Assembly: GCA_976226885.1 (NCBI GenBank)
Contig: OZ320313.1
Coordinates: forward strand, 161,262,001-161,326,000
Length of the DNA stretch: 64,000 nucleotides
Source: Iphione sp. A-MEVVRFRX5
Taxonomy: Eukaryota
Direction: 5' to 3'
In this document: positions 1-64,000 of the stretch, piece after piece
How positions within the stretch are numbered: the stretch's first letter is position 1
How the letters are laid out: each line of letters starts with the position of its first letter
Made by a program: the position numbers and the translations under genes
Notes under the pieces: generated by a model
What the model was told of the DNA's origin: nothing
The model's database searches: none
What the model saw: the letters and a program-made list of their open reading frames with translations, nothing else

Positions 1-758
1 ATATACAAAAAAAACACTCAAATTAGTCCAGAGAATGGCACACTTCCCTATGTGAATACACATTAATATCTCTACAGGCCAACCCATACACATCAGTACA
101 CGCATTTACACACAATTGCACACATATGTGCACACCAGACAAAGTTGCATACAAAAGTGAATATTAATACTCACTTCTGTGCACACAAACATACATTTAT
201 CTATACACTACACAACGGTGCATAAACCAATAAACATCCATACACACATTTGAAGACACAAGTGCAGACATATTAAAGACATGTACTCATTTAGACATCC
301 GTACACATATCTGCTATATACAGCTATACACATATCTACAGAGATTAGACAGAACCCGCAGTGTTTTGAGTCAATGGTTCAGCTTACATACTACTTCACA
401 TATCAATAAACATATCTATATATATACAGTTGACCTAGTGTTATACGGGGGTTGCAGTTCCCTGAAGTATGTGAAGAATAATGTTATTACTCTCTAGAAA
501 TCGCCGAATAAATGTCTCATGATTAGTAAACCAGTTCATTATGACTATTGTTTAAATAAGACCGCGTGCGGGGATGTAGCTAAATTCGAGATTTGTTCTT
601 AAACAACATCTCTATGATTTGAACAATTTACTAACTACACATTTGTAATATAACATATTCAAATCAAATTCATGGAACTTATTGGTAAGGTTTTGTGTTT
701 ATATCTTATTTAGACATTTTTCGACTTGACTTAATAAGGTTCTTGTTTACATCTGTAG

Positions 759-2848
759 TAATGGCACAGAGTCAGAGACCGATCAAGTGGAATATGCTAC
801 CAGAGGTACGATGACAACTGCAGATGAAACAAGCAGTTCAACACAGACTGGTGTTCAATGTAGGTTTATTATGCCTTAAATGTATACGTGAATACACTAA
901 TTCATCAGTGACCATTAACAATAATGCTTTTTTAGACAATAACAATTCAACATTCTCAAGTTAAACTGACATAATTAACGCTATTATATTCTGATTAATT
1001 GATACATTCACAGGGATAAACCCACTTGAGTTCCTAACATGCTGCAATGAAATAACAGAGCTTCGAGATCAGAATGCTCGTACGCAAGTTGACATCAATT
1101 GGTTGCATGCGGATATTAACAACTTGACTACAGAAAGAGATAGACTTCGCGATGAAAACAGTCGTCTCATTGCTCAAATAGACGAGCTCAGAGGTATAGT
1201 GCCTATTTCTAGGACAGACAATCAAATGAAAAATAATGGTAATCCAGTGTTATTTAGGAGAAAGTTGTCCGAATATACAAATGGTGGTGTTAATACATTA
1301 GGTTAACCTAGTCAAGGCTGAGACAAGTATGAGATAAAGTCTCAGTGTGACCAGGACATGGAGCTACAGACTCTCTCAAACGACTATGCCCTCATAGGTA
1401 ATAATGTCAATACATACATGTTGTATAAAAAATGAATTAATATGAACAGGTTCTTATGAGAAGTAGTGAAAAATAAGGCTATTTTAGTTGCTTGGAATGC
1501 CTTTTTAGTGTAAATTACTTTCAAAAAATCTAGAAACACTTAAAAATATACCCTGATACATGATGCCTCAATATATCATTAGTCCTCCTCATGGTAATAC
1601 CTACACGCAATGTTTGTCTTATTTGTGTTGAAGCCCACAGGCATCAATAGTCTCCATTAGGTTAAGAGATAATATTGCCTTGAAAAATTGAATGATTTGT
1701 TTATAAGACTTTTGAATGTATTTCTACTTTATACAGCGTCTAGTATGGTAGAAACTGCACTTCTATATGGTGAAAAGATAAAAGTGACAGAACAATTGGA
1801 AGAAAGCCAGGCGTTGAATGAGCAGTTACAAGAACACAACCATGAACTTGCTGAAGAATGTTCTCTGCTACAGAAACAGATAGAGGAATTTGAAGCATCA
1901 GCCGCACAGCCTGTTAGCCTAGAAAAAATTGTCGCCAGTAAAATCAAGGGACTTTTGAAGCACTACACTGGTTTCAACATTGACATGTTCAATACATTAC
2001 TGCAACTCTTACTGCCGGAGCATACGACAAAGGGAACACTAGTCTATTCGAAGAATGCAGCTGGAACTAAGAAATTGAATCATGCGGATCAATTTCTGCT
2101 CGTATTGATGAAACTGCGAAGAGCAACGTGTTACAAGGACCTTGCATTCAAGTTTAATATATCCCATCAAGATGTTTCTGTTATTTTCACAAATTGGATT
2201 TCCTACATGTATTTCTGCTTCTCCAATGTATCATTCTGGCCAAGCCGTGACGAAATCATCAAAGTAATGCCGGCTAAGTACAAGGCTGAGTTCCCCAATA
2301 CTTTGGCTATCATGGATGGAACAGAGATCAGACTACAAAAACCGAGTTCACTAGCCTGCCAATCACAGGTTTATTCAGAGTATAAAGCATCGCCAACACT
2401 AAAGGGACTAGTGGTGTGCGATCCTCGTGGTGGTATAATGTTTTTATCCCATCTTTTCTCTGGCAGTATATCCGACCGTGATTTAACACAAAAGAGTGGC
2501 TTTTACGATGTACTTAAAGCCCACTTGAAATCCGGCTTGATCAAACGTGGCGATGGCCTAATGGCCGACAAAGGTTTCAACATTTACGACAAGGTGGAAG
2601 AAATGGGAATGAGACTTAATATTCCCCCCCGTGCCTCAAGTTCGAGACAGATGACCCAGGAACAGGTACGCGAGACTAGGAAAATAGCGAAGTACAGAGT
2701 GCTTGTGGAACGTGTCATCGCAAGAATCAAATGTTTCAAAATAGTCACTAATCGAGTGGACATTGTAAGCATGACACATTTTGATGAGATATGGTTTGTC
2801 TGTGGAATACTATGCAACTTTCAGCCGCCACTTGTAACAGACCCGTAA
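759..2848 (+). CDS. PIF/Harbinger-superfamily (ISL2EU-like) DDE transposase, 5'-partial, spliced
   Basis: Exons 759-859, 1014-1193 and 1737-2848 join in phase via GT-AG introns (464 codons, no stop). Contains an HTH_Tnp_4-like segment (DQFLLVLMKLRRATCYKDLAFKFNIS) and a DDE_Tnp_4 triad (IMDGTE, ADKGF, VERVI). The N-terminus is not resolved in the window. Confidence 0.9.
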
Positions 2849-3587
2849 GAAGGTTACAGACGAGAGACCGAGTAGAACAAGGAGGAGAAATTAACAATGT
2901 AAAGCTAAAGGATGCATCAATATGCCTTAGGAGCATAGTAACAGCAAAGTCTGTGATAATGCACACATTTGAGATTGCATTATTAATTTCAATGAGTCTG
3001 CAAATTTACATATTTCTTGTATTACAATTAGCATACGCCCTAAGTGAATTGAAAGACGTCTTTGCGGTAAGACTACATAAAGAAGGATAGTTCCATACAA
3101 GATAGTATTGCATGATATAACATGTTTTAACATGGAGCCACGTTGTTGTAAGTTGACATTGAATGCGATACTGAAATTTTACATGAAATTTTTTGGCAGA
3201 ATAAGTTATCGTTATGCAAAAATTAAAAAAAATATGATGATAGAGTTGAAACGTGTTAAACTTTCTCTCGTGTTATCAATTTATAGACAATCTCCGAGTA
3301 CAGCATAATTGTGACTTATTCAATATCATATATATACATGTTTTGTCATGTAAGTGACATACATCGGTACATTAAAGCATAGAAAATATCAAAATTTATA
3401 CTTACGTAATCTATGTTTTAAAGTAACTCACCATTGTACAGGAAATTCAAGATATCAATTTATACACAATAACCAAATCTTTCTCTGAAATCATTTCTCG
3501 GCAGGAATGGAATAAGTTATCAAATAAATATACTTGAGATTAGAAAGAAAATTGTGAAATTATAACATCATCATACATGAGGGAGAA

Positions 3588-5890
3588 TTACTTCTTAATG
3601 TGTTTCAGATAAAAGTTGTACAATTTATCAAGCATTTCATCGCAAAATCCAGAATCAACATGAATCTTTTCCTCGTACAGCTCACGCACAGTATACAACA
3701 CAAACACACACGCCTCCACGCCAGACACCAATAACTGTCCTTGAATCTGGGTCCAATGCGGGTGGTTCCGTTTCAGTCGCCACTGCCCATTGACATCCTC
3801 TAAACAAAAGGCTTTGTTGGCACGACTCGCTGTTGCTAGGTCATCGTTTCTTCCTTTGTAAGGACATTTCACTTCCATGAGATATGTAGCCCCATCTTGG
3901 CAAATGATCCCGTCTGGCGAAGCAGCCAAGAACGGAAAAGCAGGATTTACTAATACACCAATAGAGTGTACATGGTGTCCTGGATGTGCACTGAGATAGG
4001 CTGCCTTAGCTTTGCTTTCACTGACTTTGCCGTGACGCGTAGCTTCCGTAGAAAAAACGTGGGGATCCATGAGAGATCGGATGAATTTTTCATTGACTTC
4101 GGCTTTACGTGATATGATCCGATGGAAGTTCGAAGAAGTCAGCCGCTTCTTCCGGATCTCCCACCATTTACCGCAATGTGACTGCTCCTTGGTGTCCAGC
4201 TCAATCTGACGTGCCTCTGACATATTGACATTCAATTCTTGCCATACTGACGGATCGAGATGGGCGATGTCTGTATGGGAAGTTTTAGGGAATCGAATGT
4301 CTCCACAAGGTTTGCTAGCCGCGTTGAGTTCGTTGGACTCAATGATTAATTTGCCCTGAAAGAAAAATCATGTGTAATTCCAAATTCCACAAACCATATC
4401 AAGAACTAAGTAAACCAAACGCACCAGATATGAAATTACATGAGAGCAAGGGCAATATTGAGACCAGCAGATGCAACAAGGCTGCTCCACCCCAAAAAAA
4501 GAAAATGTATGTAACACTGGATTCAAAACTTATACAAGAGAGGCATCATTTTTTTATTTATGACCATTTAATTTCATATAATTCTGAAGAAATAGCCAGC
4601 AATGCATCATGAAAAAAATTACGACCACTACATTTAAGAACAGCGAGGTAACTTCCAAACTCACAACACGTATCCCTAGTAGCCGATGGTATAAATGTTT
4701 CAAGGCATCATTGAATGCATGGCATGTTACCCGGCATACTACATTCAAATGACTTAAACACAAAAGCAATAAAAGCAGAAACACATGATTACTGACTCTC
4801 TTCAGTTTCGGAAATATACTGTAATGGTGACTTATAAACAATAACATGTACTCACATTATAATCTAAACCAGAGCCTTGTGGTACCTCACCGAACGTCGT
4901 CTCAATCATGATTGAAGGCCCTCTGGTCAAATAGGCAGCTGGCACATTCGTGTGTGATAAGCAGCTGAAGTCCATACGCTTTACTCGAGGCCCCCTTTTG
5001 GAAATGAAGCCACTATTTAATTATGCTACCAACTTTGTACCTCTCCTTACATGATCCAGTGGTGTTGAGCCATTCTCATGCAAATTATGACCAGCCGACA
5101 CTTAAATGATGCATGCGACTATTTAAAATTTAATGGATGACAAAAAGGATATACCTGTTGTCAGTATAATCCGCCATCACTGGTTTCCTTTTCCTGTCCA
5201 GATTAGAGGGTTTGAAGAAAACTAGAGATGATGATGGTTATGGAACCAACGGATGTCCACGAGGCCTACCCCAAGCTTGAGGTACTGATGTGCATGATGG
5301 CTGAGCGGGTACATCGACCAAACCCTGCTTTTGCCATTCCATAAGGGCATACACTACAGCCAATACATGCGAACATTCGCCGTTAATTCTATAAATGAAA
5401 ATATTCCTATATCGACACAGGTACTCATTGCAGAGGAAGGTACAAATTCATTCAGTGTGGCTGAAGAAATTATTAATACGATAATTACAACCCTCAATCA
5501 GTGAAAATACAACTGTTTCAGTGAAAGTAATGCATGAGAAATGCCGGGTGACTTAAAACTTATCAAACTATCAACCTCAAGAGTACCAATTTAAGAAACG
5601 TACCCCGCTTTGCACGAACAAGTCGGCATCTCGATCTCTTTGCCTATTGTTAGGTCGATCTTGTGAGGTGGCTCAGTCTTTTTCTGGCTTTGATAACAGT
5701 ATGCCCTTAATTGTATCTTGTCACCTTCATGGAAAAGTTTCAGGCTTTCCAAATAGCTGCCCCATTGAAATTTCCTGGCCTGCACATGCATCCTCTTAGT
5801 TATATCATAACTGAGCATTTCATCAGAAAAATTACGTGGAAGGTCAGTTATTAAAGCCCCACAAGAAGATGAAGTAGGTACTTCTGACAT
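3588..5890 (-). pseudogene. SWIM zinc finger + YqaJ-like (lambda-type PD-(D/E)xK) exonuclease, 4 exons, one in-frame TAA
   Basis: Exons 5890-5604, 5388-5155, 5012-4856 and 4355-3588 join in phase (482 codons). SWIM motif CSCKAG|INGECSH is split by intron 1; also TTFGEVPQGS and YqaJ motifs WWEIRKKRLTSS, ASPDGII, MEVKCP, QIQGQL. TAA at 5240-5238 (VP*PSS). The start codon at 5890 is inferred. Confidence 0.85.
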
Positions 5891-7112
5891 GGCTTGTTCT
5901 TCGCTGATGTCAATAATGTTTGATGTTGCAAATGAAAACGTTGATCTTTCTGAGGTGTGTATACTTTTTAGAAGTGCCAAACCTAGAATGAAATATGTTA
6001 TGAACGTAAGGCGCTTGTTTGCACAATTGCTTATTTCCAAATTATTTCCCGTACAGACTTCATCTACATATACTAGTCTGTATATGTGCAATGCTATCAA
6101 CGGAATCAAAAAAAATAAAGTAGACATAATAGCACAGTTTTTATTAACCAGTATCACCACAAAGGACGTTTGAAAGATTCATGCGAATATCACAAAGAAA
6201 TATTATATAGAAAATATAGGGAGGAATCATTGAAATGTGATCCAAAAACAGGAATCCATTTAATGAAGATTGATTGAAATTTATTTCAATAAGGAGCAGA
6301 AAAGAACTCCTATTAATATCTCCAACTCAGTACCTTATACAGTCAATATTAACCTGATTGAAGAGGCATAAACTCATGCAGATACCAGCTGTTTCAATTC
6401 TAGGGTGAACTGTGTTACTTATTAGAAATCCAAACAAAGGTACATATTATTATGTCTGATTACAAACCTGCATAGGTTCTAAAACCGCCCAAAAACCAGC
6501 CAATACAGGCTAACAACAACCTTTTCAAGACGAATGATGAATAGTCCATCGAGGACCCCAAAATATCTTAACAATCTACTTTATTTAGATCAAATACACC
6601 ATTAGAACAATTATCTCTTAGTCATGCACTAGAAACATATGAGTGCTGTGTAAGGAATCCGCTACTGATTAAGACGCAGACTCATGCCATTTTGCATGGT
6701 CTAATAAAGTCCATGTAATCTGGCCGAGAGCCACCATCCCCATCGGGATATTAGTCATGTAGAAGATTCTTATATTTTATTGTATTTATTACTTCAGTCA
6801 GCCACGCATAGTAAAATCATAAAGGTTTTAACATGATTAAATAATGTGAATAGGGAAAATGCTAGCAGCTGACTATAAAGGCAATCATGGCCAGTACATA
6901 AAAAAGAACATCAGAAGTGGGCACCTGTCGCTATGTCGCAAAAAACGTGCGACTGAGAGACTAAAACATACGACCACAGAGGTTGGGTAGATTTCCGTAC
7001 GTCAAGATTCTTAAAAAATGAAATAAAAGGGGGGGGGGTCAATTGCTACCGGCAGCAGCCGCCGCCGCCGCCACTAAAACCTTTATCAGTCCCAGCACAC
7101 AGCTAGGAGCCT

Positions 7113-7145
7113 GGCCGCGGTGGTGTAGTGGTTAGCGCGCTCGCC
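7113..7145 (+). other. tRNA/SINE-like 5' half (Pol III A-box only) embedded in GCC repeats
   Basis: GGCCGCGGTGGTGTAGTGGTTAGCGCGCTCGCC resembles a tRNA acceptor/D-arm start; no B-box or T-arm follows. Confidence 0.4.
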
Positions 7146-7785
7146 ACCGCCGCTGCCGCCGCCGCCGCCACCTAACCCAGATCGCGGTGGTGGCGGCGGC
7201 GGCGACATGAGGGGTCCGCTGTACGGTAAGTGCCCCCAGAGGTTTTCATTTTCTGTGTGATTATATTTAATACTTAATGAAAAGCATGATATCACTGGAT
7301 TGAAATAAATGTTTTTGCCACACAGAGGTTAACATATGCGACAACTTTCCACTGAGTGCCCACCCCTGATACATCGGAGTGCTCATGACGACCAAATGTT
7401 CACAGATTTGTTTTTAAAAAAGTTGTTAGGCCATTTTAAGTAGAGATATGTCTAACATATATAAATATCAATATATTTCAGTGGAATAATATATTACTAG
7501 CTCTACATGCCTATGATTCTTCATGGGAAACACTCAGGGCTTGATGTAGTACGCTCCACAACAGTGGTGCTACGTTCACATGCGCAAAAACGTAAACATT
7601 GTGCTAAAAGGCACACATTGTATGCGACGCAACGCGTTACAACGGCGAGTCGGCGAAACGGCCTACATGTATTCAAAAACGTTGATTTTGTCACCCAAGT
7701 TCTGTCGTTTAGACTGGTACATGTATCTGGTATTTCTGACAGCTAAGTAATTATAATTTATTGTCATAGTCCCGTGTATCTGGGG

Positions 7786-7975
7786 CAAGTATATCCAAGG
7801 GGGTATCAGGGGTATCGTCTGATACCCCTCCCCCCACAGATATTTATGACTATACTATAGTTCCTACCTATAGTCTATAGGCCTATATAGGAGTACAAAA
7901 ATATTAGTTCCACCTCTTGGGTATTGGGGTATCGTCCAATACCCCCCAGAAAACTTAGGACTGGCTACGGGCCTG
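7786..7975. mobile_element. CAGGCCCGTAGCCA-TIR MITE family, copy 1 (left TIR degenerate)
   Basis: Right end TGGCTACGGGCCTG at 7975; internal GGGGTATCGTCYRATACCCC palindromes shared with copies at 9514, 37219 and 58560. Confidence 0.7.
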
Positions 7976-8642
7976 TATCTGTATCCACATCTGGATCCGC
8001 ATGAGGTCGGTGTGTGCACCTGCAAAATTAAAGTGGAGTGCCTCTATGGACCCGATCGAATCCAAATGGTGCATGTGAATTTGACCCAATTACACCCTGC
8101 CTTGCCATTGGTTGAGAGTCTGTACTAAATTCTATGTACAAAGTTTCACTTTGACCTGCTGCAGTTCTCTAATTTCTTAACAGAACTCTTTAAAAATGTG
8201 TATGAGTGATCTTTAATATCATGGCTATACATATGCAAAAAACAACTTTCTCCTAACTTTTACAGTTTGTTTAAAAGTGGCAGGAGAAACATCACCCCTC
8301 TATCTTCTAGTCTGTCAGCTATGCCATCTGGAAATGTTTAGTTTTTAGTGCCAATGCACAGAGTGCTAGTTCCTATGACAACAGGCCAAGTACCATCCGG
8401 TTTAGTAAAATGTATCGTTGTAACTAAAAATTCAACGGGTCCATTGGGGACACCCTCTGTTCTTCATCAAACTGTCCCTAATAGAGGCGTACCATCCCTA
8501 ATCGGGATGTGGCCTAGCACCAGTCTGTACAGTTCATCCACTAGATTAGGCCCTCAGAACATATTTCACACACAACACAAAGTGAGTATGAAGTGTGCAA
8601 CCCTGAGTTATAGTGAGTTAGAGAGTAAAAACCCTGACATAT

Positions 8643-9249
8643 GTGACCAGCCATGGGAAAAGGGGTATCCGGCACAAAAATGTCAAAGTGTAAAATAACC
8701 ATTATTTGAGGCCAAAAATGAAGGAAATGGAAATCTAGTTATGAAAAACCCTTTTTGTTAATTTTTCCTGTAGAATCTATTGCAAAAGTCAGTTTTTGTA
8801 AATTCTTAATATTTATTAAGTAATTTTAAGTCATGTGATCAGATATGTAAATAAGCTAATTTACATAAATGAATACATTAAGTTACCATAGTGACACAAT
8901 TTGAGGATTATTTTAAATGTCTTTATAATACAGAAATATAAGAAATGTCCTATCAAGAACTGAAACTCTTTCAAGAATATCTTTTCTAGAACAGATTCTG
9001 TGAAAGAATGAAAATTTAAGAATAATTTATATATTTCATAGCATCTAGATAGTTATACTATAGAATTTCAAGGAATGCATTAAGCATTAAATTTCATCTT
9101 TTTGAAAGGTCAGTTATATTAACTTTGAATCACGATATCTCAGGATCTAGAAGGAGTATTTACACAATCTTTACACCAAATGATAGCCAAAAATGTTCTT
9201 TAGTTTTCATAGGTTTGCACTGGAATACCCTTTTTCCTTGGCTGGTCAC
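8643..9249. mobile_element. Non-autonomous TIR element (about 610 bp) flanked by ATAT
   Basis: Left GTGACCAGCCATGGGAAAAGGGGTATCC; right end reverse-complements to GTGACCAGCCAAGGAAAAAGGGTATTC. ATAT at 8639-8642 and 9250-9253; AT-rich non-coding interior. Confidence 0.75.
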
Positions 9250-9264
9250 ATATAGTGAGCTCAA

Positions 9265-9860
9265 CTCTGAGCTGTCCCTATGCAGGCCCTCACCCTCCAG
9301 CTGCCCGACGATGCCAGGTTAAAGTGGTTGCACCTGTCCCTCACACCTTTGAGCTATCCCTTTGCAAGCCCTCACCCCTCCAGCCACACATTGATGCCCG
9401 ATTGAAGTGGTCGCACCGCCTATCCTTCACACCTCTCAGTTGTCCCTTTGCACACCCTCACCCTCCAGCCGCCTGACAACGCCCAATAGACTGATTGCAT
9501 GTATAATAGGAACCAGGCCCGTAGCCAAGTGGGTATTGGAGGTATCGTCCAATACCCCCGAAAACATTAATGCCAACAGGCTTTCATAGAGGTAAAAAAA
9601 ATTAGTTCCACCTGTGGGGTATTGGGGGTATCGTCCAATACCCTCCCCCAGAAGACTTCCTGGCTACGGGCCTGGAGACGTTCTGTCTCCAGCATCATAA
9701 AGATGTATTTTGAACTGCTTCCTCTGTCGTTGCGCCATTGCAACCTGTTTATTCCTTTGTCACCAGGTACTATGTGATCAGTCAATTGAAAATGGTTGCA
9801 CCGATCCTTGACACCTCTGAGCTGTCACCATGCATACGTGTACCACCCCTATAGCCTGTT
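9265..9860. repeat. Degenerate tandem repeat, about 85 bp unit, interrupted by MITE copy 2
   Basis: Recurrent gagctgtccc...ccctcacccctccagc...aagtggttgcacc units at about 9268, 9351 and 9437, resuming at about 9790. Confidence 0.6.
9514..9674. mobile_element. CAGGCCCGTAGCCA-TIR MITE family, copy 2 (161 bp, both TIRs)
   Basis: CAGGCCCGTAGCCA at 9514 and TGGCTACGGGCCTG ending at 9674; two internal GGTATCGTCCAATACC motifs. No clear TSD. Confidence 0.85.
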
Positions 9861-12194
9861 GCTATCAGATACTCGCCCCTAAAAACATGGTTATATAGGA
9901 AATAATCTTGTTCTGTGCTCAACTGTTGTATTAGAGGTACAGTACACCCTCACCCTGTGACCATTTGGTCAGGGCAACCACTCGGCCAGTGTGACCGCTT
10001 TTTCCCAGAGCAAATCAAATTTCAGTACATTCTCTATATGACACACTCTGCCCATGGTGACCACTCGCCAAGGGCGAACAATATGAACATGAGATTTTGA
10101 CTTAAAAACTTGGTCTTGCAAAAACTGCTCTGCAAAAAGATTAATTTGCTGTGCACCCAAATCAATAACTTAGTATGAAAAAAGGTTTTTAACATCAAAA
10201 GGAGTAAAGCTATCAGTATTGACCAGGACTCCAGGATATTAGAATAAGAGGAAGCCGATCTAAGTCAAGATTATCATTGTGTGTGCTCCCATTCCAAACT
10301 CCTGAGAATTGAATCAAACTTAATCTTACTGGAAAATTAAATAAGCCTAAGATATCTGGAAAGTATTTATAAATTCCGTTTTAAGAATCAGTATTTCCTT
10401 GATATATACTGCACCAGTAAACAGAGTTACATGTATATTAAGTGGAAGTTACATGTATAGATTCATACAGCTGGAAGCACAGAGTGAAAAGCAAATTACC
10501 AAATGAATGCAGCAAGTTAGTTTGAAGAGATTATTGAATAAAGTAACGTCTGATTTTAACTACTTTATTGATATAAATGTGCCAGCCGTCTTAAGGTATT
10601 TAACTTCCGTTGTGTATAAAACGAAAATAGTTTTCTGAAAGTCAACCATTTTCTATTCATTTAAGAGAAATTGCAGCTAAATCTTACCTTGTTAGACCCT
10701 AAACATTGCATGATGTGTTCTGATGCCAATTTTGGACTGTCAACTATCAATCAAAGCAGCCATATCTAAGTTAAGAGTAGTTGAGCAGCAAATCCCCCGT
10801 ACTACTACTAGGTGCCTTCGGTGAACACTACAGGGACAGCATTATCTCCCGAGGCTGTGCACAAGAAACACAGTCATGTAATTAGCTGTGTTGCAGCTGT
10901 AAAATGTTTTTTTATCGGTGGATAAATCATAAGCTTCTATGAGTAGAAATACAAATTTTCAAATCTGCTCATGATTCATACATAGGGATATCCAAAAAAA
11001 TTAAGCTATTGCACCAAAGGGTTGAAAAAGGACCTCGTTCCTGTATAAGGGAGGAACAGGCTGGAATGAACTGTTAGGAGTACTAAAAAATGCCATAAGG
11101 CTAAAAATCAAGCAGCTGACCACACTTTAAGTAAGCTATAGTGATCGTTGGTTATCCAGAAAAAGGATGACATGGGGATGATACCTGGTCAGTTGCTAAG
11201 TGAAGGCTGATCACATTAATTCCGATTATTAAGACCGAACTACCTGTAGACTGAAGGATGGCATAGATTAAATAGAGGGCAGGCAATGACGAGAGGACAT
11301 CTCTGATGGCAAACAGATTACTAACATCGAGATGTATATAGCGATGGGGGTGATCTGGCTAACAAGATATACAAACTAGACGCAGGATCAAGAGGGACCA
11401 ACCTAACTGACTGAACGAGGGCATGGGGTACAGCAGCCAAACACAAACTAGTATTCACAATCGAACCTCAGTCTCAACTCAGGTATAAGGAAGTAGGGGA
11501 TCTGTTCAGTGACGGTAGACATAAGAGTAGATAGGCCAAAAGGATGTTCAACATACCAAATCACACAATTAGGCTGACTGCTACAAGAGTTGGTACGATT
11601 AATGTCCATAGGCCTCTAGCAGGGCTCAATTGTTGATCTCTAATTATGGAGGTAAAAGATTTGCTGAGCTATTTAACTAGTCTATGAGTAGTAATATTAA
11701 TGTTTGTGATATAAGATAACGGCATTTATGCAAAATGATATATACATGTGTATATATTCTCTTTGGTATTTGCCATGTTTTTTGTACTGAACTAGTCTGC
11801 GATGCAGAGAGCATCACTGTATGGTTTAATTGACCAAAGTAGTAGCATGACTTACTAGGGTAGTGCAATAGAATATTACCATAATTTTCTAGGTGCCTGT
11901 ACCAACTACGGACATGATAAAGGGTTGCTACCAAAGTGGCAGTTTCAACTTTATATTCATACTTATAAAATAAGGCACAAAGTTTGTGACTACATGTATT
12001 ACCCAATCCTATTAGTTATACTGTTATAAGAAACACATAGGATTGATGATACCTAGGGATCTTTTTACTTTGTTTATTTCTTTAATAATATATGAAAAAA
12101 TGTATCCTATAAAGATACTGACTAAAAGATCAAACAGTTTGGTGGATCACTCTTGTTTGGCTCCATTCTACTTTACCGGTCCTGGTGCAGATTA

Positions 12195-12458
12195 GGCCCA
12201 AAAAATAGGTGTGTTTCTGGTAACTGCCCACCAAAAACCTAGGGAGGGAGGGGGGGTATTTTTTTTTTTAAATTTTGTCCACTTTCTTTCCATGGATTTT
12301 CTTGTTTTTCTACAGAATTCATCAAAAACATGTGCTATGAAAACACAAATTTAAGGAAATTCAACCTTGGAAACTCTTTGGAGCAAAAAAGTTCTTAGGT
12401 AGCGTGAGGTTTCACTAGGTAGAGGTGGGTTACCAGAAACACATCTATTTTTTTGGCC
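12195..12458. mobile_element. Harbinger/Tourist-type MITE family A, copy 1
   Basis: About 30 bp TIR GGCCCAAAAAATAGGTGTGTTTCTGGTAAC; TTA TSD at 12192-12194 and 12459-12461; second copy at 62766-63113. Confidence 0.9.
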
Positions 12459-12605
12459 TTACTACACCCAGCACCTTACCCCCAATACAGAGAAAATAGT
12501 CCCAGAGTTTTCATTTTTTTAATCTATATTTCTTATACTACCTCCATCAAAATCAAAGTGGGGTGTCGGGGTCTCCCCCCACCATTTAGGACTAACAATT
12601 TTACT

Positions 12606-12641
12606 TTAGGGTTAGGGTTAGGATAAGGATTAGGGTTAGGG
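12606..12641 (+). repeat. Short interstitial (TTAGGG)n-like tract
   Basis: ttaggg ttaggg ttagga taagga ttaggg ttaggg. Confidence 0.8.
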
Positions 12642-12716
12642 GTAGCAATAATATTCACAGAGGTCAAGGTCATGAAAAAAGTAGTGCTCTTGGGATAGGT
12701 TAAGTAGAATTTTACC

Positions 12717-12947
12717 CAACGGCCATGGTAATATCTCTGTGGAGGGACTTGCATCCTTATTCTTTAAATGACTGAGAAAGGGGTATTTTCTCCAACTTTG
12801 CATGCCCATGATTTTCTAAAAGAGCAGGTACTTTTTCACACTATGCAAGAAACAGCACAACATACACCAGAGGCCTCCATCAGATAAACAAGAGGGTAAA
12901 ATTCTAAGGATGCAAGTCCCTCCACAGAGATATTACCATGGCCGTTG
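12717..12947. repeat. Perfect 43 bp inverted repeat with 145 bp spacer upstream of DCTN4
   Basis: 12717-12759 CAACGGCCATGGTAATATCTCTGTGGAGGGACTTGCATCCTTA is the exact reverse complement of 12905-12947. Confidence 0.95.
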
Positions 12948-13049
12948 AGTCTCGGCTCTTCTCTGTAAATGCAGTGGGTACTCTACCGGCAAGCATCATC
13001 CCGCGAAATAAACTTGCGTGGTGCCATCTGTTGTTCAACAGACAAAACA

Positions 13050-13162
13050 CCAATGAATGAGTAATACACGGAAATGTTAGACGAGATGCGATTGGCTCAT
13101 AAAATTGGATGTAACCAACCAGAACCAAGATTTCTCAACAGGACAGACGATCAAAATGGCGA
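13050..13162 (+). promoter_or_regulatory. Probable DCTN4 proximal promoter/5' UTR (CCAAT/ATTGG boxes, YY1-like AAAATGGCG over the start codon)
   Basis: ccaat at about 13051, attgg at about 13091 and 13105, caaaATGGCGac at the ATG. Motif match only. Confidence 0.35.
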
Positions 13163-16100
13163 CCTACATGGATGTGGACCGTGTCAAATATATGGCATCA
13201 TCGGGGGTTAAGGCTCCTATATGTCGACTATATTTTTGTAGACATTGCTTAAAATTACGATCGAGTGATTGTGTTTCACACGAGGTAAAATGTTTACTTG
13301 ATTTAATTGTTTCATGCTAAAATATCCGTACCGGACGATCGGGATTGGGCCGGAGCTGTCAAACTTTCCAAACTCAGCTGTCAAAGTGTTGTTTTTAATT
13401 CTGTTTTATTTGAGTTATTGAGTGATCACATGAGGACAGAGACAGATATTCATTTTTTTGTTTGTAATTTTACGCTCATGGTGCCTGCGTCTTATGGAAG
13501 ATCTAAGGGAAGAATATAGCATTTAAGTTTCAGCCTGCCAAAGTACCTGCACATATACTTAGTCTTGGAAATTAGGACCTAGAGGTAGTTTCCATTACTT
13601 TCCAAATTCGCACAAGCATGTCCATCACGTATATCTATACATTAAACACATGCACAGACATACAAACTATGCCATACTGAAGATACATTATTATAAATTC
13701 ATTATATGTCGGTGCTTCCATGTGCACATGGTTCCCATGTCTAACGATGCCATGCACTACGAAAATATGTAGTTTTTACAACATTTTAGAGTATCAAGTT
13801 GAAAATGGACCAGTGGATATCGTTAATTTATGCTGCATGATAAAACACTGACCTTAAAGTTATCCTCGGTGCCACTGTGTGTATGCAATATTGCTCCAGC
13901 ACTAGACCTCTGAATTCTTAACTAGTCTACATTGAAAATGGAAAGAAAACTCATTTTCTTATCATTACAAATATGACAAAAAAGATAAGCTCCTGATAGA
14001 CGTAAAGCTACAGGAACTGCGCCGAAATCACTGGTGATTCCCGTACGTTCCGCCAGTGTGTCACAATTGAATGGGCGAAGTGTAGAAAAGAAAAGGTAGT
14101 TCAGAGAAAGTATCTAACGGGAAAGATCAACACTGGAACAGTGTGTCCACATAATATGCACATCCGCACATATGGAATAAGGGTTGTACATTTATTTTTT
14201 TTTTTTAAATGAAACACGTATGTAACAGTTGTGTACACAGAAAGACTTCTTCAAAAGTACCGTCCATGTCTGAGCCAACGCATACATCAGTGATCCAGGC
14301 ATGTGATCTGTCATAAGTAGAATCCCTCATTCCAGACAAAACTCCTATAATCAGGACATCTTACAATATGGATAGGCAAGGGTCAGAAGTCTACAAATTT
14401 ATATTTAAATATTCCTGCTATTCCAGACATCCCTCATTCCGGACAGCTTTTCCCCCCAGTCCCTCAGTTGTCCATATTAGTCACTTTCCATTGTAAATAC
14501 GCTTTAGGGCATATGCATGTTCATATCAACTCGTAGGTCATTGACATATGTAAAGGCACCAGTCTATTTTAATGTCTGTTGCAGTAAATGTAATGTCCAT
14601 ATCTATATGTACGTCTCCGCTTGATAGTATGTCACACGTACATGAGGTGGGCAGATTACTTATGATTATTTCCTCCATGGATGATGCCAGATATGTAAAA
14701 GATGTAGACAATTACAAAGCACAACATCATCATTGACAGTGCCCTTCAGTGCGGAATAGATTTGACACAATATGTGGAAGATTGGATGATCAACTCGTAC
14801 TGACTGTAATTTTAGAGTATTGTTATTCAGGTTATTAATTATGTGCCACTTAAATCATTTGACAATCATTTTAATTCGTTTATCAGTTGCACTGTCATAT
14901 AATGTAGTTATGCTGTTCTTTTTCATATTAGGTGGACTCACATTATTGTCCAAATTGCTTGGAAAATATGCCCTCGGCTGAAGCTAAGCTGAAAAAGAAC
15001 AGGTTAGTGCACTTATTTGCATTACAGGAAATATATATTTATTCATACAACTATGTTTTACTTTGCAAGAAAATGATGGTGCCGGGACATACATCAGGTT
15101 CATGGTACAGAAAATCTTGATGGGTTGTACCAATAAACTTTTGAGTCTGTTGAGTATTAAGTGGTTTATTGCAGTGTCTTTTCTGGCTTCCGAGATGTGG
15201 GCGAAGTCAGTGGACAGTATGATTATGCTGTTAATGCTATTAAAGAATACAGTTTGATTTTTTTTAAAACCATGGAATACTCTTATTCATGATGAAGCGG
15301 GGCGTTATATCATAGTCAATCTAACCCTGAAGTTTGTGTTTCATCACGATGTCACCGTCATAGCAGATTTGTATTTACTAATAAGTGTTGATTTGACGTC
15401 ATGTGGGTTTTTCAACTGCAATTACATTCAGGTGTGCTGGGTGCTTTGACTGTCCAAGTTGCCGTCACACCCTATCTACACGTGCTACTAGCATAAGTGT
15501 CCCAAGTGTGGACGACCCAGCTAAGTCTACGCCAAAGAAGGTGTACTATCTGGCCTGTGGATTCTGTCGCTGGACATCACGTGATGCAGGCATCAAGGAC
15601 CAGCTTGTTGGTTAGTGTTCGTCTCCGGTTTTCTTTGGCTCGAGGTTTTCCGCCTTGCTCAAAAAACACTTTAATAAATATATTGAGTGTGCAGTGTGTT
15701 CACAAACGTGTGTTATATGTACTACTGTACTCATATGCCACCTGCATGTATATTAATTGTATTACATCCATGTTAAATGTAACATGTAAATTTAAACCCC
15801 AAGATGGATTATCTTTGTATAGTAATACGAATATATCTATATACCGGTATATATGTATATATATCTGTACTTTTGGAAAAGAGAATCACGAAAATAGTAA
15901 GTAAGAATTTAACTAAAAACAGGCCTATGAGTTTGTGATTTTTGGGTATGTTTTTATGCTCCTTCATTACATGTCTGACGTAAGACCTTTTAATGCCTGC
16001 AGCAAGCGGTGCCTGGCCTGAGCAGCAGAATCCATATTCTAAGCGAGTAAGTTCTTCTGTCTGAAAATATGACTGATACGTGTCACAACTGGAGGAATAG

Positions 16101-19100
16101 AAACATTCTCAATACATGAATAAATGAGGCATTCAATGTTTTAGGCTACTGTCTTTATAGCTTTATCTAGGAGTATCGAGGTTTCTTGCCAGGATTATTC
16201 AGTGTAGTTTATTTCATAAATACTGAACAAATTATCCAAATCCTGGCAACTGCCAAACATAAGCAGTACTGTGTCTGATTATCTGTGGTTTGCCAGTTGT
16301 GTGGCATCAACGGTGGTGTGAGATAACTTAAGACAGAAACTGTATTTGTGGTAAAAGCTTTTATTTCACCTACAAGGAAGCATCTACAGTACCTCGTTCA
16401 CCTCGAGCTACGTGTTCGTTAGAAATTATAACTCTGTTTCCCTTCTTCCAGATTTCCACTCTGCTCGACTATTATCGTCAACTGGCCCAGCGAGAAAAGG
16501 TTGAGAAAGAGAAAAAGAAGTACTCGCGACGCAGAAGTTATCTGCATCTGTCTGTAAGTGAACCAGTATTTTCCTAATTTGTCAGGGGCCTTTTTAATCA
16601 CTGGGCCAATAGCATTTTAAAAACGCAGCAACATTCGGAATTGCATCAGTATTACTGTCATTGTAAACCAACACTGAACATTAAAGTACGAACAAACTCA
16701 CAATTGCTTTGTGCCTTTATTATGTTACTTTTTACCAGTTTTAATCCCTGAAAATGAAACAGCAACTGGTCTACTTAACTTGATGTCTCCTCAATGTAAA
16801 TTTGCACTTGTAGCGTGACGAAATGGGCACTCAGACGGTGAGAAACCTACTATTGTAGCCACCCCAACAAATTCCTGTTTACTCTGACCCATTGGTTTAA
16901 GGCCCCTTTAGAGTTACAACGGAAACGATAGGAGACAAACTTTGCCAATTATTAAGTTTTCGATTATGTTATGTACTGGTATCCCTAGTCGAATCAAACA
17001 TGGACGTAGTCAACAGTGTCATACCCCTTTTTTTCCATCCTGTCGGGGATTTTTGTTCAGTCCCATTTTATCCCACTATCCCCTGTTTCAGGACCCACCA
17101 TTGAAACCCGCTACTGCTCCTATAGAAGGGACTGACCAAATTTGTCTCTTGTTTCAAGTTCCCGTCTGACGTTTTTTTTTCTATAGCTATATACCAGTAT
17201 TCATTGGTATAAAGAAAGTGTCTGTCCCCTTGCCTTTTATTCCTGGTTAAGAAGTCGCGCTGGCGAATTTCTATTGGATTGGCAAATGGATGCGGCCTTT
17301 TATTTATTTATAGAAGTACAGAGAAGAAAATGTTTTGAAATCGTAAATGACTTCAGTAGGTGTCTGTGTTTTCTTTGAATTTCTCTCTGTCAGGCTTTGT
17401 TTCCCGTGTAACTAGCCTCATAAAGCTGTCTCATTGCTTTGTGTTATACTCACATAGTGTGTTGAATTCTCTAATCATACAGGACAAGTTCGGTCTCAGC
17501 TCTGCAGCCTCTAGACGCAGGAGTGGCCTGATCGGTATGAGTGGACTCAGGTAAACCATCAGATGATTCCACCCAAGTCTTAAATCTTGGCCCGAAGTGA
17601 GGTGACTTCAAATATAAATCTTCTGTTCACCCTACCCAAGTCTTAAGTCTTAGCCAGAAGTGAGAAGACTTTGAATGTAAATCTTATGTTCAGACTCCAT
17701 TTCGCCTCTCCTCCAAAGACATGACTTGCAAGTTGATGAAGGGAATCGAGTTTTACACCATTAGTTTCCAATGATCAATGACAATTCAAGCACCCTGCTG
17801 CAACATTCATTTGAAATGTTTTATTGATTCTTTGGTGCTGAAACAAACACTGTAGCCTTTGAACATTTCAGGCCCTCCCTTGTGCTAAGATGCATAATGT
17901 ATGGGAAATGTATAGAAAAATGATTGCAGATTAGTGTAACTCGTGAATTGCTCCACATTATGGTTCGAACGATAACATGTTACTTTTTTCTCAATCTCTT
18001 ACAGTATCAAAGAGAATGAGGAGCTGAAGGTGGCTGAAGTATCAGGGAGTGAAGCTGTGTCTGAATTTGAGCCCCTTGATGAAGCCGTATTCACCACTCC
18101 AGTTTCTCTGACCAAACGTGAGTAAAAAAGTGCGTTGGCACAAACCTCTTAACTTGTTGTCGTAGGTTTCCACTCCAAACTCCTTAATATGTATACAGTT
18201 AGAGGTCTAGTCAGGCGGCAGCCGCTGGTTTGCTGCAATAGAAAAGACCTCCTCTTTTCATTTCACATGAAAAAATAATGTCGTTTTCTTTTGGTCATTG
18301 CCAGCCTATCTGTTCGTTTTCTGCCGACACTGTTTGATGGCGCCCTATCTGATGTACCTGTATTTGTTCATGTGAATGATATGACTGAGTAGCTCATGGC
18401 CATAAATGACTCCGTTACATATTTGACATAATTCACGTTCGCATATCACGTAATCATATTAACTATGATAGAACTTTACTAGATGCTCTCTTCCTCACCA
18501 ACAGTGACCACGATGAGTCAGCGTCATGCAAACCCCGAGTTCCAGCCTGAAGGCACATCAGAGCTGTACCCGCGGCACAAACATCTGCTCATCAAACGCT
18601 CACAGCGTTGCAGGGTGAGCCATACAATCTTCACAGTACAGCATATTTTTTGCCTTTATTTGTTACCAATGTTGGAATATTGTAGCTGTGCTCGAAATGA
18701 GGCTAATCAGTGAGAAGTAAAGAGTTACTTTGTGCATTTATTTTGATATTTTCCTATGCTGGTAAAGTATCATTTTCTGTAATTTTTTTTATATTTATTT
18801 GTGATTTGACAAAAATATATGAGGTATCAGTAGTTATACGAAGGTTGATAAACTATGGAAGAGGATCACCTTAACTTTACATTGTTTTCTAACAGGAATG
18901 CGAGCACAATCTTAGCAAACCAGAGTTTAACCCTTCTTCAATCAAGTTCAAGATTCAACTCGTAGCACTGTAAGTGTGTTCTTGATATCGATGTAAGTCC
19001 GCTCACTGAAATACAGATAATGAGAAAATAAAGACCTACCTCTCGTTGAGGATCTTTACACCATCGAACAAGGTCGCCTCACCTGCTCATAACAGACCAG

Positions 19101-20827
19101 AACAGTGCAGTGAAAAGCGTGAAAGTAGCTTTAGTGATTACAGTTTTTTTGAACGATACCATCGCCTTATGTAGAATACATCTATTTCTTTTATTTTACT
19201 TACAGGCATCACGTACCAGAGATACGCATCATGTCCCAGCCCAACCTTGTATACCAGAAGGTACGTGTCCAGCAAGAAAAGAATCGTTCATTAAGCCATA
19301 CTTTCGGTGTAATATGGAGAAAGCCTCATGCACCTTTACTTGCTACTACAATTTATGTTTCCAGCATCTGTACTGTTTCCAAAAAATAATGTTTAAATTT
19401 TATCTGTTCGGTAAATTTAAGGGTTCACCATAATGGACCAATTGCTGCAGAAATACATTATGCAGTTTAAAATGATGCTACAACAATGGGTGCAATGGGT
19501 AGAGAGGCTACGACAGTCAGAGCTCAAACTACGACAGATTTTACATCCTGCCACTCATTCACATGTGAAAATGAACATAGTCTATGTGTTTCCAGGCCCA
19601 AAGGACCCACTTCTACTTGTCAAATCTTAATGAAACTTGTACCAAATTAAAGCTAATCATCTAAGAAAGAAGATGCGTTATAGCTTGTCTTCTTTCTAGC
19701 TTAATTTACAGAGAAGTGACAGCCCTACAAAGTTTTCCCACGGACTTGTGATAAGAATTACACTGTATTTTGTACCGGGAGTGTATTGACTGTCATTTTG
19801 CACTGTAATGAGGTGCAGAGGCAATCGGCTCAATGACTCTCATTTATTATTGAGACATTTGACTGGTCAGTCCAGGAATTTAGATATATCTATTAGTAGT
19901 ACCACACAGTGATACGTACGTTTGACATTGCCAAACATAAAAATAGTGTAGAAAGCACCAACAAAACACCAGAGGTATGATTTTAGGCGGCTTTATTGCT
20001 GAATCCCAACGTTTCGGCTTATCTGCCGAGCTTTTTTCAGTGGTCCAAACATCTTACATCAAGTTTTCGCTTTACAATAATGTAAAAAATTTGAGTATCA
20101 AATATAACACTACTGTGACCTCCAAGCCCTGCTAAGTGACAGTTCATCTTACTTGTTTTACAAGGAAACTCAAGTCATTCTGACCCTGTTCAATCCATTG
20201 GACTCGCTCACTCATGTGACCTTGTTGCCAAATGAGAATGAGGAAGATCTAGAAAGTGATACGGGCAACTTAGTGCTGCCCTCTTGTCAGCTGGTGCTGG
20301 CACCTCGCGATGACGCCGCAGAATTCGATGATGGCAGCAACCCCCAGCATAACTTTAATGATGACCCAAGGTAAATTAAAATGAAAACTGATGTATCTTT
20401 GTGCTCATTGTTCTTTATGAAGCAGTAACAGCTCTTCACATATTGCCTGAACCCTTCAGAAAACTTACTTCCAAGGGAACGAGAGAAAAAAAATTATAAA
20501 AAAAATTATACTTTATAGGATTTTATTCACATTGACTCTCCACTTTGAATCTCCTTGTTTTGATGGAAAAATTTTCATTCCATCTCTTTCTTTTCTGTCT
20601 CGCTTAGCGTTGTGGTCTTCCGGAATGCCAACAAGATTGGGTTCTTCATTAAAGTGACGCCGAACAAGCCCAGTGGGGATGTCCGAGTGAGCTTTGTAAT
20701 GCGCTATGACTACCGTAACATGACCACTGCCCTGCAGAGTGAGACCAAGGAGCCAGACACCGTGTGGCTGCAGCACACCATCTACATGAACCTGGGTGAA
20801 GTCCTGCCGACTGAAAGCTTTGCATAA
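13156..20827 (+). CDS. DCTN4: Dynactin subunit 4 (p62), complete, 12 exons, 456 aa
   Basis: Exons 13156-13284, 14932-15002, 15432-15610, 16003-16046, 16452-16553, 17483-17550, 18005-18117, 18505-18614, 18896-18969, 19206-19260, 20165-20370 and 20608-20827, all GT-AG and in phase (1371 nt). Diagnostic peptides [99 protein letters not shown]. Confidence 0.97.
14314..14495. mobile_element. Degenerate Tc1/mariner-pogo-type MITE in DCTN4 intron 1
   Basis: Left AGTAGAATCCCTCATTCCAGACA, internal repeat CCCTCATTCCGGACA, right ...TTCCATTGTA; TIR match is poor. Confidence 0.4.
20005..20045 (-). mobile_element. Penelope-like pseudo-LTR fragment with degenerate hammerhead core
   Basis: Minus strand CTGAAAAAAGCTCGGCAGATAAGCCGAAACGTTG followed by AATAAA; resembles the CTGANGA...GAAAC motif of Penelope-like elements but G8 reads A. 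Confidence 0.4.
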
Positions 20828-21251
20828 TGGCTCCCGGAATGTAGTCCGTTTGAAGGAGTATAACCAAAGGTACTTTGACGTGCTTCAGTGTTGATGGCAT
20901 AAGGTCATTTTAAATGGCGTTTGTATGCTTCTCTCTGCAGATGAAGTATGGTCAAGCCAAACCACTGTGACATGATATAATATGAAATATGTATACGCTA
21001 CCTTGTGCTCCCGGTTTATGGGATACTCCAGTGGCACCTTGAGATTTCTTTTTTTGTGTTCTCGGTCCATAGTCAATTGTATCATTCTCCTGCATGTCGA
21101 CTGTCTCTCCCGCTCAATGTGGTAGGCCTAACGGCGCAAACGCAGGTATTGTTACTGAACCTGAAATCAGCTTTGGGTATTCTTTTTTCAAAACTGTTCA
21201 TATGTTGACTAAGGAGCTGTGTTGTCTTTTAGTCGGCAATGAAGCGGATCA

Positions 21252-21579
21252 GGCCAAACCAAAAAAATACTGTAGTTCTGCTACATGGCCCCAAAGTTGA
21301 TATAGTCAGGTAAATTTTTCAAATCAGAAAAAGTGACATTTTGATCTGATTCATATAAATTGAAAACTTGGATATATATACCATATTAGACTGTCTAAAA
21401 TTGATTTGCGATATTTTCTCTCACAGTCATTTCAAAACTCGACTTGTTATATCTCTTACTTGGTGGTTCCTGCAAACCCCTTCATCATCATCAAAAGTAG
21501 GCGATATAAATGATGAGACAAGCATACTTTAATCTAGGTCGGTCGGAAACTGGCAACATAGTGTTTTTTTGGTTTGGCC
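21252..21579. mobile_element. Harbinger-type MITE family B
   Basis: TIR GGCCAAACCAAAAAAAYACTRT at both ends; TCA TSD at 21249-21251 and 21580-21582. Confidence 0.85.
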
Positions 21580-22137
21580 TCATCCTTCAGCATAAGAAAC
21601 TTTCTCATTGTACTCTGACTTGGCAAGACTGGCGCAATGTACTATTGGGAACATATATACTCGTACATTATATACAAAACCAAGAGAGGAGACTCACATA
21701 TAATACACAGGACGTAAATGTAAACTGCAATGGACATCATAATACATGTTTGGCTTTCAGTACGGGAATGAGTATAGTCGTATGCGAAAATCTTTTCTCA
21801 TTTTCAGTCCCCGAATCATTCATACTTAGAGATCTGTTATATTTATTGTATCTTATGTGTAATTTATAACATAGCTACGCTTTCGTCGTGAACATATGTT
21901 TGATTGTACTCATATTTAAAAAAAATTACTTGGGAGGAAAACTGCAGGCTGGAGAATAGTTTTCTGGTATATATCAAAAATATGTTAATACCTTCGCTGT
22001 TTATGGAACTAGCACCCTCAAAGAAGTCAGAGCCGCCAGAGGGGAAACCTCTTTAATAAATTTGAGAGCCGTTGGACTCGCCACATACACAGTTTGAGGG
22101 GACAACTGAGTGTCCACAGTCGGGCAATTAACAGTAC

Positions 22138-22171
22138 ATATATATATATATATATAATATATATATATATA
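22138..22171. repeat. (TA)n microsatellite
   Basis: Direct reading. Confidence 0.9.
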
Positions 22172-23964
22172 CAATAAGGGTCATGTTTAAATGTTTGCAA
22201 CCTGTCTTTGTCAAGGTTCTTCATACAAGTCCACAGACACTGACCAGTTTACAATATCGCTTATATGGACTTATGTATGAATGTATATCCGCTTAACACT
22301 TTGTTGACCCCTATCGTTAGTAAGTTGTGGTGTTTATTACTTTCAAATCGGGTTGGGAACCTTGTTGTAGGCGGTATTCGTTGGGAACTGCTTCCAATGA
22401 TGAATTTCAAGTAGAAGAGTCTTCTTTTGCACCAAACAGGTATTTTTTGTCATTACTTTATGAAGGTACTCAATTTTGTTACAAGACTGCTAATAGCTCT
22501 CTTATGTATACAGTCAAGACTCGATGGCTGCACACTCGGTACGTTTCAAGGTATGCGTTTTGTAAATGAATTTTCTCAGTACAAACTAGTTCTTATAGAA
22601 ATAATAATCATCATAAAAATCATTTATTTCCGACAAATGTTTTGTACAAATAGGACCGTTCAGATATCGAGTTTTGATTGTATCACAGTTTTATTGCAAA
22701 AATCTGCGCCTGTATGCAGTCATCATAGGAATGTTAATCGGTTCGAGATGAGAGACTTACGGAAATGTAGTAAGGCAGGTAATTCATGAAACCATATACC
22801 TGATTATTTTTTTGCAGAAAAACAAGGTAATCCTAGGTTCATTTCGTTATCGAACTTATTTCTTTTCGGTACTTTGTATTGCATAAGATTATTTTGGGTC
22901 GAGATTATTGGAGCTAGGACTGCCTCTAGATTCGATTCTTATACATGTGATGTGATATTGGACCTTTAAGATCACATGCACTTTGCCTTGACGAGTAGTT
23001 AGGACGGTCGTAACAATACATATTATTGGAAGGTTGCTCCCGGTATACTGTTATACATGGGTTTTATTTTGGAACTGAATACATTTGCATCAAGAATGGT
23101 AAGTGGAACGCGATGTGGGTAATAAAATGCTAAAATCCCATTTGTTTGTTTTTATTCATTATATTCGGAACACGAGCTTTGATTCGGTGTACTTGTGATG
23201 CAAGGAATTATTCTTATACGGTTTTTCTTACCCTGTAACTAAAAAGGTTTATCTTCATGATTAGCTAGGATTCAGCCAGCTTTGCATGTACAGAGGTATT
23301 GGACCATTCAGCAGTGTTCAGTTAGGAGTGGATGGATGGAGGGATGGATGAATGGATTTAAAGATTGAAAATAGGAGGAGGGACTACCAGACAGCGATGA
23401 TGGTGAAAACGGTCAGCGGATCTATTCACCTGGAGAACGCATATCTGTACACATGTACATGTGTTACAATTCGCTGTCTCCCAGCAGTTAGATATGTTTT
23501 CTTTTAAAAGTATAAAAGAAAATGATGTTTCTATATTCGAAGAGAGCATAATCCTTAGCTTAAGCATTTTGATAGCCTGAAGCTTTCCTAAGTTCTCAGG
23601 TTTCTTTCAGCTGATCAAATCTTCTCCTGAATCTAACAAGCCTCAGGATTCTTTCAGTTTATCAAACCTCCTGAATATAAAAAGCCCAAATGTCCTCGGC
23701 TTGACAGGTCAGGTATTGTTTTTTGAGCTTGCCAGGCCAAGCGTTAGGTATAGGTAAGAATTCAGTGTTAGCAACAGATAGTGTCGATGGATGGCCTCGT
23801 CGCATTTGCTGGTACTTCTGGGTCGCTTGGTAGCTGGCAAATGATTGTACATTTGTTCATGGAATTTATACAGCATTTCCAGGCCAGCTGTACCTGATAT
23901 GGTAAAGTACAGACAACATAGTCAGCTTTACTACTTGTCAGACGGTATTGTGCACTAATGATAT

Positions 23965-24210
23965 TGTTGGGCCTGCGCCCAAGTTTCAGTGTAACTCTGG
24001 CCGGAGTTCGGCGGAGTCATAGTTGTTGCCGGGGTTCGCCCGGAGTTGGCCGGAGTTGGCCGGAGTTCGTGCCCCTCCAGCCAGGTTAACACTGTCTATA
24101 TAAGGGACTGAGCTGGAGGGGTTTGTTGCCATTCTTGTCTGTTCCTTCTTGGAATAAACTTCAGTCAAAACTATACTACAAGAGTCATGTCACTTCGTTC
24201 GGGGTGAACA
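23965..24210 (+). repeat. 5' LTR (246 bp)
   Basis: TGTTGG...GAACA; TATATAA at 24097, AATAAA at 24153. Differs from the 3' LTR by 5 substitutions and one 9 bp indel (counted by eye). Confidence 0.97.
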
Positions 24211-24212
24211 TT

Positions 24213-24230
24213 TGGTGGCAGCGGTGGGAT
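24213..24230 (+). promoter_or_regulatory. Primer binding site, tRNA-Leu
   Basis: TGGTGGCAGCGGTGGGAT, 2 nt after the LTR, complementary to the 3' end (AUCCCACCGCUGCCA-CCA) of metazoan tRNA-Leu(AAG/UAG) as I recall it. Confidence 0.85.
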
Positions 24231-24375
24231 CCTCTCCAGCGAAGACCGGGCGGAGTTCCGGGCGGAGACTGCCGGAGAGTGGACGGAGTCTGGAAGACCC
24301 ACTGCTCTGGCGGAGTTTCTGGCGGAGACTCCGGGCAAACTCCGGGCAGAGTCACCCTCACGTCTGCCGATAGAG

Positions 24376-25570
24376 ATGGAGATAGACGAGACCCAAGAGA
24401 CCAAGGGTGACTCGAGTTTGTGGAGGTCAAGGCCAGCTACTCCCGCCAGCCAGACCAGACGCAGGAAGAGCCGTGAGAGAGAGGATTCCCCACGACCGGG
24501 TGGGGCTGGAGAAGGCTTGCGGGTGGCCAGTCTGGTGCCACTCATGGGCAACACCCCGCCCGCCCCGAACCTTATGGAACCAAGAGAGGGAGACAACAGA
24601 CGGGAAGGCCAGGACTCCCCCCCCCCCTGGGGAGGAGGGTGAGTCCCACGCTACCAGCAGTGAAGACGAGGAGGAGGAGGTGGCCGAGACAGCCGAAGCC
24701 ACCCCACTCTGGCAAGGGCTGGTCTCTGAGCTGAGGACAGCACTACGGCCTAACAAGGCCCCTAGGTGTTTGCACGTCAAGCCTGACGTGTACGACGGGA
24801 GCACGCCCCTGAGGGATTTCATCCAGCACTTCGAGCTGGTGGCCGCTGCGAACCAATGGAGCGAAGGGGACAAGGCCATGCAGCTGGGCATTGCACTGCG
24901 CAAATCGGCGCGAGGAGTGTTGCGCAGTGCCGACATCAACATTATGGGGCCTGGCGCCTACCAGTGTTTGGTTGAGGCCCTCACCGAGCGGTTCCAGTCG
25001 CGACACCAGACTGACGCCTATATTCAGCAACTCAAAGGACGGCGCCAGAGGAAGGATGAAGGGCTCGGAGATTTAGCCGACGAGATGGAACGCCTCGTCC
25101 AACTAGCCTACCCGGAGGCTAGAGGGACGTGGAAGGATCGCATGTGCAGAGAGTACTTCACAGGGGCCCTGCAGAACGAGAAGGTGCGGAAGTGGGTCAC
25201 GCAGGCCTGGGTGTCCACGTTCCGTGAGACGCTGTCATCGGCCCAGGTGGCCGAATCCTACTACGCCAGCAAACAGGAGAGAGTTGGCCCCAAGAAGATC
25301 CACCGGCTGGAGGCCGCCCCTGCCACAGGAGCTGCAGAGCAGAAGGCACCTCCCGCCAAAGACGAGACAGGGACGATGAGCCGGATTGAGAAATTACTTC
25401 AACAACTACTGGAGGAGCGGGTTGCGGCGCAGAAGGAGACCAAGAAGGCGGGGCCGAAGAAATGCTTTCAGTGTGGCGAAGTAGGCCACTTCCGGCGCGA
25501 GTGCCCGAAGTTGCCAGCCCAGTCCGTGACACCGTCGGGAAACGGACCAGTGGCCGCCCCTCGCGTTTGA
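24376..25570 (+). pseudogene. gag: Gag (capsid-like region + CCHC knuckle), frameshifted at a C11 run
   Basis: ATG at 24376 (MEIDETQETK...) is out of frame with the downstream gag by one base at poly-C 24617-24627; KPDVYDG...FIQHFELVA, CFQCGEVGHFRRECP. Confidence 0.9.
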
Positions 25571-25587
25571 GTCGGGCGGCCGCTGCT
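25537..25587 (+). promoter_or_regulatory. Programmed -1 ribosomal frameshift signal (gag to pol)
   Basis: Slippery heptamer G GGA AAC (25537-25543) in the gag frame, then a 4 nt spacer and a 12 bp stem CAGTGGCCGCCC / GGGCGGCCGCTG; pol is in the -1 frame. Confidence 0.85.
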
Positions 25588-28311
25588 AACCCGCCAGGGA
25601 ACCCAACACCCACACTGGAGCTTCATCTTCGGGTGTTGCAGCTGGAGGCGGGAGAGGAACTGTGGTTGGAGGGAGAGCGTTCCCCTTCCTCCAACATCGT
25701 CTTAGCAGGCCGAGTCCGAGGAGAGGTGGTTCCCTGGTTGGTTGACACAGGAGCGTCGTTGACCCTGATAGCTACCGAGGTGGCCGAGGGGGTGGGTCTT
25801 GGACAGTTGGAGCCCGTGGCAAGGCGGATCCTGTGTGCGGACGGGAACCCACTAAGGATACAGGGCCGGAAGAAGTTTTACGTGACATTCGGCGAAGTGG
25901 AGCTCTGGGTGGAGGCTTGGGTTGCCAGCATTGACTGCCCGGCAATTCTGGGTCTCGACACCCTGCAGAGGTGGAAGACACAAGTGGATACCAAGAGGGC
26001 GGCCCTCCGAGTCAGGGTGCCCGAAGAGGAGCGTGTTGGAAGCTGCAAAGTGGTGCTGGCTGAGGACTGCCAGCTCGAAGGAAGGAGCGCCAAGGAGGCC
26101 AGGGTGAGTTGGCCAGAACTGAAGGGCATCGGAGAGGCGGTGCTGCTGGAGGCTGCCCCCGGGTGGGCAGGCCGTTCTGGGATGAACCTGGCGAGGACGC
26201 TGTGCGGCATGGGAGCTACTACCGGAGTGGTGGAGCTGGCGAACCCTGGACGCCTGGGATGCTGTCTGCGGCGAGGAACCGTGGTGGGGCAAGCACAGTT
26301 GGTGGAACTTCCGGAGGAGCATGGTCAAGTGCTGTTGGCGCAAGAGGTCAAGGAGAGCACGGAGTCTGGAGCAGTGCGGAGCTTGCTAGCGAGTCTTCCA
26401 AGAAGTCTTACGGATGAAGAGCGCGACCTGGTGGCCCGTATGCTGGAGGAACATCGGACGTGCTTCCAAGAGGAGGGGGAGCCACTAAGCAGTACTGGAG
26501 AGGTGCAGCACCGAATCGATGTCCAGGGGCACGCACCAATACGTCACCAGGTTCGTCGGCTACCCCCTGTGAAGCGGGAGATCCTGCAGCAGGAGGTACA
26601 GAAGATGCTGGATTGAGGGGTGCTGGAGCCATCGACTAGCCCCTGGGAGTCGCCCGTCGGACTGGTGAAGAAGAAGGATCAGTCGTGGCATTTTTGCATC
26701 GATTACCGAGCCTTAAACGGAGCCACGAAGAAAGATGCCTACCCACTTCCTAGGATCGATGACACATTGGACGCCCTCGAGGGAGCAAGGTACTTCTCGG
26801 CGTTGGACCTGGCCAGTGGGTACTGGCAAGTCCAGATGCACCCTGCGGACCGAGAGAAGACAGCTGTGTGCACCCCGGGAGGATTCTACCAGTTCAAGGT
26901 GATGCCGTTTGGACTCTGTAACGCACCGTCTACCTTTGAGAGGCTCATGGAGGCGGTGCTCCGGGGGCTCGTGGGGACCACTTGTCTGGTCTACTTGGAC
27001 GACGTCATCGTGATAGGACGCTTGGTCTCCGAGATGATCGATCGACTGGCGGAGGTGTTCCAATGACTGAAGAAGGCGGGCCTGAAGATTAAGCCGGAGA
27101 AATGCCAGCTGTTCCAGACCGAAATGGCATACTTGGGGCACCGAGTCTCGGCGGCCGGAATCAAGCCGGATCCCTCCAAGGTTCAAGTGGTGGAGGAGTG
27201 GCCGGCACCGCGCTGTCTCACCGAGTTGAGAAGCTTCATTGGACTGTGCTCGTATTACCGCAACTTCATCCAGGGATTCGCCATCATCGCCAGCCCGCTG
27301 CATCGATTGCTGGAGAAGGGGGAAGCCTTCCATTGGACGTTGGAGTGCAAAGAAGCCTTCCGGACCCTTAAGGGGAAGCTGGTGACGGCGCCCATCCTAG
27401 CTTACCCCAGGGCAGAAGGGCAGATGACCCTCGACACCGATGCTTCAGCGCAGGGAATCGGAGCGGTACTAGCCCAGGAGCAGGACGGCGAGGAGCGGGT
27501 CCTGGCATACGCCAGCCACAGCCTTACTCGGCCGGAACGGAACTACTGCGTGACCCGTAAGGAGCTGTTAGCAGTAATCTTTGGCCTGAGGAAGTTCCGG
27601 TCGTACGTGGGTGGTGCCCGCATCGTCATCAGGACCGATCACAGCTCTCTCCATTGGCTGTGCAACTTCCGCGAACCACAAGGGCAGCTGGCCAGGTGGC
27701 TGGAGGAAATCCACTGCTACGACCTCGAGATCGTCTATCGCCCGGGCAAGAAGCATGGTAATGCTGATGGGCTGTCACGCATGGTCTGCCCTCAGTGTGG
27801 CCGCGACGGAGCGGGGATGGAAGAAGAAGAAGAGTTGCAAGGGACTGTTGCTGTCGTCCGGACAGTGGCTGGAGCTGCCGAAGACCTGAAGCAGGCGCAG
27901 CAGGAGGACGAAACGGTGGCGGAACTGGCCCGCCGCCAGAGTGAAGGAGAACCAGCCCCCAAACTGCAGCCCGAGGATGACCGAGAGACGCGCCGGTTTA
28001 AGAGTGAGTGGCCCCGCCTGTCGATGCGGGAAGGGGTGCTCTGTCGACGATGGGAACAAGAGGACAGGGGAGTGTGATACCAGGCCTACGTGCCCCCCAG
28101 GCGGGGCCCGCTCTTCACACGCTTTGCCAGAGATCCTCGAGACCGGACCCACGACACCCTGCCAGAGGCAACGACCCAGCAGACAAGCAGTTGTTTGGTG
28201 GAGAGCGCCAGGATCTACTGGTACCTACCAGCCCAGTTTGCGAGCGAGCGGATATGCCCGGGGTACAGCGGCTTTCCCCAGGGTGCAAAGATAGAGTCTC
28301 GGCAGTCCTAA
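25541..28311 (+). pseudogene. pol: Pol (protease-RT-RNase H), three in-frame TGA, no integrase catalytic core
   Basis: One frame: LVDTGAS protease, FCIDYRALN/YLDD RT, TDASAQG/ELLAV/TDHSSL/NADGLSR RNase H. TGA at 26614, 27064 and 28075; if these are read through, the frame ends at 28311. Confidence 0.95.
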
Positions 28312-28514
28312 CGGGACTAGCGGCAGGCCGGGGCTCGCCCGGGGGAGATCAACAACAGCAGCGGCGACTGGCAGAGACCGGGCAGACAACGGCCGGAGGC
28401 TGCCCGTGCATCGGCGGGGAGAGGCAAACAGCGGGGACCGGGCGGAGTACAAGCGGCGACGACTGGCAGAGCAGCGGCAGCATATCACCAGAGTCCAGGC
28501 GGTGTGCAGCGGAG

Positions 28515-29060
28515 ATGGAGGCGTCGAAGGGATATTTCTGCACCCAGTGCGGATATACTTGCAACCGGCTCCCCAACCTGGAGCGTCACCTTGACACCCA
28601 TCGTAACCTGGGGGTGGCGCGGCGTTGCCCTGACCCTGCCTGCGGTGGCGTGCACTTTAAGCGGAGGGATGACTTCAAGCGCCACTTGGAGAAGAAACAT
28701 CAGGGCGAGGAGCACTGGCTGACACTTGGGCAACAGGTGGACGTCTGCTTTGTGGATTACAGAACCGGGGAGGATGTTGAGGTGCCCCTGGAGTTTGAGG
28801 TGGAGATGGCGTTGGCCCGGAAGAAGGAGGCGTACGATTGGGCGAGGGAGCTCGCCATTATGCAGGGGGGGCCAGCGGCGCCGCGGCTCCATCTCCCCCG
28901 GCGTTCGGCGAGGGGACAACCCCCCTCCAAGTCAGCCATGAAGAGGGGGCGTTCCTCGCCCAAGCCACCGTCCTCCAGCGAGGAAGAAGAGGAGGAAGAG
29001 GAAGAGGAAGACACAGTGGAGAAGGAGCAGGACCGCTCGACCGGGTCGGGGCCCCCGTGA
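28515..29060 (+). CDS. Accessory ORF3 of the LTR element: two C2H2 zinc fingers + basic/acidic tail (181 aa)
   Basis: CTQC-x12-HLDTH and CPDPAC-x13-HLEKKH; KRGRSSPK and an E-rich run. Start chosen at gagATGg 28515; the frame is open from 28008. Confidence 0.8.
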   Translation: MEASKGYFCTQCGYTCNRLPNLERHLDTHRNLGVARRCPDPACGGVHFKRRDDFKRHLEKKHQGEEHWLTLGQQVDVCFVDYRTGEDVEVPLEFEVEMALARKKEAYDWARELAIMQGGPAAPRLHLPRRSARGQPPSKSAMKRGRSSPKPPSSSEEEEEEEEEEDTVEKEQDRSTGSGPP

Positions 29061-29151
29061 GGGACGAGGGGGGCAGGTCTCGTCCACTTCACTGGGCACG
29101 CCGGAAGCTGCAACTAGGCCACGCTCCAAGCAACTCCCCAAGGCTTCCCCA

Positions 29152-30731
29152 ATGACGAGGCAATACGTGGACCTATACGAACTGGATGGGTCCCCCTCAG
29201 GGTCGGAGGGGGGCCTCACACCCCAGCTGAAGAAGGCGGCCAGGATTAGTGAACAGCGTCACCAGCAGCTTCCCCCACCGGCGGTACCTGGACCGTCTGG
29301 AGTGATGCCTCGGAAGGGACCGCAGCGTTCCCCAGCTAAACGAGCCCGCGGAGGGGTCACTACGATGGCAGAGAGGGACCCGCGACTACGCGAGCGAGCG
29401 GCGCAGTACCAGCCGGTAACGTTGCCGATCTCCCCCGTGACTTCCCCCCAGAAACCGCCGTCTGTGCCCGGCCGGGTGGGGACATCATCCACCATGTCCC
29501 TGCTGGCCCGGGCTGTGGTCACTTCAGGCATCATGGACCCCCACGCTCCAGCCCCAGCAGGAAGCCCGGATTCAGCGACCCTGGACGCCCGCCTGGGATC
29601 GGAATGGCAGAATGTGGAAGAGCATGAGAGGGGGACGGACCCCATCGTCCTGGATTCTGGGGACGAGGACGAGGGGGCACCTGTGCCAGGAGCGGGCTCC
29701 TCCAGCCGTGGAGATGGAGGGACACCATTGACGGGGACCTGCCGCCACGTCCGGTTGGAGGAGGGCGTGGACAGTGGGAGTCTTCCGCCCATGGACACCC
29801 CTCTTCTGCCCATGGACACCCCTTCGGAGTCAGAGATGGCCGTAGTCTTGGCCAATCAGCTGACAGCGCAGAAACAGGACGGAAGGAAGGGCCGGCCGAC
29901 AGTGTTCCAGCGCCCCCGGTCGACCACGATACTTCCACTGGGCCACAAGGCGGATCCCCCTGAATGGATTCGGGAAGGCGGTCGGTGCCCCACGAGTCGG
30001 GCACCGCTCCCACTACAGAGAGTGTGGGGACCCCCCGGCAGGAGCTGGGACGACGGTCGGTGCCCCACGAGTCGGGCACCGCCTCATCTACGTAGAATAT
30101 GGCGACCCCGCAGCCAGGGTCGGGACGATGGTTGGTGCCCCTCGAGCCGGGCACCATACCTCCAGCCACCACGGGCACCACCGCAGTGGTGACACAAGCA
30201 CCAGTCACCACCCGGTCCGCAGCAGGGGTGACACCCCCCTTGGCAACGTCCACCCGGGCAGGAGGAACCGAGACGGTGGTGGTGAGGACGGTTGGCTCAG
30301 GAGGAAAAGGGGAGCGGCCCACCCCCGGTCACCAAGGACGAACGCCGGGAACGGCTATCGTACGGCGGCAGCTTACCTGGGGAGACGCGGAGGTGCCGGC
30401 CTCCAACTGCCGTTGGGCCGTTGGACTTGTACTAACATCCGTCACTGAGCCGCCACTGGGGTGGCATCTGGCCACCACACAAGGACACAACGAGGTGGAG
30501 CCGGGGGAGGGCTTCCACCGGCAGACGGCAGAACTCTGGCTGAGGGCAGCCGTGCCGGAGGACGTGGAAGGACTAGAAGCTTGGGCCAGTCAGTCCCGTA
30601 GGGAAGAGGCCGGAGTGAGGACCAAGCGCTGCCATTGGAGGTTTGAGGCCTCCGGCTTGGACCAGATGAGGACATTAATCACCTGGGAGGCAGAGTACGT
30701 GGCCAAGCTCTCCCCGGTGGGCCACCAGTAA
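29152..30731 (+). pseudogene. Accessory ORF4 of the LTR element: long Pro/Ser/Thr-rich region + Trp-rich C-terminal domain, disrupted
   Basis: The track ORFs 29152-30192 and 30099-30731 can be joined by one frameshift near 29880 and read-through of TGA 29961 and TAG 30093; no signal peptide or TM segment visible. Confidence 0.55.
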
Positions 30732-31156
30732 CCGGTTGGTTGCTCCTGTACAAAAGTTGGGTCTGTACTGACCCCCTGTTTTCGTTGGAGGAGCCCTGTA
30801 CTGGACTCCCCTTTCTTGTTCACATTCAGTGTCCTCCCATTAACCCTTGTTACCAGATTGTGTCTAAGTAAGAACTTGGAACCTGTACTGGTTCTTCTCT
30901 ATTACAGTTGCTTGTCCTTCTGAGGTCTGTACTGACCTAGTACTGTTGAAGCTTGTTCAGAAGTTGAAGTACGGTTAGGCCTGTACTGGCCTGGGGGTTT
31001 CCAAGATGGGGGCCCTGTATTGGTTCCCCTCTTCTACAGTTTCATGCATGTTGGCCTGTACTGGCTTTGTTGTTTAGACATGTAAAATACAAGTACAAAG
31101 TGCTGTAGTTGAAGATGTTTATTGTCATATTTGGGGCTCAGGGACTGAGCCAACTT

Positions 31157-31168
31157 AGAGGGGGGCAG
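31157..31168 (+). promoter_or_regulatory. Polypurine tract
   Basis: AGAGGGGGGCAG directly before the 3' LTR. Confidence 0.9.
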
Positions 31169-31423
31169 TGTTGGGCCTGCGCCCAAGTTTCAGTGTAACT
31201 CCGGCCGGAGTTCGGCGGAGTCATAGTTGTTGCCGGGGGTCGCCCGGAGTTAGCGGAGTTGGCCGGAGTTGGCCGGAGTTCGTGCCCCTCCAGCCAGGTT
31301 AACACTGTCTATATAAGGGACTGAGCTGGAGGGGTTTGTTGCCATTCTTGTCTGTTCCTTCTTGGAATAAACTTCAGTCAAAACTATACTACAAAAGTCA
31401 TGTCACATCGTTCGGGGCGAACA
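31169..31423 (+). repeat. 3' LTR (255 bp)
   Basis: Near-identical to 23965-24210. Confidence 0.97.
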
Positions 31424-31669
31424 ATATGTTCTACACCTTTCATTTTCAGGGAACATGTAATTCTGCTATAGGTTTAGCAAACAGACTTCTTAGCATGTCA
31501 ATGATTGTTGTCCTTGAAGTTGATCCTAATTTATGGCCGATTTCTCATTCAGCCAGCCTTATATGCTTGGGTTGGGAACTCGGCTGTGCGTGCTATCTCT
31601 GATAGACTTTTCATTCTGGATTGTCTCGAAAAGGTGAGATTGAACTTAGACTGATGATATCTTTTCAGA

Positions 31670-31978
31670 TTGTAACTGGAAAACATAAAAACTGATGAAT
31701 GTCACTGAAAAAAGTATAAAAACTGGTACATGTCACTGAAAAATAGTATAAAAACTGGTGAATGTCACTGGAAAAAGTATAAAAACTTGTAAATGTCACT
31801 GGAAAAGTATAAAAACTGGGAAATGTCAATGGAAAAAGTATAAAAACTGGCAAATGTCACTGGAAAAAAGTATAAAAACTGATAAATGTCACTGGAAAAA
31901 GTATGAAAACTTATGAATGTCACTGGAAAAGGTATAGAAACTGGTGAATGTCACAGGAAAAGTATGAAAATTGTGTGG
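31670..31978. repeat. Minisatellite, about 31 bp unit, about 10 copies
   Basis: Consensus AATGTCACTGGAAAAAGTATAAAAACTGGT(A/G). Confidence 0.9.
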
Positions 31979-34136
31979 AATTGTGCAGTAATCACAAATT
32001 GTCTTGTCCTGTAACATCATTTCACTTGATTCGTTGGAGCCAAGACACCTCTAGACCTGACTCAGATAAACAGTGCAAACAGGTAAACCGTGCAAATGGG
32101 AAAACCATAAGCCAAGGGTGGTGTCTCATGGACAGGCTGACCATTCACAGGTGAATGGGAAACCGGCTATTAGAGATTTATGGCCACTTTTATCTTAGCA
32201 TCTACCACCAGAAAAAAAACGGTTAATGAATGGAACTGAATAGTCAACATATACATATTGAAATAGTTGGATTGGCCAGATCTATAGGTTGATTTCACTG
32301 CTTTTGATGGTGTAAATGCAGAATGACATGCTTCACAGCACTTTATAACCAGCTCATTGTACATAGTCTTCTCACCCTGGCCACTACAAACAGGGTCTTT
32401 CATGCACTTCCATGTGCATAGCTCTTGCTCTTAAGGACTTTTTCGAGGAACTTGTCACAGATGAGTAATCCTAGTCTTCACAGTAGATGGTCTTGTTCTC
32501 CTATTCTCCTCTCTGTAAAGGAAATATGGAATGATATCAGTATATCAGTGTCATTTTCTGAAGGCTAGTTACAGACTGTATCATATTTGACCCTAGGAAG
32601 CCCTTTATGCTTAGTTGTTTTAGGGTGAATATTACTTATAGTTATGGGCAAGGTAATTCACCCTGGGGACCAATGGTATATTTCGATCATGTGACCACAA
32701 TATAGGCTCTATCCCCACATTTGATTTGAACAGCTGGTAGGTAGGATAAGTTATCCAAGTTTGCATTTTATCTTGTGCAATGAAAGTTTCACATCATATT
32801 TATAAGCACACAACTACACTGACTGCTCTTCAGATACGATGCTTCCAGTAAGGGTATTCCCCACTTTGGACCAAAGATCAAAGTGAATGGTTTCATGTGA
32901 GAAATAACTATAAACCTCCTAGACCATGAATATGTTTTAAATTTTGTTATTTGGAAATTACGGCCAATACCTCTTTGATGTTAGAGCACACAGTACTTTT
33001 CGAGGACACACAATGAATGCGAGGCATCCACCATTAGTTTGTTCTCATATCACAAAACATCCAATACCACAGTTCCCACCCCAAGCAGATCAGGTATCTA
33101 CTGCCATATAAAAAGAACTTCACTGGAACATAATGGACTGGTACAACACTTATTGTCAGAATGTTTTTCATATCCTTGAACGCAGCTTCATATTCTATTA
33201 TCCGATATAATCTAGCAGATTTAGGCCGAAAGTGATGATGTGCTTGCGATAATCCTCCTGTGGAGATCCATCAGCCTTATCAGACTCGGCACTTGTAATA
33301 CATGTATATCCTTTGGTCTTGGGACATTCATTACTGTTTACAGCTTTGACCTAGTAGGATAAATGCCTCAAACATCAAGCATGAATCTTAGTCAGTGGAA
33401 TTCTCAAAGGACAAGAAATAGATCCTCTGCCTAGGCCTGTTACAATGACGCATTTTTCGCCAGTGACCTAGATATATAGCTAATCAGAGCACAGAGTGGG
33501 AAAGCCCTGCTTCTACAAACACTGTGCATGCGGAAGAGCCACCAACTAGAGTCATATAGCATATATTTTTTCAGGCCAGTACAAAGAAACTCTGAAATGT
33601 AGGACAAAATGGTTTACCATATATATACCTAAGGTATCAAAGATCAATCGATCCAAATATGAAAGGTTTCTCTGTAGAATTGACAGAACTGGAGCAGTGG
33701 AAACTTTGGGTGTTTTAGATAGCAGTCAGTGCAGACTGTCACTGGAATGTTGAAGCAGTGCATAACTAGGTCACTCCATCTGCACACTTGCTCATGAGGG
33801 GAAGGGTCCATTGGACATCTTTAGCTTCCTGCTGGATATGTGAATTATTTAAAACATCATCTAAAAGATAAGCAGTGGCAGAATTAGTAACCCAGTTACT
33901 GTGGAATTACTGCCGAGGCAGGTGATACTCCACAAGGCATAAGTGTGTAACAGTAAAATCCAGAGGTACTTGTAGATATATGTACCTTTAATTCAATAAA
34001 GTTATCGGGAATAATACAGAATCACCTGAATAAATACTAACAATTAGATAAAAACATTCAAATATATTGCCTGTAGATATCTCAAGGTATGGTTAAATAA
34101 AAATGACATATCTTTATGTTGACAATTGAAAATATA

Positions 34137-35460
34137 CAATAGAACGTCCGTTAGCAGACAACTGGGCATAGTAGACCACCCTTACTGCCGACATACACTA
34201 CAGAGCTATATGAAAGCACTCTATTACATGTTAATGTCTCCTGGACAAATATAGGACACTCACCTAAAGTCGACACATGCTTGCTAATGTAGATTTTACA
34301 ATCCTGAACTCTGTTTCTTTAAGTCTATTACAGACATTGAGTGGGGGCATAGCAACCCACATTTCAGGTAGGTACTGTGACACAGGGAGGAAAATGCTCA
34401 GATCTGCTCACATCTCAGTTAGCTGTGAGGGGACGGCCAGCAGGAGAATAATGAAGAATTCCAGAACAAACCAGGGTTTTCTTCAGACGCCCTCCTGATA
34501 AGACCCTCTTTGTCAAGGGCTTTGAAGTGGCAGGAGGGAAAAAGCCAAGGAGAGGCTTACAGTTTGCCTACAGGTGTCAACATGGCCAGGACTTGGAGAA
34601 GCCTCTAATCATAGGGAAGGCAAACAGGCCCAGGTGCTGTAGGAACCTTGACCTCAGCAGACTGACAGTTACCTGAAAGGCAAATAAGAAGTCCTGAATG
34701 ACTACCATGCTGTTTGAGGACTGCCTGGTGCAGTTCAATAAAATGAAACCCAGGGGACATCATGTAGCCTTGATGTTGGCCAATGCCACTTCCCATCCTA
34801 AGGATCTTAGAGTCAGTCATGTGAAGGTTATCTTCCTGCCAGTCAATGCTGCCAGTGCCTTACACCACTGCACCAAGGGATCATTCTCTGCAAGGAGAAG
34901 ATATACGAGAAGAAGCTGCTTAAACATGTAATTCATAAGGTAGACTCAGGCAAGGATCCCCTAGCCATTTCAAGATCAGTTGACATCCTGATGGCCATCA
35001 GCTGGATCAACACTGCTATCAGCCTAATTTAACCAAGCACAGTAGAGAGGTGCTTTCATAGGAGTCTTGAGAAACTTGTGTTATCTGAAGATACCTCACC
35101 TGAGGATTCTGATTGTGAGGATGGCCTTCCATTGGCCGAGCTGGTTAGGAAACCTTAGGAGGACCTTAGCCTGGGATCAGCCCATGATCCCATGGACAAG
35201 GACTGTGAGGAGAAGCTGGTGCAGGAGGCCAAGGGATGTCATAATTTCAACCTGTGGAAGAGGAAAAAAAGAGGGTGAGGAAGAGCAGCATGTGAAGGTG
35301 CAGCCCATAACAGACCAGGAATTTCGAGATACCCTTGTAGGAATTAAGGATCACAGTGTCTTAAAAGGCTCAACCACAAGAATGACCGCTATTTTCCATC
35401 TCCTCCAGATATACAATAAGACGAGAGCACCTAGACAAAAGTCCAGAAGACCATCAAAGC
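34137..35460 (+). pseudogene. Decayed pogo/Tigger (DDE_1) transposase with probable left TIR
   Basis: TA|CAATAGAACGTCCGTTAGCAGACA terminus; fragments FFRRPPDKTL, KAKERLTV, EKPLIIGKANRPRC, KANKKS*MT, LANATSHP, IFLPVN, VDILMAISWI across frameshifts and stops. Confidence 0.85.
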
Positions 35461-36140
35461 TTTCATCACTATGCAACTTCTTGAACAGGACGTGAACTGT
35501 TTCAATTTTTTGTGCTTATTTCTTGTATGTTACATGCATAGACATTTATGTTTATGTATTCATTGTCATTTATTGTCTGAGTCTCCTCTCAAAATCGGTT
35601 CATCAATTCTGTTTTGTGTGATGTTTTAGGTTTGTTTATGACTCGCTTTTGTATGTTCTACAATAACATGTAATTAATACATTAATTTTATTATCAAATA
35701 ACATTAATAAAATGACTTTGACTGCATTTCTAGTCCATTTCTATCATATTTATGAAGTCCATTTCTATCATATTTGTGAAGTGATGGTATCGCTCATCTG
35801 TGATCTATATATGCCCTGTTGGTAAATATATGTAGTTGCCATGCTATTTCCCAGAGCCATGAAAAAAAGGTAAAATCAGTATTAGATTATCGTCCTTGCA
35901 GAATTGAGCCTTCTAGATGAAAAATGTATAGCTAAAATAAGTAAGTGATTGGTAGGAATATGTGAAGTAGATATTTAAAGAATCTACATTAATCCATTAG
36001 TCATAATGAGCTGATCACTGAACATTGAAGAAATAAGTAGTGCGGACGTAACTTTTACCGAATTGTGACATTGTCCAAATTTTAAGCAATTTGATTGGCT
36101 GATTCCCATTATGACAACACCAATGATAAAAAACATGTTG

Positions 36141-36294
36141 CCAGTCCCCACACTTTTAAGGTGAAAGGAGCCGCATGATCATTCCATATTTCGTAAAAAT
36201 AGGGGTCATATTCAGGTCTGAACACTTTTCTTGGAATCTTTGAAAAAGAAGGTACTTTAAGGCCTAAAATTTGCATTTTCACATAAATAGAGGG

Positions 36295-36336
<42 letters not shown>

Positions 36337-36981
36337 AATGGCAAATTTTTGTGCTGATTGGAAGGAATCACCCTGAATCTGTGCAAATGCCGAGTTTTTT
36401 TGCACTGAATGGAAGAAATTCCACCCAAATCTCTGTAAATGACAAGGTTTTTTTTGGCACTGATCGGAAGGAATTCCACCCAAATCTCTGTAAACGGCAA
36501 GTTTTTTGGGGGGCACTGATTGGAAGGAATTCCACCCAGATCTCTGTAAATGGCAAGTTTTTTTGCGCTGATCATAAGACATTCAACCCAAATCTGTGTA
36601 AATAGCAAGTTTTTTTTTGTGTTGATCAGAAGGAATTTCACCCAAATCTGTGTAAATGGCAAGTCTTTTTGTGCTGTTCGGAAGGAATTCCATCCAAATC
36701 TGTGTACATGTATATGGTGATTTATTTTAATGTAAATGATATACAAATAAGAAAAAGGGGGTATTTTAAGGGCTCATATTCTATATGTGAAAATAGAAAG
36801 GAATACATGTAATTTATTCTTGAAAAAGGGGGATACATGTATTTTAAGAGACAAAAATTTGTTTTCATGCAAATATGGGGGTTAATTGCTCTCAAAATTC
36901 TTGAATAGTGGGGTCTTAATTTTGGGGGAATGATCATGTGCATCTATTTTTTTTGTGTGAGACTATAGTGAGGGGACCGGG
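36141..36981. mobile_element. Non-autonomous element with CC(G/A)GTCCC termini, (CT)n and about 7 internal 50-55 bp tandem units, copy 1
   Basis: Ends ccagtcccca / aggggaccggg; colinear with 41150-42093; unit TGTAAATGGCAAGTTTTT...CTGATCGGAAGGAATTCCACCCAAATC. Confidence 0.8.
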
Positions 36982-37218
36982 GGTAGTATACGTTTATTCA
37001 ACTGTTGGCAATCAATCCTTTATAGTCTAAGAAGAGTTGCATTATCTATTCGAGGATGAAATGATGTTTCATTGGTTTATGCATACCGGTACCTTTGTGA
37101 TAAAGAAAACGCGCAAGCTATACTGGACTATATGCGGTTTATGTACCGGTATACAAAATTAAGTGTAAATTAAAAGTTCAAAAAAATGGCAAAGGCCAAA
37201 GTATCCATAACCTTAGAA

Positions 37219-37524
37219 CAGGCCCGTAGCCAAGGGGGTATCGGGGGTATCGTCCGATACCCCCCACAGAAGTCAGGAGTTCCACCTTTCTAGGCCTATA
37301 GCNNNNNNNNNNNNNNNNNNNNNNNNNNNNNNNNNNNNNNNNNNNNNNNNNNNNNNNNNNNNNNNNNNNNNNNNNNNNNNNNNNNNNNNNNNNNNNNNNN
37401 NNNNNNNNNNNNNNNNNNNNNNNNNNNNNNNNNNNNNNNNNNNNNNNNNNNNNNNAGGAGTTCCACCTCACTAGGCCTATAGTTAAGGGTGTATCATGAG
37501 AATGAGGGAGGGGGAGAGAGAGAG

Positions 37525-37600
<76 letters not shown>

Positions 37601-37672
37601 GACCTCCCTAACTAGGAGTTCCACCTCTCTCATTTAAGATACCCCCCACAAGACTGGCTGGCTACGGGCCTG
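37219..37672. mobile_element. CAGGCCCGTAGCCA-TIR MITE family, copy 3 (spans N gap, internal (GA)n)
   Basis: Both 14 bp TIRs present; flanks cttagaa / attagaa give a possible 7 bp TSD with one mismatch. Confidence 0.85.
37303..37455. other. Assembly gap (N); further gaps at 44935-45116, 50398-50588 and 62221-62377
   Basis: Runs of N. Confidence 1.
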
Positions 37673-38659
37673 ATTAGAATGTCCCAAAATGATAATAGTC
37701 ATTTTAATAAATAGTATTGGAACACTTTACAAATAAGGTACATACCGTATATACATGTGTAATTTTTTAAAAATTGTGACAGGGTGTGACCTTGCCCCTA
37801 ATGATATCACCTGACCTTCTATAACCTAATCTAGCTGAATTAAGCAACCGCCATTCTCATATTGAGTCCATACCTTTATCCGTTTTTCAGATCTGTGCCG
37901 ACTACAATGGTACTGAACTACTAATATTACTGCAAGGGTAGAGCCTACTTGAGTAGAGGCTGTTTTCATTTTGCATGATACCTCTCTGGTAGCTACTATT
38001 ACTATATGCCATTTTATCTGAGGGTATTCATGCGTTTCATTTACATTTCATCTACAGTTAAAATCGGTTCAGCAATGAAAGGTCAGTCAGCCATTTATAT
38101 TTCACAAAGTCCCTGTTATGAAATAGCTTTACCTCTTTAACAAGAAAAGCTCGAGACCTGCACCGGGACAAGGGTACCTGCTAGTAGTTCTCTCACCTGC
38201 CGCACGGTAGCAGGGTTAAAACTAGGTTGCCGGTTGCTTAGCAGCACCCAAGCCAAGCGTCATGGTCGACCTACTTAGATCATTCGCGCCTGCCATGTTT
38301 CGATCGCTCGGGCAGAGGCACCACGTCAAAAGTTTCTCTTTTAGTTTTCGAAAAGTCTCCGTTGTCTTTTCTGTTTAATCACAGATATATGTAGCATAGC
38401 GTTAATCGTTTACGTGGACAGTTTTGGCTGGTGAACTGGTCGCATCTCAGTTTTTGGATACTTTGAAACTTGTTTATTATAGTACGCTGCACGCACCTGC
38501 CACTGGGATTGCCGAGCGCGATAAATATCTCGGGACTGCACCGTGTACAGTTTGCACGGCCGGGCATGCTACAGACCATATCATGGACATTTGAATGAAA
38601 CTTGTGGAGCAGAATGTATATTTGAGAATCAGCAAAAACTTAAATAAGGGCGCACCAAA

Positions 38660-41600
38660 ATGACCGCCGGACGGTCATGTTTACCGCTGCTGATCTATAC
38701 TGCCACATTATGGCTCGCTTTAGGTAAGCATTTTGAACTTTAGGAATTTCTTGTTCCAACTTCAAGTCAGGAAAAATACAGACAGACTACAAAGTTGCAA
38801 AAATGGCCTGAGACTTAGAAATTGTAGGCTTTTACCCGCTATGAGTCTATGAATAGACCGATATACATGTACGTGGACTTATGGTTACGAAACACAGAAA
38901 TAGCTTAAACTCTGGGTACGGTTACCTAATCCATTTTAGATGTGGGCAATTAAATATGTGCCCAGACTAGGATTCCCGGTGGATTCCTCGTGGAATTTTT
39001 GCTAGAATCCATTTATTTACTGAAATATTCTCTCCTCAAAGAACCAAAATATAGTTATAGTGGAGTATTTATGACCATATCATTTTGAGGCCGTTCTCTA
39101 TTTAAGACCATTTTAGTTGGGAACAAAATGTTAATTTCTTTACATTAAATACTCTATTTAAGGCCAAATTTGCCATTAAGACCGTTTGAGCTTGGTCCCA
39201 AGTGGTGGTCATAAATAGAGACTCCACTGGGTTCTTAGTCAAAATGTCACCCTAGTCAAAAAGCCACATCTTCTTTCAAGTCAGAATTAATGTCACCCTA
39301 CTTTAGCACTATGTGCAAGCAGGTTTTGTTGTTAACTTTGATAGGTTATCTTCTAAATTGACCCATCGGATATCATTGATTTTAGGGTATTTCAGCAGAA
39401 AAGTATCAAAACTACGACATATTTTCTACATTCAATATGAGAAGTCCCAAGAATCTTTGATAATTCAATTGTATTCATTTGATCACAGAAAGCAGAGACG
39501 TAATCCCTGGGTAGCTTATTTCTGAGATTTGAATAGTGAATTTCATGGTAGAATGATGTCGTAGTTTTGTTCACAGAGTGAAAAAGCGAAGGGTCAATTG
39601 CCAGGACTAAGTAAAGAGAACACTTTTCTAAATTTAAATTCTATAGACAACTATATTATCCATTCTTGAATGGCCCCTTTCCTATCTGTCCTTTTGGATG
39701 TTTCACTAATCTCCACATCTATAGGTTTATATCCAGTTCAAAGAGGAAAGCTGTCAGAGTGACGATAGTTGAGTATATTTTGCTAATCAGTGGGTTTATA
39801 CCACTAATTGGCAGGGTTACATCCTAATTTTCATAAAATGGGTGACTTCTTCAATATTTAAACTCCTTTTTATCTTGTGCTACAAAGGGAGGGTGTATTT
39901 TAGATATAGAGCTACAAAGGGAGGGAATCTTAATTTTTTTCCAGCAAAATCTTCTGTAATATTAAAAAATATGCAAAAATATTTTATGAACATCAAGTGT
40001 AATTAATCTGGAGATAAACTAGAAGAAAAAACAAGGAAATATAGGATGACATTTTGACTTTCCAGTTAGGGTGGCATTTTGACTTGGGTGACATTTTGAC
40101 CTGTCCCACTCCACTGTATGTATATTTGAAAGCATTTGCAAGTCAGGGATATCGATCAAGAGATCAGAGAAAGTGTATGATAACGGAAGTATTACTACGT
40201 TATACATATGTAATTTGTTGTGTTTTATAACTTTGTTGATTTAATGGACTGGCGTTCGAAGTTTGCTGAGAGGTTTCAGTGTACATGACTGAGCCTGAGG
40301 TCAGTATGTTGGATGCAAACTACCTGTTACCTTTCCTCCATAAAGAAAGAGAGAGTACTGGTATATAGGTAGATCATACTAGATGGTATGTGGTCATTAG
40401 GCGCAGTTCACATGTATCTGTACAAAAACTACACCTATGCGTCCGGAGGCATAGGAAACGTCCTACTGTGTCTATTTTAAGTGGTCCCATATTATATGAT
40501 AACCAGATGTATTTTCACTGTTGCAGCCTATGGAAAATGGACCCGGGTCTGTAGAAAATCCGTCTGGGATGGGTTTTTGAATACGGATACGTGTCCGTAT
40601 CTGTTTTGATATGGATGGATGTGAACTCTCTATATGATTGTTTTGGTATGGGTATTTTTCTATGGATACAGATCTGTTTCCGTAGAAGAAAACGGATACA
40701 TCTGAACAGCGCCTCAGCCAACATTGCAAGTAGCTAACACTCAATAGCCTGCAATGGAAAAACCCTCCCAGAGATGTCAGCGCAAAACCCAATGATGACC
40801 CTTCTGTCTGGGCTGACAGAAATCCAGAAGAAGTCACTAGAAACTGAGCTACCCAACCCTTCGTGCTTTCTATTTCACTTTTGCTCCCAGACAATTAAGC
40901 TCCTCGGCCATTATGATGTGTAGGAGCCATTATCACTACTAACCACCCACAAAGTTAGGAATGAGTCTAGATTCGAATGGGTGGGTTAAAACTACATGTA
41001 CCTTATGACCTCAACAGTCGCTGTCCCACACTTGACTGATTTATATGACAAATTGGCAGGTCTATACCACAAATTGCAGGTTTTATACACCCACAGTTGT
41101 TAAAACTACATGTAAATCCAAAATTAACATGAAATGTCCAGTGCAGATTCCCGGTCCCTGCACTTAAGGTTGAAAGGGACCACATGATAGTTCCATTTTT
41201 CGCGAAAATGGGGATCATATTCAAGTCTGAATGCATTTCTTGGAATCTTTAAAAAGGGGGTCATTTTAAGACCAAAAATTTGCATTTCCACACAAAGAGG
41301 GTGTTGTCTTAGGACATTGTAAATAATGATCAAGGCCTATTGTCATGACACTGAGGATGCTCGATGAGTGAGACGCAATAAAGCCGGTGATAATGCCCAT
41401 GCCCTTACCCACAAACATTGGGTGGATTTAATTCACTAAGAGCAGGGAAAGAGGTCTGGCCTCATGAGGCTCGACTGCCATGAGGAAGAAGTCCCAAGAT
41501 CCACTTTGGCTGAACCAGACCCTGGCTGATCATCAAGGTGCTGCACAGCATGTGATCTTCATCAGTCTCCCTCTCTCTTTCCATTCCTCTCTCCCTCTCT

Positions 41601-44600
41601 CACTCCCTTTCTCTCTCCCTCTCTCTTTCCATCCCTCTCTCCCTCTCTCACTCCCTTTCTCTCTCCCTCTCTCTTTCTCTGTGTAAATGGTGAGTTTTTT
41701 TGCACTGATCAGAAGGAATTCCGCCCAAATCCGTGTAAATGCCAAATTCCTTTTGCACTGATCAGAAGGAATTCAGGCCAAATCTGTGTAAATGGCAAGT
41801 TTTTTGTGCTGATCAGAAGGAATTTCATCTAAATCTGTGTAAATGATGATTTGTTAAAAAATGATATACAAATAGGAAAAAGGGGGTATTTTAAGGGCTC
41901 ATATTCTGTATGTGAAAATAAAAAGGAAGAATTTATTCTTGAAATCTTGAAAAAAGGGGTGTATTATAAGGGCCAAAAATTCACATTTTCATGTGAATAG
42001 GGGGTTAAATTGCTCTCCAAATTCTTGAATGGGGGGGCTAATTTTTTTTTGAATGATCAGGTGCATCCACTTTCATGTGATAGAGGGGACCAGATACAAA
42101 TGGTCCAGTTGATGCAAAACCAATACCTTGGAATGTGCACCAGGGACCTATCGCACTGGGCGCTGTTAAAATGTGTCACCTAATCACTGACGGCTACTGG
42201 AAGTGTCAGCTACTGACATGCATTTGTATATAGTCTCGCAGTTACCAAGGCTTGATTCTCTTAGGTACAAGCTCACATTCGGTATGTTGTCGGTATGAAA
42301 GGTGTGTTCCCTTTTTATATAGAAATCAATTAAACACAGACTGCTGTATTACTCTGTACATAAGCACAGAAACATGGATACATAGTTATTGGAGTTTGGA
42401 CTTGTCCCAATCCAAAAACATGCTATATGAAGACATGATGCATGTGCACATGGAGATATTGCTGGTGTAAAGCATTATTCCCCAAAACATGTCCCCAAAT
42501 CGCACCAACATGCCCCTCAAAGCATGTGTCTTTTAAGCAAATTAAGCCGAAGACACCGTGGGACACCCACGCAGTGAGAGGAAAGGGCATATAATACCTG
42601 TATTGTAACGCTATTTGTAAACAGAATTATAAAGTTTCACAGGCATATAGCAGGCATATTGGAGATGGTATTTTTGCAAGTTAGGGTTCTGCTCCTTATA
42701 ATTCTTAAGGAAATTGGCTGTTATAAGTAACAGTTTGTCCCCCATCCACTCATGCCTGTGGCATCAGTGCACGATCGGGCTTTAATCAAAAAGTTAATTT
42801 GTGAATTGGAATGGCAATATTTCAAGCAGCAAGGGATGATTTCAGTGGAAACTTACACGGCATACAGCAGTATGGCAACATGTCCATATTGCGGTTGCAA
42901 GCAGAGGGAGAGAACTAAAATTGCCATGTTGCTGTATGGTTGCCTGCTGTACTGCTACTTTTGCATATAACCCTTCGCCATCAAATGTATCGGTACCATA
43001 AAAGCCTTTTCTGAAAAAATTCCAGAAAGATGATGTGAGTGCACAACATTCCTGTGTACTCCTCTTTTCGTTCGTCTGTTTTTCTCCAAACGTGAATTTT
43101 TGTCTCTGTTTCTCTGCCTCTTTCTTCTCTTTTATTTTTCTGTCACTCTTTCAGCCTCATCTGTCCCTTTCCCTTAATATGTCCTTACTCGATTCCTATT
43201 TCTGCCACCCTTTCCATCCTCCTTAGTCTCTCCACGTCCTTAGCTCCCTCCTTCCAAGGTGTATTTTGTAGTACACATCTCTTCATTTTTCTCACAAGTT
43301 TCACATGAAGCTCCCTCCTTGGTATCTAGTACAACTAATTTCTCAAAGCCTTTCTGATGAAATGCGTGCTCCTTCGCGGGGTTTCATATTGGCCAGTACC
43401 AATCAGTGACGATCATAGGATTTGGGAAGAACGTACCCAATGGGGCCTTCAGCAATGAGGCTTAGAAAATGAGTGTTCCCAGTAATGGGTTGAAAAGGTA
43501 TAGGGTCGGAAAGTAGGTAGTGTTTTTTTTACTACACAGATATTCCAGTGAGCAAAAATAGTACATGTACTTCCCAATCCTGGAGCCATCATTCCTTATG
43601 CTCATATGAAAGCCAATTATCTAATGGACAAAACAGTGATTTGTACGAGTCTGTAGATTTATTCAGTACCAAGAAATTTGCAAAAAAAATGTAAAAAATC
43701 AGGGCCTGTCAAGTTTGTGGAAACACAGATCTTAGTTGTTTAGGCCTAAACGTGACAGTATGCTACCTGCCTAACATTCATGGCTTTAACAATAAAAGTG
43801 TCCCTGAAATGAATTCATCTGGATGTGATGGTGATGCTTACCTACAGACTGAGTTGATCTGGATTACGCATATATTAATCTAGAAAAAGAAAGGAGAAAA
43901 AGAGGGAAAGCCAGCAGGATAGTAGGAGAGACAGGGACAGAAAGAGTTCATTTTTATGGCTGCATACCTTCGCATTTCTATAATAAACAAAAGGCAGCAT
44001 CATGATAGCCATGAAACCAGTGAATATGAGGCAGCCATATCTCAAGAATTTTCTGTGATACTAAGACAAATGATCTCTGACATATTCATATGTGAATAAG
44101 TTCATAATTATTACATATTTGTTTAAACAATGAGGTGTATATATTTTATTGCGTTTGTGGCAGGGAGTGTAGGGAATGTACGTCTATATATTTTTTTGCT
44201 TTCTCGTTTTTTAATATAGGATTTACGACGGTGGAGGCCATTGACTGCAGTGTTGACTGCGCCAATAACTGTTCAGCCGGGGAATATTTCGATGCCACGA
44301 CTTCTACTTGTGTCCGCTGCGATCCCGGATTTTAGTAAGACATTTTATAAGTGTTGTCAACGTTGCCAATTTTCAAGTGTCTCAGACCGGTTTGCTTGTG
44401 ATAGGGCAAATCGGCAAGCTTTTCATTCAGTCACATTCTCTATGTAAGGTGTGGCTGCTTGATTTAACGTCTACGTATATCATTCACACGGAGTATGCCA
44501 TGAAGGCTTCTATTTCAAAACTTGTGGCCGAATGAAGACATCACTAAATGAGATCTACTTCAGCGAACTATATTTAAATGCATTTAATACCAAGTTAAAT

Positions 44601-47600
44601 AACACGGAGTGGGTGTTCTGTTAGGCTGTGATTATTTGGCCTTAACGAGAACATGACGGACCCTCTGAGCGGGACACGTCGGGCAGATAAGGCCCTCCAC
44701 TACAGGCTCTAATCTCTATTCAGTTCAACGGTCAAGTGTTTACCTGTCTCTAGAAATTAGACTTTTCTCGCTCGTCTTTGATAACATACTTGTATTGAAT
44801 GTTTTCCATGTTTGACCAGTGCTGTTGTCGTAATGCGCATTTATTTGTTAGCCTTGCACTGAAACATTCAAGCTTACCACTCGATCTCTCATTTTTTATT
44901 TTTTATTTCAAATCTTCCGTGACATAAAACAGTTNNNNNNNNNNNNNNNNNNNNNNNNNNNNNNNNNNNNNNNNNNNNNNNNNNNNNNNNNNNNNNNNNN
45001 NNNNNNNNNNNNNNNNNNNNNNNNNNNNNNNNNNNNNNNNNNNNNNNNNNNNNNNNNNNNNNNNNNNNNNNNNNNNNNNNNNNNNNNNNNNNNNNNNNNN
45101 NNNNNNNNNNNNNNNNTGTCTTCCCGTCCCTGTCTCCCCGACCGCTTGCGCAACACAACGTCACTCAAATATAATCAGTATGGCGCTTTACATGATAGTG
45201 GCAAGTTTGTTGTCTGGGGCGTCTGCAAAACCTACAATCCCACGAAGGGATCTGTATTTCTCACCCTTTACTTTAGACTATTGATTCTCTTTTGGAAAAG
45301 ATCTCCAACTTTAATGAATTAGTTTCACTACTGACACCAAGTTTGGTTCATTCAAGGATGTGATCACCCCCCCCCCCCCAACCCCGCCGACACACACACA
45401 CACGCACACTTCTTGCTTGGCTCGATGAAAGATCGATATCCGGGTGTCTGGGAGGCAAATCTTTAATCGAGGATTGGTTTTCTCGCCTGCACAAGATAAC
45501 CCCCATACCCCCCCAGCTTAAGAAAAGAAAACATTACTGAGAGAATTTAAAAAAGAAAAAGCCTATAGAATTGCTTCGGTACTGTTGCTACCTTCATATG
45601 TAAACACTTGAATCGATTCTTTCAACACCTGGAGTGCAGTCTCGACCCTTTGTGTTAGATTCACGAGTTACGTTGGTTACACTACCTATATAAAACGTTG
45701 TCTGAAAGAGTACCGGCCATGGGGAGGATGTCTCATGAGTGTGAGACAGTTTTAAAGTGATATAATTCGCATTCTTTCATATGTTTATGATAATAATTTT
45801 TAACTTCATGCACAACTACATTGTACATATATTTTCTGGTGTATTTAAGGGATACTCATACTTAGCTTTATTGCTTGTAGTCTGATTTTTCATGTTAATC
45901 AACCTAATTTAAACACAGTTTTCTCATATAGAAGTACGTATGACACGACGGAGGATTTGTTTTTGATAACTCAGTTGTTAAGGCTGGCAAATCACGACCG
46001 ATTTTTTCACCAAATTGTAGTGCCTGAATATAAGAATTTCCAAAAGTTAAGCGATTTGTTTTTATATCGGAATGTTTGATGAGTTGCTTGAGACCTGAAA
46101 TACAAATCTAAATAAAAAAAAGTTAGGTAAAAATGAAATACATATACAGATCTGCATATGCAGCTTTATTAGTTATTACCGTAGTTTATAACTGCATATA
46201 TAGATAGACATTGGTACAACATATCATAGTACACTGTACACTTTGGTATGTTTAATCTTGCACCAAATTCTCCTTTTTTTAGAATGAGGAGACGTTTTGT
46301 TCCTTCTTCTGTATGGATTTTGTTTTGTTCCTTGTTCAGTACCGGTATGGGATTAAGCCGGGACTGCCATGTAGTGCTCGTTTTTAACCGGGAGTGCGTA
46401 TGCATGCATGTTGACAACGCTTTGTGAACTCGCCTTGTCTTAATAATAAAAAAACAAATTTGTCTGCAAAAAAAATTACTGCAACGTTGACATTTTGAAG
46501 ATCGACTCTATTTCTGAATACCAAGGATCCCGTAAAACAAGTGTTAATAAAACCATTGTGATTTGTCATTGTTCACAGGTACGTGAGATATGAAATATGT
46601 GCAATGAACTGTGGCCTCCAGCGTGACCTGAGCCTAAACACTATCCAATATGTTCACGGGTAATGGCGCAGGCGGGCGTATAAACACATTATTTCCCCTG
46701 TGTATATAGACAGTAGCTGCAGCATGGGCGGACGTGGTGTGGCCATGTGCTCTGGTAGCCACCGGCCTCCCGCTGTCTTGGCCGCGATCGATGTGTCGGG
46801 CACCAAGGCCTACCTTTATGCTGTTTGTTCTGTCTGTTGACTCTTGTCAGCCACGGCCAACGTTGCTTACGAATGATCCCCACAGAGAAGCAAGCATGCG
46901 CTTCTAGTTAAAGCGCTTAGATCAACAGGACGTCTCCCCCCCCGCTTACTAAATACATAGTTGTCACCGCTGTGTTTGTACACAGGAAAGTAGACCTCTT
47001 CAGAATTTATTATGTAAGATATGTCATAGTATTTGGAAAATGTCATTAAGCCTTGTCACTTCGAAAGAAGGGCTTACGTAAACAAGAATCTCTCTAGACA
47101 TATAGCATATTGTCTCTGTCTATGGAAATAGGGGGTTACCTAAACACAGTGTGTTGACATAGCATATAGTCTGAGTATATATGAATTAACATATCGAACT
47201 CTTCACACAACCATCTCGACTATAACCAATGTGGATATGTAAAAACAAAGTATACAGTGGTGTTTGGACGTAGTAAAGTACCAAACGTCCTGTTGGACTT
47301 CACACTCTTTTATTTCTTTTTTTCTTGTTTTTGCCATCGTAAAGCCCAACTACGTTTCATTTTCAGAGTAACGTTTTCCTTCTGTCTATCCCTTAATTTC
47401 GCCTTTCTCCAGCCTTCTAGCTTTTGTCTTTTTTGTCTCGGTCTATCTCTATCTGTCCATCTTTTCATTTTATCTCCCGTTTCCCTCTGTCAGTTCATAC
47501 CTGTTGGTTCACCGTGGTCATCACTTCCTATCTGTCTGTCTGTCTGTCTGTCTCTCTAGCTGTATGCATCCTCTATCTCTCTGTATCTTTCTGATACATG

Positions 47601-50600
47601 TCGTTTACAAAGTACACAGGAGAAGTCGTTGCCAGTAAAAATATAAGTGTAAAGGCCATAAAAATCATTAATCTCTGCGTGACTCTACGAAGCAAAATCA
47701 GAGCCAGAGCACTCAGGGACTCGGCGTCCAAGTGGAGATAATCGCAATGAACATACCGTGTCTCTAGCCACTCGAAAACAGCGGTCAATAATACCAGCTT
47801 AACTTCATAACGATTGAGATATGATCTGCGTGTAATATGGTAGACACATAAATCGGATGATCAGCACCATAACCAACCCAGGCCTCGACTGATTCACACC
47901 ATTGCAGATTTACATCATAACCAATGCAGTCTGTGACCAATTCAGACCATTGCTGATTCACACCATATCCATCTCAGTCTCTAACCAAGTCACACCATTG
48001 AAGATTCACAGCATAACTATCTCAGGCCTTGAGTGATTTACACCATTTACCGACTCAAGCCTTGACTGATTCACACCATTGCAGATTTACACCATGACCA
48101 ATGCAGTCTGTGACCAATTCACACCATATCCATCTCAGCCTCTGACCAAGTCATGCCATTGAAGGTTCACAGCATAATTATCTCAGGCCTTCAGTGATTC
48201 ACACCATTTACCAACTCAGGCCTTGACTGATTCACACCATTGCTGATTGATACCATAACCAACTCAGGCCTTGACTGATTCACACCTTTGCAGGTTCACA
48301 CCATAACCAAATTAGGCCTTGTCTAATTCACACCATAAACCATTTGCGCTGATTCACACTGTAACGCCCACTTCTGAGGTAAGACATGACACGGGAGCGT
48401 AGTTCCTAGAGAAGTGACTTATTCCAACAACCTGACCGGAGTGGCAGATGAGCTCAGGTGGTCATCATTATCTACCCAATCATAAACTGCTCTGAGCGCT
48501 CTGCACCTGGCATGCCTGCACCTGGCAAAGCTTAACCCAAACCTGGCACAAAAGTTCTTGCACAGTGCATATTGCATAGACAGTCCTGCATGGCAGCATG
48601 CCACTGTGACAACATGATAATAATTAGATGATTTAGAAGATCGTTTCTCTGCTGCAGCACCAAATTGACTGAATATGTTGCTATTATATCTACGAAAAAT
48701 TTAAAGGAAGTATTCATGAGGAAACATAAATTACATCTACATGTGCACAGGCCCGAATTGTCTAGTATCCCTCCAGACAAAAATATTTCACTGTAAGTAG
48801 TGTTTAGGACTTATCGAGGAACTCAAATGCTAACAACTTGTTTATCTTTCGGTATCCATTGTGCAGGTGCCTCAGTCAAACCCCAAACTAAGCTGATTGT
48901 ACTCGTATTCTGTGCACGGTCTTTACTTTTAAAAAACGCATGGACCTGTAGATTTTCGTTTCGTACTCATACACCTTGACATGAGTACGCCCTCTCACAG
49001 TACCTTAATGCGCACTGTACTAAGTAAAGTAAATGCACATATACACATGTGCAATTTCACTAATTATACTAAAAGATTACGTTATATAATCAAAAGGAGA
49101 TATGATAAGAAAAGGGATATGACCACACTAGCAGAAGAGACATGTTTGTCTTTGACAGAACTCATGAATGCATGTTGTACATTGAGCCGGAACTCATATA
49201 ATTATGTAATGAGAACACTCCTTGATGGTCTTGGCTTAGTGCAGAATTTAGCAGCGTGGCCATAGATGCATCTTAACCAGCACTTGAATGCATGCTAAGG
49301 TCGCTTGAATAAATTGAAACTTGTCGTTGGACTCTGTCAAAGCATGTGACCTTTTAGATGTCGACTAGTATGTATAGCCTGGAAGGAACACACATACAGA
49401 TCCAGCCAGGTTTAAGCTTACTTCCTGGTACTTGGCCAATATTCAGTCAGGTATGAACTGGCTGATGGACTATGGTTAACGTTAAGTAAACTCTGGCCAT
49501 GTTGGGCCGCACTTGCCGGCATATCTTAGAGTCTGGCCACTGTGACCAAAATTCGCCGAGGTGTTTTTTTTTTATTTACTCCAATAATTTGTGCAAAATG
49601 CACGAAATTGATCTTCCTACCATAACGAAGCGGAGTTCCCTTGATGAAGGCCCAGAGGGTCAGTTCCTTTGGGGATAGTGCATGTTACAATGCCCAGGCG
49701 TGTGGCTTCAGTTCCACAAGGGTCAGCGGGAAAAGAGCTCTGATACTCGGATGTCGGCGTGACTATTATGTTCTGTCCTCTTTGGGGTGCATAGCTCTAA
49801 TACTCGTTACATTGGAAACGAAAATCTGAATCCATTCAGGTTATCAAAACGCTGACAGTGCATTTTTGTCGTTCTTAGTTCGGTGTACAAAGTACTGATG
49901 TACGAGATATCTATTAGTAAGGACAGTGGAACTGAGCGAGGAATTGCGGGTTATATAGTGTAGTTTTTGCTGTCCTGGCGGTTGCACGTAAATGTAGTGA
50001 AATGCTATGCTATAACCATGCAGTATATAGTGGCACATTGTAGTACATATGTATTGATTTGTAGGACGGCTGTGTACCTACGAGTTGTGTTAGGACCGTC
50101 TCACCTAGGTCGAGCATGTAGTCTGTACCATAAAATCACATGAATAATGCAGGTATGTGCCTATATGAGAAGGCGCAGAGTGTTGTGAATATCTGAGTGA
50201 TGTGATTGTCATTGAAAGCCATGTTGCATCCACGAAGCAGTACCTCTCTGGAGTAACAAGGCTCATCGGATTGCTGGGAACGTGCAGATAAATCGTTACT
50301 CCATAAACGTGTACAGCAATTTTGTTTGCTTATCACAGTAATTTATTAATTATTTGTTCCATAATTGGAATAGTCTTTAGATATTATGTTTGAATACNNN
50401 NNNNNNNNNNNNNNNNNNNNNNNNNNNNNNNNNNNNNNNNNNNNNNNNNNNNNNNNNNNNNNNNNNNNNNNNNNNNNNNNNNNNNNNNNNNNNNNNNNNN
50501 NNNNNNNNNNNNNNNNNNNNNNNNNNNNNNNNNNNNNNNNNNNNNNNNNNNNNNNNNNNNNNNNNNNNNNNNNNNNNNNNNNNNNNNNGGAACATCCTCC

Positions 50601-53600
50601 CACTGGTCTTCGTTTCTTTGGACAGAACTTACCAACAGAATCGAGTCATAGGCACTGGTATTGTCGTTACTATCCACATCAGGGAATCTTCGACTTCCGT
50701 TGAACGTGCTGAGGCCATTACCGGTATCATTCTCCGACACGCAAAACTAATCGAAATCGATACAATATCTTCGGTATCTGCCGCTGGACCAGAACTAATG
50801 TGTACTGGATTTAATTAGCCAATAGACAATCAATGGACAGTACCTGAGCGTCACCTAGCAATAGCCATGCTGCTTAAGTTGACAGCTTGCGTAGCTTAAC
50901 CGAGAAGTCGCTATACTTCACAGAGTATCTTATGCATGTACTTCACAGAGTATATCTTGAGCCAAACAGGTGATACCTATGTGGCAAGCGCAGGTCACCA
51001 TCATTGAAATAGCTAGACGGATGAGTGATTTGTCTTCCATGTGGTAATATATTGCACAATCACTCTGTATGTAATGAGGATTTTATGTAGTTCAACTTTA
51101 TTCTGAAATTTGTGATGACTGCCAGCTGACTGGATACTGCACAAATGTGTAAAAAAAACCCCAACGAATTGGAATTAATATTGAACTTATACATGTACAT
51201 GTACTTAGGTTGAGCGCATGGAACCTGATACCTTTGTGAACCTTTCTTTTTGACATCAACTGAACGCACAAGAGAAAAATTCCATTTGCTGCTACAAAGA
51301 CACACACACATACACACACGCTACACTTAGCCATCATGGATATAGCAGATTTGTTTCTGACTATCTATCGGTGACAGACTTTTAGAAATGACAAACTCGC
51401 CCTTGGAGGATTATTTTATCGATTTCACAAAAGGTGTTTTTTAATAGTTCAAAACATGTTGAACCATATATTTGTAGATGAATCTTACATACCAGGCCTG
51501 GAATACATGTAGATTGGCATTAGAACAAGACCTTGATGTTGTTTGGTATACATACGCACATTAGTTATACAGTTTTGGTTGAAAACCAGTCCAACTTGGC
51601 TAACGCCAGATAAACTTTTCCAAAGAAATTAGTTGAAAAATAAACAAAATCCGCACCGCCACCGTGGCCTATGCTGGGTGTCTTGATGTTGCCAGAGAAG
51701 ACATCACTTAACCAGAAGTCATATTGACTCCTGACGTAGAGCAATCAAATATTAAGCCCAGTCGGCTCCATGTTTCCCTACGGGACCCCCAACTTGGTGC
51801 TGCTTGGAAAGGTTACGTCTGTTTACCTGCAGCGAGAGAATAAATCCTTCACGGGACAAACAGAACACCTATCCAAAATGCACGAGTTTACAGTCATCCA
51901 GACCGTCTGCAATAACGTCTGTGGTTAGTTTCCAGAACGTCTGTGGTTAGTTTCCGGAACGTTTAAGGTGTGGCTTAGTAGTACGAATCCAGTAGCACTT
52001 TGTTTTCTAGCCAGTCTTGACTTTATTCTTCTCACGAGGATAATTCGGGTTGATGTGTATTTGACAGACTTTTCTCTACGAAACTCCGTACTAGCCGTGG
52101 TTTCCCCTGGTTTTGGTTGCAGATGGTGTCAAGAATCACATTAGGAAATAATTAAGTAAAAAGACCATTTCACACTTTAGCTGCATCGGAAATGGCACAA
52201 GAAACCAAGTACAGTGTATTGGAAAGAGCAATACATATGCATGCAAATAACACTATATGTACATATTATTGGCCCTCCACTTCCAAGAGGGTTCGAGGAC
52301 TCTAGGATGTACATGTACATATACATGTACTGCTGTCTGACTGACTGACTCTCCATCATGATCTGGTGCGTCTTATAACTATCAACCCATTCTGTTGAAT
52401 GGGCTTAATTTTTAAAGAATTCTTGCAGTATATAGACTCTTGCTCTTGTATGAATTTGATACCTTTTAATCTGATTTAATGGGAAAAAGAATAGAAAAAC
52501 TAGATAAGTATACAGCTATGACTAGACATGTTTACAGGTATGGAGATCATCCGAACGGGCGAAGTCATCCATGAAATGGCCATTCATTGAAATGGTACTT
52601 CAGGTAGAAACACATGTGAGTAGGAGGCTTGAATGTGAGAGGTGGGACAAAACATAAGAATTCCGCTATTTTTAGAGTCATTTTTGTATGCAAATATACC
52701 TTAAGCAGTTTGAACGCTTAGGGCCAAACTAATACGTAACCATTAGTCACCATAAGGTCACTTGTGTAACCACAGTGTTTCAGCCTGCATGAATAAAATC
52801 ATTAAGTTAAATGGTATGTAGCCCTAGTCGATATGGCCTATCTGTTTTAACACTAAGCAACACCCTGGTGATACAGAGCATTTACATAATGTACTTGAAG
52901 CAACATCGATGAGCCATCGTAGATAACAAAAATTGAGGAATCATTGGTCATTCCTGGGTCGACACATGCCATACTATTCCTGAGACCCTTTTGATAGTAA
53001 GTTATGAAATGTTTTCTGTGCAGGATCCATATATGGATAGGTCTGGGGAATACATTGAATTAGGAGTGGTTGGGGGGACCACAGGCAAAATTAAGAAACT
53101 AAACTCGCCACTCTTAGTAGTGTGTCTTAGATTTGCTGTAGAGACGTACATGTATATAGTTTCTGACTCCAAGGTTCAGAAATATACAAAGATAGTATAG
53201 AATGAGATTTCTATGAGTGTACATTTCGGAGCTTTAAGGGAGCGTTCCCTACTGCAAGTACGTTGAAATAAACATGCATCGATAGCTAGTTAGATGTACA
53301 GTGTGTATAGAACTAGTACATAAAAGGGTACCTGTAAAATACAAGCAATAATTCGTGATAAACCACACGTGGTGCGAGGGTATGTTTCCCACACTCCCTC
53401 AGCGATGTGCCTTCGCATGTACACCACGGGTCAGCTGTGCCGAAGTCACATTCGTAATGCCCCCAAAGGATGCCAGGGATGGCGTAATCCGCAGGGATCG
53501 GGAGGAGGCCCCAGATAGTCACGCATCCGAAGGAAATGCCAAGAACAACAGTAATTATATGGAACCCGTGTATTGTTCTCGCCTGTGAGAAAGTTAATTA

Positions 53601-56600
53601 GTCGTAATGAGCGTCTTTAATGCGGCAGGAGGAAATACTAAGGAACAACAATAGTTATGTGGAATATTGTTCTCGCCAGTGAGAACGTAAATTAGTCGTA
53701 ATGAGTATTGGACGTGGCAGGAGGAAATACCAAGGAACAGCAATAGTTATGTGGAATATTGTTCTCGCCAGTGAGAACGTAAATTAGTCGTAATGAGTAT
53801 TGGACGTGGCAGGAGGAAATACCAAGGAACAGCAATAGTTATGTGGAATATTGTTCTCGCCAGTGAGAACGTAAATTAGTCGTAATGAGTATTGGACGCG
53901 GCAGGAGGAAATACCAAGGAACAGCAATAGTTATGTGGAATATTGTTCTTGCTAGTGAGAAAGTAAATTAGTCGTTATGAGCATTGAACACAGCAGGAGG
54001 AAATACCAAGGAACAACAATAGTTATGTGGAATATTGTTCTCGCCAGTGAGAACGTCAATTGGTCGTTACGAGCGTGAACGTTCGACCTCTATTGATTTA
54101 CGCAAGAACAAACGCGGGTCGGGCCAAGAGCGAGGAGTATGCGTGTAGAAAACAATCATTAATTAGTCATCAGTCCGAGAGGTTAAGTAGTGGCTGCCCA
54201 TGGGAGCTTCTTTGCTTCCTAGCCCCGGGAAGAACACGGTATTTGGGGACGTGTACTAAACGTTCAATGTGTCAATTCGTGGACAGGGCTCGGAATACTG
54301 TAGGGAACAGATGGGCTGCTGGGTGTAGCCAATATATGGCGGCAGTGCCGAGATGGCGATTGATTATTAATGAGGCAACCTTTACTCCAGGATTTAGTTC
54401 GTTAAGCATGTTCCGCAGTTCGGTTCCACGATTGGTTTGGAGGTCAGCAATTGGGTTGCCGCACCAGTTGTTCTCGGATACTGATTGAAACACTCCTCTT
54501 CATTCACTTCTCCTACGTACCCACCTGCATCCTACATAACCTATGTGTGCAGACCTGCGTATAACTACATACGGAGTTACCTGCATGTCTGTGTATCTAC
54601 CAACGTATGTGTTCCCATATACATGTACACATGCACACGCATACTGATGGAACTTGTAAGCACACCCCATTTCGATTCCACCTGTCATAACCCTTCTTTT
54701 AGATAGAAAAGGGATGCCCCAAGTAGTATTGGGTTAAATTCGTAGTTTCTTGATGGATGTTGGATGCACGCAAAGCACCAATGGCTTTTCTGTATCCTCT
54801 ATTATCATCAATTCATCCGACGTCTGGCAGTTGTACAGTTATATATAAAATATGCACAGTCAGAAATGTGAATTACATATTTTCAGAAATACTGCATGGT
54901 CACTGCTCCATCTGCTGAGAATTGTGTCGGTCATATTTCATACGTAAATCTTGCGCGTTTACTTTTCTTTTACATCCAGTGTTCTAAACATCGTGAAATG
55001 AAAGAACGTACGTCTGTAGTGTGTGTACATGCGTGTGTACCCATTCTGAGTTTTCAACCTAGGGATATACTAGAATCCTGTTTTCAGTGTGGATCTTGCG
55101 TCTGACGTGTTCGTAGCTCTATTGATCTGAAGGTACATGTCATTTTCTTAGATGCTAACTTTCCTCTCCTCTATTTCAGCTGTGAAGGTAATGGAGCGCC
55201 CCGGATGCCCTGCGATGTGGGAACGGCCAACCCTGTCCAGGACGCCTCCAGCCAGTCCGCTTGCGTGGCCTGTACGGGGAAGGAGTATAGTGATGCGCAG
55301 GGCTCGGCCACATGCAAGGTCAGTCGAACAACGCAATAAACGTTCTAAATCTTATCATTCGCGGCTGGGAAAATATCAGCGAAGGAAGAACTTAAGAGAG
55401 TGTTACATCGTAGGCGCACGTGCCTTCCCTCTAAAACCTTTTTTTTTTTTTTTAAAGATTGGCTCGCTTTAGGGTTCTTTTGAGAACTGGCTTCATGATC
55501 TTGGTGTCTATCAACTACATATACAGTGTATATATATACATGTATATATATACATACATTTTTTAAACAGATGCTTAAGATACAAAAAGTCCAAGAGTTT
55601 TGCAGTATATTATTTCCATATCATATAAATGTTTTCTATTCCGCCGTGTTTTCAGGGCGTGTTCTGTATGGAACCTGTGGTTATTTACTGTGGTGTTATG
55701 TGATGAGCACGCTACACGCCGACACGCGAACATGTAAACTAGCCCATTGTCGGACTTTTACGCATCAGGCGGTGCTGGGGATCTATCCCCCACAGGGTGC
55801 CCGGTCAGTGCTATATTTGTCCACGTCGAGAGTGGCGCCCTGTTGCGGTGAATGGAGGCAGGCTCCATATACGGGGACCTATATGTTGCCATTGCGCAGG
55901 CGTGCTCAGTCCTGCTCGATTTTGAAACCGAATTATGGGCTGACGTATTGGGCAGATCCCAACCAACGTCACTGGCTAGCATAATCGCCCCAACCCCCTC
56001 CAACCCCTACCACCGCCCCCACCCCCGACCACTACCACCCCGCCACCACCATATCCGTACAAATCATTCTTTGATTTCCACATAACATTGCGTTAGGGCA
56101 AGGAAAGGCTTCCCTCAAACCATAGGGGAACATGAAAAGATTTGAAAGGCTGGGTTTTGCTGAGCTTTTACCAGTGAGGGTATTACGATTAGACCCTCTG
56201 ACTGTGGGTAATCGTGGCAGTGGTAGCTCGAGTCGAAGGGGTCTTGATTATTGTTATTCACCAAAACAGGATTTAATTCACACGGACATTTTCTGGGAGT
56301 GATATCGTTGATTTCATTCAATTCAATTCCGTTAAAAAAAAATCAAGTACTTCCTGTTGTCGCCATGAACATTGCAGTTTTCAGGACAAAGGTGACGAAT
56401 GAACTAATCGGCGAAACACGTTATACGGTTAAATAGGTACCCATGACGTATGTTTTCCACTCTACCAAAGCCAGCACAATGGTGTGTCAGTGGTAAAGGG
56501 TAAAAAATATGCCATTGCTACCTGTTTCACCGATTGTTGTTGCATCAGTCTGACGTTGTTTACGTGTTTCGATGATTGCTTCATTACATATTAGACCTGA

Positions 56601-58648
56601 CCAAAAAAAAAACCGGATCAAATGTTCCACAACTAGTTGGTATTTCAGTTACATTATTGGAAAAACACATTTACTCTATTCAGTCAGACACATTAAAGAC
56701 ACGAATAGGTGACAATAGAATTAATCACATAATGCATAGTTTTTATATATGCCAGAAGGGTGTGGGTTGTAGTGGATGAGAAATGATAATGAGGCTGTAA
56801 ATTTTCCAGGTACATGTACATTGGATATCATTGATGTATCATTTATATTATTTATATTACCCATTTGCACATTAGCAGTAAATCGCCTCTATCAGTAAAA
56901 TCTCTTACCAATGAATTCAAATTGGTAGACCTAGTCTTTATATTTTCTACTCAGTCATGGGAGAGATATTCAAAGGAAAATTCTGACCCTCCTCCTAAGC
57001 TTGTTACACTACCTATATAAAACGTTGCCCGAAAGTAGTCCGGCCATGGGGGCTGACATATGTGGCCCTACTTTCTATACAGAGTGGTGTATTCCTACCC
57101 CTCTGTTCAGTCAAGCAGAACCGAGGGTTGTAAAAGGCACGATGAGTCTTTACTTTGATCTCCCCCCCGTTTCTCTAACACCCCCCAAAAAACTACATGT
57201 ACACACTCTTACCAACCAATGCAGGTTGCGAAGGAGGTTGTGGGTCTTAAAAATGGAAAACTATTGCTTCAAATAAGCTGATTTTTAAATATACTACTTT
57301 TCCATATGGACCCATGCAACCGGTTAATTTCAGTGTCATTTCAAGTAATCTTATCATATATGTTTCAATATGTGAATGATAGCTGTCGCTGTTATACATG
57401 TAGTGTGCTCACCTAAACAGAACTAAGCAGAACCAGGTACGATTGAATAGCTGACAGGGGGACTGTAGACCCCCTCCCCCTCCTCTCCTCCCCCCGTTAA
57501 CTTCCTTGTTAGTGGGGGGGGGGGGGGCTAGAATCACTGCTGTCTGACCGTGCCAGCCTCCACCAGGACCTCTTATAACTTGCAAATCACTAAATCAAAT
57601 AGACCGATTTTTTGGAATCATCTTGGCTGTGTGGATTCTTCTGACTGTGTTATTTATGTAAAAAGTATGCTATAGACTGCTCAACCAAGCAAAACAAATT
57701 AGTTCCACTTGACTGAACAGCAGGTGAAGAAGAGCGGACCTCACATATCCTTGTCTTAAGTAAGTTTACTCATTTGATATTTCTTGATATATGGATGCTT
57801 TACAGTATGTCTGTCCTCTGAAGACTTTAGCTAGACATCATTTCGTCCACAGAATCACAGCTACGTAAAATCCCCATGATTGGTGTTTTTCTTAAACTCC
57901 CTCTGCTTTCGTATCATCAGCAACGGCAGAATATGGCAAAACCGGACCATCAGGAATAGGAAAACGGATAGTTTTCAAGGGCTTGAACTATTAAATGCAT
58001 ACACCGTGGAGGTACATGTATTATCACACTCCCGTGTGGAAATAAATGCATATTCAGGGATAGTAACTCTGAGCTAAATTGTGACCAATATTAGTGAGGC
58101 TTGATGCTATACTTGAAACACGTGTTATGAACACTGATGCCCAATAGAGCACATTTCCTATAAGCAGGTTAGTAAACAAGCAAATACGGTACACAGAGGA
58201 TTATACACTCAAATCTATAAATCTGTGTATATATATATTCATGTATATTCCATGTGCCAAAGGATTACATTCGATCTTATGAGGGTTGAATAGGTCTGAG
58301 TAAGCACAGCTCCGGCTGAAGCCCAGCCATTGGCTGAGGTCGGTATGCTTTTTAAGAAAGAAATATGAAAAAAGTAATACCTCTCTAAAACGTTTCCCCT
58401 TCTGACTTGCCTTATGAATTACCATATGGCAATAATTCTAATACATGTATCTCCTAAACTGATAATATGGTAGACGCGAATAGTTAATTGAAGTTGGAAC
58501 AAAACTGCAGATGATTAATACAACGGACAATATTATTGATCTTTATAGAAGTTCGATGTCAGGCCCATAGCCAAGGGAGTATCGGGGGGTATTGTCTGAT
58601 ACCCCGCAGAAAAGCCAGGAATTAGACCTCTCTAGGCCTATAGCCAAG

Positions 58649-58718
<70 letters not shown>

Positions 58719-58809
58719 AAGGAGAGGAAGGAAGACCTCTCTAAACAGGAGTTTCACCTTTCTAGGCCTATATAGCCAAGAGAGTGTATCATCAGAAAGA
58801 GGGAGGGAG

Positions 58810-58869
<60 letters not shown>

Positions 58870-61800
58870 TTGGACATAGAGAGAGAGAGGAAGGAAGACC
58901 TCTTTAACCAGGAGTTCCACCTCCCTAGCTAAGAGTCCCACCTCTCTAATTTGAGATAACCCCACAAGACTTCCTGGTTACGGGCCTGCATGTGGCCACC
59001 ATGATAAAAATTTCCCCTACACATGTATCCTTATCACCCTGATCGCCATGATTTCACATAGAGAGCAGATTGTCTCATTAATTGCTAGTATATCGTATCA
59101 GTACTGAAATGTTTCAACGGTGTTACTTATTATCCTAACGATATTATATATAACGAGATGTGTCATTATGAGATTTGCTTGTATGATATATCGCAGCAGC
59201 ATGATGACCTTCCCTCTGTGCCAACCAGTTGTCCTTTGTTAGGAAACAGGTTTTACATAATAGACCGCGGCATTTCGTGTTTGAAGCAGAACCGTCCACG
59301 GATTAGCAATGCAAATGCCATACACATGTATTTACATATGTTTTTTTCATGTTTGCTTTGCTCATATATAGCAGATGATCCTCACTTCAAATGCATACAG
59401 CATTTCCTCTGAAATTTCACAACGACATGAATGTGGTTTCGCAACAATGTCATACTGTGCCTGTTGCTAATGTACAAGGATCTACAGGGCCATTCAGATC
59501 GACGCAGGCGTTTAAATGCTCAAACCAATATTTTCACCCAGCCAAGGCGGGTTCAATAGGTGCTGTAGTGTCTGGAGTAGCCAGAACATCTTGAAGTCCC
59601 ACCCTCCCCCTCCTCCCATCCCCTCCCACCCGTCACCCCCTCCCGCCACTGCCTACGCCGGACTATTGGGTGGGGGGGGTGAGGGGTCGCGGTTTTTGGC
59701 GGTTCACCTGTGAGATCCTCCCACGTCGATCCCCCCCGCCCCCCCCCCCCCCAGCCCCTCGTACTTCCTCCACTGCTAACCGCCGGCAGCACCTGTATAG
59801 CACCGACGGTCAACATGCCCCTGCCCGGCCGGCGGGCCCCGGTCACCGTCCGCGCGCGCGTGTTGCGATAAACACGGGGCGTGTATTTTGGCAACAGGCG
59901 AGCGCCCGCGCGCTCGTCTAACGTCACTTCGACCGTGGCCGCCTGGCTTAAATGAATTCCTTCGTAATTAAGTTTTGCATTTGTTATATACTCCAGACCC
60001 CTAACGCCCTCTCCTCCCCGGATCATCGCCGCCTGCAACTGTCAGTTAGAAACCAAAGTCGAATTACATGTAAATGTTTGCTGAATCGACGCACGCAGTA
60101 GACGTGTACTCTCTGTGATGTGTGGGTTTAGTGTGGAGAATAGTTGCTTCCTTGCACGTTTTCTTTCCAAATTCGCATATTAATGGCTGATATGTACCCA
60201 AGCGATGTGAATAACAGCATTCGATATAGCAGGTTTCCACAAGTCGCTTTGGATTTTCTTTTCAGCCGTTCTTCATTCAAAGCTACTTCTTTTAAAGCTG
60301 GCTTATAGTTAAGCCCTTGGCTTTACTTCAATTCTCTAAATAAATGTCCCTTATCTATTCTTCATTCAACTGCCAAGCCATCATTATTACTCATAGATAA
60401 GAACTAATATTGTGCAAAATATAATTTCTATTGAGTACATGTACATGTGAGTACATCATTTTATAATGAACCCTTTGAAATGACCCCCTTTTAGGGCCAT
60501 CTCTCTTTCTCAGGAACACAACGTGACCTTTCAGCGTGGTATTGCCGCACGTGGAGAATATTGTTTCGACCTTGACCCCGTTAGGCTTAAGCATACTTCC
60601 ACATTTATCTCACATAAAGTGTGCATTTGGGTACATACTACCCCCAACCAGTGGGTTCCAGTTTTGAGCTCCTTCAGTCTTTTCGCTCCACATGGCTTCT
60701 GAGTGGTGCCGCATGTTTGCCCCTGTGGCGCTGGCTGAAACGGTCATGTTGAAATCACACTGTCATCCCCGGACCCTTTGGGCTGCAGACCGGGCTGCCT
60801 CCTGGGTCCCTACCAAGGAGGCCTCTCCACTGCTGTACGCTTTGCTCCTCGTCTTGTAGAGTGTTTCTTCAAGAAGTACAACCGTGGTACTGTTGATAAT
60901 ATCCAGAGGAAATGTATATTTATTATGGAGACTTAGTTTTAGCAAATCACAATTGAATATATATATAACTCTTTTGATCTTGTTTTTCCTTTTCTTTCTT
61001 CTGTATAATACAACCACAGATACATGTACACATTTCCTACGTCCCCTATCAAGAGGTCAGAGAATGATACGAGGTGATACGAAAATAATATATGGAAATT
61101 AAAAGATGAAAAAGCCTCCCACGAATATTTACCTTTGCACTTCACCTTCAAAGACTGATCGCCGCTCTGAGAAATTCTCCGTGTAAAATTATTGATTTAA
61201 AGTCGTTTTGAGGGGGGGGGGGCGAAAATGATCGGACGCAAAACCGAATCCATCAGAAAGAAAAGTTACACGTCCTTCACATTTCAAACTGCCGGCCCGA
61301 AACTTCCAGTGACGCAAAGTGAAAAGCATTCACTCCCGATGCTTCACTTGTGCTTCTCCTGGATTAGGCTCTGTTCACATGCATCCTGACAAAAAATCTG
61401 CACCCATACACAGGTGCGGACTTAACCCCCTGTAGAGGAGGCTGTAAATTGGTTACATATGGGTAGCACATGTTTTTTTAACATTACTTTCTATGGGAAT
61501 CCACGTCTGGGTCTGGATTTTTTTCCCATGTTTTATGGATAAAAATCCGCACCCATGTGCAGACATGGAAAATCTGTTTGTATGTGAATGCTAGAAAAGA
61601 TTGGAGTGGGTTCGAAAAAAATCCGCGTTGTGTGTGGAAGCGGAACGGAAAAATCTGGTTATATATGAACAACCCCTTAGGTGTAGAAAATTGCAGCGCT
61701 CACATACGTCAATCAGAGAACAATGCATTCTGCTTTCCGAGACAGATCTTGTATAGTGATCGGTGTCGATGAGCCATCATATTAATTTTGTGATTTAATT

Positions 61801-63962
61801 ATGAGTAAAACATAGATGGTTTGCCAATCGCAAACGGTTTAAGAAACGGGTACTGCCGACGTAATTTTTACTAAATTGTGATCAGCTCATTGTCCCCCAC
61901 CTCCGAGAGGAACAGGGGGCGTAAGGGTATACCCAGTAACGCATTACCAGGAATTCAGATCAATCATAGCGTTAAAAAAACAAGCAGTATCTGCTTCACC
62001 AAGAATCTATTCTTTGATAACACATCTCCACTAATTGTTGTGTAGCATTTAGCGTCAAATTAGAAGGCCAATAACGTTCCACCATGAATTTAAAAAGCCC
62101 AATAATGCTTCACCAAAATAGTCGTCACCCCCTGTTAAGGAACGCTGCTGTCCGACCCTCTGTCCGACCCTCGTCACAACCTTGTGGGTCTGTCTCCTTC
62201 ATTGCATCAATTGCTCTCATNNNNNNNNNNNNNNNNNNNNNNNNNNNNNNNNNNNNNNNNNNNNNNNNNNNNNNNNNNNNNNNNNNNNNNNNNNNNNNNN
62301 NNNNNNNNNNNNNNNNNNNNNNNNNNNNNNNNNNNNNNNNNNNNNNNNNNNNNNNNNNNNNNNNNNNNNNNNNNNNNCTCCGTTATGATGTTGTGGGCCT
62401 TATAATTCCCAGACCACTGAACTAAATGTCCTGATATTTTAGTATTACATTTTCTTAATTGGACGCTCGCATATTATGGTATTTTTAAGGTACTTCATAT
62501 AAAGAAAAAACTACAAATGTACAATCACCACCGGCCAGCTGGGTGGTATACGATATGTGGTGTTGGTCAGCTGTGTGTACTGAGGCATATTATTACATGT
62601 AATTATGCAAGTGAGATGATAAGTGTTAGATGTGGGGGACAAAAGACCTCGGAGGCCCCTCTCTTGTTAAATGTGGTGTTCCTCTATATGGATTATTGAC
62701 ATTGGCTTATTTTTGTATTATTCTAAGTGATTTATGAGTCAAATTTTTGTTTTAATTTGTGGTTAGGCCCAAAAAATAGGTGTGTTTCTGGTAACCCACC
62801 CTACATAGTAAAACCTCACCCTACCTAAAAGTTTTTTGGCCCCAAAGAGTTTCCAAGGCTGAATTTCCTTAGATATGTGTTTTCACGGCATATGTTTTTT
62901 ATAAATTCAGTAGAAAAACAACAAAATCCATGGAAATTCACTAAAAAACTGTAAAACTTATACAGATTAGTCAAAATTCTTGATATTGTCTTTATTATTA
63001 TTGAAAACCAGAGGAAGAAACTGGAAAAAAAATCTAAAAAAAAAAGATACCCGCTCCCTACCTAGGTTTTTAGCTGGTCCTTACCAGAAACACACCTATT
63101 ATTTTTGGGGGCCTTACGTACACAAATTGACATGCACACAGTTTGTAGATTTCAATTCGATATTTTTGTCCCTGAACTTGAAGAGTAGGGTGGAAATTTA
63201 GGAATTCTGCTGTCTGACGATAAACCCTTCGTCATGATCTTGTGGGTCTATTTCCCTTAAACTACTGTATCAAGGGATCCGATGTAAAAAAAAATAGTGT
63301 TTCTCCGAATAGACTTGGAGACTGGTATAATTTTGATTTTTGTATCATTTCATATGATCTGATCAATGTGTTTTAATATGTGGCTGAACAGGCAGTCTGA
63401 CCATAACACGGTCAGTTTGTTTGCAGATTTCAAGACATTAAACAATGTCATGGTTTGCTCACCCAGACAGAACTACTTACATGTATTTCCACTTGATGGA
63501 AGGGTTGATGGGGGATGATTGACCTTTTGGGTACCCTTCCGTCTGAAACACTGGCCAGCTAGTGTTCAACTTGTGAACTAAATCTAGTGGTGTTATAGTA
63601 TGGTTAGGATTCAGTTACATAACATTTTACCAGTTGTATAGATTTCTAAGTGTAAATTATGAATAGAAATATGTCTGTGGAGTTCAAAAATACATGTATG
63701 CAAATAATATAACGGTAGGCTTAATTAAAGACAAGACTCTTGAGAGTAGAATGTGTAAGCAATGTTGTGCAGCAACAATAGCCTGAGCTAGTTTGCTCAG
63801 TACTTCACCATGAAAAGTTTCCCATACGATAGTTGCTCTATTTTCTTTTGTAGGTATGTCCTGTAGGCTACGAAGCCAACAGTACAAACACGGGGTGTGT
63901 GCCATGCAGTGGGGGCTACTATAGAGGATCGGGAGATATCACCTGCCAGCAATGCGCAAAAG
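38660..63962 (+). CDS. Secreted or membrane Cys-rich protein with GCC2/GCC3 (ephrin-receptor-like, TNFR-like) repeats; first 4 exons, 3'-partial
   Basis: Exons 38660-38723, 44220-44334, 55180-55318 and 63854-63962 join in phase (1,2,0) with strong GT-AG sites: MTAGRSCLPLLIYTATLWLALGFTTVEA-IDCSVDCANNCSAGEYFDATTSTCVRCDPGFYCEGNGAPRMPCDVGTANPVQDASSQSACVACTGKEYSDAQGSATCKVCPVGYEANSTNTGCVPCSGGYYRGSGDITCQQCAK. Confidence 0.85.
39058..39229. mobile_element. pogo/Tc1-type MITE
   Basis: Left TAGTGGAGTATTTATGACCA versus reverse-complemented right end CAGTGGAGTCTCTATTTATGACCA. Confidence 0.65.
40400..40713. mobile_element. Harbinger-type MITE family C, copy 1
   Basis: TIR GGCGCAGTTCACAT / ATCTGAACAGCGCC; flanks TTA / TCA; similar size and termini to 61367-61676. 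Confidence 0.7.
41150..42093. mobile_element. CCCGGTCCC-terminus element, copy 2 (3 tandem units, about 250 bp extra insert)
   Basis: Colinear with 36141-36981; extra sequence at about 41320-41570. Confidence 0.8.
47870..48360. repeat. Degenerate composite tandem repeat built on GATTCACACCAT
   Basis: An about 175 bp block occurs twice (about 47880 and 48058), followed by shorter ACTCAGGCCTTGACTGATTCACACC units. Confidence 0.75.
48380..48700 (+). pseudogene. Possible LINE (L2/CR1-group) ORF2 3' remnant
   Basis: Fragments ..DELRWSSL.. and DRFSAAAP(x)LNML resemble the L.W..L..RR and FSVAAPKLWN.LP motifs; heavily decayed. Confidence 0.3.
53532..54080. repeat. Minisatellite, exact 92 bp period, about 6 copies
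   Basis: GGCAGGAGGAAATAC recurs at 53624, 53716, 53808, 53900 and 53992. Confidence 0.95.
58560..58988. mobile_element. CAGGCCCGTAGCCA-TIR MITE family, copy 4 (two internal (GA)n modules)
   Basis: CAGGCCCATAGCCA ... TGGTTACGGGCCTG; repeated AGGAGTTCCACC..CTAGGCCTATAGCCAAG modules. Confidence 0.85.
59595..60035. promoter_or_regulatory. Isolated CpG/GC-rich island inside intron 3 of the Cys-rich gene
   Basis: Dense CpG (cgcgcgcgcg, gcgcccgcgcgc) and poly-C/G tracts against an AT-rich background; function unknown. Confidence 0.35.
61367..61676. mobile_element. Harbinger-type MITE family C, copy 2
   Basis: GGCTCTGTTCACAT ... ATATGAACAACCCC with a TTA TSD on both sides. Confidence 0.75.
62766..63113. 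mobile_element. Harbinger/Tourist-type MITE family A, copy 2 (opposite orientation)
   Basis: Same TIR as 12195-12458, TTA TSD at 62763-62765 and 63114-63116; interior matches the reverse complement of copy 1 plus about 85 bp extra. Confidence 0.9.
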
Positions 63963-64000
63963 GTAAACTTGACGCCATCATAATGTTGAGGTTAATGTAA

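Follow-up and report, generated by a model that had tools for sequence, protein, structure and literature searches.

The window analysed here, a stretch of 64,000 nucleotides of contig OZ320313.1 from Iphione sp. A-MEVVRFRX5, contains on its forward strand a copy of a Ty3/gypsy LTR retrotransposon of a family designated F1. The class was assigned from Pfam matches in other F1 copies, which have a gag frame with a CCHC knuckle and the order protease, reverse transcriptase, RNase H, integrase (PR-RT-RH-IN). The window copy has paired TG...CA LTRs, a primer-binding site, a polypurine tract (PPT, 31157-31168) and a target-site duplication, ATAT, at 23961-23964, with the same four bases at 31424-31427. 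The 5' LTR (TGTT...AACA, 23965-24210) aligns to the 3' LTR (31169-31423) with 241 matches, 5 mismatches and 9 gap positions. The 3' LTR has a TATA box at 31310 and AATAAA at 31366, and its U3 contains none of the array hairpins described below. An 18-mer resembling a primer-binding site and starting with TGG lies at 24213-24230, a position matching that in families F2 and F3, and is presumably of the tRNA-Leu type.

The coding region starts with a gag frame (24386-25570, stop to stop) that encodes one CCHC knuckle, followed by protease, reverse transcriptase and RNase H (25390-28077), which are interrupted by in-frame stops at 26614-26616 and 27064-27066. At the junction at 28095-28102 about 1.8 kb has been lost, including integrase. 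The pol tail follows, with a methionine and then a tandem C2H2 zinc-finger pair (28515-28700), and ends in a conserved C-terminal domain with its stop codon (30351-30731). The tail contains a 75-nt duplication (29956-30105), and an unrelated 31-nt tandem repeat lies just past the 3' LTR (31680-31960).

F1 copies with a near-exact 3' end number 101 in the genome, compared to 0 matches for a control pattern. In other copies, F1 pol is a single frame of about 2400 codons, encoding PR-RT-RH-IN and then a long tail that consists of the tandem C2H2 pair and the small C-terminal domain. The window copy has decayed, with the two pol stops, breaks in the tail frame and the deletion. A preliminary description of this DNA had called the element integrase-less and had referred to the zinc-finger frame and to the frame ending at 30731 as ORF3 and ORF4. 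The two frames turn out to be broken pieces of one pol tail, and the missing integrase is a deletion of the window copy's own: integrase sequence is still present in every one of the 8 nearest copies examined, whole in 4 and partial through other deletions in 4, and the window junction is not shared by any of them, so the F1 family is not integrase-less. Pfam found integrase in both of the long F1 pol frames scanned.

Protein relatives of the F1 pol tail were not found at E<=0.001, nor in an Atlas search, and a profile search with the tail gave 3 matches, all to unrelated repeat proteins. The C-terminal domain was modelled as a small alpha/beta domain, although the model is weak (pLDDT 65.5), and a fold search with it gave no usable match (best Foldseek E 0.01, best Z 6.5).

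An array of seven hairpins ahead of the polypurine tract

The 3' UTR (437 nt) carries an array of seven hairpins, located past the last stop codon (30731) and ahead of the PPT, all at the places where the preliminary description had put them. Hairpin 1 (30759-30774) is GGGUC-UGUACU-GACCC, and has a UGUAUU loop in about half of the copies. Hairpin 2 (30790-30809) has a UGUACU loop on six pairs with one C.A mismatch. Hairpins 3 (GGAACC-UGUACU-GGUUCU, 30878-30895), 4 (AGGUC-UGUACU-GACCU, 30923-30938) and 5 (UUAGGCC-UGUACU-GGCCUGG, 30975-30994) are followed by hairpin 6 (31008-31029), which has the loop UGUAUU and one C.U mismatch, and by hairpin 7 (GGCC-UGUACU-GGCU, 31053-31066). The mismatches of hairpins 2 and 6 both fall at pair 3. 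The loops start at 30764, 30797, 30884, 30928, 30982, 31016 (UGUAUU) and 31057, and are spaced 33-87 nt from one another.

The hexaloop hairpin is predicted for each 22-27-nt piece when folded alone, at -5.5 to -11.4 kcal/mol. When the whole UTR is folded, competing structures are predicted for several hairpins, and the fold in the cell is therefore a prediction. The probability of the closing pair in UTR context ranges from 0.01 to 1.0 depending on the hairpin and the span, and is never above 0.36 for hairpin 3.

The array is not expected by chance. The 8-mer CTGTACTG occurs 9 times in the window compared to 1.73 expected, with six occurrences within 300 nt. All 7 UGUAYU words in the UTR are on stems, while 2000 dinucleotide shuffles gave a mean of 0.04 and a maximum of 2. 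This is the shuffle comparison that the preliminary description had proposed, and it puts the stems far above chance. With the 8-mer held fixed, 25 of the 28 outer pairs do form where the null gives 12.0 on average (the observed value being reached in 0 of 100000), and when the 3' arms are permuted among the seven hairpins the mean is 13.6 Watson-Crick pairs against 23 observed (4 of 5040 reach it).

The units bear traces of duplication, and hairpin number and order differ among subfamilies, but no direct repeat of 40 nt or more was found in the UTR (seed 14). What the units have in common is only the loop and the fold; the spacers are irregular, and the units have been conserved from family to family. 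Three spacer words in the window, at 30939-30943, 30968-30972 and 31092-31096, read AGUAC and are complementary to the loop. In F1 there are three compared to 0.25 expected, each kept in 25-29 of 30 copies, although these words were noticed after the fact; F2-F8 show no such enrichment, which is a feature of F1 alone.

Variation within the family was counted in an alignment of the best 30 of 57 F1 matches. Variants shared by at least two copies occur in 1 of 42 loop columns, 3 of 72 stem columns and 55 of 190 spacer columns, the spacer counts being possibly inflated by alignment around homopolymers. The depletion relative to spacers is significant for loops and for stems (Fisher P = 2e-4 and 1e-5 respectively). 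All three shared stem variants preserve pairing, and the sole shared loop variant is C5/U. Single-copy variants number 1 in loops, 13 in stems (7 of them pair-breaking) and 57 in spacers.

A further hairpin, GGCUCAG-GGA-CUGAGCC, lies just before the PPT (31135-31151), is separate from the array and is absent from the preliminary description. Hairpins with the same G-RGA-C apex are found on wholly different pairing stems in F1-F5; the hairpin is looser in F8, and the version in the F10 lineage is the same as that of F1 (loci in these families: L081, L115, L357, L358, L364, L393).

Related families and a sister lineage

A two-loop pattern with a spacing that excludes F1 gave 302 matches, compared to 5 for a control, and F2 and F3 were among the matches listed. 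This pattern fixed the first two pairs of each stem, whereas families F4, F5 and F8 were located by a reverse transcriptase search that is blind to the loop motif. The RT-RH of F3, F4, F5 and F8 is 65-69% identical to that of F1. Gag is 41-56% identical across the array families, and the C-terminal domains are only 13-23% identical between families. F2 consists of gag, protease and the zinc-finger tail, without reverse transcriptase, RNase H or integrase, and has kept the array. It is a young family (L111-L113), with LTRs that are 98% identical, and has at least about 200 copies, as extrapolated from the matches to the two-loop pattern.

The array is thus found in six families, F1-F5 and F8, with the same loop on other stems and with 2-9 hairpin copies. 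Of the 639 UGUAYU words in 113 distinct copies, 593 are flanked by a stem: 373 of 395 in F1, 163 of 166 in F2, 20 of 34 in F3, 17 of 17 in F4, 15 of 18 in F5 and 5 of 9 in F8. Covariation was measured on all 30 UGUAYU words from one UTR per family (F1-F5 and F8), chosen without regard to pairing. Paired cells make up 79.9% across these words compared to 52.6% in shuffles, and the covariation score is 0.728 compared to 0.215 (reached in 0 of 500 shuffles). When the partner arm is slid, paired cells drop to 21-48%. The preliminary description had considered that related elements might keep the 8-mer without the pairing; instead, five further families pair.

Among 679 hairpin loops within one change of the motif, UGUACU (462) and UGUAUU (131) predominate, followed by UGUCUU (27), UGUUCU (18), UGUCCU (8) and UAUACU (1). 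Loops whose ends could close are nearly absent, with AGTACT found once and TGTACA not at all. Of the 36 distinct stems that recur in two copies or more, 31 have C-G as pair 1 and 29 have it as pair 2, while pairs 3-5 take G-C, C-G, A-U and U-A. The stems had been described as freely varying, and this applies only to pairs 3-5. The proposal of loop conservation with stem covariation has held up, both in the covariation across families and in the depletion of inherited variants in loops and stems.

Array hairpins were not found in any of 7 coding stretches (7.4-8.5 kb), in the leader and ORFs of F2, or in the window at 23965-30731, and there were no antisense array hairpins in 11 UTRs. The first unit of some F1 copies reaches into the last codons. 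The array-less comparison is one distant family, F7 (L376-L381), a high-copy Ty3/gypsy family in which RT is 43% identical and a 708-codon frame resembles an envelope gene, with a match to Baculo_F (E 4.6e-12). The F7 UTR has 3 UGUAYU words and one weak stem, which is reached in 54 of 2000 shuffles. It is concluded that the array is a real, selected and lineage-wide structured element.

A three-loop search gave 339 matches, compared to 6 for a control, and a locus of a sister lineage, F10 (L393), was among the matches listed. Its loops read AGUACA in the sense strand, the orientation being set by the PPT and LTR. F10 is about 50% identical to F1 in gag and about 56-62% in RT, the latter measured on a decayed copy. 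The F10 copies are old and decayed, with stems of 2-5 pairs, and the first hairpin is often still within the last codons. The 28 C-G-closed loops in 16 UTRs, of which 3 were anchored on the motif itself, are AGUACA (20), AGUAUA (3), UGUAUU (3) and AGUAUU (2). Covariation beyond arm composition is not significant in F10 (1487 of 20000). The loop ends switch jointly from U..U to A..A, neither of which is able to pair, and GUAY is kept. With that caution, the core common to both lineages would seem to be GUAY in a hexaloop with non-pairing ends rather than UGUA, because the F10 loops are AGUAYA.

Several related features were observed in these elements. A 60-90-nt block of the 3' UTR is common to F3, F4 and F5 (approximately L115:8670-8830, L357:7700-7800 and L358:7560-7730), at 92-98% identity compared to 76-77% for RT. 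It is preceded by a covarying multi-stem region and is absent from F1, F2 and F8; the F5 UTR gave no match in Rfam. The same three families (L357, L358, L115) have a second loop type, C-AYUGUW-G (ACUGUA, AUUGUA or ACUGUU), on GGCC/AGCC stems. Possible base-pairing between the UTR and the poly(A) signal of the LTR is not family-specific. Five near-identical short matches (L433-L437), considered as a possible mini-element, turned out to represent a decayed fragment that lies within another repeat.

Similar hairpins were also seen outside the lineage. A metagenome contig (L314:3200-3620) has about 10 units of about 39 nt with CC-UGUACU-GG hairpins and covarying stems; its units often carry AATAAA and CCAACGTTGG, and the DNA is eukaryote-like with no match to a retroelement protein. 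Among the 112 metagenome loci examined there was no retroelement protein, and all except L314 were single-stem tandem repeats. In viral contigs, 404 of 533 loops in three-loop matches have only 1-2 pairs (80 of 120 loci examined). A family of dispersed repeats (L383-L388, L395, L396) has 3 to 12 or more copies of a 41-bp tandem unit with TGGCC-TGTACT-GGCCA on identical stems, and its frames gave no Pfam match. A decayed element (L392:5396-5903) has in its tail 12 or more tandem units, each with AGGGAC after an AGCC/AACC-UGUACU-GGCU hairpin, and these stand ahead of an LTR-like TATA and AATAAA.

The zinc-finger pair of the pol tail was also considered. A family-specific 6-mer, SCGGAG in F1, GCGGAG in F2 and TGCGGG or TGCGRG in F3-F8, peaks at two places in all 8 elements, namely the LTR and the 800 nt preceding the zinc fingers, the motifs having been picked by eye from each LTR (window 28100-28700 and 31169-31310; L061, L063, L111, L114, L373, L356, L358, L364). 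We take the C2H2 recognition code to imply that the F1 and F2 fingers would read approximately GCGGAG. All 8 elements have a methionine 1-9 residues ahead of the first finger, and 2 of the 8 have a TATA box 335-444 nt upstream. Foamy viruses make a self-encoded activator from an internal promoter, and these observations suggest that the zinc-finger pair is likewise a self-encoded activator made from an internal promoter. Such an activator would possibly be more interesting than the array.

Comparison with known signals

Rfam gave no match to the array at the gathering score (the best E values were 2.7, 3.1 and 1.3, all far short of that score), in line with the earlier remark that no named motif matches it, and no description of the motif was found among the papers listed by searches of the open literature. 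Repeated hairpin signals with the same loop are known as a kind, and the UGUAYU array is a new variant.

In MLV, the zinc knuckle of Gag recognises UCUG-UR-UCUG (PMC13736810). The array resembles this site in its CUG-UR-CUG spacing, in the single CCHC knuckle encoded by the element, and in a motif that is partly paired within the monomer. It differs in being a 9-nt YCUG-UA-YUG in which the second unit lacks the U, so that exact tandem UCUG is absent; in having 2-9 copies on independent small hairpins in the 3' UTR; and in losing the flanking CUG in the A-U-closed and A..A variants.

Dimerisation of Ty3 takes place through PAL6, a palindrome located at the tip of a hairpin (PMC11381356), Ty1 has kissing hairpins (PMC5454406), and the kissing palindrome (DIS) of HIV-1 has 6 bases (PMC13736810). 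The array hairpins share with these the self-complementary apex bases and, according to predicted energies, possible conversion to an extended duplex. They differ in the length of the palindrome, which is 4 bases instead of 6, in copy number, many against one or two, and in their position at the 3' end, whereas the dimer and packaging sites of Ty1, Ty3 and HIV-1 are at the 5' end (PMC11381356). The Ty1 3' UTR is dispensable for retrosome localisation, while localisation and packaging of Ty3 need either the UTRs or POL sequence (PMC4974528), and there is therefore some precedent for a 3' contribution.

A packaging role has been proposed for the UUYCGU hexaloops that recur in SL5 of coronaviruses (PMC7822759), and the layout is similar: one hexaloop, starting and ending in U and with one Y, recurs on several stems. 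The coronavirus loop is UUYCGU in a branched junction of the 5' UTR of an unrelated virus class, and the resemblance is one of layout only. The CFIm upstream element of HIV-1 lies 56-93 nt upstream of the hexamer (PMC5546720), and a UUUGUA upstream element is named in the reference list of PMC7457121. Such elements resemble the array in the repeated UGUA upstream of the AAUAAA of a terminal repeat, but the array is much farther upstream, is in hairpin loops, has extra fixed bases, and in most F10 loops has no UGUA.

Candidate functions of the array

The best explanation, held tentatively and at somewhat less than an even chance, is that the array is a multivalent signal for Gag binding and dimer formation, by which the genome is recognised. 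In this reading the array would identify the element RNA as genome. The exposed guanine of the loop would be the contact of Gag, and the self-complementary GUAC would join one RNA copy to another. Each hairpin would zip with the same hairpin of the second RNA, which would align the two genomes in register, and the diverged stems would limit mis-pairing within one RNA. The predicted gain of a like-hairpin duplex over two monomers is -5.6 to -7.4 kcal/mol for each natural hairpin, whereas most unlike pairs gain less than 2.1 kcal/mol and four of the 21 gain 3.4-5.8. Alignment in register is thus predicted by the model, because like pairs gain and most unlike pairs gain little, although the dimer energy is no independent test, since any palindromic-loop hairpin yields it. 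GUAC is self-complementary at the apex in 462 of the 679 loops, over 4 bases only, and a further 131 have GUAU, with a wobble. The most common loop change, C5 to U, keeps the G2.U5 pair. The loop has remained unchanged while RT, Gag and the C-terminal domains diverged, so its partner would appear to be slow-evolving, either the CCHC knuckle or the RNA itself. The GUAY retained in F10 and the loop-complementary AGUAC words of the F1 spacers also count in favour of this reading, within the limits given above for each.

There are several points against the dimer. The non-palindromic UGUCUU (27), UGUUCU (18) and UGUCCU (8) occur on intact stems, at one position per UTR. A palindrome of four bases is short for a kissing loop, and the array is at the 3' end, unlike the sites of Ty1, Ty3 and HIV-1 discussed above. 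If the internal start within pol is real, it would give a shorter RNA that also carries the array, and a packaging signal would then fit less well.

The main rival is that the loops dock a conserved host RNA-binding protein, other than CFIm25, that stabilises, exports or localises the element RNA, which we consider rather unlikely. Retroviral 3' transport elements and viral CNGG loops are precedents for such docking. The invariance of the loop, while the element's own proteins and its U3 motifs diverged, is compatible with a partner outside the element; the 3' UTR position agrees with this, the variable copy number would fit additive binding, the tolerated non-palindromic variants would fit weaker sites, and a look-alike array with covarying stems occurs in the unrelated contig L314. 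However, no candidate protein, Rfam family or description in the open literature was found, the joint switch from U..U to A..A in F10 needs a protein that is blind to both loop ends, and the distant family tested, F7, has no array. It is distinctly improbable that the partner is the accessory protein of the element (zinc fingers and C-terminal domain), which would bind the array in a Rev-like manner, for export or for self-limiting synthesis. Array and pol tail co-occur in F1-F5, F8 and F10, both are kept in F2, which lacks RT, and the C-terminal domain is predicted to be a small alpha/beta domain, albeit from the weak model noted above. Yet this domain has diverged to 13-23% identity between families under an unchanged loop, and the zinc fingers resemble DNA binders whose candidate sites shift family by family. 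It is very doubtful that the loops instead serve as upstream enhancers by offering UGUA to CFIm25, with the result that the 3' LTR supplies the AAUAAA that is used and the copy in the 5' LTR is skipped. All main loops of F1-F8 contain UGUA, and in 6 of 6 LTRs the distance from the TATA box to AATAAA is 52-56 nt, so that this signal is expected at both ends of the RNA. The upstream elements of CFIm25 have a general range of about 100 nt from the hexamer, while the loops lie 262-1178 nt upstream (309-602 in the window) and the much nearer U3 holds none. UGUA, which CFIm binds as an upstream element (PMC5546720, PMC7457121), leaves the fixed YU, the stems and the C-G closure unexplained, and is equally enriched in the array-less control UTR (6 compared to 2.4 expected). 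Most F10 loops have no UGUA, which further weakens this reading.

Two further explanations were considered. In one, which is very unlikely, the array works as DNA in either orientation, as single-stranded hairpins in reverse transcription or as a near-palindromic proviral site. The F10 loop AGUACA is the reverse complement of UGUACU, and the same near-palindrome occurs in the 41-bp tandem repeat of another repeat family, apparently against the longer frames. Wobble names no strand, because G.U and A.C positions are equal (5 and 5) in the unselected set. On the other hand, matched changes in both arms are unexpected for a double-stranded protein site, the loops of one family all point one way, and the F10 variant on intact C-G closures is AGTATA in 3 cases and AATACA in 0, which would be expected if GUAY is what counts in the sense strand, although the numbers are small. 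In the other, which is the least probable explanation of all, the array has no function of its own: the last ORF would have ended in a near-palindrome that template slippage amplified and whose arms template switching evened. Units have indeed been gained and lost by duplication, and the first unit overlaps the last codons in F10 and in some F1 copies. Correction between arms would, however, also close the loop ends, and closed-end loops number 1 (AGTACT) and 0 (TGTACA) among the 679. Shared variants, at 1 of 42 loop and 3 of 72 stem columns (pairing kept) against 55 of 190 in spacers, are depleted to an extent that already largely refutes this explanation.

To return to the Gag-binding and dimer-forming signal, the interpretation in the preliminary description has stood as far as a selected, multi-copy RNA structure is concerned. 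RNA-RNA pairing via GUAC was not considered there, and the suggested recruitment of helper proteins by an integrase-less element is not supported, as other F1 copies carry PR-RT-RH-IN. The helper idea fits another family, F2, which has no RT, RNase H or integrase and yet bears the array. A wider proposal, which is unlikely as a whole, is that this is a complex Ty3/gypsy lineage that combines a multi-point RNA zipper in the 3' UTR with a self-encoded zinc-finger activator from an internal promoter. The GUAC hairpins would kiss and then zip with their own counterparts, the stems being mutually exclusive by divergence, and the same handles would let the RT-less family ride along.

Very few LTR retrotransposons have signals for genome selection and dimerisation that have been defined, and among animal Ty3/gypsy elements such signals are scarcely described. 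The array is short, modular and covarying, with natural variants (UGUACU, UGUAUU, AGUACA and UGUCUU) and a natural dose series of 2-9 copies, and the packaging, dimer and host-factor models are therefore separable in vitro with small RNAs. If it is true that a host protein binds the loop, the array would represent an undescribed RNA code exploited by a successful retrotransposon lineage.
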